From Sedimentisphaerales bacterium (GTDB lineage: Bacteria; Planctomycetota; Phycisphaerae; Sedimentisphaerales; SM23-30), in contig CAXXFK010000007.1 of the NCBI GenBank assembly GCA_963663965.2, positions 139,517 to 203,516 on the forward strand: a DNA stretch of 64,000 nt. The letters run 5' to 3'. The translations under genes were made by a program, and so were the position numbers. The notes under the pieces are model-generated. The model ran no database searches, was not told the origin of the DNA, and was given only the letters and a program-made list of their open reading frames with translations. This document shows, piece after piece, positions 1-64,000 of this stretch; the stretch's first letter is position 1; each line of letters begins with the position of its first letter.

Positions 1-3000
1 TTTCGCCGTAAAGATACCATAAATATGCCCCGTCCGGGGCCAGTTCTGTTCCGAGGCGAGCCAGGTTAACCGCGTCTTGATGATGCCCCAGGTCCATTAG
101 CAAATGGATAGTCCGTTCGCGCAAATCAATACTTTCCGGGATTCTCTCCAATCCCTTTTGGGCGGCTGCCAGTGCCCGTGAATAATCGCCCATCGAATAA
201 TACAGGTAGCCCGCATCCAGCCAGGATCGTTCATTAGCCGGATTCAGTTCGCAACCGGCTTCCATCAGTGCGACGGCCTGGTCGGCCTGTCCCTGACGCA
301 ACAGAACTTCGGCCAGTTCCAATCGGGCCCGGGCCTGGCGCGGTTGCTGTTGGATAATCTGTTTCAGAACCGGAACCTGTTTTTCGTCATCGGATAAAAT
401 GTCATAGGCCATGGCCAGCGACATTTTCAGGTCGAAGTTATTGGGGTATTTTTTCATTTGCGGCAAAATGATCTCGATCGCGCGTCGGGCATCCTGCCGG
501 CCCTGGCCAAAATGCAGCAGCAAATCAATATTTGCTTCGATCAATGCCGGATCCTGCGGGGCGCGTTTGCGCCAGGGTTCGATGAGCGCCTCGGCCCGCT
601 TCACGCCATGTCGGCGCGCTATATTCAAAATAACGGTACGCGCGTTCCATAAGAATCCAGTTGTCTTAAACAGGTTTTCTTCGAGGATTGCAATGATGCC
701 GGCTTGTTTTTCCGCTGGTAAATGATCGTAGCAATCCCAGATGGCATGATAACACGCGGAATATTCCGGATTAATTGCCAGCGCTTGTTCTATCAACTTG
801 CCGGCCTGGTTATAATCGCCTTTTGCCAGGGCCACCTGATGGCCGAAGAGTATGGTGCGTGAATTGTGGGGTGATAATCGAATCAAAGTCTGTTCGATTT
901 GTTGAATCTCATCCATCAGGCTTTCGCGCTGATCAGGTGATGCCAGGCCAAACCGGTGCAGCAGTAATCGCCCCAGTTTTTCCCAACCCCAGCTATCCAG
1001 GGGATTACGTGCCGCGCGGTCGCGCAATAAAGCTTCGCCCCCTTCCGTTTCGAAGTTGTCGTTCAATTCATCCAGATAGATTTCTTCGTAGGTGTCGTTA
1101 TGGGGATTATCTGCCAGCCACTGGGAAGCTACCGATAGGGTTGCCTTGCGTCCCTGTTCCTGCCGGAGTTGGGTAAGATATTCGCGCCGGGCATTCATAT
1201 TATGCGGTTCTGTTTCCATCCACAACCGGCACGATATCAAGGCGTTTCGCCAATCGCCCTTAAGATCGTAATAATAAACCGCCGCTTCACAATAGGGTTC
1301 CATATCGCCTGTGGCGCGCAATTTTTCCAGGGTCGTTTCGGCCTGTTCCCACATTCCGTGCCAGGCTTGAAATCGTACCGCAAACGATTCAATCCGGGTA
1401 TCATCTGGCCTGACTTCGCGCGCTTGCGCCAAAACATTCAGCGCTTCTTCCGGATAGCCGTAATCCATCAAGGCGTCAATCCAGGTAATCCAGGCGCCGG
1501 CTCCCTTGACCAGTCGCCCGAGTTTTTCGGTCCGGTCAGACAGAAAGGCCAGGGCCTCCTGTTGTCGATTGGCCGAGCGCAAGGCATCGGCCAGGGCCCG
1601 GGCATAGTGGTCATTGGTGGGCTCCAGGTTGCAGGCAAGCCGCAGAAACAATTCGCTGCGAGCCTCCTGGCCCTGCCAGATATACATGTCGCCCAGGGCG
1701 TGATAAAGTCCGCTGTTGGTAATTTCCCGGTTCAGAGTATCCCGCAGCATTCGAATGGCCTGATCCCGGCCTTCGTGAGAATAACCCAACAGTTCCGCGT
1801 ATTCCATGACGTAAAAGCCCGGAGGATACAACCATTGTTGGGCTTCCTGGGCACCGGGAATGCGACCTTGTTCAACAATTTCAGCCATGACTTCACGCAT
1901 ACGGGCGGAGTCACGCGTTAACCGTAAATGGAATAGCAACTCGTTGCGCACACTTATGCTATCCGGATATTCCGTCAATAAAACCTCTTCCTGCTGGATA
2001 GCGCCATAGAGATTGCCCAGCTGCCCCTGATGATAAGCCTGCAACCGCCGGGCCATCGGCAGCCGGCCATAATCAGCAGTCAGTTTATCAATAATATCCT
2101 GGCAGGAACATGCGCCCTGGGTTTCCCTCAGTAGGCGATAGGCATTTGTCGCTGTTATTGGCGCGCTGTCTTCCTCTGGTATCAGATCCAACAAAGCGGC
2201 CTGATCCGCCGGAACGATTGCCAGCCCTTCCGGCCCGAATGGCCCATCGATTTCGTCCAGCATATCCTGTAGAATCAGATCCCATCGTTCCTGCGAAGGA
2301 TCGTGTGAAATGAAAAATCCGCACCGGTCATCATAGCCAATCATGGCGGTTGCGTGGGCAGAACCGATATATTGGATCATAATGACGAAGGGTAATCCCG
2401 CGTCCAGCAGCTGGCGGGCCAGCCCGGCCCGGACAATAAATGATTTGGTGGCATAGCCTTTTTCCCGCAGCCAGTTGACGGCCAGCCAGGTCGGGGTACC
2501 ATCGTAGGTCATGGCCCGGGCCAGTTCTTTTTCATCTAATTCATGGCCGAAGCGGCCCAAAACAGCGGCGATGCTGCAAGGCAGACAGGTCAGGTGTTCC
2601 TGATAGACCGGACGGTATGAAACGATCTTTTGTTGCCCCTGCTGATTTTCCTTCAGATTGGCGGCCACTTTACGGTAGAATGGATGGGCGATTTCACGTG
2701 AATAACGGGTCATTTTCTCATAATCGCCCGCCAGCATGGCTGCCCACATCTGGATATGACGGTACCGTTGTTTCGTTTCCCGGCAGGCCAGTGGAGCGAA
2801 TGTGTCCAGTTGTTCGCAGCGGGTATCCATTGCGCTGGCAATTGCCCTTTTTTCATTGCCGCCCATACGTTCCGCGCGGATCGACATGGTCCATAATGAC
2901 ATACCGCAGTTTTCCCAGCAGGGCGCCTCGTCTGCCAGCCTCTGAGCTTCCCGGCAGGCTTCATCCAGCCGGCCCAGCTTGACCAGGGCGCGGCCATATA

Positions 3001-3559
3001 TGCTGACCAGGGCAGGAAAACGATGGCCGGTTGCGATTAATCCCGCCGCAAGTTCGTAAGCGCGATCCCATCGATCCAGATAAAAGTGGGCCCAGGATTC
3101 ACAACAGTCTATCCATTCCGTTCGGGAAGTTTCTTTACGGGCCCGGGCCAGTTGATCCCAGGCCCGGTCACTGTCACGCACGCGCGCCCACAGCATGGCC
3201 TGGCCGGCCCGCCAACTGCTGTCCCAGTCCGGATTACCTGAATCCAGGCCGGGGTGCCGGGCCAGATATTCCAGGTCATCGATAAATTTATATTTTTTAC
3301 GCCCACAATCCCGGCAGTATAACCGAACAACCGGATGTTCCGGTTCGCGCAGATAAGCCTGTCGAAACAGCCGGCGACTCAATCGCTGTCCACCCAGCCG
3401 GTTTCCCAGCCGCCCGGCGAACACCAGCTGTTCAACCGTCATTTGCTCCAGGATGGTTGCATCCTGCCACCATTCCCGCGTGCACTCCCACGCCTCGAGA
3501 TAACGACTCCGGTCATACAACCCCACCAGCTCGTTATAATCCAGTTCCGCAATTTCCAT
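1..3559 (-). CDS. Large TPR-repeat protein with an internal papain-fold (peptidase C39-like) domain; truncated by the window edge (>1186 aa)
   Basis: Hand translation from the ATG at 3559 (RBS AGGAG upstream) gives MEIAELDYNELVGLYDRSRY... It is absent from the ORF track, consistent with no stop before the window edge. Motifs QEHLTC (Cys325), AHATAMIGYDD (His402) and SHDP (Asp420) fit a C39-like triad, and TPR-like helical repeats lie on both sides. Confidence 0.8.
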   Translation of the reverse strand, partial: MEIAELDYNELVGLYDRSRYLEAWECTREWWQDATILEQMTVEQLVFAGRLGNRLGGQRLSRRLFRQAYLREPEHPVVRLYCRDCGRKKYKFIDDLEYLARHPGLDSGNPDWDSSWRAGQAMLWARVRDSDRAWDQLARARKETSRTEWIDCCESWAHFYLDRWDRAYELAAGLIATGHRFPALVSIYGRALVKLGRLDEACREAQRLADEAPCWENCGMSLWTMSIRAERMGGNEKRAIASAMDTRCEQLDTFAPLACRETKQRYRHIQMWAAMLAGDYEKMTRYSREIAHPFYRKVAANLKENQQGQQKIVSYRPVYQEHLTCLPCSIAAVLGRFGHELDEKELARAMTYDGTPTWLAVNWLREKGYATKSFIVRAGLARQLLDAGLPFVIMIQYIGSAHATAMIGYDDRCGFFISHDPSQERWDLILQDMLDEIDGPFGPEGLAIVPADQAALLDLIPEEDSAPITATNAYRLLRETQGACSCQDIIDKLTADYGRLPMARRLQAYHQGQLGNLYGAIQQEEVLLTEYPDSISVRNELLFHLRLTRDSARMREVMAEIVEQGRIPGAQEAQQWLYPPGFYVMEYAELLGYSHEGRDQAIRMLRDTLNREITNSGLYHALGDMYIWQGQEARSELFLRLACNLEPTNDHYARALADALRSANRQQEALAFLSDRTEKLGRLVKGAGAWITWIDALMDYGYPEEALNVLAQAREVRPDDTRIESFAVRFQAWHGMWEQAETTLEKLRATGDMEPYCEAAVYYYDLKGDWRNALISCRLWMETEPHNMNARREYLTQLRQEQGRKATLSVASQWLADNPHNDTYEEIYLDELNDNFETEGGEALLRDRAARNPLDSWGWEKLGRLLLHRFGLASPDQRESLMDEIQQIEQTLIRLSPHNSRTILFGHQVALAKGDYNQAGKLIEQALAINPEYSACYHAIWDCYDHLPAEKQAGIIAILEENLFKTTGFLWNARTVILNIARRHGVKRAEALIEPWRKRAPQDPALIEANIDLLLHFGQGRQDARRAIEIILPQMKKYPNNFDLKMSLAMAYDILSDDEKQVPVLKQIIQQQPRQARARLELAEVLLRQGQADQAVALMEAGCELNPANERSWLDAGYLYYSMGDYSRALAAAQKGLERIPESIDLRERTIHLLMDLGHHQDAVNLARLGTELAPDGAYLWYLYGE

Positions 3560-3790
3560 GCCGTCTCCTGTTGTTCTCGGATATATCGTTCCAGTTTTTA
3601 AGAAAATCTCCAGCATAAAACAACATTTTTTGGTCAATACCAATCTACCACGGCAGATAAAATAAATATTCCGGCTCAAAATAACTCTACCGGGCAAAAT
3701 CTATTTTAAGCTTTTTTATGACTCTCTCCAACTAGAAATAGTCATATTGTTTTTATTAAAATACACATTAACCTTCAATGTTTTATGTAT

Positions 3791-3986
3791 GGGCCGCCCA
3801 TTTTGTACGCTTATAATTTCATGTTCTTGACAAACCCAATTTGGAATATCTATCTTGTTATTATATTCGGTGAAATAAAATTGCCATCCGGCTCTAAACA
3901 AACCCAATTAACCCGTATTTCATGATAACTATAGCTTAACATTCGACTTATGAATGATTATCTGAGATAAATCAAACGAACCCTAT
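3791..3986 (+). repeat. Degenerate copy of the dispersed intergenic element (GGGCCGCCCA box plus 3 AC(A/G)AACCC repeats)
   Basis: GGGCCGCCCA at 3791-3800; ACAAACCCAAT at 3830 and 3898; ACGAACCCTAT at 3976. Same order as the copies at ~21.1-21.5 kb and ~43.5-43.9 kb, but no clear promoter or boxA. Confidence 0.55.
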
Positions 3987-4177
3987 GACTGAACGTCTAT
4001 TACGATTTGGCTGGATTTTGCCGACACATCGGGTAAAATGAGAAAATAGAGTAACTATCGACGCGCTTGCCGGGTCAAAATCCGGGTAAGTGCTTTTGAT
4101 TATTGAAAATTAAGGACTTATGGGACCCATACCTCCCCTGTGGGGTGTTGATGGATTCTCGATGGATAATTAAACCA

Positions 4178-6922
4178 ATGGCAGAAGATAAGCCTGAAGA
4201 CAAAAAAAATGAGAAGAAACCAGTTGATATATCCAAATTGCTTGATGATCTGAGTTCTTCAATCGATACCAGTAATGAAGATCTGGAAAAGGTTGATATT
4301 AAATCCAAGCTGGTCAATCAGCCACGGCAGCCCATTGTCGTGCAAAATACCACCCGCAAAACGAATCCGACTGAACCTGAAACCAAGGCGCCCTCGCAAA
4401 ATTCTACCAAATCGAATCATGAAATTCATGATGACGAGGAGGAAGGTTTCGAAATTCCCGGTGAGATCGGTATTATCGCCCTGCGTAATGTTGTGGTATT
4501 CCCAGGAACGGTGATGCCTCTGGCAATCGGCCGGCCGCGCAGTCGGCGCCTGATCAATGAACTGGCTACCGGTGTCGTTCGGGGCAATAGTGTGATGATC
4601 GAAAATCCACCGCAACACTCTTCCGACAAGATTGTTGGTGTGATTGCCCAGAGAAATCCCGAAACCGATGATCCCAGTTATGATGACTTATATTCTGTGG
4701 GCGCCATTGTTGGAGTACTGAAGCGGCTCAAGCTGCCCGATGGTAATAATAGTGTTGTCGTTCACGGCCTGACCCGCTTTCGGGTGGTTGAATGGCTGGG
4801 CAAAGATCCGTATCTGCGTGCCCGGATTGAGGTAATACAATCCAATTTTACCCAGACCAAAAAAATGGATGCCCAGATTAACAATATCCATTCGATGGCC
4901 CGAAAAATGATCGAGCTGTCAACCAATATCCCGGATGAAGTTCAGGTTATTTTGCAAAATATCGATGATCCCGGCGCCTTATGTGATTTTCTCGCGGCCA
5001 ATATCAATATTTCGATTGCAGAAAAACAGGAAATTCTTGAGCTGACCGATGTGAACCGGCGACTCGATAAGTTATCCATCTCGCTGGCCAGTCAATTGGA
5101 ATTGTTGGAACTCAGCGCCAAGATTCAGAGTAAGGTTCATAAGTCTATCGATAAATCACAGCGCGAATATTATCTTCAGGAACAACTCAAGGCAATCCAG
5201 AAAGAACTGGGGGTTGCCGACCAGAAATCCGCCGAAATCGATGAATTGCGCGAACAGATTCTTGAAGCAGGGATGCCTGAGAAGGTGGAAGCCGAGGCCC
5301 TGCGCGAACTGGACCGGCTCGATAAGATACCTATGATGAGCCCGGAATTCAGTGTTCAGCGTAATTATCTGGAATGGCTCTGCGAATTGCCCTGGTCTCA
5401 ATCGACCCAGGACAAGCTCAATATTGCCTCGGCTCGACGCATATTGAATACAGACCATTATGGATTGGATAAAGTTAAAAAGCGGATTCTCGAATTCCTT
5501 GCAGTTCGTAAGCTGAATCCGGACGGCCGCAGCCCGATCCTTTGCTTTGCCGGCCCGCCGGGAGTGGGCAAAACATCGCTGGGACGGAGTATCGCCCGCA
5601 GTATGGGGCGCAAGTTCGTGCGAGTTTCATTAGGTGGCATACGCGACGAAGCGGACATTCGCGGTCATCGCCGCACTTATATAGGCGCACTGCCCGGTCG
5701 GATTATCCAGGAGTTGCGGAAATGTGAGAGCAACAATCCGGTATTCATGCTGGACGAACTGGATAAAATCGGCCAGGATTTCCGGGGCGATCCGGCCTCG
5801 GCGTTACTGGAAGTGCTCGATCCTGAGCAGAACTTTTCATTTACCGATCATTTTATCGAACAGCCGTTTGATCTATCCAGAGTCATGTTCATCGGCACGG
5901 CGAATTATCTGGGCAATGTGCCGCCCGCGCTGCGCGACCGGCTCGAAGTTATCGAGATTCCGGGTTATACCGCTTTGGAAAAAATGAATATTGCCAGAAA
6001 ATATCTGGTTCCGCGCCAGATGAAGGAAAACGGTCTGTCCGAAAAACAAATTCAAATCAAAGATGATGCGCTTGAGACGATTATCGAGTCATATACCCGT
6101 GAAGCCGGTGTACGTAATCTGGACCGCGAGATCGCTTCGGTGTGTCGAGCGATTGCCGCTGAGGTTGCTGAAGGCAAACGAAAAAGCGCAACGGTTACTG
6201 GGAACCAATTGGTCAAGATACTTGGGCCGGTCAAATACGAATCCGAGTTGGCGCTGCGTACCAGTGTGCCCGGCGTGGCTACCGGTTTGGCCTATACTCC
6301 CGTTGGCGGCGATATTCTGTTTATCGAAACTACGCTAACGCCCGGCAAGGGCCAGTTGATTCTGACCGGTCAATTGGGCGATGTGATGAAAGAAAGCGCC
6401 CAGGCGGCCCTGAGCGTGTTGAAGAGTCTGGCCTTGCAAAAGAACAAGTTCCGTGATGCGAATCTTCGTCGCTTGTCAGAAATTGCGGCTGACGAAAAAA
6501 CACTGGTTCAAAATGATTTACATGTCCATGTTCCTGCCGGCGCGATTCCCAAAGATGGCCCTTCGGCGGGTATCGCGCTGTTTACTTCAATTGCGTCGCT
6601 ATTGCTGGATATTCCCGTTAACAAAGAAGTGGCCATGACCGGTGAAATCACCCTGCGCGGCACCGTTCTGCCTATTGGAGGCCTTAAAGAAAAAATCCTT
6701 GCCGCCAAACAAGCCGGAATCAAAACGGTTATTATCCCGGAACGCAATAAAAAAGACCTTATCGACCTTACCAAAGACGTTACCAAAGGATTGACTTTCG
6801 TTCCGGTGAGTAAAGTCGACAAAGTGATTCAAACGGCGTTACAGGCTGAAATTGCCAACCCGCTAAAGAGTTCTAAAAAAGCCGTAGAACGAAAATCTGG
6901 CAAAAAGAATAATGATACCTGA
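4178..6922 (+). CDS. lon: ATP-dependent Lon protease
   Basis: LON N-domain, Walker A GPPGVGKT, RRTYIGALPG, PKDGPSAG (catalytic Ser), TGEITLRG. Start placed at the ATG at 4178 (MAEDKPED) rather than the TTG at 4103. Confidence 0.96.
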   Translation: MAEDKPEDKKNEKKPVDISKLLDDLSSSIDTSNEDLEKVDIKSKLVNQPRQPIVVQNTTRKTNPTEPETKAPSQNSTKSNHEIHDDEEEGFEIPGEIGIIALRNVVVFPGTVMPLAIGRPRSRRLINELATGVVRGNSVMIENPPQHSSDKIVGVIAQRNPETDDPSYDDLYSVGAIVGVLKRLKLPDGNNSVVVHGLTRFRVVEWLGKDPYLRARIEVIQSNFTQTKKMDAQINNIHSMARKMIELSTNIPDEVQVILQNIDDPGALCDFLAANINISIAEKQEILELTDVNRRLDKLSISLASQLELLELSAKIQSKVHKSIDKSQREYYLQEQLKAIQKELGVADQKSAEIDELREQILEAGMPEKVEAEALRELDRLDKIPMMSPEFSVQRNYLEWLCELPWSQSTQDKLNIASARRILNTDHYGLDKVKKRILEFLAVRKLNPDGRSPILCFAGPPGVGKTSLGRSIARSMGRKFVRVSLGGIRDEADIRGHRRTYIGALPGRIIQELRKCESNNPVFMLDELDKIGQDFRGDPASALLEVLDPEQNFSFTDHFIEQPFDLSRVMFIGTANYLGNVPPALRDRLEVIEIPGYTALEKMNIARKYLVPRQMKENGLSEKQIQIKDDALETIIESYTREAGVRNLDREIASVCRAIAAEVAEGKRKSATVTGNQLVKILGPVKYESELALRTSVPGVATGLAYTPVGGDILFIETTLTPGKGQLILTGQLGDVMKESAQAALSVLKSLALQKNKFRDANLRRLSEIAADEKTLVQNDLHVHVPAGAIPKDGPSAGIALFTSIASLLLDIPVNKEVAMTGEITLRGTVLPIGGLKEKILAAKQAGIKTVIIPERNKKDLIDLTKDVTKGLTFVPVSKVDKVIQTALQAEIANPLKSSKKAVERKSGKKNNDT

Positions 6923-6924
6923 CC

Positions 6925-7311
6925 ATGAGTAATGAAGCTCATTTAATTGTATCCCAGCATGGTAAGACTTCAGTCATCTCTTTTGATGATGCGGTTATTT
7001 TAGACGCGTTTCACATTGATTTAATCAGCCAGAGGTTTTTTGCCTTAGTTGAACGGGAGGGCCATCATCGACTGGCTATCGATTTATCTACTATTAAAAT
7101 GATCAGTTCTCAAACCCTGGGAGTATTTATCAAATTGAAGAAAATCGCCGAAGAGCGCGGCGGGGATGTCGTTTTCTGCGGTATTGATCCCAGGCTTTAC
7201 AAAGTATTTAAAATTACCAGTCTTGATCGACTGTTCCGTTTTTTCGAGGATCGCCAGCAGGCGATGGAATTTTTTTTGACCTGTGATTCTCAAGAAGAGA
7301 TCAACGAATAA
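6925..7311 (+). CDS. STAS-domain anti-sigma-factor antagonist
   Basis: 128 aa; IDLSTIKMISSQTLG resembles the STAS phospho-Ser motif; VFKITSLD at the C-terminus. Confidence 0.85.
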   Translation: MSNEAHLIVSQHGKTSVISFDDAVILDAFHIDLISQRFFALVEREGHHRLAIDLSTIKMISSQTLGVFIKLKKIAEERGGDVVFCGIDPRLYKVFKITSLDRLFRFFEDRQQAMEFFLTCDSQEEINE

Positions 7312-7328
7312 AATTATGAGGTAAACAT

Positions 7329-7787
7329 ATGCAAGCAGAAATTCAATTTTCAGTTTTTCTGGTCAACAAACCCGGGATTCTTTCACATGTATTGGACGCG
7401 CTTGCGAATGCCAAGGTGAATATTATTGCCATGACGATGATGGACTCGGTAGAGCATGGCGTATTAAGGCTGGTCTGTGCCCAACCGGAACATGCCCGGG
7501 CAGTGCTCAAGGGACTTAATCTTCAAATCAACGAAACCGAGGTACTCTGTGTTACTCTGGCAAATCACGCCGGCGCATTGGCTGAGGTAGCGACCAAACT
7601 CTCGGCCGCGCATATCAATATAAATTACTGTTACGTTACCGCAGGCGCCCGCGGCGGCAAAACCACCGGGGTTCTCAAGGTGGCGGATCTTAAAAAAGCG
7701 ATTAAAGTATTGAACGGCACGAGCGTCAAGGCGAAGACCGTAAAAAAAATAGCCCATCAGACCAAGCCCCGGGGCAAGAGCCGCTAA
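7329..7787 (+). CDS. Tandem ACT-domain protein
   Basis: QFSVFLVNKPGIL...VNIIAM and LANHAGALAEV...INYCY form two ACT repeats. Confidence 0.88.
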   Translation: MQAEIQFSVFLVNKPGILSHVLDALANAKVNIIAMTMMDSVEHGVLRLVCAQPEHARAVLKGLNLQINETEVLCVTLANHAGALAEVATKLSAAHININYCYVTAGARGGKTTGVLKVADLKKAIKVLNGTSVKAKTVKKIAHQTKPRGKSR

Positions 7788-8354
7788 TCTTTTACATGTG
7801 AAAGTTTGCGCGCAATATTAAAGAAATCTTAATTGGGGGGAAAATACTGCCGGGATCCCCTGTTTGGCTCCGGCGTTGCCGGGTTAGGATTTGGAGGACA
7901 CGAATTTCGATAATGTATCAAAAAAGAGAGAAGATAATAAGTTGTCGAGATAAAAAAGTGAGGACAATCGATCGGGGTATTTCTGAAAGAAGGATTTCCG
8001 TTTCATAAGAAAAATGTAGTATTTGAGCCATAGATTATTAAATAAGATAATGGCATAGCCATCCATCAGGAATGGTTCGTAGATCTGTTAGTATTTTATG
8101 TTAGGGAAAAATAATGAATACGCGTTGGCCAAATATTTAAAGTCGTGTATAATTCAAGTGTGTCCATAAGGGCATCTGGTTTTGCCTTTTTCTATTCAGC
8201 GTGACCATGAAACATAACAATACGCATAAGAGGGTAGAGAATTCGTTCCATATTCGGGATAGTTATTCTAGCCGGTTATTCTCCGATCAGTATTTATCTG
8301 TTATTTGAGCCAGGTAGAACTTGTTAGAAGTTATTCAATAAGCGAGATGGTTTT

Positions 8355-10514
8355 ATGACGACCCAAACATATAATCCGTGCAGAGTTTTTATAACGGGAT
8401 TTATGATTTTACTGGGCTGGGTTAGCCAGGGAAGGGGCCAAAACAGTGACAGCTACACTGTTTTGGGCTGGAATAATCTCGGGATGCATTGTCTGGATGC
8501 GGATTTTTCCGTTTTCAGCATATTGCCGCCCTACAACAGTATTTTTGTCCAGGTGATCGATGCTCAGGGGCGCCTCGTTAATGTCCCAGGAAACCTGTCG
8601 GTAACTTATCACGCCGTGGCCGATCCGGACGGTTCGATCAATACCTCTTCTATCGGGAAAACCAATTTCTGGCAATATGCCGATAAATTATTTGGCCTTC
8701 CGGCCCCCCTGCCCCTAGATACTGGTCTGCCGGTGCCCGGCCCCCAAGGATACGCCATGCCCGGTCAGGCGAACACCCCCCAGTCGATGAACTGGGAAGT
8801 CGGCATGAACTGGTTTGCGGCGTATGGCATTCCGATTGTCCCGCTGGACGATTCGTTACAACCGAATACATATCCCCTCATGCAGCTGACAGTTCAGTCG
8901 GGCGGCGTCACCCTGGGATCAACGGATATTGTCCTGCCGGTCTCGGATGAGATGGATTGCAGCGCCTGTCACGCCTCTGGTTCCGGCCCAGCCGCGCAGC
9001 CTGCGGCCGGATGGGTTTACGCGTCGGACCACCAACGGGATTACCGCTTGAATATCTTGCGCTTTCACGATGAAGAAATGGGGTCAGATTCGGATTTCCA
9101 GTCGGCGCTGGCGGCGGTTGGGTATAATTCAGAAGGTCTTTACGCGACGGTTGTCTCCGGCGGAACTCCGGTCTTGTGCGCCAGTTGCCACTTGTCAGAA
9201 GCGCTGCCCGGCAGCGGTCACGGCGATATCCCGCCCTTGACTCAGGCGGTCCATAATGCCCATGCCGGCGTAATTGATCCGACTAACGGGATGATACTCA
9301 ACAGCAGCCTGAATCGTTCGGCCTGTTATCGCTGTCATCCCGGCTCTGAGACCCGCTGTTTGCGCGGGGCCATGGGCAAGGCGGTTGCCGCGGACGGCTC
9401 AATGGCCATGCAATGTCAGAGTTGTCATGGCTCGATGAGCGACGTCGGGAATCCCGGCCGGGTGGGCTGGCTGGATGAACCATCCTGTCAAAGTTGTCAC
9501 ACGGGCACAGTCACTCATAATAACAATCAGATTCGTTACACCACGGTTTTCACCGCACTCGGCATAATGCGTGAGGCGGTTGATCAAACTTTTGCGACCA
9601 ATCCCGATACACCTGCCAATGGTTTATCACTCTATCGGTTTTCCAAAGGGCACGGGGGATTATATTGTCAGGCCTGTCATGGCTCAACCCATGCGGAGTT
9701 TCCAACGTCACATCAGAACGATAATCTTTATAGCATTCAACATCAGAGCCACGAGGGGATGCTTGCCGACTGCCTGACTTGCCATGCCTCGATGCCCAAT
9801 ACCGTAAATGGAGGCCCCCATGGCATGCACCCGATTGGACAGGACTGGGTGACCGAGCATCATGACAAGGTTAACGACAATAACCGTGGCACTTGCCGGA
9901 CCTGCCATGGCCTGGATTATACCGGGTCGGTACTATCGGTTGTGCAAGCAGGCCGCACCTTCGATCTGGGCGAGGAGCGCGGCGCCATTACCCTCTGGAG
10001 AGGGTACCAGATTGGGTGTTATTCCTGCCACAATGGCCCCGATGAAGGCGACCGGAATCCCAATACCCCTCCGGTCGTATCCAGTGCGACCGTACTGAAT
10101 TGCGATAATTCCATCATGTCTATTTCCCTGTCTGCCCAGGATCCCCAATCCCAGGCCATGACCCTGCGGGTGATCCGCCAACCAGACCATGGCACGGTGA
10201 GTATATCAGGTAATATTGCCACTTATTATCCCGAATTACCCATGATGTACGGAACGGATTCATTCTATTTCGCCGCAAGGGATGGCCAGCTTGACTCTAA
10301 TCTGGGTACGATAGTGATTAACGCCCGGCTTATAGACGATTTAAATTGCGACAATTTAGTAACGTTGCAAGATTTGACACAATTTACTGCCCAGTGGCTT
10401 GATTCTGCCTGTATCGTTCCCAGTTGGTGTGGCCGGGCCGATCTGGACCGCAGCAGCGCCGTGAACGCAAATGATTTCTCGATATTCTCGCAATACTGGA
10501 ATGAACAGAGATAG
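8355..10514 (+). CDS. Secreted multiheme c-type cytochrome (9 CxxCH) with an Ig-like domain and C-terminal dockerin-like tag
   Basis: N-terminal signal peptide; LGWNNLGMHC N-domain; heme motifs CSACH, CASCH, CYRCH, CQSCH x2, CQACH, CLTCH, CRTCH, CYSCH; Ig-like segment (QPDHGTV...GTDSFYF..DG); duplicated EF-hand-like DLNCDNLVTLQDL..W / DLDRSSAVNANDF..W. Confidence 0.9.
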   Translation: MTTQTYNPCRVFITGFMILLGWVSQGRGQNSDSYTVLGWNNLGMHCLDADFSVFSILPPYNSIFVQVIDAQGRLVNVPGNLSVTYHAVADPDGSINTSSIGKTNFWQYADKLFGLPAPLPLDTGLPVPGPQGYAMPGQANTPQSMNWEVGMNWFAAYGIPIVPLDDSLQPNTYPLMQLTVQSGGVTLGSTDIVLPVSDEMDCSACHASGSGPAAQPAAGWVYASDHQRDYRLNILRFHDEEMGSDSDFQSALAAVGYNSEGLYATVVSGGTPVLCASCHLSEALPGSGHGDIPPLTQAVHNAHAGVIDPTNGMILNSSLNRSACYRCHPGSETRCLRGAMGKAVAADGSMAMQCQSCHGSMSDVGNPGRVGWLDEPSCQSCHTGTVTHNNNQIRYTTVFTALGIMREAVDQTFATNPDTPANGLSLYRFSKGHGGLYCQACHGSTHAEFPTSHQNDNLYSIQHQSHEGMLADCLTCHASMPNTVNGGPHGMHPIGQDWVTEHHDKVNDNNRGTCRTCHGLDYTGSVLSVVQAGRTFDLGEERGAITLWRGYQIGCYSCHNGPDEGDRNPNTPPVVSSATVLNCDNSIMSISLSAQDPQSQAMTLRVIRQPDHGTVSISGNIATYYPELPMMYGTDSFYFAARDGQLDSNLGTIVINARLIDDLNCDNLVTLQDLTQFTAQWLDSACIVPSWCGRADLDRSSAVNANDFSIFSQYWNEQR

Positions 10515-10645
10515 CGGCCGATAAAACAGATTTGACCGCAACCGCTGAAGAATTAGCCCCCGCCCGGTTAATGATGTCATCATCCAAAAGGACGCGGCGG
10601 TCCTATAATATCCTGTTTTGAAATGATTTAGGATTGGGTTTTTCT

Positions 10646-10674
10646 TTGAACTTCGACGTTGGGTTGATTATCAT
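10646..10674 (+). promoter_or_regulatory. Putative sigma70 promoter for lysS with a very short leader
   Basis: TTGAAC-N17-TATCAT, ending 9 nt before the ATG. Confidence 0.5.
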
Positions 10675-10683
10675 AACTGGACT

Positions 10684-12165
10684 ATGGAAACAAAACCGAC
10701 AATAAATGAATACGAAATGGCCCGGCGCAATAAGCTGCCGAAAATTAAAGAGTTAGGATACGACCCCTACGGAGGCCGATTTGGTGGGACAGAGTCTTGT
10801 CAAGCGATTGCGGCCAAGTTTGATCCGGAACGTGAAGATATTGAGGTATGCGGTGCAGGGCGAATTGTGCTGTTTCGCGATATCGGCAAATTGATTTTTC
10901 TGACCATGCGCGACTGGTCCGGTCAGATTCAGGTCGGATTGAGCAAAAGTCTGCTGAATGAAAATGAATGGAAGTTGGCAAAGCTGCTTGACCTGGGTGA
11001 TATTATTGGGGTTGAAGGCATTTTGGGCCATACCAAAACTGGTGAGATTACTATTTGGGCCAAAAAGCTAACGTTATTAACGAAGGCTACTGTGCCGCCA
11101 CCAGAGAAATTTCATGGATTGCAGGATGTGGAACAACGTTATCGTCAACGCTACGTTGATCTGTTTAGCAATCCGGAGGTAATGAATACCTTCAAAGAAC
11201 GCAGTCAGATTATTCATTTTATCCGTAACTTCCTTCAGGATAAAGGTTTCATAGAGGTGGAAACACCCATGATGCAGACAATTGCCGGGGGCGCCGCCGC
11301 AAGGCCGTTCGTCACGCATCATAATGCGTTGGATATGCAGTTATACTTGCGAATAGCGCCAGAATTGTATTTGAAACGCCTGCTGGTTGGGGGTATGGAG
11401 CGGGTGTTTGAGATTAACCGCAACTTCCGCAATGAAGGCATCAGCACCCGTCATAACCCTGAATTTACCATGTGTGAATTGTATCAGGCTTATGGGGATT
11501 ACAATGCCATGATGGATATTATGGAGGAGATGACATGTGCCTTGGTAGCTCAGCGCAGCGAGAATATGAAGCTGCCATTCAACGGTAGAGAAATCGATTA
11601 TACCCGGCCATGGCGCCGGGCTACCTATGCGGAGCTATTTGAAGAACATGTCGGATGCCCAATGGCGCAGGTTGTTAAAGTTCGAGAAATTGCCCGCACG
11701 ATCGGCCTGGCTGACAAAGAATCCGGCATGGATGATATGGTTGTCATTAACGAGGTGTTTGAACATTTCGTGGAAGAAAAACTGGTCAATCCGACTTTTG
11801 TGATCGATTATCCAGCGCCATTGTGCGTGTTGACACGACGCAAAGCGGATAATCCGGACATTGCCGAGCGATTCGAATTGTTTATTTCCTGTATGGAAAT
11901 TGCCAATGCTTATACCGAACTGAATGATCCGATGATCCAGGAAGAGAATTTCCGCAGTCAGCTTAAAGGCCAGGATGAAACCGAGGCGCAGATGGATGAT
12001 GATTTCGTCCATGCGCTTAAACATGGCATGCCGCCGGCGGGCGGACTGGGGTTTGGGGTTGATCGGTTGGTGATGCTGATGACAGATTCAGTCAGTATTC
12101 GCGATGTCATTCTGTTCCCGCTGATGCGTGCCGTGACAGAAAAGAATGATTCTATAGAACAGTAA
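10684..12165 (+). CDS. lysS: Lysyl-tRNA synthetase (class II)
   Basis: RYRQRYVDL, GGAAARPF, YLRIAPELYLKRL, FRNEG, HNPEFT, GMPPAGGLGFGVDRL. Confidence 0.98.
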   Translation: METKPTINEYEMARRNKLPKIKELGYDPYGGRFGGTESCQAIAAKFDPEREDIEVCGAGRIVLFRDIGKLIFLTMRDWSGQIQVGLSKSLLNENEWKLAKLLDLGDIIGVEGILGHTKTGEITIWAKKLTLLTKATVPPPEKFHGLQDVEQRYRQRYVDLFSNPEVMNTFKERSQIIHFIRNFLQDKGFIEVETPMMQTIAGGAAARPFVTHHNALDMQLYLRIAPELYLKRLLVGGMERVFEINRNFRNEGISTRHNPEFTMCELYQAYGDYNAMMDIMEEMTCALVAQRSENMKLPFNGREIDYTRPWRRATYAELFEEHVGCPMAQVVKVREIARTIGLADKESGMDDMVVINEVFEHFVEEKLVNPTFVIDYPAPLCVLTRRKADNPDIAERFELFISCMEIANAYTELNDPMIQEENFRSQLKGQDETEAQMDDDFVHALKHGMPPAGGLGFGVDRLVMLMTDSVSIRDVILFPLMRAVTEKNDSIEQ

Positions 12166-13577
12166 TGCATGTTATATTCTTATGTCTGAGATTTCTTCAT
12201 AAACGCCGTATCGCATTCTTCGGTACGGCGGCAGTGGCATTATGCGTCGCCTTGTTGATTGTGATTACCAGTTTATTTACGGGCTTCATTCAGGCTTATC
12301 GTAATTACTGGCAGAGTTATTATGGCGATTTCATGTTCATGCCGAATATATCTTTATCACAGCCAAATGATTTGGCGGATGCGCTGGAATCGATTGAAGG
12401 AATTCAGAATGCCATGCCGGTAGTTGATCATGGCGGCTTGCTCTATCTGGGAAAGGGTAATGTTCGTGCCGTTGAGTTAATTGGTGTCGATTTTGGACGG
12501 TGGCTCAGACAAAATAATAAACCCGGCGCTATTTTGTCCGTCTGGCCAGATGCAGGAGAGCTAACTACTGAATTGCCGCCAGCCATAATTGATCGGGCAG
12601 AAGCCTGGCATCTGGAACGGTTTGGGCGTGCTATGCTTCCAGAGGAACGGCCGATCCCGGCGCTGGTTGGGATTGGCATACTGGCCAGGCCCGATGAGAT
12701 AACTGACCAGTACCCAATCGAACAACTTTTGAGCGACTTGCGAAATCTGGACGGACCTTTGCCGGTGATTTCCGGCACGGTCCAGAAAGATGGTTCTGAC
12801 AATACTATGAGTGGCTATAAGCGGATTAACCGATTATGCTGGCCCGTTGCGATTGTGCAAACTGGAACGGTTGAAATTGATAATAACAAAATATATCTGC
12901 CATTTCAGGCCGTTTCTGATATGGTTGATACCGCAGGAACAGGCAATGTGAGATTTCATATAACTTGCGATCCTATGCGATCCAAGGATGAACTGGAGCA
13001 TTTGTTGTTTCGGGCCTGGAAGCAATTTGCCATAGAAAAGCTGGGCGTTTCTGAATTTGCAGCGAATGGCGCGTCTATTGAGCAGACCGCGAATAATTAT
13101 TCTTTGGTGGTCTTTACCCGCGAAATTCGCAAACAGCTTTACATCATGCAAATAATTCTCAGTTTTATTTGTATGGTAGCGGCCTTGCTGGTCTTTGTAA
13201 TTATAATGATGATTGTTATGCAAAAGAAACGGGATATTGGGATTGTTCGGGCCCTGGGCAGTTCCAGACGGAGTATAGCGCTGTTATTTATATTCTACGG
13301 TGGGGGGATCGGCCTGGCCGGTTCTGTTCTTGGGGTGATATTGGGAATCTGGGCTACCTGGAAAATAGATGTCCTCGAATCGTTGGTCAGCCGTATACTC
13401 GGCTTTAAAATATGGGTTACTGATGTCTATCTGTTTAGTCATATTCCCAATCAGGTTGATTGGTCCTCTTTAATCTGGATTGTTGTGGCGGGAGTTTTAA
13501 CCGCGACGCTGGGAGCGTTACTGCCAGCCTGGCGGGCAGCCCGTTTGCAACCCGTGGAGTCATTGCGCTATGAATGA
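12165..13577 (+). CDS. LolC/E-family (FtsX/MacB-type) ABC permease
   Basis: N-terminal TM, large periplasmic loop, KKRDIGIVRALG, C-terminal PAWRAARLQPVESLRYE; lysS-lol synteny. Confidence 0.88.
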   Translation: MHVIFLCLRFLHKRRIAFFGTAAVALCVALLIVITSLFTGFIQAYRNYWQSYYGDFMFMPNISLSQPNDLADALESIEGIQNAMPVVDHGGLLYLGKGNVRAVELIGVDFGRWLRQNNKPGAILSVWPDAGELTTELPPAIIDRAEAWHLERFGRAMLPEERPIPALVGIGILARPDEITDQYPIEQLLSDLRNLDGPLPVISGTVQKDGSDNTMSGYKRINRLCWPVAIVQTGTVEIDNNKIYLPFQAVSDMVDTAGTGNVRFHITCDPMRSKDELEHLLFRAWKQFAIEKLGVSEFAANGASIEQTANNYSLVVFTREIRKQLYIMQIILSFICMVAALLVFVIIMMIVMQKKRDIGIVRALGSSRRSIALLFIFYGGGIGLAGSVLGVILGIWATWKIDVLESLVSRILGFKIWVTDVYLFSHIPNQVDWSSLIWIVVAGVLTATLGALLPAWRAARLQPVESLRYE

Positions 13578-14926
13578 GAGGGCCTGGTATGTATAAACGA
13601 TTGCTTATCTGGCGCTATTTTACCCACAAGCGAGTATCGATCATTGCGGTCTTGGCGGTCATGTTGCTGGTGATGACGGTGGTTGTGGTATTAAGTATCA
13701 TGTCCGGGCTTCTGGAGGAAATACGGGATAGGAATCATCACTGGAGCGGTGATATTATCATCACCCGGGATTCTCTCGTAGGCTTTGCTTATTATGAGGA
13801 GCTGATGGCCCGTATCGGTCAGTTAGACACGGTTGAACTGGCAACGCCGGTCATTCGCACTTTTGGTCTGGTCAATAATAATCAATCCACTCAAATATAT
13901 GGCTTACGGCTGGAAGAATTTTGTCGGGTTACAAAATTTGCTGATACTCTGAAAGTTGCCCAGGATGTGCCTTCATTTCAAGTGCCTTACTATGAAAATC
14001 GCCCTGATTCGGCAGAATTGGCCCGGCGCGGATGTATTGTTGGGGTAATGGACAATCTGGCGCATGACTATTCAGGTTTGCGGACAAATAGTGGTTTAAG
14101 CTGGGATTTGACCGTATTTGCGCTGAACAGTAAAGGGGCTGTGACTGGATCGGATATCGGCCAGAGTCAACGATTCTGGTTTGTTAATGCATCAACGACT
14201 AATCTGGTGGATATCGATGCCGCAGTTTTCTACGTGGATTTCGAGCTATTACAACACTTGTGTCTGATGGATGGTTTTGATGGCCGTCCGCCGAGAATTA
14301 ATGAAATCCGTATCGGCCTGAAACCTCATGCCAATTCGGTCCGGGCGCTGGTGGAAATCCATACACTGTTGAAACAATTTGTTGGAGATTATCATGAACA
14401 GGTATCTGGAAATCTGTTAGAGGACCTCCGAGCGGCTACCTGGAAAGAATTTCGCCGGGCAATGATTGCGCCGGTTGAGAAAGAGCGCAGTTTGATGACA
14501 CTGGTATTTGGTATGATAGGTATTCTGGCAGTATTTATCATATTTGCCATTTTTTATATGATCGTAACGGAAAAGATCAGGGATTTGGGCATTATCAAAA
14601 GTGTCGGTGCCGGGAATGGAGCCGTAGCCGGCATTTTTCTGGGTTTTGGCGCTCTGGTTGGCTTGATTGGCGCATCAATAGGGGCGTTACTGGGCAGTTT
14701 GTTGGTTATCTACAGTAATCAAATCGAAGATGTTTTATATCTTTGGTTCAAATTTCGGTTGTGGCCACCAGATTTGTATGCCATTGCCAAAATCCCCGAT
14801 CAGATCGAGCCGGTATTTGTGCTGGGTATTGTGGCGGCGGCTGTGGCAGCGTCAGTGGCCGGGGCGGTTTTTCCGGCGTTGCGGGCTGCCCGGTTAAATA
14901 TTGTGGATACTTTACGCGTTGAATAA
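13574..14926 (+). CDS. LolC/E-family ABC permease (second paralog)
   Basis: EKIRDLGIIKSVG, PALRAARLNIVDTLRVE; the true start may be 13589. Confidence 0.88.
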   Translation: MRGPGMYKRLLIWRYFTHKRVSIIAVLAVMLLVMTVVVVLSIMSGLLEEIRDRNHHWSGDIIITRDSLVGFAYYEELMARIGQLDTVELATPVIRTFGLVNNNQSTQIYGLRLEEFCRVTKFADTLKVAQDVPSFQVPYYENRPDSAELARRGCIVGVMDNLAHDYSGLRTNSGLSWDLTVFALNSKGAVTGSDIGQSQRFWFVNASTTNLVDIDAAVFYVDFELLQHLCLMDGFDGRPPRINEIRIGLKPHANSVRALVEIHTLLKQFVGDYHEQVSGNLLEDLRAATWKEFRRAMIAPVEKERSLMTLVFGMIGILAVFIIFAIFYMIVTEKIRDLGIIKSVGAGNGAVAGIFLGFGALVGLIGASIGALLGSLLVIYSNQIEDVLYLWFKFRLWPPDLYAIAKIPDQIEPVFVLGIVAAAVAASVAGAVFPALRAARLNIVDTLRVE

Positions 14927-14941
14927 TTCTGAGACAATAGA

Positions 14942-15637
14942 ATGAAAGATAATCAGATAATTTTACATGCCAGCGGCCTGACAAAGTGTTACCTGATTGG
15001 CCAGGCTCGGCAACAGGTTCTTAACGGAGTTGATCTACAGGTTAAATCTGGCGAATTTCTTGCCATCATGGGCGCCAGCGGCAGCGGTAAAAGTACACTT
15101 TTGCATATTTTAGGGCTGCTAGATCGTCCGGATAACGGCACAGTTCAGTTTAACGGTCAAAATGTGTCAAAATTGAAATCAAAACAACAAAACTATCTGA
15201 GAAACAGGGAATTTGGATTTGTATTTCAGTTTTATCATCTGTTGCCCGAATTAAATGTACGTGAAAATGTTACATTGCCCTTGATGATTTCCAGCCCCAT
15301 GGGCAAATGGTCTGCCATTCGGCAGGCATCGAAAGAAAGGGTTGACCATCTATTGGAATCTGTAGGCTTGCTGGACAGGGCAGGCCAGATGCCCAATACG
15401 CTTTCAGGAGGCGAACGGCAACGAATCGCACTGGCCCGTGCTCTGGTTTGTCAGCCCCGTGTCCTTCTGGCTGATGAGCCGACTGGAAATCTGGATTCTA
15501 AATCAGGAAGTGTTATTCTTGAGATTTTGCTGCAACTAAATCAAGCCGGCCAGTCGATTGTTATGGTAACCCACGATCCTGGGGTGGCAGAAAAAGGGCA
15601 TAGAACCGTCCATTTAAAAGATGGCAAAATCGTCTGA
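14942..15637 (+). CDS. lolD: Lipoprotein-releasing ABC transporter ATPase
   Basis: GASGSGKST, GFVFQFYHLLPE, LSGGERQR, LADEPTGNLD; follows two LolC/E permeases. Confidence 0.88.
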   Translation: MKDNQIILHASGLTKCYLIGQARQQVLNGVDLQVKSGEFLAIMGASGSGKSTLLHILGLLDRPDNGTVQFNGQNVSKLKSKQQNYLRNREFGFVFQFYHLLPELNVRENVTLPLMISSPMGKWSAIRQASKERVDHLLESVGLLDRAGQMPNTLSGGERQRIALARALVCQPRVLLADEPTGNLDSKSGSVILEILLQLNQAGQSIVMVTHDPGVAEKGHRTVHLKDGKIV

Positions 15638-15710
15638 TTTATGTTACTTTGAACGAAATATGGACTTATGATAAAAAATGTTAAAATAGGCAACTTAGAA
15701 AAGGTGTTTT

Positions 15711-16568
15711 ATGGGCTTGAAAATCTGGCTCAATGACAAACTGGTGGATGAAGCGGATGCCAAAATATCGGTATTTGACCATGGATTGCTCTATGGAGAT
15801 GGTGTTTTTGAAGGCATCCGTGTTTATAATAATAAGGTTTTTGAACATCAGGCTCATATTGAACGGCTGTATCAATCCGCGCGGGCTATTCGTTTGCATA
15901 TTCCGATGGAAATCGACCCATTAATGGAAGCCGTAGAGGCTACAGTAAAAGCCAATGGGATAAAAGATGGATATATTCGCCTGGTGGTTACGCGCGGAAT
16001 TGGAACACTGGGACTTAATCCTCTGGTATGTAAGCAGGCTCAAATCATCATCATTGCTTCAACAATTCAACTTTATCCAAACGAATTATATGAAAATGGA
16101 CTTAAAGTAGTGAGTGCCAATACGATGCGCAACCATCCGCTGGCAGTCAGTCCTCAGATTAAGAGTCTTAATTATCTGAATAATATTCTGGCCAAGCTGG
16201 AAGCCTTGGATCATGGGATGTTGGAAGCGATTATGTATAATCATATGGGTTACGTCGCGGAAGCAACCGGTGACAATGTATTTGTTGTTAAAGACAACAA
16301 AGTTTATACGCCGCCCATCTATAATGGCGCACTGGAAGGAATCACCCGGGCAGTAGTCATCAAGCTGGCCAGGACATCTGGATACGAAGTAATAGAATCC
16401 AGCCTGACTCGATTTGACCTTTATGCCGCAGATGAAGTGTTTCTGACTGGCACGGCGGCTGAAGTGATAGGCGTTATCGAAATCGATGGACGTGTTATCG
16501 GCAAAGGGCATCCGGGATCTGTAACTCGAGATCTGCTCAAAAAGTTTGAAACTTATACCAGACAGTAA
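15711..16568 (+). CDS. ilvE: Branched-chain amino acid aminotransferase
   Basis: HGLLYGDGVFEGIR, IKSLNYLNN (PLP Lys), LEGITR, EVFLTGTAAE. Confidence 0.94.
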   Translation: MGLKIWLNDKLVDEADAKISVFDHGLLYGDGVFEGIRVYNNKVFEHQAHIERLYQSARAIRLHIPMEIDPLMEAVEATVKANGIKDGYIRLVVTRGIGTLGLNPLVCKQAQIIIIASTIQLYPNELYENGLKVVSANTMRNHPLAVSPQIKSLNYLNNILAKLEALDHGMLEAIMYNHMGYVAEATGDNVFVVKDNKVYTPPIYNGALEGITRAVVIKLARTSGYEVIESSLTRFDLYAADEVFLTGTAAEVIGVIEIDGRVIGKGHPGSVTRDLLKKFETYTRQ

Positions 16569-16593
16569 AATAATTGCGAATAATTTGAACCAG

Positions 16594-16627
16594 ATCCGGT
16601 CGGAGCTTGCAGGCCGGATTTCTTTTT
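16594..16627 (+). terminator. Putative intrinsic terminator after ilvE
   Basis: ATCCGGTC...GGCCGGAT stem followed by TTCTTTTT. Confidence 0.5.
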
Positions 16628-16646
16628 CGACAATCAAAGAGCGTTC

Positions 16647-17597
16647 ATGACTATAAAAATCCTGTCTCAGGCGATTACGGATGAACTCGAGCGGGTTCGC
16701 CATACAATTGAAAGCCAGTTGCAAAGCGGCATTTCTGAAGTGGATGATATGCTCAAATTACTCCTGAATTATCAGGGGAAAATGCTGAGGCCGATGCTGG
16801 TTATATTATCGGGCCGAATGGCTGGGCCGATTATTGAAGGGCAGATCAAGCTGGGCGCAGCAATCGAGATGATCCATTTGGCAACCCTGTTGCACGATGA
16901 TGTGCTGGATGACGCCGACCGGCGGCGTGGAAAGCCCTCCATCAACCATTTGCAGGGTAATGAGGCGGCAGTTTTACTGGGTGACTTATTGTTGAGTCAG
17001 GCGTTTTATTTGAGCGTTGAGATTGGTTCACTCGAATTATTGGGATATGTATCCAGGACGACACAGTTAATCTGTGAGGGGGAGTTGTCCCAGGTGTTGC
17101 GCCGGGGGGATTATAATTTGGAGGAAGAAGAATATTTCAGAATTATCGCCGGGAAAACTGCCAGCTTGATGCAGTGTTGCTGTATTCAGGGAGTCAAGCT
17201 GGGGCAGGGTAATCCGGATATTTGCCAGGCGGCAGAACAATTTGGATATAATCTGGGAGTGGCTTTCCAGATTATGGATGATATTAAGGATATTGATAAT
17301 GGCCAGGCGAGTTTTATTTCCAAGACACTGGGGACTGATATGGCCAAAGAGAAAATGACTCTGCCGTTGATTCATTATCTTATGCGCAGCGATTCCGCTA
17401 CGCGAGATCAGGTACGTGATCTGCTTCGTACTGGTGACCAATCAAGTCGCCACCAACTGGCTGATCGTCTGGAACAATTTGGAAGTGTACAATATGCGCG
17501 TGACCGGGCCCGGGATTATATTGATCTTGCCAAGGCTGCGATCCGTCATCTTAACGATAGTGATGGATTGTGCCTGTTGGCCGACAGTATCCTTTGA
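16647..17597 (+). CDS. Trans-polyprenyl diphosphate synthase (IspB/HepT-like)
   Basis: GKMLRP, LLHDDVLD..RRG, GKTA, AFQIMDDIKD. Confidence 0.92.
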   Translation: MTIKILSQAITDELERVRHTIESQLQSGISEVDDMLKLLLNYQGKMLRPMLVILSGRMAGPIIEGQIKLGAAIEMIHLATLLHDDVLDDADRRRGKPSINHLQGNEAAVLLGDLLLSQAFYLSVEIGSLELLGYVSRTTQLICEGELSQVLRRGDYNLEEEEYFRIIAGKTASLMQCCCIQGVKLGQGNPDICQAAEQFGYNLGVAFQIMDDIKDIDNGQASFISKTLGTDMAKEKMTLPLIHYLMRSDSATRDQVRDLLRTGDQSSRHQLADRLEQFGSVQYARDRARDYIDLAKAAIRHLNDSDGLCLLADSIL

Positions 17598-17601
17598 TTC
17601 T

Positions 17602-19965
17602 TTATGGGGCCAAACGCTTTAAAGCATTTTGAGCGAATTGCTGCTCTTTTAATGACAGGCGCGGAACGATAATTGAATCTGAACCGTGCATCAGTCTTTG
17701 CTGTTCCTGATATAACGACTCGATGTGTAATGCCTTTTGATATAAAGTAATCGCGGATTCTATCTGGCCGGTTTTCTCATACCATTCTGCGAGTTTAACC
17801 ATCAAATCGCTACGGATCGGATTGAGTTGTAAGGTTGTGCAAAGATAACATATGGCCTTGTTCTGGAGGGCGCTGTCTTCAGGCCTGACTTTCGCGGCGC
17901 GATCAAATATATCGGCCAGTAACGATGGATAACGAAAGTGGAATGGGTCTCGATCCTGTGCGGCCAGGCAATAATGTTCGGTTTTATCCAGGCCTTGAAG
18001 ATCATGATTGTTTTGCCAGAGCTGGGCTTCGACCTGAGCAGCGATTAACAAACCGCTCGGATCGATTGGGTTCTGGTTCGCGCCGTTGATTGCCAGATCT
18101 AGCGCATCTTTCATAATCGCTTCTATTGGTTTTTCGGGAGCCTGGATCGCCAATTGTCCCAGCAGCACGCGGGCCTGACTCAGGCTTGTTTCTGATTTCC
18201 AGACCGGGATAAAAAGGAACAGCCAGTAACACCCGGCAAGAACTAAACCGGCAATGACTACCGGCTTCGCCGGTCCGTTGAAAGTCGATTGGAGTGGTTG
18301 GGTTGTTTTCTGCTTTTCGGCTATCAATGTTGCGCAAAGCATGAAGAATGTCGACAAAACGCCCGGTTGGAAAAATGCAAAATCTATCGTATTGTGCAGT
18401 AAAAAACCAGCCAGACCACATGAAATAAAACGCAGAATTACATTTTCTTTTGAATCAGCGCTTATACGGTCGGTTTCCTGACCCCCGAAGAAAGCGATTG
18501 CCAATCCGGTCAACCATACGATTCCCGGAACAATCAGCATGATTAAAATTACGCTGTCTTTGGATGAAGGATCCAGTGGCCCAAAATTACTGCATAAGTA
18601 GCGAATCCCAATAATTGTTGCCGTTGCCAGTATCAGGCCGGGCCAGATTTGAAGTCTGGTTAAAAGAGCTTCTTGGCGCACTTGATTTTTGGGTTGGTTT
18701 TCATCGGGGCGAATAACTTTGATGGTGACAAGCAAAATTCCAGAAATTAATCCGGCCAGGCCCAGAATGCCCCATTGGCTCCAGACCGATAATGGCAGAG
18801 AATGGGGATCCCGGATGACTTCAGAAGCGGCGGGATTCATATAACGCGGATAGTAATGGCCAAAATTTTCCGGGCCAACTCCAAAGAACCAGTGATCGGC
18901 AATCATGCCGGCTGTTGCACGCCAGTATTGCCAGCGGACCCAAAGAGAATTCCCGGGCAGGCGATTATGTAGTGTTCCATAAATAATGATTATGGCGATA
19001 CCGATGACAACAATGCCCAAGGCTACCGATAGAGCCATTTTCCAGTGTGGAACCAATCGTTTACGGAATATTTCGATTATCACTAATAAAAGAACCGCAG
19101 CTGAGAGCCCCAGGATGCCGCCATTACTTTGGGTAATCCACAAACCATACATCTGAAAGATCAGAACCAGTCCCCCCAGAATGCACATTGTGGCATAAGA
19201 AGGCTCGTTGCGGATTTTTGTGCGTCCGGTTCGAATTAATCCGGCGAAAAGCGCGGTTCCAGCGGTGATCGATAAGATAAAAAATGAGGCTGCGGTATTG
19301 CTTACATTAAAAAAGCCCCCGATATCCTGACTGCGCACCCGACTGAGAAATTGATGGGCTTTTAAGCTGCCCGGTTCAATCCCGTGTTTAGTTAAATAGG
19401 CATCCGGGTCTTTTTCGATCTCCTGTACTGTCTGGGGAATATCCCAATGTGCTTGTTCGTAACAGCGCCAGGTTAAGGCGATGCCGGTCGCGGCAATGGC
19501 GGCCAATACAAAACGGCGTTTCCAGCCCTGGTCGAGCCATTGAATCAGTTCCATGGCCCAGATCATCGGGCTCAGCCAGTTCAAGCCGCCCACTAGAGCA
19601 AGGTATTTGTCCGATGCCTGGGTGAGTGATAGGGCGAAACCTAAGACCAGTAAAAAAAGTGGTATTGTCAGCCAGGTAGATTTTCGATAGTTTGGGCAAG
19701 TCTGGGTTCGTATCGTAAAACTGATGGCAGCGATACTTAATAATATCCCGTTAAAGGCCAGCATTGCGGTAATTTCAGCAGTGCCGATCATCGCTCCACC
19801 AGAGAGCAAGTCGGCGGTTAAACCCATCGGAAACGATTCACCACACTGAGCCCGACCGGCAACCAGTATAATTCCGAACAGCATAAGAAGATTTCGAATG
19901 CGATCCGTAACCGTATGTTGCCGGCTGGAAGGCAAATCAGATGACGGCTTGTTAATCGAATTCAT
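17602..19965 (-). CDS. O-antigen-ligase (Wzy_C)-family membrane protein with C-terminal TPR region
   Basis: Many TM helices; TQSNGG, SLWVRWQYW, GVGPENF, DPHS motifs; TPR-like tail. Its ATG overlaps the yhaM-like stop codon. Confidence 0.82.
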   Translation of the reverse strand: MNSINKPSSDLPSSRQHTVTDRIRNLLMLFGIILVAGRAQCGESFPMGLTADLLSGGAMIGTAEITAMLAFNGILLSIAAISFTIRTQTCPNYRKSTWLTIPLFLLVLGFALSLTQASDKYLALVGGLNWLSPMIWAMELIQWLDQGWKRRFVLAAIAATGIALTWRCYEQAHWDIPQTVQEIEKDPDAYLTKHGIEPGSLKAHQFLSRVRSQDIGGFFNVSNTAASFFILSITAGTALFAGLIRTGRTKIRNEPSYATMCILGGLVLIFQMYGLWITQSNGGILGLSAAVLLLVIIEIFRKRLVPHWKMALSVALGIVVIGIAIIIIYGTLHNRLPGNSLWVRWQYWRATAGMIADHWFFGVGPENFGHYYPRYMNPAASEVIRDPHSLPLSVWSQWGILGLAGLISGILLVTIKVIRPDENQPKNQVRQEALLTRLQIWPGLILATATIIGIRYLCSNFGPLDPSSKDSVILIMLIVPGIVWLTGLAIAFFGGQETDRISADSKENVILRFISCGLAGFLLHNTIDFAFFQPGVLSTFFMLCATLIAEKQKTTQPLQSTFNGPAKPVVIAGLVLAGCYWLFLFIPVWKSETSLSQARVLLGQLAIQAPEKPIEAIMKDALDLAINGANQNPIDPSGLLIAAQVEAQLWQNNHDLQGLDKTEHYCLAAQDRDPFHFRYPSLLADIFDRAAKVRPEDSALQNKAICYLCTTLQLNPIRSDLMVKLAEWYEKTGQIESAITLYQKALHIESLYQEQQRLMHGSDSIIVPRLSLKEQQFAQNALKRLAP

Positions 19966-20942
19966 TAGAATGAATTATGTTGTTTGAACAAGGGCGTATC
20001 GAGCGATTTAATGTAGTTGGTCCAGGAAGACATATTGCTGTCGTTTTTGATTTCGGTCAGAGTCAGCGCCATTTTTGAATCAAGATTATCGAGAAAATGG
20101 ACCATATAGGCTTCGGGGGTGGCGGGCAATATGGGGCAGCCGAACTCGCGTATCCCATGGTGGGAAACGATGATATGAATCAGGCAATCGGCCAGAGTGC
20201 GCGGGAAGCGCTCGGTTTTTTCATCGTTGAGCTGTTTGACTTTTTCTTCGATCATGATGGCGCCCTTGACGAGGTGGCCCATGAGTCGGCCCTGATCGCT
20301 GTATTTGAAGCTGATATCAAAGTCCAGTTCATTCGTTTTTCCGATGTCGTGCAGGAACAAGCCGGTCAGCACCAGGTCGCCGTTGATTTCGGGATAGAGC
20401 GGGATGATACGCTGGCCGAGTTCAAGAAGGGTCAGGGTGTGTTCCAGCAAGCCGCCGATATAGGCGTGGTGGAGGGCGATTGCCGCAGGAGCATCGCGAT
20501 AGAGCTGCATCAAGTGTTGATCACCCAAGAAGGCTTTGATCAGTCGAATCAGGTGAGGATTCTTAATGGTCCCCAGGATTTCCAGCAAACGGTTCCACAT
20601 GGCGGGGATGTCGTTTTTGGTTGTGGGCAGAAATTCACTGAGGTCGACTTCATCGCGTTCGATGGGTCGAATGGCTTCGACAACCATCTGCAGCGAGTTC
20701 TGATACATTTCGGTGCGGCCCTTGACCATGACAAAACCTTCTTCCGGGAGGCTTTGATAAATTTCTTCGGTAGCCTGCCACATGCGGGCGTTGAGCCGGC
20801 CGGTAGCGTCACTGAGATAGGCGGCAATATAATAATCGCCGCGGCTGGTTGTTCGTAATTGGGGCTGGCTGATGAGAAAAACCTGGTTGATAATCTCGGC
20901 TGGATTCAAACGCTCGATCGGACAACGCGGGACAGTGGTCAT
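19965..20942 (-). CDS. yhaM: OB-fold/HD-domain 3'-5' exoribonuclease, YhaM/Cbf1 family
   Basis: OB fold, PAAIALHHAYIGGLLEHT, LHDIGK, SHHG, DNLDSK; start at the ATG at 20942 with an AGGGAG RBS. Confidence 0.88.
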   Translation of the reverse strand: MTTVPRCPIERLNPAEIINQVFLISQPQLRTTSRGDYYIAAYLSDATGRLNARMWQATEEIYQSLPEEGFVMVKGRTEMYQNSLQMVVEAIRPIERDEVDLSEFLPTTKNDIPAMWNRLLEILGTIKNPHLIRLIKAFLGDQHLMQLYRDAPAAIALHHAYIGGLLEHTLTLLELGQRIIPLYPEINGDLVLTGLFLHDIGKTNELDFDISFKYSDQGRLMGHLVKGAIMIEEKVKQLNDEKTERFPRTLADCLIHIIVSHHGIREFGCPILPATPEAYMVHFLDNLDSKMALTLTEIKNDSNMSSWTNYIKSLDTPLFKQHNSF

Positions 20943-20988
20943 GTCGTGTAACTCCCTGTTATTAAAAGATATAACTAATAAACGATAT

Positions 20989-21017
20989 AGTATAGCCCTC
21001 GGATTAGACGCTGGCAA
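20989..21017 (-). promoter_or_regulatory. Putative sigma70 promoter for yhaM
   Basis: TTGCCA-N17-TATACT on the minus strand. Confidence 0.6.
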
Positions 21018-21071
21018 GTCAAATTCGGTGTTTTTGACAGGTTGAGAATTTCTGTTAAGTAAATTGTAAAA

Positions 21072-21506
21072 ATTGGGTTCGTTTGGAATCGGCGATGGGT
21101 TTTGATCAAGGCCGACAGGGGCAACGCCTTTGAGTGTTCAGGCGTGATAGAGAAGGAACACCTCTGAATCTGACAGAGTCCATTTGTTGGATTGACAGGA
21201 ATTTTTTTGTAAACGCTTCTCGAAAAAGCGTGGTATCTATTTGTTAGTTAATATGTTATGATCTGTTAAATTTTAATTGGCTTCGTTTCGCGCGGGCAGG
21301 TAAGAATGGCCCTGATACCTTATAATTGTGATTGCGGGTGGTCAATTGGGTTCGTTTTCAAGGGAGATAGTCGCCTTACAAATTAATGGGAGGCCCAGAA
21401 TTGTGCAGTTTATTAAATTTTCAAAGAGCTTTTCGGATGAAATTAGTTTTGGGGAAACCACGGGTTAACCAATATTTATTATAGCAGGATGTTAATTATA
21501 AGTCAA
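21072..21506 (-). ncRNA. Candidate non-coding transcription unit, copy 1
   Basis: Minus strand: TTGACT-N17-TATAAT (21506-21478), boxA-like GCTCTTTGAAA (21429-21419), GGGCCTCCCA (21396-21387), ACGAA(C/G)CCAAT at 21355, 21286 and 21082. No ORF of 60 aa or more. Confidence 0.5.
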
Positions 21507-21738
21507 ATATATGTTATTGTTTAGTGTGAATATTATTAGATTTGATTTGAGTATGTATAACAGAGGAGAATATCCTCTCAAGTATTTATCTGATTTGAAC
21601 TTATGTCATGTATGTTTAACCTTTCTCATAATTATTGTACGATTGTATTGTCGTACGATAAATTGGTTAATGAATGTTAAAGGCTAGAAAATCAGACCTC
21701 TTAATGCTCTGAATAAATTTTTGTGGTTGAAAATATTT

Positions 21739-23910
21739 TCAGGGTAGAGCCGGTTGGATGTGGCAGGCTATATCGGTGTTGAAGGGGGGGATAGGGGTGG
21801 AATTATTATTGCCGGGCAGGGTAAATTTGCCGGACGATGTGGGCTGTCCTGATTGGGTGTTCCACCATTGGATCTGGTAAGCGCCGGGAGGTAGGGTTGG
21901 GAGGGATAGTTGATAGTTGGTGAGCGTTGGTGGTGTTTGTTTATCGGTAACGGCGTGGCACCAGGCGGATTGGGTGTGGTAGAACCAGAGCCAGGCGCGG
22001 TTGTTATCGGCCAGGCCGATGGGGATGATCTGGCCGGCAGGGGAGTTGTCGGGTGAGAGTACCCGGGCGTTTATGGATTGAAGATGTATGGAGTTCCATG
22101 GGATGTTTTGGGTAAAGTCGGCCAGCGACTGGTAAAGGGGGTAATGATTGAGAGGGTCGACGCGGTCCCACCACCAGTAAAGTGCGGTGGCTGAGGAGCC
22201 GGAGAGCGCAGAGGCCCAGAGGGTGTGATGGAAATCGGCCAGGCTGGCGCTTTGTTTGAGTTCGTCGTTAAGGCGCCACTGGTTGTCGGCCAGGCCGAAT
22301 TCGCCCAGAAACGAAGGGCGGTCGGGTGTCTGGCGGTGTAGGCGATCATAGCATTGCAGGTAAGCTTCGGCTTCATCTCGGTATTTTGAGTAATCAGCGG
22401 GCCGGTAATAATAATGTTCCTGCGCGAAATCCAGCCAGGGCGATTGCCAGTCGCGGGGACAGGAACTCCAGGTGCTGGTGGTGCGGAGATGGCGATAAGG
22501 ATCAATCTGATCGAGATAGCGGGCCAGTTCTTGATAAAAGCGGGTGGTTGGTTTGCCGGGATCGATTTCATTGAAATATTCCCAGGCGGCCAGACTGGTG
22601 GCATAGCCCCAGCGAGCCACGGCATAGCGCAGGGTTTTTCGAGCGGCATTGATGGCGCTTTGATATGGTGTTGATGATTCATCAGAGAGGTTTTTCATGT
22701 AGAGATCACGGGTAAGAAGTGTGAGCTGGATTTTAATATTATTTTTGCGGGCAGCCTCAATTACCTGATCGAGATAGAAGCAGTCAGGTTGATTGTAAGT
22801 TCCGAGCACAGGCCGGTTAGGACTGGCTTCCCATAACAATTCAGGGCCGCCACCGGCCTCGGTCAGAGAAATGGCATCGATCCAGGCCGTGCCGGGCTGG
22901 TCAAGTTGCAGAGAGGGATTGTCCAGCCAGTAGGTAGTAGGTAAGGTCTGGAAGGATATTTGCCAATCTGCCCAGGTATCAGGTGGGCTTTGGATGGGTT
23001 GGGCGAGAGACTGGCCGGAACAATGGACTTGAAAGCGGGCTCCGGATTGGGTGAGTACTTTGCCGCTGAGGATGTAGCGGGTGGATGGTCGCAAGGCGAT
23101 GGGATGCGAGGGATTGAGGTTGAGTGATTTTCCGGCGGGTCCAGATAGTTTGATCAATAAATGATCCGGGCGGTCGGGCAGAGAGTCGAAGGGCGGATTC
23201 CAGTTCCAGGATCGGCCGAAGGCGCTTTTACGGGCTTCGATCCCCAGGGCCCAGTCATCACAGCCGGACCAGATGCGGACATAATTGGCGCCATGACGGG
23301 CGAGTTGGGCCAGGGTGCCTTCGGCGCGCAGCAGGGTTAGATACTGGGTTTCACCAATAAACGCCAGGTTCTGACCAATGGGGAAGAACGGTTTGCCATT
23401 GGAAGTGATAAAAGAACGGGGGTTGGTTGGGCAGACTCGCAGAAAACCGGGATCGTTGGAAGGCAGGCATTCGAAGCTGACCGGTCCGGAAAGTTGTTTG
23501 CCGTGGAGGTCGCAGAGGATAGCCCGGGCCTGATATTGGCCGGGAATGGAAGGGGCAAAACGGGCCAGCCAGATTGGCGGGCCGGAGGGGCAGATCCAGG
23601 TTTGGGGTCGGTTATTGTTTTTTAGCGTCTTGCGCTCGTAAGGTTGATAATAAAAAGCAGGCAGGCTCAGGGAATAGTTCTGTGGATCAGTCAGTTCGAT
23701 GGTCAGGTTGACTTCGTTGGGATCGAAAGGATTATGATATTGGGTGGTCAGGTTAATATTGAATTCGATTTTGTCGTAGCAGGCAACTCGAGTGGCGTCT
23801 GACGAGAGTACAAGCGGGTCATTCTGTCCGGCAAAGAGGGCGGTGGAGACAATAACCAGGAAGATTGTGGTACAAGAAGAGATTCTGTGAGAAAAACCAT
23901 GAGTGTTCAC
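21739..23910 (-). CDS. Secreted clan GH-A (GH5-like) glycoside hydrolase with DUF5060-like N-domain and an inserted CBM-like domain
   Basis: Signal peptide; NPFDP...WLARFAP, FFPIGQN, RYAVARWG...WEYFNE (acid/base), LGEFG (nucleophile). Confidence 0.78.
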   Translation of the reverse strand: MNTHGFSHRISSCTTIFLVIVSTALFAGQNDPLVLSSDATRVACYDKIEFNINLTTQYHNPFDPNEVNLTIELTDPQNYSLSLPAFYYQPYERKTLKNNNRPQTWICPSGPPIWLARFAPSIPGQYQARAILCDLHGKQLSGPVSFECLPSNDPGFLRVCPTNPRSFITSNGKPFFPIGQNLAFIGETQYLTLLRAEGTLAQLARHGANYVRIWSGCDDWALGIEARKSAFGRSWNWNPPFDSLPDRPDHLLIKLSGPAGKSLNLNPSHPIALRPSTRYILSGKVLTQSGARFQVHCSGQSLAQPIQSPPDTWADWQISFQTLPTTYWLDNPSLQLDQPGTAWIDAISLTEAGGGPELLWEASPNRPVLGTYNQPDCFYLDQVIEAARKNNIKIQLTLLTRDLYMKNLSDESSTPYQSAINAARKTLRYAVARWGYATSLAAWEYFNEIDPGKPTTRFYQELARYLDQIDPYRHLRTTSTWSSCPRDWQSPWLDFAQEHYYYRPADYSKYRDEAEAYLQCYDRLHRQTPDRPSFLGEFGLADNQWRLNDELKQSASLADFHHTLWASALSGSSATALYWWWDRVDPLNHYPLYQSLADFTQNIPWNSIHLQSINARVLSPDNSPAGQIIPIGLADNNRAWLWFYHTQSAWCHAVTDKQTPPTLTNYQLSLPTLPPGAYQIQWWNTQSGQPTSSGKFTLPGNNNSTPIPPFNTDIACHIQPALP

Positions 23911-24191
23911 GTGTTAGATTTCCTGCGTTGCGCGGGCCTTTGTATTAGCCGAGAAATACCTGTAATCATTTATGTATCAATGGATATTATTGTGCCATTA
24001 AATCCGAATCACAGACAGTTTGTTTTTCTTCCGGAAAATGTAACAAAAAAATGAATATCATCAAATATAACGGATTCTATGCCCAATCGGTATAAAAATT
24101 CCTGGTCACCCGAAATTTAACTTATTACTCGTCAAATATTTATATCCCGGCGTAACGGGAAAATTCAATTGTAAAGGGCATAATTGTGTTA

Positions 24192-24220
24192 TTGACAGGG
24201 GAAGAGGTGAACTATAAAAT
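24192..24220 (+). promoter_or_regulatory. Putative sigma70 promoter
   Basis: TTGACA-N17-TAAAAT upstream of the 24329 gene. Confidence 0.65.
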
Positions 24221-24328
24221 TCTGTTTATTGTTGGTAATCATGGGAAATCGGATGACGCGTTGGCAATCTGCCCGCTTCCCATGGCAATATCGATTATGT
24301 TCTTTTAATCTATGAGTGAGGAAAAGTT

Positions 24329-24853
24329 ATGGCAAAATGCGATTTCTGCGGCACTACGATTTTATTTGGAGGCAAAAAAGAAGGGGCCTATCGATTTTGC
24401 GGCGACAAATGTCTGGCCAAAGGGTATGCCGTTCAGGTCGGCAATCAGATCCCACCAGACATTGTCGATGAACATACCCGGGCGTTACATGGCGGTGATT
24501 GTCCCAAGTGTTCCAGGCCGGGTCCGGTTGATATCCAAACTTCTCATACAGTCTGGTCCGCATTGTTATTGACATCATGGAAAAGTCATCCGGAGATCTG
24601 CTGCCGGTCATGTGGTGTGAAAAAGAAGCTGGGCGGTTTGTTTTTTTCATTGTTTTTCGGCTGGTGGGGATTCCCGTGGGGGATCATTATTACACCGGTC
24701 CAGGTACTCCGCAATTTCTTCGGGCTGTTTTCCGGTCCGGATCCCTATACGCCGTCGAAAGCGTTGGAGAAGATCGTCAGAACGAACCTGGCTTATGCCG
24801 CTTTGCAGGAACAGGAATCGAACCCGACTGATGATGTAGTAACATTTCAGTAG
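24329..24853 (+). CDS. Cys-rich (zinc-finger) membrane protein, unknown function
   Basis: CDFC...FCGDKC, CPKC, CCRSC, then hydrophobic FFGWWGFPWGII; RBS GAGGA. Confidence 0.75.
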   Translation: MAKCDFCGTTILFGGKKEGAYRFCGDKCLAKGYAVQVGNQIPPDIVDEHTRALHGGDCPKCSRPGPVDIQTSHTVWSALLLTSWKSHPEICCRSCGVKKKLGGLFFSLFFGWWGFPWGIIITPVQVLRNFFGLFSGPDPYTPSKALEKIVRTNLAYAALQEQESNPTDDVVTFQ

Positions 24854-24921
24854 TTTACAGCACATAACTCAAACAAGCCATCGGGCTGATCGATAAAAAA
24901 CTTATCAAGCGGCCGACAGCC

Positions 24922-27264
24922 CTATTCCGAGGTTATCGGAGGCGCGGAGGTTCGGTATTTTTCGATGAATTCGTCGATCAGATCCTGATCCGGGCCGAGG
25001 CGGATCGAGTCATTGGGATCGTCCAAAGGGATTTCTTCTAATGAGTTGGGATCTTCGATCCATTGGCCGTCTTCGAGGTAGCGGCTGGCGAGGAGGCGAT
25101 CGTTCTGATAGACCTCTACTGTGATGAGTTTGCCCTCTTCATACCATTTCCATTCGCCGTCGTAAAGACCCATGTTCCAGCGGCCTTCGCAGGTGATCTG
25201 GCCGTCGAGGTCGTAGCAGACATCACGGCCGTGGTACCAGCGGGCGTCGTCGGAGAGTTCGATTTCGTTTTCCAGGCTGGACAGGTACCAGGTTTTTTCC
25301 ACAGGGCGTTCGCGGCCGGTGTCATCGGTTTCCAGCACGATTGCGGTACGGTAGCCACCATTGTGATGCCAGTTCTGCGTATGGCCGATCAGTCCGAATC
25401 CACCGAGCAAAGCAAAAGCCCAGCCTGCCAAGTACAGCGTAAGCAGGCCTATGGTGGCTGCGATGCCGGGAGGGCGCAGATGGACCTTTTCCCAGATGGC
25501 CAGGACCCGCGTTGCCAGATCACGGGGCTGGATGTGGGATTTGCTGTGGTTAAAGATACCGGTGAGGATGTCGGCCAGGCAATCATCGGGGATGTCCAAA
25601 TCTTTGAGGTTGACGGGGGGCGTTAAGCGATCGGCGGTTTTTAGTTTTTGGCGGAGTTCCCGGGCGATACAGGCCTGACGCCAGGTGACGCCGGCCCCGG
25701 CGATATTGACAAATCCCAGGAAGCCGAATAAGAATGATTGCAAATGCCAGGCGAGAAAGAAAAACAGCAGGCCGTTGAGGACAGTGAGAAGCCATTCGAG
25801 ATGGCGGCTACGGCTGAAGAGTACCTCCTGCATGAAGCGGCCGCCATCCAGCGGCAGGAAGGGCAACAGATTGAGGGTGTTAATCAGTAGAAAGACCATT
25901 GCCCCCTCTCGATAAAGGATATTGTCGGTGCGATAAGCGGCGAAGATGAGTCCCAGTGCGATGAGGATACCGGGGACAGGGCCCAGCAGGGAGACGAGGG
26001 CTTTTTTATAACTGGGCGCAAAATGGGAGCGGCCGGATACGGCAGCGCCCATCATTGGCAGAAAGAACATTTTGATATCCTGATAACCGAAAACTTTCAT
26101 GCCGAAGTAATGGCCCAGTTCGTGAATGAATACGACCACAGTCAGCCAGAGAATGTAGTCGAGGCCCCAGTTGAACCAGCCAAGCTGGAAGAAAATAATG
26201 AGTGAAATGGCCAGAATGATCAGAGTTTTGATGGGATTCTGTTTGGGGACTTTCAGGACTTCGATCTGTTCCCGGACAGATTGGATGTATTCCGGGTTCA
26301 TGCCCTCAACTTGAAACGTGGGCGAGCCGGGTGTGGAAGAGGGGGAATCTGCCGGATCGATCAGTTCGGCGGCGGCATAGTCATCATTGGCCGTGTCGAC
26401 ACTGGCCTGGGATTCATTTTGGGTTTGAGTGCGAGCAATAGCATCGTCATCCCAGTGGCCGCGTTCGAGCTGGACCTGGCGAACAACTTCGAAAATTTTG
26501 CTGAATTCTCCGCGCAGGGGCTGGCCGAGCATGCGTTCGAATTCGCGTTGGCCAATCAAATAGCCCCGGTGTTTTACTTCGGCCTTGCGTAACTGGTTAG
26601 ACCGATTTTGACTGGCTTGCATACTGGGGAAATCAGAGCGGGGGATCGGGTGTATAGTGGGGTTTTGATTGATAATTTCGGATAATCTCTGACAATGGGC
26701 CTGAAATAAAGATTGGGCCGATGTCTGGCCGGGCAGACGCTGGACCTGTAATTTAGAATCCCACTGAAAGGCATTGGCCTTGAGAGGAAGCGCGTTGGTT
26801 AAAAGAAAACTGCCGTCGGAAAACTCGGTTTCAAACTCGATGGCACGTTGTTCAGACACCAGGCCGGCTTTTTGCTGTAATGCCGTTTTGCCTCTTGGCC
26901 TGATATGATAAATAATACAATGAATGGTATGATCCGGGCTGGTAAGGCAGCGCACAAAAGTGCGCAGATCGGGATAAATTTCAGACAATGTTTCATCTTC
27001 AAAATCTGTTAAAAAGGCAAGGCCCAACTGCTCCGCTTCTCGCTGCGCGGAGCGGTAAAAATCCAGATCAAGATCGGGCATTTCACGATCGCCATCGACC
27101 TGGACCAGTTGATGGGGCTCGAGGAATGCCCCTTCCATTTCGGAGACCATTTTTTCGGCGATTTTGCGGCGGCGGCTTCCGGCGGTGATCTGGCGGTAGA
27201 TCAGGTAGATAACGACAACAACGACGACGAAAACGATGGGGTTTTCACCTTTTAACCAATCCAT
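24922..27264 (-). CDS. Site-2 (M50) intramembrane metalloprotease with large N- and C-terminal extensions
   Basis: HELGH and NLLPFLPLDGG motifs; N-terminal TM plus soluble domain; C-terminal MORN/YwqK-like repeats (EGRWNMGLYDGEWKWY). Confidence 0.85.
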   Translation of the reverse strand: MDWLKGENPIVFVVVVVVIYLIYRQITAGSRRRKIAEKMVSEMEGAFLEPHQLVQVDGDREMPDLDLDFYRSAQREAEQLGLAFLTDFEDETLSEIYPDLRTFVRCLTSPDHTIHCIIYHIRPRGKTALQQKAGLVSEQRAIEFETEFSDGSFLLTNALPLKANAFQWDSKLQVQRLPGQTSAQSLFQAHCQRLSEIINQNPTIHPIPRSDFPSMQASQNRSNQLRKAEVKHRGYLIGQREFERMLGQPLRGEFSKIFEVVRQVQLERGHWDDDAIARTQTQNESQASVDTANDDYAAAELIDPADSPSSTPGSPTFQVEGMNPEYIQSVREQIEVLKVPKQNPIKTLIILAISLIIFFQLGWFNWGLDYILWLTVVVFIHELGHYFGMKVFGYQDIKMFFLPMMGAAVSGRSHFAPSYKKALVSLLGPVPGILIALGLIFAAYRTDNILYREGAMVFLLINTLNLLPFLPLDGGRFMQEVLFSRSRHLEWLLTVLNGLLFFFLAWHLQSFLFGFLGFVNIAGAGVTWRQACIARELRQKLKTADRLTPPVNLKDLDIPDDCLADILTGIFNHSKSHIQPRDLATRVLAIWEKVHLRPPGIAATIGLLTLYLAGWAFALLGGFGLIGHTQNWHHNGGYRTAIVLETDDTGRERPVEKTWYLSSLENEIELSDDARWYHGRDVCYDLDGQITCEGRWNMGLYDGEWKWYEEGKLITVEVYQNDRLLASRYLEDGQWIEDPNSLEEIPLDDPNDSIRLGPDQDLIDEFIEKYRTSAPPITSE

Positions 27265-27476
27265 AGCAATACTCCTTAAGCCGGTCTCTTATTCTGGTTG
27301 AATGGTTATGGATGTTATTGTAGCAGCGAGCGGATCGGAAAGCAAAGGAATAATGATGGATGTATACCCAATGGGTGTGAAAATTCCAGATTGCCCGCAA
27401 GATAAGTTTTTACTCGTGTAGAATTTATATCGCAGTCCAGCGGGCATTTTCGATTGTAAGCAGTATAATGGCAGAA

Positions 27477-28571
27477 TCAGGGTGATGGTTCGATGGGTTT
27501 TTCGTGGCCGCAATGTTGGCAGTGGGGCAGGAGGGCGTGGCGAATCTTGTGGCAGGCGGGGCATTCTTCGTAGATGGGGGAACCGCAGGTGGGGCAGGTG
27601 TAGGGTTCATCTGGCGGCTGAGCCGAGCCGGGCGGGAGGTTTTTGTGGATAGTGCGGCGTTTCCAGAAGAGGAATCGGCGCGGGCCGGTGCGAATGGGGT
27701 ATTCGCAGACCGGGCAGAGAAAATGCTGGTAGGCTTCGCGGTATTGACGGATGAGCCATTGCGCCCGGGGGAAGGCAACCACCCGGATAAAGTAAATGAG
27801 GATGCGGCCAACGACCAGCAGGAGTGCGACGATCAGGATATATTTGAAATACTGGGCGGGGAAATAGCGGTGCATGACCAGGACAACGCGGACGAGGGTG
27901 GCCAGGCCGCAGCCCAGGATGAGCGGGAAGTAAATACTGGCGCGCTGTTTGATATAGAGCCAGGCGCCGATGGCGAGCAGGGGGACCAGGATGGCCATCT
28001 GAATGCCAGCGAGAATGAGGCGATGACGGCGATCCAGGCGGTTGTATTCATTGAACGCCGGCTCTTTCTGATCGGCGACTTGTCTGTTGATAGTGGTGAG
28101 TGTTTCGTCGAGCTGGCGGCGTTCTTCGGTGAGTTGAGCGATGTCGGCGTTGAGGGCCTGGAACTGGCGCTGATGATCCAGGAACTGCTGTAAGCTGGCG
28201 GAGATATTTTCCTGTTCGGTATCGGGAATTTCGATGGATTTCTGGACGCGGAGCTTCTGTAATTCGATGAGCTGGTTCATGGTCTCTTGCAGGTTGCGTG
28301 AGCCGGCAGCCAGGATTTCCAGTTCGCCGCGCTTGTTTTTAATATTGCGGTCGGTTGCTGCGATGGCGGCTTGCAGGTTGTCGCGTTGACGGATCAGATT
28401 GCTGTCAACATATTTCGTTTCGATATCAGTGAGCTGTGGTCCCTGGATGGTTTCGATATCTCTGACGATAAAACCAAGCACCCAGTAAAACAGAACCGCG
28501 AGTATGCAGGTGAAGAACCAGATCGAGAAACGATGGATCCAGGGGCCACGGGGTTTGTTTTGAGTGGTCAT
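27477..28571 (-). CDS. Membrane protein with coiled-coil loop and C-terminal zinc ribbons
   Basis: TM, long heptad-rich segment, 3 TMs, then CPVC, CPTC, CPAC, CQHC. Confidence 0.8.
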   Translation of the reverse strand: MTTQNKPRGPWIHRFSIWFFTCILAVLFYWVLGFIVRDIETIQGPQLTDIETKYVDSNLIRQRDNLQAAIAATDRNIKNKRGELEILAAGSRNLQETMNQLIELQKLRVQKSIEIPDTEQENISASLQQFLDHQRQFQALNADIAQLTEERRQLDETLTTINRQVADQKEPAFNEYNRLDRRHRLILAGIQMAILVPLLAIGAWLYIKQRASIYFPLILGCGLATLVRVVLVMHRYFPAQYFKYILIVALLLVVGRILIYFIRVVAFPRAQWLIRQYREAYQHFLCPVCEYPIRTGPRRFLFWKRRTIHKNLPPGSAQPPDEPYTCPTCGSPIYEECPACHKIRHALLPHCQHCGHEKPIEPSP

Positions 28572-28707
28572 GGGCCGGCTCCTTGGTAAAAATCAAATTA
28601 AAAAATGTATGCCAGTTGTTTACAGTTATCTGATTATACGACCTTAAGAAGAGATAAGGCTATGAGAAAATAACATTGACGTTAAAGTGAATTTTGTCTG
28701 TACAGAC

Positions 28708-29001
28708 TCAAGGTGTTGAAAGAGAGAGGTCCGACAGGAGGGCTCCCGAGTAACTTATCATATAAAAGGTGTTTAGAAATATCATATTGAACAACGTTAA
28801 CCAGAGGCGATCGAATTGTTTATTTCGAACGATCCTGATAATATGGCTGATCAGGATAATATTGAATCCCATTAAGAACAGGTGCATGATGATCGATACC
28901 GGACCCGGGATGGAAAAGGGCCGTAAGATACACAAAATTGTGATTATGGGTAGCAACCATAGCTCAGAATAGAAATTGTGATCTGACAGTTGTTTTTTCA
29001 T
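28708..29001 (-). CDS. Small hydrophobic hypothetical protein
   Basis: 97-aa ORF starting 6 nt after the recQ stop, about 3 TM helices, AT-rich. Confidence 0.5.
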   Translation of the reverse strand: MKKQLSDHNFYSELWLLPIITILCILRPFSIPGPVSIIMHLFLMGFNIILISHIIRIVRNKQFDRLWLTLFNMIFLNTFYMISYSGALLSDLSLSTP

Positions 29002-29007
29002 TTTCTA

Positions 29008-30843
29008 TTAAAAATCAACATCCATGGCGAGTTTGTGTTTACGACAGTAATCGATGATTTGATCGACGAACTCGCGGCCGTACTGATCGAGTTTTTTCTG
29101 GCCGACGCCGTTGATTTCGAGGAAATTGGCGAGGGTGGAGGGGCGGCGGCGGGCCATATCGCGGAGGGCGGCGTCGCCGAAGATGAGATAGGCCGGGAGA
29201 TGGCGGTCCATGGAGATGGTCTGGCGGAGCAGGCGGAGCTCTTCGAACAGGCGCTGGTCGACACCCTTCCAGGAGTCCTGGGCGAGTCGTGGTTTTTTCT
29301 TTTGAGTTCTGGCCTGTTTGCGGTCGGGCGGCATGAGCAGGCGCGGGGTGTGTTGGCCCTTGAGAACCTGGTAACCCTGCTCGGTTATGGTGAGGGTATT
29401 GAATTCGCCGGTTTTGACCAGGCAGCCTTGCGAGGCGAGTTGTTCGATCCAGGTTCGGACGGCGTGTTTGGGCTGCTGGGCGAGCAGGCCCCAGGTGCTG
29501 AGTTCATCGTGCCGGGCGCTGAGGATGCGCTGGTCTTTGGAGCCGGCGAGGACGGCGGCGGTATAGTCGCCGCCGAAACGCTGTTCGAGCCGCCAGACGC
29601 AGGAGATGATTTTCTGGGCGACGACCAGCGAGTCGGGCATGGCGGTGAAGTCGCCGATACAGATATCGCAGGCGGCACAGTTGGGTTTGTCGAGCTGCTG
29701 ACCGAAGTAATGGAGCAGGGCTTGATGGCGGCAGGTGAGACCGGCGCAGTAGTTGTACATGTCGTTGAGTTTTTGCCGGGCGATATTGGCGGGTTCAGGA
29801 TCGAGGTCCTGCATGAGGAATTTCCAGATATTGAAGTCGTTGCCGCCGTAGAGCAGGCAGCATTCGGCTTCAAGCCCATCCCGGCCGGCCCGACCGGATT
29901 CCTGCTGATAGTGTTCGATGGATTTGGGCATACCGGTGTGGATGACGTAGCGGACGTTGGGCTTGTCGATGCCCATGCCGAACGCAACGGTGGCGACGAC
30001 GATTTTGGCGCGATCGTTGATGAAGTCATCCTGATTGCGGCGGCGGTCAGGGTCGTCCATGCCGGCGTGATAGGGCAGGGCACGATGGCCGCGGGTTTGA
30101 AGGTTGGCACACATTTCATCCACATCCCGGCGGCGGATGCAGTAGATGATGCCGGATTCGTTGGGATAGCGCTGGATGATGGCTTCGACCTGGCGGTTGA
30201 GATCGCGGCGGGATTCGGTTTTGTAGAGCAGGTTGGGCCGGTCAAACGAACCGACCAGGATTTCGGGATTATTGAGTTTGAGTCGTTCGACGATATCGGA
30301 ACGGACCTGTTCGGTGGCGGTGGCGGTGTAGGCGTGGATCCCGACGTTGGGGAAGCTGGTTTTGAGTCGGTCGAGCTGGCGGTATTCGGGGCGGAAGTCG
30401 TGGCCCCACATGCTGATGCAATGGGCCTCGTCGATGGCGATCATGGAGAGCGGCAACTGGCCGAGAAACTGGATGAACCAGTCGGAGACGAGGCGTTCGG
30501 GAGACATATAGAGGATTTTGATTTCGTGGTTGGCGGCGCGCCGGATTATTTCGCGATTGAGGTCGCCGGACTGGCTGCTGTCGATACGGGCGGCGGAGAT
30601 ACCGCATTCGATGAGGGAGTCGACCTGGTCTTTCATCAGGGAGATCAAGGGCGATACTACTACGGCCAATCCATCCAGCGCCATGGCCGGGGCCTGAAAG
30701 CAGAGCGATTTGCCCCCGCCGGTGGGCAACACCACCAGCGAATCACGGCGCCCGGCGGCGGCGAGCATGGCCGCCTGCTGCATGGGTCGGAAACTGTCGT
30801 AACCCCAGTAGCGTTTGAGGATGGTTTTGAGGGTGTCCAGCAT
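29008..30843 (-). CDS. recQ: ATP-dependent DNA helicase RecQ
   Basis: PTGGGKSLCFQ, DEAHCISMWGHDFRPEY, TVAFGMGIDKP, QESGRAGRDG, Zn-binding/RQC and HRDC domains. Confidence 0.97.
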   Translation of the reverse strand: MLDTLKTILKRYWGYDSFRPMQQAAMLAAAGRRDSLVVLPTGGGKSLCFQAPAMALDGLAVVVSPLISLMKDQVDSLIECGISAARIDSSQSGDLNREIIRRAANHEIKILYMSPERLVSDWFIQFLGQLPLSMIAIDEAHCISMWGHDFRPEYRQLDRLKTSFPNVGIHAYTATATEQVRSDIVERLKLNNPEILVGSFDRPNLLYKTESRRDLNRQVEAIIQRYPNESGIIYCIRRRDVDEMCANLQTRGHRALPYHAGMDDPDRRRNQDDFINDRAKIVVATVAFGMGIDKPNVRYVIHTGMPKSIEHYQQESGRAGRDGLEAECCLLYGGNDFNIWKFLMQDLDPEPANIARQKLNDMYNYCAGLTCRHQALLHYFGQQLDKPNCAACDICIGDFTAMPDSLVVAQKIISCVWRLEQRFGGDYTAAVLAGSKDQRILSARHDELSTWGLLAQQPKHAVRTWIEQLASQGCLVKTGEFNTLTITEQGYQVLKGQHTPRLLMPPDRKQARTQKKKPRLAQDSWKGVDQRLFEELRLLRQTISMDRHLPAYLIFGDAALRDMARRRPSTLANFLEINGVGQKKLDQYGREFVDQIIDYCRKHKLAMDVDF

Positions 30844-30946
30844 TGTGGGGTATTATCGGGGAAATGGATGGAGAAGTCAAATTATGTGTGGAATCATTGA
30901 GGGCCGTGCATTGATATGCCTGTTGAACGGGATTAAGAGGTAGCCA

Positions 30947-31339
30947 TTATATTTTTTCAATTTTCGGGACGTTGCCGATGAATCTGACCTGGGAATTGGG
31001 TTGAAGCGGGACGCGCTGATCGAGGGTATCGGGCTGGTAGTTGTCGATGAGGACGTAGAAGTCGTTGTTGAGGAAGCAATTGATGGTGTTTCTGATTTCC
31101 GCTTTCCATTCGTCTTTGGTGGGGCGGCCGGAGGCTGAAGGGGATTTGTGTTCGGCATCAGGAGTGGCGTCGCCGGATTGGTTCGACTGGAGAAGATGTT
31201 TCATCATGCGGTTTTCTAAATCCTGAAAGTGCCGTATTCGGATCAGATCACGTACGGTAGTTCTTTTGGAATCGAGATCCAGAACGGTTTCGTGGATGAG
31301 CTGGCCGGAGGCGGTTTCGTCACGGATGGTTATGGGCAT
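30947..31339 (-). CDS. Ubiquitin-like (beta-grasp-like) small protein lacking the C-terminal Gly-Gly
   Basis: Aligns along its length with 35102-35500 (ITIRDETASGQ / TVRDLIR / FLNNDFYVLID.YQPDTLD / SQVRF) but ends NVPKIEKI. Confidence 0.75.
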   Translation of the reverse strand: MPITIRDETASGQLIHETVLDLDSKRTTVRDLIRIRHFQDLENRMMKHLLQSNQSGDATPDAEHKSPSASGRPTKDEWKAEIRNTINCFLNNDFYVLIDNYQPDTLDQRVPLQPNSQVRFIGNVPKIEKI

Positions 31340-31470
31340 TGGGTCCTCTTTTCGGTTTTATTGTTTCGAGCGGCGCTTGCGATGCACGGAACGGTTGTTT
31401 AGACATATACGGTTTCATTGCCATGAAGGTGGTCTAAAATCGCATAACGGGTCGATATCTATCTGATTCT

Positions 31471-31499
31471 ATTATGGTCAAAAGAGGAGGCGATGTCAA
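31471..31499 (-). promoter_or_regulatory. Putative sigma70 promoter for the GG-less Ubl paralog (and probably recQ)
   Basis: TTGACA-N17-CATAAT on the minus strand. Confidence 0.6.
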
Positions 31500-31532
31500 A
31501 CTGTTGGTGTTATCTATTTGCATTTTATAGGG

Positions 31533-34500
31533 TTAAGGCTTTATTTGTTGGGTGATGGTTGGGTCGGTAATGCGGGTGTCGTCCGCCAGCAGCAGGGCTT
31601 TGCTGATGATAATGGAGAGCAGGCTGTCGCCTTCGAAGGGCAGGAAGAGTTTATCCTGGCCGGTCTGGCTTTTGACGGTGACGATACACAGATACTGATC
31701 GTTGGGCTCCATGAGGATATTGCCGCTGCCGAGGTGGATTTTGTAGGTACGCAGGTCGCCGCGCACGATGAGGAATTTGTCGCGGAATTCGCAGCGGTCG
31801 GCGATTTTGAGGCGGGGAATGAGGTTTTCGAGTACCTGTTTGCGGGTTTGGGCCGTTTCGCCCAGAGCGCCAAAGGAGATATCGTACCAGTAGTTGCGGT
31901 AGCGGCCGTCCGGGCCGCCGTCCTGCCATTGGGGATCGTTGCCGATGCTGGCGACACCGACAAACAGGTCGATATCGCGCATGACTTCGGAAAAGGGCCG
32001 GGCCGGGATGGATTCGAGCGGGATGGGGGCGACGGTGTGGACCTGGCCTCCTTCGCCCCAGCCGTGCCCGGTGGCCTGGGGGGCGTTAATCGGGAAAAAG
32101 CGGACCTGATCGGTGGCCAGGTAGGGATAGGTTTCGAAATAGCTGTCATCGTTTTCATCATTAACGCCATCGGTCCAGAACTCCGCGCGGAGGTTCCATT
32201 GGGGTAACATGATCGTTGCGGGCGGAAAGTCCTGATCGACGGCGAGTTTGAGGGTGTTTTTCCAGCCGCGGGCACCGCAGAGCGAATTGAACTGGTGCTG
32301 TTTGACGATATGGGCGGCATAACGATTGGAATAGATGGCGGTCTGGCGTTCGGCATCGGTCAGAATATAAATTTCGCGGTGGGCCTGTTTGAAGGGCTGT
32401 TGGATCTGGTGATCCTGTAAGCATTGCCGCCATTGCATTATAGTATCCGCTTCATGGCCGATGGGGTGCCAGAGCCGCACGGGGGTTGTATCGGGCAAGG
32501 TAGGGAGGGATTGGCCGGAACTGTCGACAAGTTTGCCATCCAGCCATATCGCACTGAGCCATTGGTTGTCCTGTTGGAATTCCCAGATCAATCGCCGGGC
32601 CAGAAAGCCGACCAGGGGGTGATCGAGGTAACGTTCGCGCCAGATCGATAGCGGCCAGGTTGTTTCGGTCAGATAGATGCTTTCGATGCGGGCTTTCTGG
32701 GCCGGCAGCATCTGCTGCATTTCTTTGGCAGCGGTTTTGAGTTCTTTGAGTTCATCCGGGAAATCGGATTTGACGGCGGCCGGGATGGATTTCTGGGTTT
32801 TGCCATCCGGCTTGAGCCAGGTTAATTCCGTTGTGTTGGTGCCGGTGATTTTGAGTTGAGCGGTGAAGTCGCCCAACGATTCTTCGAGCAGACCGACCTG
32901 TTCCATGCCATAGGCCGGCACGCTCATCTCTTCGAGTTCGGCGCGAGTAATGCCCTGTTGGGCGGCGGCTTCATTTAAGGCTTTGTCGATCAGTTTGAGC
33001 GCGGTACGGAAGCGAACTTTGGTATTGAGAATGGCCAGTTGGCGCAGACTTATATCATCGTTCATGGCGCCCAGCGCGTAGATGCAGGCGTTGCCGATTT
33101 TGACGGCGCGCGGGCCGATACCGGGAATTTTCTTATATGCGTCGATGGCCAGATTTCTCAGGGTTGTCGCCAGGTCACTGTTCTTGAACCGACTGCAACA
33201 CCAGATCAAACCCTTCAGGATGTCGCCGTTGCATTCGCTGAAACCGTAATCAACCGAAATATCATATTGAATAATCTCTATCATTCGGCTTTTATATTCC
33301 TGATTATCGCGGGCCGTGCTGCATCCACTACTGGCTCGTATTATCAAGGTTTTTCCGGGCGTCAGGTTCTTATCTTCCAGATTCATTTTCCGAATCTGGC
33401 CTTTAAAGTCGGCTACGTCAATCGATTCAATTATTTCAAACGCTTCCTGGCTTACGGTTGTCAGATATTGCTTCTGATGAGCCATTGTGGCCCAGTTCAG
33501 CCATTGAATGATGCGTGTAACAAAGTCACTTTCACCAATCTTTTGCAGGATTTCGTCGGTCTGTTTGAGCCATTTTTGAGAAGGCGAGCCAGTTTTAGTT
33601 GAAAGACAATGATCCAGTAAGGCGACCCAATTAGAAGCCCCTTTGTTTTTTATTATGGATAAATCGCGCATTACATTTTCTGACCAGGCGCTTCCTAATT
33701 CAATTGGCAAAGATTTGCAATTTAAGATTTCTTCCAGTATTTTCTTTATATTAATTTGGCTCTTATTCAGTACCACATTTTTCAATGGTTCCAGTATTGA
33801 AAGGAGGGCCTCCCTTACTACATCCGACATATTATTATTCTGATAAAATGCGACAATTTTTTTTAATAACCGCAATTCGATTTGTTTATCATGTGTTATG
33901 ATAGACTTTAAGTATAATTCATAATATTCAGAATCATATGGCAACTTCTTTTTTTCTAAAGATTCTATTAGGCAGTCTAATTCGCTATTGAATAAGCTAT
34001 ACCATTTTCGATAAACAATATGATTATCCCATTCTGCTTTTTCACCTATTGAAGCATTATTATACCACTGAGTAATTTGAACCAACCTAAAGTAATATGC
34101 CTTTAATATATTTAACCAATCAATCGGTGATGCCTTTAAAATTTTAATGATAGATTCAATTTTACACTCATCTTTATCGATTGAAAAGAATGTTTGCATA
34201 CAGCGCATGTCTGAATAAGTAGTTCGGAATTCTTCTGCAACATCTTTAAGAAAAGCGCATCCGCTTGCCAGATACCCCGATATTCCATTATTCCAGTATA
34301 TTGGATCAATTTGTTTCAGGTCAACAAGAAACATGCTGTCATATGTATTGTTAATTTCGTCTCTTTCGGGCATCTTGGCTTTGAAGCTTCCATCTAAAAA
34401 GCTTTCAATCAGTTTACAAAATCGCTTTAACTCGGGGTTTTGGGGATCTTGTTCATTAATTGCAAATATCACCGCTTCAAGCGATGCTTGAATAGTTTGT

Positions 34501-35036
34501 GGCAAGTCGTTTTCCATAAGAAAGCGTGATAATGATTTAAGAAGACCATGTATTGGAACAGACGCCATTTTTCCCCAATATGCTGTAATAGGGGGATAAT
34601 GGGAAAAGTTGGTTGGTCTTGATTTCGTAGATAAGCCAAGAAGATATTCGTAATCGTCAACCTGAAATGATATTTCGCGAGTAAAAATAAACTGCAATAG
34701 TATCTGAAAGAAACCGCACCAAGAAAATGCCAGAGTACCGTGTTTTAAAGGCCAGCCTTCCTGGTTCAGTCTTTCAACCAGCGCAAGTGCTACACTTGCT
34801 AGTTCGTCGGGCGGCATTTTTACGATAGTATCTCTGGCAGAATAATCATCAAGAACAAAATCGAAAGCTCCTTTAATCGGGCCGTTTTCCAGATAATGAT
34901 TATACGCCTCCAAGGTTAATTCATCCAGAACTTGATGACCTGCTAAAGAACGAGAAGTATAATAATAATAAACAGTATCAAGTTTAATATCAGGCCGGTT
35001 CCCTCGAATCGTTTTCATCTCAATATCGTTTTGCAT
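31533..35036 (-). CDS. DUF4132-domain protein (1167 aa)
   Basis: The C-terminal half has motifs I recognise from this family: WRERYLDHPLVG.LARRLIW, RLWHP, QPFKQAHREIY, FSEVMRDIDLFVGVASIGNDP, YKIHLGSGNILMEPNDQYLCIV. The N-terminal half is unrecognised and AT-rich. Confidence 0.85.
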   Translation of the reverse strand: MQNDIEMKTIRGNRPDIKLDTVYYYYTSRSLAGHQVLDELTLEAYNHYLENGPIKGAFDFVLDDYSARDTIVKMPPDELASVALALVERLNQEGWPLKHGTLAFSWCGFFQILLQFIFTREISFQVDDYEYLLGLSTKSRPTNFSHYPPITAYWGKMASVPIHGLLKSLSRFLMENDLPQTIQASLEAVIFAINEQDPQNPELKRFCKLIESFLDGSFKAKMPERDEINNTYDSMFLVDLKQIDPIYWNNGISGYLASGCAFLKDVAEEFRTTYSDMRCMQTFFSIDKDECKIESIIKILKASPIDWLNILKAYYFRLVQITQWYNNASIGEKAEWDNHIVYRKWYSLFNSELDCLIESLEKKKLPYDSEYYELYLKSIITHDKQIELRLLKKIVAFYQNNNMSDVVREALLSILEPLKNVVLNKSQINIKKILEEILNCKSLPIELGSAWSENVMRDLSIIKNKGASNWVALLDHCLSTKTGSPSQKWLKQTDEILQKIGESDFVTRIIQWLNWATMAHQKQYLTTVSQEAFEIIESIDVADFKGQIRKMNLEDKNLTPGKTLIIRASSGCSTARDNQEYKSRMIEIIQYDISVDYGFSECNGDILKGLIWCCSRFKNSDLATTLRNLAIDAYKKIPGIGPRAVKIGNACIYALGAMNDDISLRQLAILNTKVRFRTALKLIDKALNEAAAQQGITRAELEEMSVPAYGMEQVGLLEESLGDFTAQLKITGTNTTELTWLKPDGKTQKSIPAAVKSDFPDELKELKTAAKEMQQMLPAQKARIESIYLTETTWPLSIWRERYLDHPLVGFLARRLIWEFQQDNQWLSAIWLDGKLVDSSGQSLPTLPDTTPVRLWHPIGHEADTIMQWRQCLQDHQIQQPFKQAHREIYILTDAERQTAIYSNRYAAHIVKQHQFNSLCGARGWKNTLKLAVDQDFPPATIMLPQWNLRAEFWTDGVNDENDDSYFETYPYLATDQVRFFPINAPQATGHGWGEGGQVHTVAPIPLESIPARPFSEVMRDIDLFVGVASIGNDPQWQDGGPDGRYRNYWYDISFGALGETAQTRKQVLENLIPRLKIADRCEFRDKFLIVRGDLRTYKIHLGSGNILMEPNDQYLCIVTVKSQTGQDKLFLPFEGDSLLSIIISKALLLADDTRITDPTITQQIKP

Positions 35037-35101
35037 ATAGTCATTTTCCTCAAATCCAGATTATATTCGGGGTATCATATTAATGATATTTCTTCATATT
35101 C

Positions 35102-35500
35102 TTATCCCCCAACCAGCGGCACCAGTCGAATAAAGCTGACCTGGGTATCGGGGCGGAGCTGGATGCGTTCATCGAGTGTGTCGGGCTGGCGGGCGTCGAT
35201 GAGGATGAAGAAGCGGTTGTTGAGGAAGCCGTCGATGGCTTTTTCGAATTCGGCTTGCCAGTCGATTTCTTTCCGGTGGGATTTGCGGGGCGGGTTGAGT
35301 TGCTGTTCCAGGTGGGCCTGGGGGACAGGACCGTTGGCGGCGGGCTTTTCGGTTCGGAGTTTAAGGTTATGATCCTGCACTTCCTGATAGACCCGTTCGC
35401 GAATGAGTTCGCGGACGGTGATTTCTTCGGTGAGGAACTCAAGGACCATTTCATTGGTGATCTGGCCGGTGGCAGTTTCATCACGAACAGTAATCTGCAT
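35102..35500 (-). CDS. Ubiquitin-like small protein with C-terminal Gly-Gly
   Basis: 132 aa ending ...DTQVSFIRLVPLVGG*, resembling MoaD/ThiS/Ub C-termini; strong RBS AGGAGG; directly upstream of the DUF4132 gene. Confidence 0.8.
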   Translation of the reverse strand: MQITVRDETATGQITNEMVLEFLTEEITVRELIRERVYQEVQDHNLKLRTEKPAANGPVPQAHLEQQLNPPRKSHRKEIDWQAEFEKAIDGFLNNRFFILIDARQPDTLDERIQLRPDTQVSFIRLVPLVGG

Positions 35501-35523
35501 TGTCGTACCTCCTGTTGATCTTC

Positions 35524-37863
35524 TTAATCTTCGGTAATTCGGGTGGTTTTTCCTGGCTGAGCGAGTTTCAGGTTGATTTTGCCGGTGTCGATCGTTGGCA
35601 GGGTAGCGGTTAAGGTGGTGTTGTTGGGTAATCTGGCTTCTAGTGTAAAACTGCCGGATTGGCGGGTGAGTTGAGTTTCGACTGGGATTGGTTGATCACC
35701 TTTGCCGATCCGGTATACTGTGATGAATTCCATTTGTTTATTTTTCTGCGGGGTGGAAGCTGTGAGGTGCCATTCGCGCAGGGTGACGCGTGGGCGCGGG
35801 TTGGGATCGTACTGATCGGTCTGGGCAAAGGTCAGGCCGGCGGGGTAAAGGAAGTCGATATCACAGCGAATCTCGTCGTTGCGGACGATAATCTGGTGCT
35901 GATCGATGATATCCATTTTGTTGATGGCGTGGAGCCAGTATTGATATTCGGAAGGTTCGCGGGCGCGGAGCCGATCGTAGACGATCATGAGGTCGGGTTT
36001 GACGAAGATAATGGCGCGGCGGAACTGATCGAGCGGAGTGAGGTAGGCGCTGCCGGCTTCGCCGATCACCAGATCCATTGCGGGCGTGGTCTGGAAAAAT
36101 TCGATATTGCCCTGGGCCTTGCTGGTTCTGAAGCCCTGGCCTTTGCCATTAACGGTGATATTATTGACGGAACGGGTGGACCACATCCATTTGCTGTGAT
36201 GTTCGCTGCCGTAGCTGTCGCGTTTACCGGAGCGAATAAGCAACCGCTTGCCGTAGGCGGAGAGCAGGAAGGAGTTGTTGGCTTCGTAGCCGTGGCTCTG
36301 GGTACCGAAGGGACTGGATTTGAAGGCGATTTGAGTTCCAGTCTGGGCGTCAAAGATCTGGGAATTGAGATAGGCCTGGCCAATCCCGGCGAACAGGCGC
36401 GACGTGGGCAGGTCAGTTGGCGCAGCGGCTCGAACGGCAGGCAACGCGCCGCGGATAAAGCCGATATAGCCGCCGGTTTCGACAGGGCCGCCGTTCTGGT
36501 CCACCCACCATTGCCAGTTGGAATTGCCGGCCTGGGTGGTAAAAATAGTCATGATTTCACGGAAGCTACGGGAGGTTTTGTCGGCACAGAGATCGCCAAA
36601 TCCTCCGCCAATTTTACCGGGGGGCATGAGATAGAGCATGTAGTAGCCAACCTGGGAATAGTAAGGTTTGTCAAACGCATCGATTCCCATGGCTTCACGC
36701 ATCACATCAGCCCACCAGGTAAAACGGGCCTGGTAGCTGGACCAATAGGATGAGCCTTCATGCCAGCCGCCATCATCATCACACCAGACAGGGTAGGTGT
36801 TATAGAAGACATTCATGGCGAACCAGAGCCAGTCTTCGGCGCCTTCGATCTCACCCATGAAGGCGATGGCCACTTCGCCAAGAAAATGCCAGGCGCGGTT
36901 GGAGTGGCTGGAGTAGGGTTGCCAGAGGTGGCTAGGGCAGAGAAATCGGTACATCTCTTCGCCGCGAATTTTCATGACCTGGCGACAAATGGCCTTTTCT
37001 TCATCAGAGAGCAGGTCATTAACGAATGAATAGGTGCGGGAGAAATAATAATTATAAGGCATGCCGGCTTCGTCGTTATAGCGGTAACCAGTGCTGCCCT
37101 TGGGATCCCATTTGGCACATTCCATCAAAATCCGCCGGGCTTCCTGGCCGTATTTTTCGGGACCACCCAACAGGCGAGTGAAGGCCAGGGTTGCGGCGCT
37201 GTCGAGCGCTTTGATGGTATAGGTACGGTTGCCCCACCAGATTTCGCGCCAGGGATCGCTGTTGCGAACGATGTCTTTGGGGTACAGGGGCGGCTCAGTA
37301 GTGTCGGGTGGATTTTTGAGGAGATTGTCGCAGGTTCTGATCAGTTTGTCATATTGGGGTTTAAGGGAGCCCTGGGCCAGGGTACGGAGTTTGTTGAGGT
37401 TTTCCGGTCGAAGGAAGAGGCGCGGGTGACCGGTGGGGATACGTCTGAGTAACTCCGCACGGGGGGGCATGGGCATGGCAACGGAATCTGGTGTAATGGT
37501 GAACGATCGAATCTGGCTCCAGTCGGAGGCGGCGCTGTTTTTGTCAACGGCCCGGTAGCGCCAATAGTAGCGGCCGGGATTGAAGGTTTGGGTCGGGCAA
37601 TGGACATTGAACTCAAGTTGGGTGGCAGAATAAATTGCCGGCTGAAAATTAGTGTTGGGGCTGATTTGCAGTTCCCAGGTGACGTTTTTCTGTGGGCGCC
37701 AGGAGAATGATGGGGGATTGACTGCTGAAGTAGTCTGGTCAGCCGGCCGATAACCCCACTGGCCGGGTTGGGACGGGGATTGATCGAGGGTGAGGGCGAA
37801 GGTCAATTGGACCAGCGATAAACTAATTAGCGCGATATTAAGCAGTTGACGGATACCAGACAT
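35524..37863 (-). CDS. Secreted DUF4962 / heparinase II/III-like polysaccharide lyase
   Basis: Signal peptide; NPPSFSW, HPRLF, SSHSNR, DGGWHEGSSYW, FGD, SHG...NSF. Confidence 0.82.
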   Translation of the reverse strand: MSGIRQLLNIALISLSLVQLTFALTLDQSPSQPGQWGYRPADQTTSAVNPPSFSWRPQKNVTWELQISPNTNFQPAIYSATQLEFNVHCPTQTFNPGRYYWRYRAVDKNSAASDWSQIRSFTITPDSVAMPMPPRAELLRRIPTGHPRLFLRPENLNKLRTLAQGSLKPQYDKLIRTCDNLLKNPPDTTEPPLYPKDIVRNSDPWREIWWGNRTYTIKALDSAATLAFTRLLGGPEKYGQEARRILMECAKWDPKGSTGYRYNDEAGMPYNYYFSRTYSFVNDLLSDEEKAICRQVMKIRGEEMYRFLCPSHLWQPYSSHSNRAWHFLGEVAIAFMGEIEGAEDWLWFAMNVFYNTYPVWCDDDGGWHEGSSYWSSYQARFTWWADVMREAMGIDAFDKPYYSQVGYYMLYLMPPGKIGGGFGDLCADKTSRSFREIMTIFTTQAGNSNWQWWVDQNGGPVETGGYIGFIRGALPAVRAAAPTDLPTSRLFAGIGQAYLNSQIFDAQTGTQIAFKSSPFGTQSHGYEANNSFLLSAYGKRLLIRSGKRDSYGSEHHSKWMWSTRSVNNITVNGKGQGFRTSKAQGNIEFFQTTPAMDLVIGEAGSAYLTPLDQFRRAIIFVKPDLMIVYDRLRAREPSEYQYWLHAINKMDIIDQHQIIVRNDEIRCDIDFLYPAGLTFAQTDQYDPNPRPRVTLREWHLTASTPQKNKQMEFITVYRIGKGDQPIPVETQLTRQSGSFTLEARLPNNTTLTATLPTIDTGKINLKLAQPGKTTRITED

Positions 37864-37936
37864 AATAAACTCCTGAGTTCGTTGTAAGTTGTTGACAGGG
37901 AATTAATTCATGTTGGTAAACGGAAAATCGAGCAGG

Positions 37937-40900
37937 TTATTTCAATGAATAGTCCAGGGTTTTGATCGTGACGGGCCCGATCAGGCCGGAGGGCAGCAGG
38001 GGGCTGTCGGGTGAATAGGTATTATAGGTGGTCCGGGTGATTCGCTGTTCTTCGGGCAGGGCTTTATCCCGGATCAGACGGTTGGGCCAGAGGTTGGCGA
38101 CTTCGATTTCGAGATGATTGCGGCCGGGTTTGAGGGCGGAGGTGATATCAACGCGCCAGGGGTGGCACCAGAGGACGCCGAGGTCGTGGCCGTTGAGGGT
38201 AACGCGGGCGAGATTATGGACAACGCCCAGATCGAGCGCCAATTGGGTATTGCCGGGAGCCGGGTTGGTCAGTTCAAATTCTTTTGAATAGGTGGCACGG
38301 CCGGAATAATAGCGGATGTCGGGATCGGGGTGTTGGGTCCAGTCTTGCAGGGTAGTGAATGTTACCGGCTGATCAGGGCCGCCGTATTGAGGGTTATAGG
38401 CAACCTGCCAGGGGCCGGAGATCGATTGTAGGGTGGCGATATTGGGAAAGTCGGCCTTGTTTGATGGTGGTGGTGAATTCGCAGTATTTTTTGAGAATAC
38501 AATAAAGAAGCTTTGATAGGGTTCAAAGTGGATTGGGATCGTTGTAATTGCGCCGTTGGTTTTGAACTGGTGGAGTGTACGTATTGCACCAGTGAGTGGA
38601 TTCCACAATTCGGGTTGGCGTCCGGCGACGCGGAACTGACAAGAGGCAGTGATTGATTTGTCGGTTTTATTGGCGATGAAATAGAGATCTCGTTCTGCTG
38701 TGCGCCGATGGGTATAACGGACGGGGGCGCCTGCCTGGAAATCGGGAACGATATTTTTATCGGCCAGGATGCGCGCGGTAATGTCATAATCGGGATAGAG
38801 CGGGGGTAGTTGCGGGCCGGGGGGCGTCAGGTTCCAGGGGGCCATGGCAAAGGGGCCCAGATCGAGAGCGGCCTGCCATGAATTGTTGTCGGGTCTGGTT
38901 TGCCATTGCGGAGCGACCGATTTCGTCGAGAGCCAATTGGCGTCGGTTACAATGGTGAGAGGTTCTCCTTCGGCGTAATCAACCTGAATGGCGGCGATCA
39001 GGCCGGCGGGATTGGGAGAGTCGCCCTCATTGGTGGCGGCGACCGCCAGGATATTGTTGCCGGGTTTCAACATCGATTGGATGTTGATGGTTTTGATGTC
39101 GTTAAAGTTGTCTCCGCTGCCGGCGGATTGCCCGTTGATCCAGAGTTCGAAGGTGTTATCCGCAGTGATATAGGCGCGCGCTGAACGAACCGGGCGGCTG
39201 GGATCGATGTTCACCGGTCGACAGAAATACCAGGTGTCCGGCTCGATGGATTGAATGGGATTGCCTTTGGGGTACCAGATCCAGCGAGCGGATTTTAATA
39301 GTTCATACGATTGTGTTAATACGTTATCTGGATATAATGTATCAAAATAGATTATATTCTGTTTACCTTCGGTGTAAGATGCCGATGATGGGCTTTCGCC
39401 CCAGAGCGATCGGGCCAGGTCGCGCACCTGGTTATCGCATTGTGGATAATCAGAAAGACTGGGTGACCGGTCGGGGGGCGGGCCGATGACAGTGGCGCCG
39501 GCTTTGACCAGGCGGGCGATCTGGCGCAGCAAGGCCGGGCGCATGGTCTGGCAATTGGGCAGAACCAGAACGGCGTATTCAACACCTCCGGGAACGACCA
39601 GTTTGCCCTCGCGTACAATAGAATTCATGAGGGTATCCGGAGTGCAGCCATCAAAGTTGTAACCTTTGCGATCAGGGATAGCGTCCAGCCCGTCGAGGGC
39701 GGAGGCGGGCGGCCGAAAGACGTGGGGTGCCCCTTCGGGAATCAGGTAGCAGATATCGGCAACCGTATGGCCCTGGCGCAACAGGTATTGGCAGCGGGAC
39801 AGGTAGCTGTGGTAGGCACCGGCCATGGGCCACCAGGTCTGGGTGCGGTCCCAGTGAACGCCATAGGGGCCCATAGTCATACCGGGTTGATCCGTCAGGG
39901 ATGGTTTATGGGCGAAGGTATGAAAGACGAAACGGTTGATGCCGGCGCAAAAAGCCCAGTCGCCCTGGTTTTTCATGGAGCCGGGGTGCTGGCGCCAATA
40001 TTCACCGGGATTGGCAGTAAACGCTTCGGCGGCGACCACGGGCCGGCCGAGAGTGTGGGCGATGGAGGCGGCTTCGAAACAACTGAAGGCGGCGTTAAAG
40101 CCATACCCTTTAGACCAGAATTCACACATGGGAACATCGGCCACAGAGCCCAGAACCAGGTCGGAGGTTGGGTTCATATCGTAGGGTTCGATAGAGAGCC
40201 CGAAACCATTTTGGTGAGCGAGTGTTTTGAGATGTTGGGCGTGATTTTCGATGACGAGTTCCTGGGCGGTGAACCGCAGATCCCAAAGGAATCTTTCGGA
40301 AATAGCAGGGCTTTGTATAATGCGGCCGGTAAGAATGGGTAGCCAGGGTAATGGATCGTATCCGCGTCGACTCTGGAATTCCTGGCGGAATTTTCCGGAC
40401 CAGTTTTGCGCGCCCATTTCCCAACTGTCGATATGGAGCATGGTCCAGCCACTTTGATTGGTTGAGGGGGGCTGGTTGATGGCTTTAAGCAATTGGCCGA
40501 TGAAATGATCAAAATGATAATTTAAAGCGTCAGTATCAAATTTGTCGCATTCGAAACCGAGTCCGGGCTGAGGCGCCGGGCGGGTATTGGCGCCGGTGTC
40601 GCGTCGACCGAAACGCAAAATGGTCCATTGGCCGGGCGGGGCCTGCCAAGTCAGGTGGCCATCAGGTTGCATTTTGCCGGTAAGATCGATAATTTGCGTG
40701 GGATCAATGGTTGCAGCTGGATCAGAAGCCGTTTCGGGGGGCGGTTCGGGCAGGTATGCTTTGACACGGGGCGCCGAGGTATAGGGATCACGTTTGTAAA
40801 GTGCTTTTTCATCGATATCAGACAGGCGGGTGTCATTGACAGTAGGAATGGCCAGCACGGCGACATCCTGATAATAATCCTGACGAGCCTGGAGCATTTG

Positions 40901-41398
40901 ACTGGACAAGCCGCCATTGCCGAAATAGGGTGGTCTGGGTTGCGGTGTGGGCAACTGGCCGTCAAACCGGGCAGGGCCGGTAATTTTAACTTCAGAGGCA
41001 ACCAGATGCTGCATGGATCGGGCCGGATCAATCCAGGGGCCGCCACTGCCAGTCCAACCGGGGCCTGCGTTTAACGTGATGGCGATACCCAGTCGTTTGG
41101 CTTCCTCGACGGCGTGTTTGAACAGCGCCTGCCAGGGTGGGCTCATGAATTCAACCGGGCCGCGTGGTACGCCGACATTAACTTCCAAAAAAATTAAATT
41201 ACCGATACCGGCCTGTTGCATGGCTTCGAGGTCGGCGGTCATGCCCTCACGCGTGAGGTTGCCATCCATAAAATACCAGTAAACTCCGGGCCGAGCCTCG
41301 TCGGGAGGATTGCGAAAATTTGCTTCGAGCGACGAGGCATGACTTATGCCGAAATTAAATACCAGGGCAAGAATGATCCAAAACCGATGTCGTGTCAT
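37937..41398 (-). CDS. Secreted GH106 alpha-L-rhamnosidase-like glycosidase
   Basis: FRNPP..ARP..YWYFMDGN, GPGWTGSGGPWI, HIDSWE, VPMCEFW, VAAEAFT, GINRFVFH, C-terminal beta-sandwich. Confidence 0.88.
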   Translation of the reverse strand: MTRHRFWIILALVFNFGISHASSLEANFRNPPDEARPGVYWYFMDGNLTREGMTADLEAMQQAGIGNLIFLEVNVGVPRGPVEFMSPPWQALFKHAVEEAKRLGIAITLNAGPGWTGSGGPWIDPARSMQHLVASEVKITGPARFDGQLPTPQPRPPYFGNGGLSSQMLQARQDYYQDVAVLAIPTVNDTRLSDIDEKALYKRDPYTSAPRVKAYLPEPPPETASDPAATIDPTQIIDLTGKMQPDGHLTWQAPPGQWTILRFGRRDTGANTRPAPQPGLGFECDKFDTDALNYHFDHFIGQLLKAINQPPSTNQSGWTMLHIDSWEMGAQNWSGKFRQEFQSRRGYDPLPWLPILTGRIIQSPAISERFLWDLRFTAQELVIENHAQHLKTLAHQNGFGLSIEPYDMNPTSDLVLGSVADVPMCEFWSKGYGFNAAFSCFEAASIAHTLGRPVVAAEAFTANPGEYWRQHPGSMKNQGDWAFCAGINRFVFHTFAHKPSLTDQPGMTMGPYGVHWDRTQTWWPMAGAYHSYLSRCQYLLRQGHTVADICYLIPEGAPHVFRPPASALDGLDAIPDRKGYNFDGCTPDTLMNSIVREGKLVVPGGVEYAVLVLPNCQTMRPALLRQIARLVKAGATVIGPPPDRSPSLSDYPQCDNQVRDLARSLWGESPSSASYTEGKQNIIYFDTLYPDNVLTQSYELLKSARWIWYPKGNPIQSIEPDTWYFCRPVNIDPSRPVRSARAYITADNTFELWINGQSAGSGDNFNDIKTINIQSMLKPGNNILAVAATNEGDSPNPAGLIAAIQVDYAEGEPLTIVTDANWLSTKSVAPQWQTRPDNNSWQAALDLGPFAMAPWNLTPPGPQLPPLYPDYDITARILADKNIVPDFQAGAPVRYTHRRTAERDLYFIANKTDKSITASCQFRVAGRQPELWNPLTGAIRTLHQFKTNGAITTIPIHFEPYQSFFIVFSKNTANSPPPSNKADFPNIATLQSISGPWQVAYNPQYGGPDQPVTFTTLQDWTQHPDPDIRYYSGRATYSKEFELTNPAPGNTQLALDLGVVHNLARVTLNGHDLGVLWCHPWRVDITSALKPGRNHLEIEVANLWPNRLIRDKALPEEQRITRTTYNTYSPDSPLLPSGLIGPVTIKTLDYSLK

Positions 41399-41459
41399 AA
41401 CGTTTACTCCCTGAAAATGTTATGAAATTGTCGTGTCTGACCGGTCTGGGGTGGAAAAT

Positions 41460-41942
41460 TTACCGCCTGCGAATTTCCCGTTTGATATCCCGTTCGGTCT
41501 GTTGTTTTTTCATTTTATCACGTTTATCGTATTGGGCCTTGCCCTGGGCCAGGGCGATTTCGACTTTGGCGTAACCGTTTTTAAAATAGATTGCCACGGG
41601 GACCAAGGTAAGACCCTTTTGGGCCAGTTTCATTTCGATTTTGCGGAGTTCGCTTTTGTGAACGAGCAGTTTGCGGGGTCGTTTGGGTTCGTGGTTTTGT
41701 ATGTTGCCGTGTTCATAAGGTGAGATATTGCAACCCAATAGAAACAGTTCGCCGGACCGGATGCGGCAATAGGCCTCATCCATGGTGACTTTGCTCTGGC
41801 GCAGACTTTTGACCTCGGTGCCTTCCAATACCAGTCCGGCCTCGAGTTTTTCGAGGAAATGGTAGTTGAAGGAGGCTTTTTTGTTTTTGATGCGCGGGCT
41901 GAAGGGCGAGCCGGGTTCATTGGCTTTTTTCTTTTTACTCAT
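41460..41942 (-). CDS. smpB: SsrA-binding protein SmpB
   Basis: NKKASFNY, EAGLVLEGTEVKSLR, RKLLVHKSE, GKAQYDKR. Confidence 0.98.
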   Translation of the reverse strand: MSKKKKANEPGSPFSPRIKNKKASFNYHFLEKLEAGLVLEGTEVKSLRQSKVTMDEAYCRIRSGELFLLGCNISPYEHGNIQNHEPKRPRKLLVHKSELRKIEMKLAQKGLTLVPVAIYFKNGYAKVEIALAQGKAQYDKRDKMKKQQTERDIKREIRRR

Positions 41943-41948
41943 GAAACC

Positions 41949-41977
41949 ATGATACGTCAGGGGGCTTGATAAGTCAA
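41949..41977 (-). promoter_or_regulatory. Sigma70 promoter predicting a leaderless smpB mRNA
   Basis: TTGACT-N17-TATCAT, then only 6 nt before the ATG; no Shine-Dalgarno. Confidence 0.65.
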
Positions 41978-41984
41978 TGGCATA

Positions 41985-42012
41985 GAAAGGGCTGCCCGAA
42001 ACCGGACAGCCC
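41985..42012 (-). terminator. Intrinsic terminator after the 424-aa secreted protein
   Basis: Minus strand GGGCTGTCCG-GTTT-CGGGCAGCCC followed by TTTC. Confidence 0.7.
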
Positions 42013-42045
42013 TAACGTGTTTACAACTTTGTGTATATTAATCCG

Positions 42046-43320
42046 TTAGTCTGTTTTTCGTTTGGCTTCCACTTCACGTTCGCCCCGTTCGGTAATCCAC
42101 AGGCCTTTGAGGGTGTCACCATCGACCTGGCCTTTGAATTCCATGGTGAACTGGCGGTCGTTGAAGGATCGGGTGACTTTGAAAGCGACCTGGTTGCCAT
42201 CAATGGTCAGCTCATCCACCGGGGTTTCGTTTTCGCGCATGGAATAGGTGGCGGTTTTATCGGGGTTGATTTTCAGAATGCTGGTGAAGGTGCCCCGATC
42301 AGAAACCCGGGTAAATTCCCAGGAACCAACGGCGGAGCCGGCCGACAGGATTTTTTTACCGGTGACTTTATTAGTGCCGCGGGACGTGACCATTTCTCCG
42401 GTCATGGTTTTGCCGTCTAGTTTGCCGGAGAAGTTCATTTCGAAGGTTCGATCGCCAGTTCCAAAGACAATCTGGAAGGTGACCTGGTTGTCCTGGAGCT
42501 TGAGTTCGATGGGCATTTCACTGCCGAAAAATTCATAGCGGCCGGACAGGTCGGGCAGAACCCGAAGGTTCTGGGTACGGGGGCCGAATTCTGATTCTGT
42601 GGTCAGTTCCCAGTTGCCGATGAGATCCGCACCGAAACGGGCGCCGGTTACCGGGATTTCACCCATGGCGGTCTGGAGGGCGCCGGTTAAATCGTTGCCG
42701 TTAACTTTGGCAGTAAAAGTGGATTCAAATTCCTGGTCCTGGATTTTGATTTTACGGTTAATGGTGAGGGTGTCATTTTCGTAAGTAACCTTGGTGACGG
42801 TGCTTTCGCCATAATCGGCGACCCATTGGGCGTCGAGAGCGCCATCGGGTTTCTGGGAGACGACAGTTCTGGCGGTCATTTCGCGGTCGCGGATGTTGAA
42901 CTTGAGGTCCCAGACGCCAACGGCGGGAGCGAGGGGTTTGGCGCGCGCGCCAGTGGCCTGCAATTCGCCTTGAGGAGTGGAGAAGGTGATATTGAGTTTG
43001 TCGCCGGCGAGGGTGGCGGTGTAGTTGGTGGTGAATTCGCGGTCGCCCATGGTGCGTACTATATCGAAGGTGAGTTTATCGGCTTCGAATTTGACATTGG
43101 ACAGATCGGTCGAGCCCCACTGGCCGGCATAGGATCCGTCGCTGTTCTTAGCGATGGTCAGGGTGGCGTACATGGGGCGGCCGCCGAAGTCCATGGTGAT
43201 GTCCCATGAGCCGGTGACGGACTGGGCGGACAGGTTGGTGGTAAGTCCTGCGAGGGTGGCGAGCAGGAGACAGATAAGACAAAATTTTGTTACGGATTCG
43301 GGTCGGTGGGAATTCTGCAT
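42046..43320 (-). CDS. Secreted protein with four tandem ~95-aa GxW beta-rich repeats
   Basis: Signal peptide (LSA|Q); repeats start GSWDITM, GVWDLKF, GNWELTT and GSWEFTR, and each has a late (L/V)xG(D/N/K)x(L/M) motif. Confidence 0.8.
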   Translation of the reverse strand: MQNSHRPESVTKFCLICLLLATLAGLTTNLSAQSVTGSWDITMDFGGRPMYATLTIAKNSDGSYAGQWGSTDLSNVKFEADKLTFDIVRTMGDREFTTNYTATLAGDKLNITFSTPQGELQATGARAKPLAPAVGVWDLKFNIRDREMTARTVVSQKPDGALDAQWVADYGESTVTKVTYENDTLTINRKIKIQDQEFESTFTAKVNGNDLTGALQTAMGEIPVTGARFGADLIGNWELTTESEFGPRTQNLRVLPDLSGRYEFFGSEMPIELKLQDNQVTFQIVFGTGDRTFEMNFSGKLDGKTMTGEMVTSRGTNKVTGKKILSAGSAVGSWEFTRVSDRGTFTSILKINPDKTATYSMRENETPVDELTIDGNQVAFKVTRSFNDRQFTMEFKGQVDGDTLKGLWITERGEREVEAKRKTD

Positions 43321-43496
43321 GATTTACGCTCCTGTGAGTGGGGGGCCGATTTGGTTGAGAAAAAACAGGTGACTAACCATTTACCCTACTTTAAGGCGGG
43401 TATTGTGTCAATTGTGATTCATGTAAAAATAATGTAACGCACCATGGGCTGGGCAGACCGGGCGGCAAGGATGGAGTTGTTAGATCGAAAGTGAAC

Positions 43497-43937
43497 AATG
43501 GCTTCGTTTGGCAACTGGCCAAGGGGGGGCAGGTGGGTAATATTGATGCTCAAGAAATATGGCGGCCCGGTTGGCGGCGGTGATAGGTATTTTGAAGAGC
43601 AGTACAATACGGCATTTGCTGCAAATATTATTGAGGTAAAGGGAGGTTGTTTTCTAGCAGTAAGGTGTTTATTTACAGCTTATTGCGCGATAAAAAATTT
43701 GTAATGGGTTCGTTTGGTCTGGATGGGGGCAGGAAGGTACGGGGGGGGTTAGGTGAAAAGTGAACCATGGCTTCGTTTGGCGCTTGACCGGCTGGGTGTC
43801 GTGGGATGATTGATGTCGCTAATTGGGCGGCCCAATTATATTCATATTTCAAAGAGCAATTGAATTTTAATTTTTTGCAAACTGATGGATTAAAAACAAC
43901 CCGCTTATATTTTAGGGAATAATTTTGTAATAGTCAA
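43497..43937 (-). ncRNA. Candidate non-coding transcription unit, copy 2, with internal duplication
   Basis: Minus strand: TTGACT-N17-TAAAAT (43937-43909), TGCTCTTTGAAA (43858-43847), GGGCCGCCCA (43833-43824), ACGAA(G/C)CCAT at 43776 and 43713, second boxA-like GCTCTTCAAAA (43600-43590), GGGCCGCCAT (43568), ACGAAGCCATT (43507). Confidence 0.5.
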
Positions 43938-44200
43938 ACATAATGATAAATATAATGATTTTGCAACAAAGTCTGGGCGGCCCTTGCGAAGGCAAAATAA
44001 GTTTGACGAGAGTGGGTTCTGAGGTAAACTTTTATTTCATATATGGTTTGATGAGATAATGTCTGGACTATTGATGGCCAAATAACTTTGAGAGGAGGTG
44101 TGGCAATAAAGAGTATCGGGGTGAGAAGGCACTAGTTTTGAGATTATCCACTATTCGAGATGGGAAAATAACACTACATGACACTATTTATGTCGAAACT

Positions 44201-44296
44201 AAAGTTGAAAAATTGATTATGAAATTACCGGAATACCCCACTGCTCTCATTTCGGCGGCGGTGACGGGGAAGATTGTTGCGAGGAACAACTCATGA
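44201..44296 (+). pseudogene. hsdS: C-terminal remnant of a type I restriction-modification specificity subunit
   Basis: Reads KVEKLIMKLPEYPTALISAAVTGKIVARNNS*, resembling the typical HsdS end (L.EYRTALISAAVTGKID.R). The stop overlaps the next ATG (ATGA). Confidence 0.7.
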
Positions 44297-45759
44297 GCGC
44301 AGGCCAATCGTGCATTTATCAAATTAGTCTTGTCGAAGAATTCTGCAAGTTGCCGAATGAAACCGAATGGCTGGAATTCAAAGTTAATAACTCTTCTCCG
44401 GATGAGATTGGCGAATATATCTCGGCCTTAAGCAATGCAGCCGCTCTGTATCAGAAAGCCAATGGTTATCTGATTTGGGGGATTGAGAATGGCACTCATC
44501 GGGTAGTGGGCACAACGTTTAATCCTCAAAGCGCCCAAAAGGGCAATGAGTCGCTGATAAATTGGTTGTCGCATATGCTGAATCCTCGTTTAAGAATAGC
44601 TTTTTTCGCATTTGAATATAAGGAGAAACCCGTAGTCTTATTAGAAGTGCCAAGGGCAACTGAAAAGCCAACGCAGTTTTCTGGAACGGAATATATTCGA
44701 GTTGGATCTTATCAAAAAAGGCTGAAGGATTATCCTAAGATTGAGCGTGATCTGTGGCGGATATTCGATACCAAGACTTTTGAAGACATGATCGCAAAGG
44801 AAAGGGTCGATGCGGACCAGGTACTCGCATTACTCGATTACCCTAATTATTTTGATTTATTGTCACAGCCTTTACCATCTGGTCGAGATAAGATTCTGGA
44901 TAGTTTTGCCAATGACCGATTAATTATAAGAAATCCAGCGGGGAATTGGGACATAACCAATCTGGGAGCCATCCTTTTCGCCAAGAATCTGGATGCGTTT
45001 AAAGGTCTCGACCGAAAGGCTGTTCGCGTTATCTTATATGAGGGCGCAGGACGAATAAAAACCATTCGAGAGCAGGAAGGGCGTAGGGGGTATGCGTCCG
45101 GTTTTGAGGGATTAGTCGATTATGTTAATGCATTGTTGCCCAGGAACGAGGTTGTGGGCAAAGCATTGAGAAAAGATGTGCCAATGTATCCCGAGCCAGC
45201 TATTCGCGAATTAGTGGCCAATGCTTTGATTCATCAGGATTTTTCTTTAACTGGATGCGGACCAATGATCGAGATATTTTCAGATCGAATGGAAATTACC
45301 AATCCAGGTAATCCATTGGTAAGAACCGAGCGATTTCTGGATACTCCACCCCGTTCAAGAAATGAAACGCTTGCGTCTCTGATGCGCCGAGCAGGGATTT
45401 GTGAAGAGCGCGGCAGTGGTGTCGATAAAGTTGTTTTTCAAACAGAATTTTATCAATTACCGGCCCCGCTATTTGAGGCACTGGAGGATCATACCCGAGC
45501 AGTTCTATTTGCCCATAAGGAATTTAATGATATGGATAGTGCGGAGCGCATTCGGGCTTGTTATCTTCATGCTTGTTTGCGATATGTTGGGCGTAATCCG
45601 ATGACGAATTCAAGTCTGAGAGAACGATTTGGGATCGAAGAGCATAACAGTGCAATTGCTTCGCGGATTATTCGTGACACAATAGCGGCAAAACTGATTA
45701 TGCCTTATAATCCAGATCAAGGAAAGAAATATGCCAAATATGTACCATTCTGGGCCTGA
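44293..45759 (+). CDS. AlbA_2 (Schlafen-like) + HATPase_c_4 ATP-binding protein with C-terminal wHTH
   Basis: ETEWLEFK...ISALSN...GYLIWGI, AIRELVANALIHQD, EITNPG, SRNE.LA..MRR.GICEERGSG. Confidence 0.88.
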   Translation: MSAGQSCIYQISLVEEFCKLPNETEWLEFKVNNSSPDEIGEYISALSNAAALYQKANGYLIWGIENGTHRVVGTTFNPQSAQKGNESLINWLSHMLNPRLRIAFFAFEYKEKPVVLLEVPRATEKPTQFSGTEYIRVGSYQKRLKDYPKIERDLWRIFDTKTFEDMIAKERVDADQVLALLDYPNYFDLLSQPLPSGRDKILDSFANDRLIIRNPAGNWDITNLGAILFAKNLDAFKGLDRKAVRVILYEGAGRIKTIREQEGRRGYASGFEGLVDYVNALLPRNEVVGKALRKDVPMYPEPAIRELVANALIHQDFSLTGCGPMIEIFSDRMEITNPGNPLVRTERFLDTPPRSRNETLASLMRRAGICEERGSGVDKVVFQTEFYQLPAPLFEALEDHTRAVLFAHKEFNDMDSAERIRACYLHACLRYVGRNPMTNSSLRERFGIEEHNSAIASRIIRDTIAAKLIMPYNPDQGKKYAKYVPFWA

Positions 45760-45772
45760 CAATAAGTTTTAA

Positions 45773-45893
45773 CTTATTTGACGGTTATTTGATGGGATGG
45801 GGTAAAAATAGAAGAGTTTTAAACCAGCTAAAATCACAACTGTATATATTAAAAGACGTTATGGCTTCAAATCTTATTTGATAGTTATTTGAT
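45773..45893 (+). repeat. Two 21-bp direct repeats 100 bp apart, each with two TTATTTGA units
   Basis: CTTATTTGACGGTTATTTGAT (45773) and CTTATTTGATAGTTATTTGAT (45873). Confidence 0.85.
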
Positions 45894-46054
45894 TATGTCG
45901 CAGTAAATTAAATAAAAGTGTTTTGAGGCTCAAATTCGGAAGGCAATTAGCTAGAAGGGGTGATTGGGGGTGGAATTATCACGCTGGGACATCGTGCGGT
46001 GGTGATTATGGTGGGCATGGGACTTATGAAAGGGAATATTGGTGAAGATAGTTA

Positions 46055-47882
46055 GAGCCTGTCCGTAGCTTTAACCCTATAGATTTCAAAAGATTATGTA
46101 AAAGAGTCGGAGTTATAGCGTGCTATTTTGGGTCAAAACCGTAAAATAGGTGTGTTATAAAATGTTTTGCGAATCATTTTTCCTTTAAAAAGGGAACACA
46201 CCTATGCCAGAGATTTTACCCGTTCAGCAGTTGTTTGACAAAGGTATTCCGGAAGAATTTGGCTGTCTGGAGTATCGCCAGGAACGCCAGCAGTTGCTGG
46301 CCATGGACCAGCTCATCCGCCACAGCGATCTGGAGCAGTTGTTTCTCCAGTATTTTCTCGACAAAGCTTACGCTGAAATGGCCATCGAGCACTTTGGCAC
46401 TGACACGCCGGTTAAATTAACCCATACGGATCGCATGAATATTCGTGCCCAGGCCGTTTGGGCGTTACGGATGTCGATCCTGCGTAAGCGGCTGGGTTTG
46501 TCGTTGCGTAAATTTGCCGTGGCCTTGTCTCATAGCGAACTGTATCAGTGGTTTTGCGGCATTAACCGCTTTGATCTGCCTCGGATCCCCGGCAAAACCA
46601 GAATCAACGAGTTGGAAAACGCGCTTTCGCCTCAGTTAATCGCTCAGGCGGAAGAACTGTTTTTTCAAGTGGCCCAGGGTTCGGTTGTTTTGGAGGCCCC
46701 CCTGGATTTCAGTCAGGCTTATTTTGACTGTACCTGCATTGGCGCCCACATTCATTATCCGATCGACTGGCTGCTGTTTAGAGATGCGACCCGTACCTTG
46801 ATGAAGGCGACGGCCCGTATTCGTAAAGCCGGGATCCTGTGTCGCATGCCTTGCGAGCCGGCTAAGTTTATTTCAAACATGAATAAGCTCTGCATGGAGA
46901 TGACCTATGTTAACCGCAAAAAGGGCGCGAAAAAACTGCGTAAAGCGGTTTTGCGAAAGATGAAAAAACTGATCCGGCGGGTCTTGAATCATGCGGAAAA
47001 TCATCTGAAAAACCTGGAAAACCACTGGAAAAAGGCCGATATCGCTCTCGGTTCCGTCCGGCAAATCGTCAAACAGATTACCGGCGTGACCTGTCAGTTG
47101 GCCGCCGTGGTCAGGCAGGCTCACGAACGCATGATCGGCGAACGCAAGGTTGCCAATCCAGACAAGATCTTGAGCCTTTACGAGCCGGATATCCATGTGA
47201 TCGTGCGCCGCAAGGCCGGCGCGGAGACGGAATTTGGCAACCAACTTTATCTGGCCGAACAATCCAATGGCTTAATCATGGACTGGAAGTTATTTCGTCA
47301 GCAAGGTCCCAGCGATGAAAAAATGCTTAAAGCCAGCCACCGGCGTATGGAAGAGAAGCTTGGTAATCAAGTCAAGCTGTTGGCCGGCGATCGGGGCTTC
47401 GACAGCGCCGGGAATCGCCAATACATGGAAAGTCACGATATTTTTAATGCGGTTTGTCCGCTCAGCCCGGCCTTGCTGAAGGAAAGGCTTCAGGAAGAGC
47501 CGTTCCGGCAGGCTCAGACTCGCCGCAGTCAGACCGAAGCCCGAATCAGCATCCTGAGCCATGGTTTTTGCGGGGCGCCCATGAAACAAAAAGGCTTTGA
47601 TCACCGCCAAGTCCATATGGGCCTGAGCATTTTATCGCACAACCTCTGGGTATTGGCCAGAATTAAGCTGGCTCAAGAGGAAGAACGGGAAAAAGAACGA
47701 CAAAAAGTGGCTTAAAACCACCCCGGCTTGCCCTGTTTATGGGGCTACTATGCGCAGAAATCGGAAAATCACCCGCTGAACGAAAATAACCTGGACACCA
47801 GCCGTCATCTACTGATGATACGATTCAAAATCAGTCCTCCCAAAACCGCGGCTCACAAAATCCAAGAATTGCGGACAGGCTC
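46055..47882 (+). mobile_element. Complete insertion sequence (IS5-like/ISNCY-type DDE), 1,828 bp
   Basis: Terminal inverted repeats GAGCCTGTCCG (46055) / CGGACAGGCTC (ends 47882); 6-bp target-site duplication TAGTTA at 46049-46054 and 47883-47888. Confidence 0.92.
46204..47715 (+). CDS. DDE transposase
   Basis: YFDCT...IHYPID, KILSLYEP...TEFG, AGDRGF, RRSQTEARIS. Confidence 0.9.
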   Translation: MPEILPVQQLFDKGIPEEFGCLEYRQERQQLLAMDQLIRHSDLEQLFLQYFLDKAYAEMAIEHFGTDTPVKLTHTDRMNIRAQAVWALRMSILRKRLGLSLRKFAVALSHSELYQWFCGINRFDLPRIPGKTRINELENALSPQLIAQAEELFFQVAQGSVVLEAPLDFSQAYFDCTCIGAHIHYPIDWLLFRDATRTLMKATARIRKAGILCRMPCEPAKFISNMNKLCMEMTYVNRKKGAKKLRKAVLRKMKKLIRRVLNHAENHLKNLENHWKKADIALGSVRQIVKQITGVTCQLAAVVRQAHERMIGERKVANPDKILSLYEPDIHVIVRRKAGAETEFGNQLYLAEQSNGLIMDWKLFRQQGPSDEKMLKASHRRMEEKLGNQVKLLAGDRGFDSAGNRQYMESHDIFNAVCPLSPALLKERLQEEPFRQAQTRRSQTEARISILSHGFCGAPMKQKGFDHRQVHMGLSILSHNLWVLARIKLAQEEEREKERQKVA

Positions 47883-48059
47883 TAGTTACTTGTTTATCGG
47901 CGGTTGTTGGGCTGGGCCGGCTGCGGGTATGGTTTGTAATCTATTGTAATAAATATAGTTATATGTTGTTTGGGCCGGTTATGGTGTGATTTGGGGGCAA
48001 TGGGCGGGCAAGGGTGTTGGTGGATTAAAAGGGGGGGATTTTTGGAATTAACGAAAAAT

Positions 48060-48086
48060 GGTTAACAAATGGGGGGTTGATTCGTC
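48060..48086 (+). promoter_or_regulatory. Putative ECF-sigma autoregulatory promoter
   Basis: GGTTAAC-N16-CGTC upstream of the ECF gene; the same motif occurs at 49392. Confidence 0.7.
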
Positions 48087-48118
48087 ATAATAGATAGAAA
48101 GCCGTATAATAGGATATT

Positions 48119-48685
48119 ATGATTGCGAAATCGATAGCTCAGCAGCTCATTTTTGACCTGACCGGCGATGTGGAGTCGTCGTGCAGCCAGGGGTGGGTCT
48201 TGGTAGCGATGCATCAGCATGGCCGGGCATTGATCGATATGTTGTGGCGGATTCTGGGTAACGAAGAGGATGTCTGTGACGCGTATCAGGATACGTTTTT
48301 CCGGCTGGCCCATGTGAAAGAGGGTCAGAAGCCGGATCATATCAAGGCGTATCTGTTTCGTACGGCCAGTAATACGGCGATATCGATTATCCGGCAGAAG
48401 AACCAGTTTAACAAGGCGCGTGAACGGATCGCGGACCGTGAACGGGGCCGAACGGTGATGGATGGAAGCGGGGAACTGGAACTTGAGGAGATCCGGGAGC
48501 GGTTGCGCGAACGGATCGCGCAATTGCCCGATCATTTGCGCGAGGTGGTTGTGTTGCGGGATCTGGCGGAGATTCCGTATCGTCAGATCAGCCGGATTTT
48601 AGGGATATCCCAGGGAACCGCGCGGGTGTACCGGCGCCGTGCGATCGTACAGCTTGGTACGATGATGGCGGATTACCGGACCTAG
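48119..48685 (+). CDS. ECF RNA polymerase sigma factor
   Basis: Region 2 (DVCDAYQDTF...AYLFRTASN) and region 4 (LPDHLREVVVLRD...ISRILGISQGTAR). Confidence 0.92.
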   Translation: MIAKSIAQQLIFDLTGDVESSCSQGWVLVAMHQHGRALIDMLWRILGNEEDVCDAYQDTFFRLAHVKEGQKPDHIKAYLFRTASNTAISIIRQKNQFNKARERIADRERGRTVMDGSGELELEEIRERLRERIAQLPDHLREVVVLRDLAEIPYRQISRILGISQGTARVYRRRAIVQLGTMMADYRT

Positions 48686-48726
48686 CCAACGGGAGAGTTA
48701 AGAGCGACCAGAACAGGATAAAAGAC

Positions 48727-49233
48727 ATGTTTAACGCAAAAATGAAACAGACCGATTACTGCAAGCAGATCCGAGACGGCCTGGCCGACAGCGCCGGATT
48801 TTCGACAAGCACCCCGAATGGCTGGCTGGCCGGCCATGTGGCCCGGTGTGCCCGATGTCAGGGGAGGCTTCAGGGCTTCAACCGGGTCTCGCTGGGATTA
48901 TCCTTATTGAAGAATCAGCGCCATTCGGTTGATTTGCTGGCGCGCGCCAATAAGAAAACCCTGCGTTATCTGAAGAACAATGTGCGCGAGACGGCCAGCG
49001 CGATCGATTTGAGCCAGGCTATGCCGGAGCCCGGTCTGGTGGGGAAATTCCATCGCTATGGCAATGCCGTATCCAACGCGGCGGCCTGTCTGTTTATGGC
49101 GTTGCTGCTGAAAACGGGGATTTATCATTCCATTACCCAAACCCAGCGTGATGGGGATGAGACGATTAAAGGGCTTTATGCCAAGAATCTGGATGCCAAC
49201 AGTCAGACGTTCAAGGATATTTTTAATTGTTGA
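48727..49233 (+). CDS. Zinc-binding (ZAS-type) transmembrane anti-sigma factor
   Basis: HVARCARC (HxxxCxxC), single TM (AAACLFMALLL); directly follows the ECF gene. Confidence 0.78.
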   Translation: MFNAKMKQTDYCKQIRDGLADSAGFSTSTPNGWLAGHVARCARCQGRLQGFNRVSLGLSLLKNQRHSVDLLARANKKTLRYLKNNVRETASAIDLSQAMPEPGLVGKFHRYGNAVSNAAACLFMALLLKTGIYHSITQTQRDGDETIKGLYAKNLDANSQTFKDIFNC

Positions 49234-49391
49234 TTGAATAAGCGGTGAACTGAGGATAGAGAATGCAGGGCAGGGCGTGGGTGGTTTGCCGGTTGGATTG
49301 GGATTTTTCTCTGCTATGATCCTAAGGCGGCCATTGTTTCACCGAATTTGATACAAGAAAAAGAAGGCTTGAAAAAAATTATTGAGGATCG

Positions 49392-49418
49392 GGTTAACAG
49401 CGGTAATCTCATTTCGTC
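49392..49418 (+). promoter_or_regulatory. Putative ECF-sigma promoter of the gspE-like operon
   Basis: GGTTAAC-N16-CGTC followed by an ATAGAAA stretch also present after the 48060 copy. Confidence 0.7.
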
Positions 49419-49484
49419 TTAGTTTATAGAAACGCGTCCTTGACAGGATCGCAGGAAATTTAAAGTTTACGGCAAGAGCTAAGT

Positions 49485-50645
49485 ATGTTGTTTAATAAAT
49501 CCAATCCTTCTTCGGCCATTGTGGATATGACTCCGATCATCGGAGCGATTCTTGACCGGGCGATCGAAACCGGGGCCAGCGATATCCACTTTGAGCCGAC
49601 GCGCGGCGATATGCAGGTTAAATTCCGGCTGGATGGCTATTTAAATACGGTGGATACCATTGCGAAATCCTTATCGGAAAATATTGTCAGTCGTCTCAAG
49701 GTGATGGCCAATCTATTAACGTACCGGCATGACATTCCCCAGGAAGGGCGGTTGGAGGCCGGTCAGGTCGCGCGGGACGATCTGGTCGAGGTGCGGCTCA
49801 GTGTGTTTCCAACCGTGCACGGTCAGCGGGCGGTATTACGATTGTTTTTTGCCGATGACCGGTACGAGCAACTGGGGCAACTGGGATTGCCGGCGCTGAT
49901 TGTTGACCAGCTGGAAGCGATCGTTCAGCGGGCCCAGGGCGTGCTGCTGGTGACGGGTCCGGCCGGCAGCGGCAAGAGTACGACGCTGGCGGCGTTGTTG
50001 CGGCTGATTGTCAACGGACCGGGCGGCAAGAGTGTGATCGCGCTGGAAGATCCGGTAGAGAGGCATATTGACGGGGTGACCCAGATTCAGATCAACACGC
50101 GGGGGGAGTTGAATTATCCCACGGCGCTGCGTTCGTTGCTGCGTCAGGACCCGCAGGTGTTGATGGTGGGCGAAATTCGTGACGCGGAGACGGCGCGGAT
50201 TGTGGTTGAGGCGGGGTTGACCGGTCATCTGTTGTTGTCGACGATGCATAGCGGGACGCCGGCCCGGGCGTTGCTGCGACTGCTGGAAATGGGCATTGAG
50301 CCCTATCAGCTGACTTCCAGTATCGGCGCGGTGCTGAATCAGCGGCTGGTCCGCAAACTTTGTCCGCATTGTAAACAGAGTGACGATCCGGGCGGGGAAT
50401 GGAAGGCCGCGGGCTGCGACCAATGTTTGAATACGGGTTATCGCGGTCGCCATCCGCTGGCCGAACTGGTTGAAATAGATGGTGAATTACGGCAGGCGAT
50501 TCTGAGCCGGGCTGATGTGGATCAGTTTGAAACCCTCCTGGAACAGCGCGGACATATGAATTTGAAGCAAAACGCTCGGGCCCTGATGAGTCAGGGCATC
50601 ACAACCAAGGCGGAAATTGAAGCGTTGCTCCAGGAGAGTCAATAA
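49485..50645 (+). CDS. GspE/PilB-family assembly ATPase lacking the large N-terminal domain
   Basis: GASDIHFEP, GPAGSGKSTT, EDPVE, LRQDPQVLMVGEIRD, TGHLLLSTMH, tetra-Cys motif. Confidence 0.92.
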   Translation: MLFNKSNPSSAIVDMTPIIGAILDRAIETGASDIHFEPTRGDMQVKFRLDGYLNTVDTIAKSLSENIVSRLKVMANLLTYRHDIPQEGRLEAGQVARDDLVEVRLSVFPTVHGQRAVLRLFFADDRYEQLGQLGLPALIVDQLEAIVQRAQGVLLVTGPAGSGKSTTLAALLRLIVNGPGGKSVIALEDPVERHIDGVTQIQINTRGELNYPTALRSLLRQDPQVLMVGEIRDAETARIVVEAGLTGHLLLSTMHSGTPARALLRLLEMGIEPYQLTSSIGAVLNQRLVRKLCPHCKQSDDPGGEWKAAGCDQCLNTGYRGRHPLAELVEIDGELRQAILSRADVDQFETLLEQRGHMNLKQNARALMSQGITTKAEIEALLQESQ

Positions 50646-50738
50646 CCCCCCAGGAGTCATTAGCACTACTGTTTATATCAAGGCGTTTATGACGCCGGCG
50701 ATCAGAAATGACTGGCATTTTAATGCAGGAGTACGGAT

Positions 50739-51932
50739 ATGGCCTTTTTCAAATATGAAGCACTGACCGAGAACGGACGCGTCATGGAAGGGACGCTGGA
50801 GGCGGGCGATTTTGATCTGGCGCGCGCCGCCCTGGAAGCCATGAAGCTGTCGGTGAATAATCTGGAGAAAACCGACCGACAACCTCGGCCAACCGCGATC
50901 GGACGGGACGATTTTATCCTGTTCAATCAGCAGCTGGCGACAATCACCCAATCGGGCATCCCGTTGGAGAAGGCCTTGCGCGCAGTCGCCGCGGAGGCGG
51001 CCTCCGGTCAGGTCCGGCAATTGACCCGTGAGATCGCCGGCGATCTGGAAAAGGGTATTCCGGTGGAACAGGCGTTTGCCCGGCACGAGAAAGCATTTCC
51101 GGTGATGTATGGCCGAATACTGAAAGCCGGTATCCAGTCCGGGCGATTGAGTGAAATGCTGGTGAGTTTGAATCATCATCTGAAAGTCGCCGGCCGCACC
51201 CGCTCGATTTTACTGGATACCCTGACTTATCCGGCGATCGTGCTTGTTGTTATCGCGGCGGTGACCATTCTGGTGAGTACCCTGGTGCTTCGGGTGACGA
51301 CCGATATGTTCAGTGAGGATTTCGGAACGGATTTGCCTCAAGCCACCCAGGCCTTAATTTATATCGCGCAGCACATTATTCCGATCTGGATTGGTGTTGC
51401 CGGATTGATGGTTCTAGCAACTATTTTTACGATAATATTGAAGCAAACGACTTCAGGCCGGTCATTTCTGGAGCGATTTTTGTCGGGCATCCCATTGGTT
51501 GGCCCGATCTTCCGATTTGGCAAGTTGAGTCATTTTTCCGATTGTATGGCCCTGTTGATCCGGGGCGGCTGCGACGGTCCTGAGGCATTAATCACCTCGG
51601 CGCGGGCGGTGAATTGTGAATCGCTCATTCAGGAGTCCGATCTGGTGGCCCGCCAGATTCAGCAGGGCGCCGGGTATATGGAAGCGGGTCAGATCTGCGC
51701 GTTCATTCCGAGATTGTTTTTTTATTCGCTGCAGATTGGGGCACAACGTAACGAGATTGAAACGAATTTATCTCATCTCAGTCAGATGTACCAGGACCGT
51801 TTGAGCGCACTGCAGAAACAGTTGTCGGCGTTTCTGGTTCCGGCGTTACTGGTCCTGCTGGGTTTTATTGTCGGGGGTACGTTGATCATGCTGTTTGCTC
51901 CCATGATCAGCATGCTTGAAGGTTTAACATAA
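50739..51932 (+). CDS. GspF/PilC-family platform protein
   Basis: MAFFKYEAL..G....G, QLATITQSGIPL, AG..SG.L, TYP; two T2SSF repeats. Confidence 0.9.
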   Translation: MAFFKYEALTENGRVMEGTLEAGDFDLARAALEAMKLSVNNLEKTDRQPRPTAIGRDDFILFNQQLATITQSGIPLEKALRAVAAEAASGQVRQLTREIAGDLEKGIPVEQAFARHEKAFPVMYGRILKAGIQSGRLSEMLVSLNHHLKVAGRTRSILLDTLTYPAIVLVVIAAVTILVSTLVLRVTTDMFSEDFGTDLPQATQALIYIAQHIIPIWIGVAGLMVLATIFTIILKQTTSGRSFLERFLSGIPLVGPIFRFGKLSHFSDCMALLIRGGCDGPEALITSARAVNCESLIQESDLVARQIQQGAGYMEAGQICAFIPRLFFYSLQIGAQRNEIETNLSHLSQMYQDRLSALQKQLSAFLVPALLVLLGFIVGGTLIMLFAPMISMLEGLT

Positions 51933-51952
51933 GCGAAAGGAAGGCACCTGTT

Positions 51953-53413
51953 ATGATCTGGTTATCACATATTGCCATCTTTGGCATTCTCTTCTGGCTG
52001 GTATTTCGTAACCGGCCGGTCTGGGCCTTTCTGGGCAATCTGGTTCAACTGGCCATGATTTTCAAGGCCCTGTGTTTTGTGCCGGGCTACGAGTATCATG
52101 AGGAAGCGGCAGTTTTATCGGTTGCCGTAACAATCGTGATATTTTTTGTAATTAATTTATTACTGGCGGTGCTGCCGCCGGCGCCCGGCAAGTCGCGCTG
52201 GCCGGGGCAGCTGGCCAGAGTATTGCTTATTCTGAGTTTCTGGGGTTCGCTGATTCTTCTGTTTATCCTGACCTTAAAATTGTTTATTCTCTGGATTCTC
52301 GGGCTTATTATCTTTGCGAGTATGGAACGGGAGTATCGCAAACAGTGCCGCTATCAGCTTATTCTGGAAATTATGGGTATGATTCGAGGCGCGATCCGGC
52401 AGCAGTTGCCATTGGCCGAAACCCTGGAATCGGCCATTGACGGCACGAATCGTCATCGCGACCGGATACTGGGGAATATCGGGCTATGGCTGAAGCAGGG
52501 TTATTCGGTAAGCAAGGCGATCGAATTTGGATATCCCCAGTGTCCGGATCAGGTCGTTGGCATGTTGCGGGTGGGGGATCACTCCGGCCAGATCGAAAAG
52601 GCCATCGACATCGTATTTCGAGACCTGGACGCGGAACGGGACCTCAATAATCAACAGAAGGTTCCATTCAGTTATTTCTTCTGTGTAATGGTTACCAACG
52701 TCGCACTGACATTTAGTTACGCGGTTTTCATTTTGCCGAAAATGCAAACTATTTTTGAGGATTTATCGCAAAAGCTGGAACCATCACCGGTATTCGGAGT
52801 GTTTGATTTTATCATTCAATTCTGGGCCTGGATCGTCATTGCTGTGGTGGCGGCGCTCCAGTTTGTGGGATTCATGCGGCTGTATCGTCGATTTCGTAAA
52901 TCCGGGTCGGCCCGCCCGCCATTACTGATTCGGTTGCAGGATACCTGTAAATGGTTTCTGCCGGTCATGCACCGTATCGAACGTGACCGGGCGGTAACCG
53001 TGGTTGCCGCGGCATTGCGCACGGCGCTATCTGCCGGGCGTACGTTGATCGACGCGATTGCCGACAGTCTCGATCTGGATATCAACGCGTGTTATCGCGC
53101 GCGCCTGGAGCGCTGGCGGCATCGTGTTGAAGCGGGCGAGCCCATCGATCAATCCGCCATCGCCTGCCAATTGGGTAAGGATGTGGCCTGGGCGCTGAAT
53201 ACAGAGCTCCATCCGGAAGACCAGCTGAATTATTTGCAGACCCTGGAAGAGACGGCCCGCAATCGTTATTTGTTTACTGTCCGGATGGCCCACCAGATCG
53301 CGAAACCCATACTGACCATCGCGCTGGGTGTGATGACCGGATTTTTCGCTTATGTTATTGTTTTTCCAATGGCGGGAATGATCAATGTCCTGATCACTCA
53401 TATTACGCCCTGA
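51953..53413 (+). CDS. Divergent GspF/PilC-family protein with an N-terminal multi-TM extension
   Basis: QLPLAETL...G.SVSKA...VGDHSGQI, second repeat AGRTLIDAI...AGEPI; about 120 aa of hydrophobic sequence precede these. Confidence 0.75.
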   Translation: MIWLSHIAIFGILFWLVFRNRPVWAFLGNLVQLAMIFKALCFVPGYEYHEEAAVLSVAVTIVIFFVINLLLAVLPPAPGKSRWPGQLARVLLILSFWGSLILLFILTLKLFILWILGLIIFASMEREYRKQCRYQLILEIMGMIRGAIRQQLPLAETLESAIDGTNRHRDRILGNIGLWLKQGYSVSKAIEFGYPQCPDQVVGMLRVGDHSGQIEKAIDIVFRDLDAERDLNNQQKVPFSYFFCVMVTNVALTFSYAVFILPKMQTIFEDLSQKLEPSPVFGVFDFIIQFWAWIVIAVVAALQFVGFMRLYRRFRKSGSARPPLLIRLQDTCKWFLPVMHRIERDRAVTVVAAALRTALSAGRTLIDAIADSLDLDINACYRARLERWRHRVEAGEPIDQSAIACQLGKDVAWALNTELHPEDQLNYLQTLEETARNRYLFTVRMAHQIAKPILTIALGVMTGFFAYVIVFPMAGMINVLITHITP

Positions 53414-53445
53414 TCATAAGACATTCAATCTGGATAGAGCCACTT

Positions 53446-53847
53446 ATGCAATATTCCAAAATGAAAAAACGAAATAAAGGATTTGCCCTGCTGGAGCTGG
53501 CGCTCAGCACCGTGGTGATACTGATCCTGTTGACGGCCGCCGGACTATTGTTTAATCAGAGCCGGCGATTCAATCAGGCGTGTCTGGCGCGCCAGCAGTG
53601 CGCGATGGCGGCCCTGGCTCAACTGGACAGTTTGGAGTATACGGGCGAGCCGCTGTCGCCGGACAGTATCGCCAGGCTCTGGCCGCGCGTCAATTTGACA
53701 CTGACGGCCCAGCCGGCGCCGGAACCCTGGCGGGATCTGGTGGAAGTGAGTGTCCGGGCGGAATGCGGTCCGATGACTCCCGCTGTTTATGTACTTGAGA
53801 AGCGCTTCATACCCGCGTCGGCATTAACCGTAAAGGAGACCGAGTAA
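53446..53847 (+). CDS. Type IV pilin-like minor pseudopilin (GspI/PilV-like)
   Basis: Class III signal KKRNKG|FALLE with Glu5, then a hydrophobic helix; the start may be 53461. Confidence 0.8.
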   Translation: MQYSKMKKRNKGFALLELALSTVVILILLTAAGLLFNQSRRFNQACLARQQCAMAALAQLDSLEYTGEPLSPDSIARLWPRVNLTLTAQPAPEPWRDLVEVSVRAECGPMTPAVYVLEKRFIPASALTVKETE

Positions 53848-53848
53848 C

Positions 53849-54628
53849 ATGCGTAAAGGCTATACTATTATTGAAACACTGGTGGGCGCCATTGTCATGT
53901 TTGCCATTGTCATAGCGATCGGGCCATTGATTATGATGCTGATCAAAGATATTCCCCAGCATATGGCGATGCATGACAGTCATGATCAACTGGTTCATCT
54001 AATCGATAAGATGGCTGAGGATGCCAGTGTTGCAAGAGCGGTCCGTGAGCGTTACGCCGGTTGGGAAGCAGGGCCCCAATGTCTGATACTGGAATCGGAT
54101 GGAGGGGTGACGGTCTGGCGTCAGGATCAGGACCGGTTTATCCGGGAGGTGTATGATGATCCGAACATTACCGGCACGACCCCGGCTGAGGCGGATGAGT
54201 GGACGATTCGAAACGGCCACCTGGACTTGGCAATCAAACATCTGATAAGGGACCGGGATGAATGGGGCGAATGGGATGTGATAGAGGTAGAATCCTGGAT
54301 TGAATATAAACAAGGGGCTCATCGGCACCAAAAATGGCATAACGGTAGTGATCTGTTTATCGGCGGCTCGCTTCGATCCAGAGAGTATCAATGGCAGGAT
54401 TATGGTTCCATGGGAATGGGAATGATGATGCCAGGTATGGGGGCGCCCATGGAGACTGCTATGATGGGAATGACCAAAGATGCTAATGCCATGGCCGGTG
54501 CGCCTGCGGCGGTTGGGCCAGAGCTGAACAGGCTATCGGAGCCTAATCGCCTTGACATGGTTCATGATCCGAACTCAATGGCTCCAGTGATCAACCCGAA
54601 TGATCCGAACAGTCAGGAGGCGTTATGA
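53849..54628 (+). CDS. Type IV pilin-like minor pseudopilin (GspJ/PilW-like) with a Met-rich tail
   Basis: MRKG|YTIIE with Glu5; low-complexity Met/Gly and DPN/EPN C-terminus. Confidence 0.8.
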   Translation: MRKGYTIIETLVGAIVMFAIVIAIGPLIMMLIKDIPQHMAMHDSHDQLVHLIDKMAEDASVARAVRERYAGWEAGPQCLILESDGGVTVWRQDQDRFIREVYDDPNITGTTPAEADEWTIRNGHLDLAIKHLIRDRDEWGEWDVIEVESWIEYKQGAHRHQKWHNGSDLFIGGSLRSREYQWQDYGSMGMGMMMPGMGAPMETAMMGMTKDANAMAGAPAAVGPELNRLSEPNRLDMVHDPNSMAPVINPNDPNSQEAL

Positions 54629-55083
54629 GACAACGATCCACCCAAGGGATAATCTATATCCTTGTCATCTTTTTGCTGAGTATGCTGGCCATTGCTGCCG
54701 TTGCCATTACCCACGGCAACCGTTCGAATCATCTGAGCACGCAGCAGATCGTTTGTGAGGCTCATTTAAAAAATCTCAAGGCCAGTGCGGAAGCGATATT
54801 GGATTATTCAAAGCAGTATCCAGAAATGATACCGGCGGATGGGTTTTGCTATGATCCCAATCTGCCGGATGTGAAACAGGCAGAATTGAATTTTAAAATC
54901 GAATCCCAGTCCGAAGGTCAACCTGAAATAGCAATCGTGGTTTCCTGCCAGAATGGAAAGGCGGGCAAAGCGGCAAAGTTAAGCTATTCTATTAAGCGAA
55001 TTTCGAAGGAAGAACAGACAGAAGAGGGTCCAAATGAGATGGAAGAAAAAAGCGGACCGGCTGAGGGCGGGTCCGCTTTGTGA
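54625..55083 (+). CDS. GspK/PilX-like pseudopilin
   Basis: MRQRSTQG|IIYIL, lacking Glu5 as GspK/PilX do; overlaps the previous gene (ATGA). Confidence 0.65.
   Translation: MRQRSTQGIIYILVIFLLSMLAIAAVAITHGNRSNHLSTQQIVCEAHLKNLKASAEAILDYSKQYPEMIPADGFCYDPNLPDVKQAELNFKIESQSEGQPEIAIVVSCQNGKAGKAAKLSYSIKRISKEEQTEEGPNEMEEKSGPAEGGSAL
55044..55079 (-). terminator. Intrinsic terminator of the vWA operon (possibly bidirectional)
   Basis: AAAGCGGACC...GGTCCGCTTT hairpin with a T-tract on the minus strand, inside the 3' end of the convergent gene. Confidence 0.65.
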
Positions 55084-55107
55084 TGGTTGGATTGCGGGTT
55101 GCGCGGC

Positions 55108-56346
55108 TTATTTCTTTTCTGTGGCCGGGGAGGCTTCTTGAACTGGGGCGTTGTCGGCGGCCGGATCGGTTTGGGGTTGAATGAATTCGAAATGGAATCT
55201 GGCGGCCTGCTGACGGACCAGTTTGATAATAACGGCTTCGAGCGTGTCTTCACCTTTATCGGCGAGCTTTTTCATTTCTTCGGCGACGAATTTCTGGCGT
55301 TCGACATTTAGCTGAGAGATCTGTTTCTGAATAGTCTGGCGCTTTTCGCCCATCTCTTTCACGTAGGCTTCTCTTTCTTCCAGGGTCATGTCCTTCATGG
55401 CATCGGGCAGGTCTTCTTTTTTGAGCTCGGCGAGTTCCAGGTTTTTGTTTTCGATAGCATCTACAATATCCCAGCGTGAATTGTCGTAGTTGCTGGTTGA
55501 TTTGGAGATGGAGCGCTGGATGGGGGCGCTGCTGCTGGCGAGTTTGGCGTTGGAATCCTGGGCGATCTGGAGCTGGACGCCTTCTTCGGCCCAGCGGCCA
55601 TAGGCGAGGTAGGTGCTGTTCAATTCGGTGCCCAGCCGGACAATTGCTTCATCCTGGGGAGCGGCCACGTAGACTGCCTTGCGATTCTGGTCGATGTGCA
55701 GGTAGCCGCCGTCGGCCAGTTTGGCGCCGTCGGACCAGGATTGTTTGACGCCGGTTTCGTAATCGCCGCAATGGATGGTATTTACTATGACACCCTTTTC
55801 GATGGCGGCTTTGCACGATTTTTTATAATCGACTTTGCCCTGGGTAAATGGTTCATTACCGGCAATGAAGATCACCTTGTAGTCGTTGGTGTTCTTGCTC
55901 CAGGCCAGGTCGGCAACGGCCCGCTCAATCACCCAGCCGCAATATTCCTGGCCGCCGTTGGTTTTGAGGGCGAACAGTTGCTCGGAGACCTTGTCCAGAT
56001 CATCGGTCAGGGACAAGACCTGGCGAATGTAACCAGTTTCGGACTTGAGGCCGTCGTTGCCATATTCATACAAGGCCAGTTCCAGCCGGGGGGCTTTGCC
56101 ATGCTGGCGCGCTATAGCGTATTCATTGACAATACTCCACAACTGGGCCTTGGCTTGATCGATCAGGCCATCCATGCTGTTGCTGGTATCAAGCAGGATA
56201 GCCATCTGGATCAGCGGTGATTGGGCGTCGATCTGGACTGGTGTTGCCGGCGGAGCGGCTTCCTGGGCCAGGCTATTGAGTGTGGCCAGACCAAATAAAA
56301 GACCTATTGCCATTATTTTTACGAGCTTCATAATTTGTCCTTTCAT
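55108..56346 (-). CDS. Secreted vWA-domain protein
   Basis: Signal peptide; MIDAS LLDTSNSMDG, GGQEYCG, IFIAGNE. Confidence 0.88.
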   Translation of the reverse strand: MKGQIMKLVKIMAIGLLFGLATLNSLAQEAAPPATPVQIDAQSPLIQMAILLDTSNSMDGLIDQAKAQLWSIVNEYAIARQHGKAPRLELALYEYGNDGLKSETGYIRQVLSLTDDLDKVSEQLFALKTNGGQEYCGWVIERAVADLAWSKNTNDYKVIFIAGNEPFTQGKVDYKKSCKAAIEKGVIVNTIHCGDYETGVKQSWSDGAKLADGGYLHIDQNRKAVYVAAPQDEAIVRLGTELNSTYLAYGRWAEEGVQLQIAQDSNAKLASSSAPIQRSISKSTSNYDNSRWDIVDAIENKNLELAELKKEDLPDAMKDMTLEEREAYVKEMGEKRQTIQKQISQLNVERQKFVAEEMKKLADKGEDTLEAVIIKLVRQQAARFHFEFIQPQTDPAADNAPVQEASPATEKK

Positions 56347-56368
56347 TCAAGATCGTGTTGGTTTGAAT

Positions 56369-57530
56369 TTACATCTGGGGGCCGACATCGTTGTATTTAA
56401 TGCCGGCCTTGGCCGCCTGGGAGCGGATACATTCGAAAAGTTGATATTCCAGGGATGATTTTTTGTCGAGTTTTTTTTCATCCATTATTTTCTGGATAAA
56501 AGCCTGACGTTTTTCGGACAGATCTTTTATTCTGGCGGTTGCTTCTTCGCGTTCTGCCGTTTTCTTTTCAATGTAAGCCTTGCGTTCTTCATCGTTCAGT
56601 TTTTTCATTTCTTCGGGCATTTCGCTTTCGGAGAGCTTGTCGAGATCTATTTTGCCATCCATTAAAGCGCCCAGCAGTTCCTGGCTGCCGCGGAAGTTGT
56701 CTTTGCCGGCGATGGATGAATTGAAAGCGGCGCGCTGGGCAATCGCGGAGGTGTCGGCCTTGTAATAAAAGGTTTCAGAGTCTTTGGCGCGTTCTCTCAT
56801 TTGCAGTTGCATGCCTGCCAGGCCGTAATAGATCCGGGTGCTGTCGAGCCGGCGGGACCAGTCGGCGATCTCGTTGTCGAAGGGCGTATCGATTAAGATG
56901 GCGCTGCCGGATTGTTCCACCTGGAAATAGCGGCCTTCGGCCTTTTTGGCGATTTCGTTCCAGATTTTGTGGGTGTCTTTGTTGTTGCCGCAAAGAATGG
57001 TATTGACGACGATCCCTCGTTCGGCGGCCAGTTTGCAGGTATCGGGGTAGTGGATGTCATTGTCGTAATCCATATGGGGCGGGAAGTCGCCCCACCAGGA
57101 AGATAACGCGATAGATCGAATCGCCCGCGGTCCATTTGATTTTGGTAACGGCTTCGTGTAACGCCTGGTTGACGCTTTCGGGTCCGTCACCGCCGCCGCC
57201 GGCCTGAAACAACATCAGTTTGCCGTAAACCTTGTCCAGATCCTGGTCGAGTCCGGTCATCTGGGTGATGTATTCATCGCCGCGATCCCGGTAGCCCACC
57301 AGTCCGATTTTGATCTGCGGGGCCGGGTCGGCGGTGGCCATGGTATTGGCGATGGACCAGATTTTTTCTTTGGCGGCTTTAATCAATCCACCCATACTGC
57401 CGGTGGTGTCCAGTACGAACACCACTTCGATCTGGGGTTGGTCGCTTTTCGGGCCGGCATGATTGGGATCTGCCGCCCATATCGAGGCGGTGATGACCAA
57501 TGCACTTAGTATGACATGAATCCATTTCAT
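56369..57530 (-). pseudogene. Secreted vWA-domain protein split by a +1 frameshift (paralog of the 55108 gene)
   Basis: MIDAS VLDTTGSMGG in ORF 57057-57530. Removing one base from the C4 run at 57090-57093 restores IFLVGDFPPHMDY and joins ORF 56369-57190. Confidence 0.85.
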
Positions 57531-57561
57531 TGTCAGGCTCCTTCATATTGAGCGATTAAGA

Positions 57562-59811
57562 TTATTGCGGATTACGAATCAGGATGATCTGGCCTTCCAT
57601 TTCGAGCAGGATTTCGCCGCGCAGGGCGATGCTTCCCTGGCGGTTCTGACTGGCGAGCTTACCGGCCAGTTCGAAAAATTCATCGGTGCCGAACTCGATG
57701 GTGCGGTCGGCCTTCTGGCGTTCGGGCTGATTGATTAAACGGCCTTCCATCCACTGGCCCCGGTTCTTGAAATAGGCACGATCGTTGATCTGCTGGACGG
57801 TATCGAAGGTGACGTCCTTCATTTCGATATCGAGATAACTATTATCATAATTCAGTTTTGAGGCGTGTTTCTGGGCGCCGAGGTTGTAGCTCTGGTTAAT
57901 GCTTTCCAGGCCGGAGCGAGGCCTCATGGCGCGATTGTGGAGCATGACTTCGGCTTCGCCCAGGACTGCCGCATAATCGTCGATTACCGAGCCTTCGCGG
58001 GCCAGGAACGAGGTGTATTCCGTTAATATGCCATGCTCGGTCGACAGCCGAACGATTTCATCGATCAGCTCTTTGATTTTGAGATCGGAGATATCGGTTC
58101 CATTGTCGCCGCCGGCCTGACGCACGGCATCGATCAGCTCGGCAATTTTGCGCGCGGCCCAAAGTCTGGGCACGAACGCGTTGCGGGTGCTGGCCTGATC
58201 GAGATTGAAGGTAAAATTGAATGACCGTTTCTGGCCTAACAGGTTTCCTTTAAACTGAAACGACAACGGGTCGTCGCCGATATACTTACCCAACAACACC
58301 AATTGATCGCCGTCGAACAGATCCGGGATTGCAGCCGGAAGAATATCGGCTGTTCGTCCGGGTGCTTTATCTCCCTCCCGATCACGGACTTTCAATACGG
58401 GCTCAGCGAATACCGGACCGGCCAGCCGTTTAAAGACCTGGCCCACTTTGACTTCAACATCTTCTTCCGGTAACACGTAACAGGATGTTGCCCGTGACAA
58501 TTCGGCAATTTTATCCAGCAACGGCGCGTTGACATCGACACCCACGCCGAAAGAGAATACCCGCCGCTTATAAGGATTGTAATCGGCCACCAGCGCCCGG
58601 ATATCCGTTTCACGCGTCTTGCCGACGGTGGGCAGGCCATCGGTCAGAAACAAGACCAGCCCTAGGCGGTCGCCCTGGGGTTTCTGACGCAATGCTTCGT
58701 TAAGCGCGTCATAAATATTGGTGCCGCCGACCGGCCGAATGGCGTCGATAAAATCCCATGCCGCGCGGACGTTTTTACGGTTACACATTAAGGGGGTATC
58801 GGAAAACGCTTCGGCGACATTCTGGTAGGTGATAATGTTAAATGCTTCGTCTGTCTCCAGGGCGTCGATAATCTGGCTGGCGACTTCTTTGGTCTGTTCG
58901 AGTTTCTGGCCGCGCATGCTGCCGGACCGGTCGATGACCAGGGTGACTTCTCGTTTGATGGCGGAGCGATCCGCCTGGCTCAACTCTGCCGGTAAGCCGG
59001 CCAGCAGCAGAAAATAGCCGCCGCCGATTTCGGGATCGGGATAGCAGATCAGCGAGGCGGTGATGGCCTGGCCTTCCACCAGATAGGACAGACGAAACGC
59101 GCCCGGATCGGTGCGTGACGATTTTTTCAGTGTGACAATCATTTTATCAGCTGACTTGCGATCCAGTTCCAGGCTGTGGCTGGCGGAATAGACCGTTGAG
59201 ATGGGCTTGTCGCCTTTGATAGTGACTTCGATATCCCAGGGAATGTTGTTTTCCAGGGACTCGCTCCGTGGCAGAACGTAGTCATAACGATTGCCATCCA
59301 CGGTTACGATATGTTCATAGGTCAGTCGTATGGTCTGGGTACCGTTGGGCTCGACTGGAAAGACGCTGGAGCGGATCAGGTTGTAGCCGATAAATTCCAG
59401 CAGGGCCGGATCGCGTACCTGGGCGACAATCTGGTTATAAATGCGGCGGGCTTCTTCAGCGGGGAGGATCTGGGCCGTGGGTTCTTTGCCAGCCCCTTCA
59501 AAGGTGAAACCCTGGACAACCGCGCCATTGGGCACCGGCATGATGACTTCGGCTTCCTGACGGCGGCCTGTATCATTTTTAAGTGAGACATCCAGTGTGG
59601 TGATGGCGACCTGGCCGGACAGGGCTACTGTCGCTTTGACCCCGGTGATTTGTACCGGCTTGATATCGGGCCGAATCCGGAATGCCAGCGGTCGCGACTG
59701 GGGTATGATAATATTATCCGCCAGTGACGAAACCATTCGCTGGGCAGCGGCCCAGGATGTCACGCACAATACAATTAAAATACCAAACCGATAAATCGAC
59801 GGAACTTTCAT
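57562..59811 (-). CDS. Secreted VIT + vWA (inter-alpha-trypsin-inhibitor-like) protein
   Basis: VIT domain (AEEARRIY..IV...RDPALLE), MIDAS VIDRSGSM, GGTNI, FLTDGLPTVG, PRLWAARKI, TEYTSFL. Confidence 0.9.
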   Translation of the reverse strand: MKVPSIYRFGILIVLCVTSWAAAQRMVSSLADNIIIPQSRPLAFRIRPDIKPVQITGVKATVALSGQVAITTLDVSLKNDTGRRQEAEVIMPVPNGAVVQGFTFEGAGKEPTAQILPAEEARRIYNQIVAQVRDPALLEFIGYNLIRSSVFPVEPNGTQTIRLTYEHIVTVDGNRYDYVLPRSESLENNIPWDIEVTIKGDKPISTVYSASHSLELDRKSADKMIVTLKKSSRTDPGAFRLSYLVEGQAITASLICYPDPEIGGGYFLLLAGLPAELSQADRSAIKREVTLVIDRSGSMRGQKLEQTKEVASQIIDALETDEAFNIITYQNVAEAFSDTPLMCNRKNVRAAWDFIDAIRPVGGTNIYDALNEALRQKPQGDRLGLVLFLTDGLPTVGKTRETDIRALVADYNPYKRRVFSFGVGVDVNAPLLDKIAELSRATSCYVLPEEDVEVKVGQVFKRLAGPVFAEPVLKVRDREGDKAPGRTADILPAAIPDLFDGDQLVLLGKYIGDDPLSFQFKGNLLGQKRSFNFTFNLDQASTRNAFVPRLWAARKIAELIDAVRQAGGDNGTDISDLKIKELIDEIVRLSTEHGILTEYTSFLAREGSVIDDYAAVLGEAEVMLHNRAMRPRSGLESINQSYNLGAQKHASKLNYDNSYLDIEMKDVTFDTVQQINDRAYFKNRGQWMEGRLINQPERQKADRTIEFGTDEFFELAGKLASQNRQGSIALRGEILLEMEGQIILIRNPQ

Positions 59812-60080
59812 GATTGGAACCTCCAGGCAGTTATACGATTTTGAGAAAATAAGTCGTTCGCTGCCTTATTTATACCACCCAATCGACCTTGAGTTCCGTA
59901 AATAGCCAGTAAACCTTGATTTTGGTTCCATGTTTTACATGTCTGTTACAATTTGGCCATAAATTGTCCACCGCTATGTAACTGAATGTAACATATTGAA
60001 AAATATGGTGATTTAAGAAGGTTCAGGCAATCTGAGGGCAGAAAGTAACCTGAAAAGTAATGTTGGGGGTGATGGTCTGC

Positions 60081-63000
60081 TCAATCTGGAAAGTATTCGT
60101 GGGAGAGCAAAGCGAAGTCGCAAAGATTAATCTGGTTGGAGGAATCGGAAAATAAGTCAAAGATGGAATTATAATTGGGGTGGCCGGGAATGGCCAGCCA
60201 GGCGGGGCAAAAGAGGGACAAATCTTGTTTATCCACATCGCCATCGTAATCAAAATCCGCGCTGGAAAGCGCGTTGTAGTTGAAGGTAATAATATGTGGC
60301 GACTGAACGGAGCCGGATGGAATAATCACCAGGATGATATCCTGGTCGGGAGATGGACCGGTTATACTGAAGGGTTGGGCGGATGGATTGGCTGTTATCT
60401 GAGTGAAGGCGGCCGGTTTGCCATCGACCAGAACGGTTTGGGGTGTATCGGGCCAGGCGTTTGAGAGGTGCAGGCGGATGGACCAGGCGCGGTTCCGGGG
60501 GGCTTGCGGCCAGGAATCACCCTGAGCGGGATGGATTTGCAGTGTGATTTTTTGTTGATCCGAATTCGTGGTGAGGCCAAAGCCGGTCTGGCGGCAGAGG
60601 CCCTGTTTGTAATCGTTACTGACGGTGTCATCTTCGTATAACGATGCTGAGGCGGCACCGTTTTGGGCGGGGTAGACATCCAGAACAATGGGATCCCAGG
60701 TTTGCTGAGCGGTGTACTGCATGTCCGGGGCCAGGGGGATAATCGAGCCGGCCTTGACGAAGAGAGGCATCTGGGTTAACGGTACCGAGCAGGTATAGTC
60801 GGTTGGACCGACGATTTCCTGGCCGGACCAGACATCAACCCACGGGCCTGGTGGAATCCAGAGCGATTTTCGGGTCCCTTCGACGGAAGCTTTCTGGTAG
60901 ATTAATTTACAGACGGCCTGGCCGGTCTTTTCGTAGTATTCGATACGAATGGGCAGGATCTGGCCTGGTGTATAAACAGCATCGGTCCAATAGGTGGTTT
61001 CGGCCTGATCCTGCCAGGCATCGATGACAATGGAATTGTTGAGCCAGACGCGGGCGCCATCATCAACCGTGATACCAAGTTTGATTTCTTCTTCGGCGCC
61101 AATAGTAATCGTTCCAGTCCAGCTGGCGCTGAACAGATCATTGGGGAGATTGTTGCCGGGATTACCGGAGCCCCAGTCGAAATTGACAGTGGAATCGGTA
61201 CGAACCAGGACCGGATTGCCATTGAATTCCATGCCGGCGTAATAACGGGCAGATAATCCGGATGAGCCATTGTGGGTCAGCCAGGCGGCGGGGACGGCCT
61301 GGTTGTCGGAATCGCCGCTATAGACGGGAGCCACCAGAATATCGTTGCCGAGCAGGTACTGGTAATCACTGGCGGCGGCGGGATAATCGGGATAATTGAG
61401 GTCGCAGCGTTTGAGGATAGGTTCGCCGGTATCGTAGTTTTGGCGCGCGGCGGTATAGTATACCGGCAGGAGCCGCATGCGCATCTGGACGAAGTCGCGG
61501 ACGACCTGTTCGGCGGGATCGTCGTAGGCCCAGGGATCGCGGGTCTGGCCACGTGAGCAATGCAGGCGGAAAATGGGAGAGAACGCGCCGAATTGAGCCC
61601 AGCGGCAGTATTGTTCGACGGTGAGGCTGCCCATATGGCCGCCCAGGTCAGTGCTGACGTAAGGGAAGGCAGCGAAAACACCGGGATAAACGGCGTTACG
61701 GATTTCGCGTGCGAGGGAGTCCCAGTCCTGGGTGGTATCGCCGGTCCATTGCATGGTATAGCGGTGCGAAGCCAGGTTGGGAGGGCCATTGAGATAGCCG
61801 TTGTCAATTCCATCGACATTGGCCATGATCAGTGGTCGGCGATCGGGATAATAATCCTGGGTGACCCAGTGGTAGAGGTACATGCCAAAGACTTCTTTAT
61901 TGATACCATCGGGCGGCCGGATGGCCGTGTGCCAGTTGCGATCGTACCACCAGAAGTCCAGGCCGATGTCGAACAGGCTTCGGAGGCCGGTGTTGCGATA
62001 TTCCACTTCGGCGGGATCGAGGGCGTTGGCCTGAGGCTCGGGATGGTCATTGAAGACGATGCGGGTATGGCGGTTGTGGGCCTCGGAGATAAATTGTTCC
62101 ATATCAGGGAAGAGTTCGGTATTGACACCGTAACCGTGCGACGCGCCGACACGCCAGTCGGTATCGACAACGAAAATATCCAGGGGAATATTTTTGCTGC
62201 GGTAGGTGTCGATTTTGGCGAGCGCTTCGGTTTGGGTATAAGGATAGTATCGGCTGTCCCAGCCCCCCAGGGCGTAGAGGGGGATCAGTTCGGTGCGGCC
62301 AGTGAGTTCGATGAAGTCGGAGCGCAACCGGCGGCTGTCGCCCTGAGGTAAAAAGACATAGATGTCGGGCGCGTTATTGCTCAGATCCCAGCCATTATTG
62401 GCTGTGCGCGCCGGATCGAGATTGTAGCCCCAGGCAGCCGGGACGTAGCGGGGGGTATCGGAGATGGCCCAGGACAGTGTTTCAGAGGCGGGATGGGGAG
62501 CCAGTATCGATTGTTTGACAGCAGATCTGATTCAGTATTGCCAACGGACCACATGGCGCTCCACCAGCCGGAAATAGGTGTACCGCCGGAATTAGTGGCG
62601 CTGGGGGGGGCGTGCTGGACAAAGCCGGTCAGATTTTCGATGTGGAGGTAATCGGGGCGATCGGAGAGGCGGTTGCGGAATCGCCGGTAACCGTCGACGG
62701 TTTCGAGGACCCAGTCGGCGCTGATCCAGTCGGGTTGAATTTCGGTACACTGAACATAGTCGTTATTGCCCTGCAGGTTCAGGTAATGGCCGGTGGCTTT
62801 ATTCACGATGCGGGTATAATCACCATTGGTTTTCAGGGTCCAATAGTAACTGGGATTATCCGGATTGGCTCCATAGGCCAGGTGGTCGCCGGCGTCGTAG
62901 AAATAGGCGTTGCCCCGATCGGTCCACCGGCATTTGATGGTGATATTGGATGACTGGGAGGTCATGGCCCAGAGTTCCTGACCAGCCGAATCGGTAATGA

Positions 63001-63325
63001 CAATATTGTTGAGTGAATTGGCGTTTTGCGGGATGGTGACGTGATAATAATCGGTTGTGATGCGGATGCGGCCACCGTCGGTTTCGCGCCGGGCCGCAAC
63101 GCCGGGCCATTGTCGCTGCATAATATGAAAAGAGGGACGATCTTCGAAGCCGTTGGGGCCTTTGAGTTCCAGCCGCACCAGGGTGGGTGAAAGGGGCTGG
63201 ACGCGGACGCTGCCAACGATGTGACCGGTCTGGGCAGGAAGCAATCCGGCCCATAACCAGAGAGCAGTCAGACAAAACGCCAGGTATCCTTTAGATAAAG
63301 GATTCATGTGATTATTAGCAGCCAT
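60081..63325 (-). pseudogene. Secreted GH31 glycosidase (ricin-like insert, GH31 barrel, PA14, DUF5110-like, dockerin-like tag) split by a -1 frameshift
   Basis: ORFs 62381-63325 and 60081-62327 join if one base is added to the G4 run at 62495-62498 (…YWLPHPASETLSWAISDTPRY…). GH31 motifs VVDTDW, WWYD, WTGD, DLGG, RWAQFG.FSPIFRLH; PA14 motif VDDGARVWLN. Confidence 0.85.
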
Positions 63326-63404
63326 GATAGATCGTCCTATTGTTGGGAAATAATATTTGAGCAGGGTGGGATAAGCGTGGAGTGAAGCGGGATTTTATGG
63401 ATAG

Positions 63405-63439
63405 AAAAAGAAAGGGCCCGGACGAATCTGTCCGGGCCC
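63405..63439 (-). terminator. Intrinsic terminator after the LamG gene
   Basis: GGGCCCGGAC / GTCCGGGCCC stem followed by TTTCTTTTT on the minus strand. Confidence 0.8.
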
Positions 63440-63449
63440 GGAGGAAGCA

Positions 63450-64000
63450 TTAATACAGTTGGCCAAAGTAGCGGTTGTCCAGCATCCATTGGGAAATGAA
63501 TTCAGACAGATCGCTGAGATCGACCACGCAATCCAGATTGTAGTCGTATTCGGGATAACCATACATGCAGACCGAGCCGCCAACTGTGGCGAGATACATG
63601 TCGGCGATTTCGAATTTGCTTAATGGATAGTTAAAGAACCGGACATCGTCAATCGAGCCATTGATGGAGTTGTTGAGCGGATCACGGCTGCCCATGTTGC
63701 CAATGCTAACCTGAAGCGCCGCTTTGGCTTTGGAGCCGGAGGTTGAGCCTGAGGCAACCAGCAGGCCATCGGCATACACTTCAACCGCGGTATTGTTATA
63801 AGTTACAGCGACTAAATGGTATTGGCCATTATTGAGGCCGCTACCGCCGGTAGTAGGACGCCAGTTGGCAGTATCCCATTCGCCATAGGTAACCTGGCCA
63901 TTCTGGACGCGGAACAACATGGCATCACGAGTGCCATCAGGCAGATCGTTGGTCCAGCCCCAGACATGACGATCGCCACTGCCGGTGGTTTTGGCCCAGG
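63450..64000 (-). CDS. 3' end of a LamG/concanavalin-like domain protein with C-terminal dockerin-like tag (partial)
   Basis: Frame open to the window edge; YHLVAVTY...YADG...GSIDDVRFFNYPL; tail YDYNLDCVVDLSDLSEFISQWM. Confidence 0.85.
   Translation of the reverse strand, partial: WAKTTGSGDRHVWGWTNDLPDGTRDAMLFRVQNGQVTYGEWDTANWRPTTGGSGLNNGQYHLVAVTYNNTAVEVYADGLLVASGSTSGSKAKAALQVSIGNMGSRDPLNNSINGSIDDVRFFNYPLSKFEIADMYLATVGGSVCMYGYPEYDYNLDCVVDLSDLSEFISQWMLDNRYFGQLY

Follow-up and report, generated by a model that had tools for sequence, protein, structure and literature searches.

Interspersed site arrays with a sigma-70-type promoter and an rRNA-like boxA in a Sedimentisphaerales genome, and their link to an unannotated helical protein family

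Site arrays in the window

The window, meaning the whole stretch of DNA analysed, comprises 64,000 nucleotides of a Sedimentisphaerales bacterium (GenBank assembly GCA_963663965.2, contig CAXXFK010000007.1, positions 139,517 to 203,516). Two of its intergenic regions on the minus strand, copies 1 and 2, had been described in an earlier note as sharing the same ordered parts, and all of these parts were recovered in both, at the positions and spacings given here and in Table 1. The three repeats start at 21357, 21288 and 21084 in copy 1 (spacings of 69 and 204 nt) and at 43778, 43715 and 43509 in copy 2 (63 and 206 nt). The divergence of the DNA between the parts, also described earlier, is confirmed: after masking of the motifs the two copies align with a score of 74, compared with 75 ± 11 in shuffles, so their spacers are unrelated. 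Neither copy has a close paralogue in the genome beyond short units, yet promoter, boxA and sites have been kept, which could mean present-day selection by the host and not decay.

Table 1. Positions of the elements and neighbouring features in the window
Element	Feature	Position	Strand	Remarks
Copy 1	Sigma-70-type promoter, TTGACT-N17-TATAAT	21478..21506	-	11/12 consensus; homologous to promoters heading other arrays
Copy 1	Conserved GGT(T/A)A box	21464..21470	-	Directly 3' of predicted start site
Copy 1	boxA, GCTCTTTGAAA	21429-21419	-	48 nt past -10
Copy 1	boxA including AATA extension	21411..21429	-	Extension rRNA-leader-like
Copy 1	GC box, GGGCCTCCCA	21387..21396	-	Imperfect short palindrome
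Copy 1	Repeat 1	21347..21357	-
Copy 1	Repeat 2	21278..21288	-
Copy 1	AT-rich imperfect 25-bp palindrome	21234..21258	-	TAA-N19-TTA type, 1 mismatch; family's fixed offset +30 after repeat 2
Copy 1	Repeat 3 and tail	21057..21084	-	Short TTAAC-type tail common to other sites of the genome
Copy 2	Extra GC box	43974..43983	-	5' of copy 2 promoter
Copy 2	Promoter, TTGACT-N17-TAAAAT	43909..43937	-	10/12 consensus
Copy 2	boxA core	43857-43847	-	51 nt past -10
Copy 2	boxA including AATA extension	43839..43857	-
Copy 2	GC box, GGGCCGCCCA	43833-43824	-
Copy 2	19-bp palindrome formed by GC box	43820..43838	-	8-bp arms, 3-nt centre
Copy 2	Repeat 1	43768..43778	-	34-nt unit 30/34 identical to repeat 3 unit
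Copy 2	Repeat 2	43705..43715	-
Copy 2	AT-rich imperfect 25-bp palindrome	43661..43685	-	1 mismatch; offset +30 after repeat 2
Copy 2	Repeat 3	43499..43509	-
Copy 3	Partial third element	3664..3986	+	Upstream of lon; includes segment common to another array subfamily; no boxA
Copy 3	GC box	3791-3800	+
Copy 3	Repeats	3896; 3974; ~3830	+	Exact variant; 1 mismatch; partial
Neighbour	yhaM-like 3'-5' exoribonuclease gene	19965..20939	-	Downstream of copy 1, outside the element
Neighbour	Promoter match for yhaM	21017-20989		From promoter scan

A degenerate third copy at 3791-3986 had likewise been proposed, and its GC box and repeats are indeed present; it lacks a boxA and lies on the plus strand. 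Elsewhere in the genome a boxA-and-site subfamily with a different leader (L103, L105, L106, L107) is divergent from large, similar secreted-protein genes, and part of that leader is shared by copy 3. Two further repeated sequences occur in the window: a 36-42-nt repeat at approximately 21687-21728 (minus strand), on the 3' side of the gene that precedes copy 1 and with about 10 more copies in the genome, and an ISNCY/IS5-like transposase at 46204-47715 (plus strand), one of about nine copies.

The 11-base site across the genome

Far from being confined to three copies, as first proposed, the family is large: the 7.24-Mb assembly contains 200 strict copies of the 11-mer. The variant AAACGAACCCA accounts for 152 occurrences and AAACGAAGCCA for 48. 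When the letters of each variant were shuffled into 200 control words, these occurred 5.0 and 4.1 times on average and at most 26 and 28 times. Both this abundance and the co-occurrence of the motif with promoter-boxA sites, 11 of 12 of which have a repeat, are thus beyond chance. The site has a directional signature, C(C/G)AAAC(G/A)AA(C/G)CCAA, and a non-palindromic profile. Allowing G or A at position 5 yields 310 sites, among which neighbours at most 700 nt apart form 146 same-strand and 2 opposite-strand pairs. A single-substitution scan revealed tolerance of change mainly at positions 5 and 8; since the 11-mer often lies in-frame as NEPN and the third-codon positions of this frame are not tolerant, the constraint acts on the nucleic acid.

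Among 236 non-redundant units, 74 are followed on the 3' side by a TAA-N18-20-TTA palindrome, where 21 would be expected and none of 200 shuffles gave more than 37. The offset is +30 in 57 of the 74 cases, and the middle unit of both window copies carries the palindrome with one mismatch. Downstream matches to an IHF consensus number 34 of 236 against 16 expected, whereas in a second, closed genome (G166) they number 2 of 43 against 1.9; because the excess is approximately twofold here and there is no enrichment in G166, a putative role of IHF at the site stays a lead.

The expansion is uneven among relatives, with a site count of 108 in this genome versus 0-3 in each of 30 relatives, many of them fragmented assemblies. 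The site pattern has 46 matches in viral contigs. The spacers of other arrays (L096, L100, L101, L113-L138) contain 7-9-nt tandem repeats and hairpins that are shuffled between copies, and which we take to resemble those found beside GxxExxY, four-helix-bundle, GIY-YIG and RAYT genes. We found no description of the site or the element family in the literature, where repeat and IS catalogues in supplements or subscription papers may list them.

Promoter, boxA and predicted transcript

Strong sigma-70-like promoters are tied to the site: 44 of 132 have a same-strand site within 800 nt (background 1.2% of positions), and among 12 strong promoters followed by boxA, 11 also have a repeat within 800 nt. 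A looser scan returned 12 promoter-boxA-site loci, both window copies included, of which seven (again including both window copies) are co-directional with the next gene and five convergent. Ten of these loci were aligned, and share the promoter, the GGT(T/A)A box, the extended boxA and mostly the GC box. The extended consensus of the array leaders, G(C/T)TCTTT(G/A)A(A/C)A..AATA, resembles sites in the genome's own 16S and 23S leaders. Its core is identical to the published boxA consensus GYTCTTTAANA (extracts of PMC5725501) except for a G at position 8, which the rRNA sites of this genome share. The earlier identification as boxA is upheld by this likeness of the extended site to the organism's own leaders and by the presence of NusB-family genes. 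The 16S gene and a tRNA-Ile/tRNA-Ala/23S block are unlinked in this genome (G000 C13, C33), each with a promoter and a boxA-like site.

Outside this genome the strict promoter-boxA pattern was encountered once among 250 genomes of the order, with a low sensitivity that caught only four of this genome's own copies, and an exact promoter/boxA/GC-box/repeat pattern, itself insensitive, had no match in metagenome contigs. In G166, where the analysis covered the first 30 of 55 sites, the boxA position reads GCTATTTGA(A/C)AA in all four promoter-plus-site cases, whereas the 16S leader of that genome has GTTCTTTGACAA. Because the G166 sites carry the C4A change of the boxA mutant used in PMC5725501 (as described in extracts of that paper), antitermination may not be general in the family.

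A structured RNA is not borne out. Folding of copies 1 and 2 was no better than that of shuffles (z-scores -0.20 and -0.14), the consensus structure of the 10 aligned leaders has three pairs only, and the window contains no tRNA and no Rfam match, either at gathering score or at E<=2; in 12 other loci, Rfam returned only Acido-Lenti-1, weakly, in one family A locus (see below). RNA from the promoter-boxA leaders would, on these predictions, be unstructured. CRISPR arrays have regularly spaced repeats of 23-50 nt, spacers of constant length and cas genes. The repeats here are 11-13 nt long and spaced at 63-206 nt, and no Cas family is represented among the 43 ORFs of the window, on which grounds a CRISPR array was rejected; the earlier idea of a mini-array is, like that of a structured RNA, not supported by folding or by Rfam.

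A linked gene family

The site lies in and upstream of 26 dispersed copies of a gene, family A, which encodes a protein of 279 aa. All 26 full copies are intact and are 92-98% identical to the query copy, and a core dN/dS of 0.059 at a dS of 0.27 (simple count) reveals purifying selection. Read depth over one copy is approximately 25 times that of unique flanks, in agreement with the copy number. The wider protein family is large (21,933 clusters at 50% identity), and no Pfam, NCBIfam or PDB-sequence match was found for the family A protein. Its structure model is all-helical, with a mean pLDDT of 74 and a core of about 180 residues. Structure searches with the model gave no hit in BFVD or PDB at E<=0.001, and a best VIA Z of 8.2 that is ordinary for helical bundles; the ESM Atlas contributed only unnamed clusters. 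No transposase, recombinase or HUH motif or fold is recognisable in the protein. Invariant in the family are R12, N14, S18, G20, P21, N33, G38, P70, W87 and R91, and nearly so H37 and Y154.

A second gene-bearing subfamily, family B, contains an orphan ORF of 261 aa at about 15 loci (for example L003:2196-2981, minus strand) with in-frame NEP repeats and a dN/dS of 0.28 over the first 145 aa; among proteins of 143-457 aa no homologue was found outside this genome. Subfamilies A and B are headed by one promoter type, and their promoters are like those of the boxA type.

The linkage was followed across genomes in 80 homologous loci, the best of 538, which come from Acidobacteriota, Planctomycetota, Alphaproteobacteria and further groups. 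A strict site lies between -600 and +1400 of the gene in 49 of the 80, in several phyla, and strict sites number 89 in 152 kb versus 5 in 281 kb. A site profile, trained on these same 80 loci and to that extent circular by construction, matches 70 of them, mostly at the 3' end of the gene; it is antisense to the gene in 18 and sense in the majority. In other phyla the repeat thus occurs in both orientations at this end, which suggests a DNA site. The class was represented by 201 genomes. At least 13 sites were counted in 16 of the 23 that have a strong gene match (E<1e-30), versus 3 of the 178 without one, where the threshold was set after looking and kin genomes are not independent; the exceptions are the seven gene-bearing genomes with few sites and the three site-rich genomes without a gene match. 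A gene family whose distribution tracks the motif, which the earlier note had proposed to look for, thus exists. The p-values overstate, because neither copies nor kin are independent. In two contigs of a viral collection (L091:2428-4953 and L092:2931-5263) a family A-type gene lies directly behind two putative YqaJ- and ERF-like recombination genes, with the site encoded at the end of the second.

Orientation relative to replication

Taking the G-rich strand as the leading strand, an established convention, we find the elements to be oriented predominantly against replication. Promoter-plus-site loci are 38 against and 5 with the fork, whereas other strong promoters are evenly divided (41:43). 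The arrays show the same bias (64 against and 18 with, 82 scored), as do family A (17:4), family B (9:1) and G166 (15:4, a noisy estimate from 2-kb flanks). ORFs, by comparison, run 1959 with versus 1366 against replication, six IS families are mixed in orientation, and RT elements are 5:0 with the fork. Strongly transcribed host genes are usually oriented with replication; in this genome, a third of the strongest consensus promoters sit in these elements and mostly point against it. The A+C richness of the array spacers is probably mutational because it follows the local strand.

Signs of mobility

Between two boxA copies, a segment of 1088 bp is 82% identical and extends approximately 300 nt 5' of the promoter; because it reaches so far upstream, the duplication, promoter included, was at the DNA level. 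The neighbours of boxA copies are unrelated between loci. G166 contains 131 sites, mostly doublets, with two gene matches and dozens of gene-less promoter-plus-site elements; 20 loci fetched from it mostly comprise a promoter, mixed modules and a site doublet. In 19 of these, 47 of 52 site-covering alignments stop 111-122 nt after the start of the first site, and two 98%-identical pairs at different loci end at that same point, while gene-less copies and a gene-bearing copy have a common left end. This sharp end of homology at the site is absent in the genome of the window.

Both ends could be located for 11 of the 26 copies of family A, and neither target-site duplications nor terminal inverted repeats were evident there. 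A search for joints linking both ends of the element at one 7-kb family A locus returned repeat-type joints only; it drew on contigs of three runs from one study, two of them containing the organism and possibly its source, and contigs lose rare forms. An Xer/dif-integrated element was considered and rejected, as a dif consensus, searched with as many as 5 mismatches allowed, had no match at the element ends.

Interpretation and alternatives

Among the options raised in the earlier note, a non-autonomous mobile element fits best. In the reading we prefer, to which we assign a probability of roughly 55%, the window elements would be old, ORF-less members of an undescribed interspersed selfish-DNA family whose site is recognised by a family A-type protein. 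The promoter and rRNA-type boxA would let an untranslated, C-rich RNA cross the site array while avoiding Rho termination, and this read-through transcription would open or mark the array. The family A-type protein, a helical protein encoded by the gene-bearing members, would bind the site, which is often followed at a fixed distance by the 25-bp AT-rich imperfect palindrome, and would drive or enable copying of the element, possibly in a manner tied to the replication fork.

We raise more tentatively that the elements may constitute a new class of replication-coupled mobile DNA, in which a helical protein unlike transposases acts mainly in cis on the site, a promoter and boxA of rRNA type have been borrowed, and transcription runs head-on to replication. 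Head-on transcription might then expose DNA in single-stranded or RNA-paired form, from which copies would be made at new loci, and the window elements would be gene-less riders or RNA regulators.

It is also conceivable, although we regard it as doubtful, that the boxA subfamily represents antiterminated, unstructured non-coding RNAs or DNA decoys that titrate the family A-type protein, a sponge or regulator kept by host or element. Consistent with this, the order of promoter, GGT(T/A)A box, boxA, GC box and sites is conserved although the spacers are unalignable, 11 of the 12 promoter-plus-boxA sites head an array, and boxA is an RNA-level signal in copies of which 5 of 12 face convergent genes. 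However, the leaders have no conserved fold, other lineages have the site either way round at the 3' end of the gene, the single occurrence of the strict promoter-boxA pattern among 250 other genomes (at low sensitivity) speaks against a kept regulator, and the bias against replication would be left unexplained.

An unlikely alternative is that the arrays are REP/BIME-like mosaics spread on single-stranded fork DNA by the RAYT/Y1 HUH transposases of the genome, with the linked gene as a passenger. There are 11 Y1 matches in the genome, and a second motif, ACACAGTG, approximately 11 nt before TTGACA and with 66 profile matches genome-wide, stands at the start of families A and B as well as of a six-copy element with a RAYT-like Y1 gene (NF047646, below cut-off); this start, common to family A and the RAYT-like element, keeps the alternative alive. 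An inverted copy of the motif lies a few hundred bases past the gene in three of four copies inspected and one more (example loci L153, L154, L156 and L157, in G000 C1, C25, C20 and C33). The spacers of other arrays contain palindromic modules, one of them the weak Acido-Lenti-1 match, and targeting of the lagging-strand template by Y1 enzymes (extracts of PMC6006769) would give the polarity. However, the site is non-palindromic and lacks a GTAG/CGTC foot, it tracks the family A-type gene across phyla, the second motif is absent from the window copies, and the linked family A gene, itself without a Y1 match, would not be expected intact in 26 of 26 copies at a dN/dS of 0.06 were it a passenger. 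REP/REPIN/BIME sequences and their RAYT genes are alike in having many gene-less intergenic copies and fewer gene-bearing loci, a lineage-specific expansion and mosaic intergenic blocks, and related Y1 elements have a strand bias relative to replication as the arrays do (extracts of PMC3733652 and PMC6006769). In contrast, the repeats here are direct, non-palindromic and preceded by a promoter and boxA, and the linked protein is all-helical without a HUH motif, its gene itself being present in 26 intact copies.

It is improbable that the elements regulate the downstream genes (yhaM and a lipocalin-like gene in the window), either as long 5' leaders under antitermination or as portable cassettes that supply a promoter. 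The co-directional orientation of 7 of 12 boxA copies, the lack of a clear intrinsic terminator closing either copy 1 or copy 2, and the boxA regulation of some mRNA leaders (extracts of PMC5725501) are compatible with it. However, because 5 of the 12 face a convergent gene, the boxA copies cannot all be 5' UTRs, in line with the earlier argument that a plain 5' UTR is not required, and the downstream genes are unrelated (serA, leuS, cmoB, yhaM). The supporting claim that the downstream genes have promoter matches of their own holds for yhaM; for copy 2 the scan returned no match, and a TTGACA only is visible. Upstream of yhaM, neither repeat nor boxA was found in any of 22 relatives (23 loci fetched, 22 with 800 nt of upstream sequence), and no empty site was seen there, where the upstream gene order differs.

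Least probable is a derived phage small terminase acting on a pac-like site, with arrays steering the packaging of host DNA by a helper phage. The seven weak matches that recur most often include three PHROG families of small terminases (each in 2-4 of 120 members, with best E-values of 0.002-0.006), the site is directional and the IHF consensus is in modest excess downstream. However, when profiles were compared with 32 terminase-like proteins, nothing aligned beyond the 18 motif columns used for their selection (probability 54%), 50,697 phage records contain no match and viral contigs only three loci, and packaging would leave dispersal to new loci unexplained. Many viral contigs (L171-L250) encode a protein of 112-165 aa that has an NAxKHGFYS motif, lacks a helix-turn-helix part and matches small-terminase PHROGs.

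Relation to known systems and implications

Apart from the boxA sequence, the elements possess the defining features of no known family. MITEs and PATE-type elements are derivatives without a gene that have one end in common with a gene-bearing element, as the gene-less copies in G166 do; unlike these, the present family has no family-wide terminal inverted repeats, target duplications or subterminal hairpins, and its parent is not a known transposase. Elements of the IS91/ISCR type are alike in their two dissimilar ends without terminal inverted repeats, and the sharp end 3' of the gene and variable upstream extents in G166 recall the single sharp end of IS91, oriIS and one-ended transposition (extracts of PMC13181058). 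Fork-strand targeting, in turn, is known from IS200/IS605 (extracts of PMC6006769). Both IS200/IS605 and IS91 need a HUH enzyme, which the family A protein does not resemble and for which Pfam and NCBIfam gave no match, and in the genome of the window there is no sharp end at the site. Untranslated RNAs protected by boxA include rRNA leaders and some CRISPR arrays. The arrays resemble rRNA-operon leaders in having a strong sigma-70 promoter followed 44-80 nt on by boxA (compare extracts of PMC5725501), and differ from them in that no rRNA, tRNA or CRISPR repeat follows, in their orientation mostly against replication and in the lack of a conserved fold.

These results tie a large, unannotated bacterial protein family to a defined site and element anatomy, so that binding and mobility are directly testable. 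If the protein moves DNA, it would do so without any known transposase fold. Even if the elements are regulators, boxA-protected arrays of unstructured repeats would constitute a new use of the rRNA antitermination signal.
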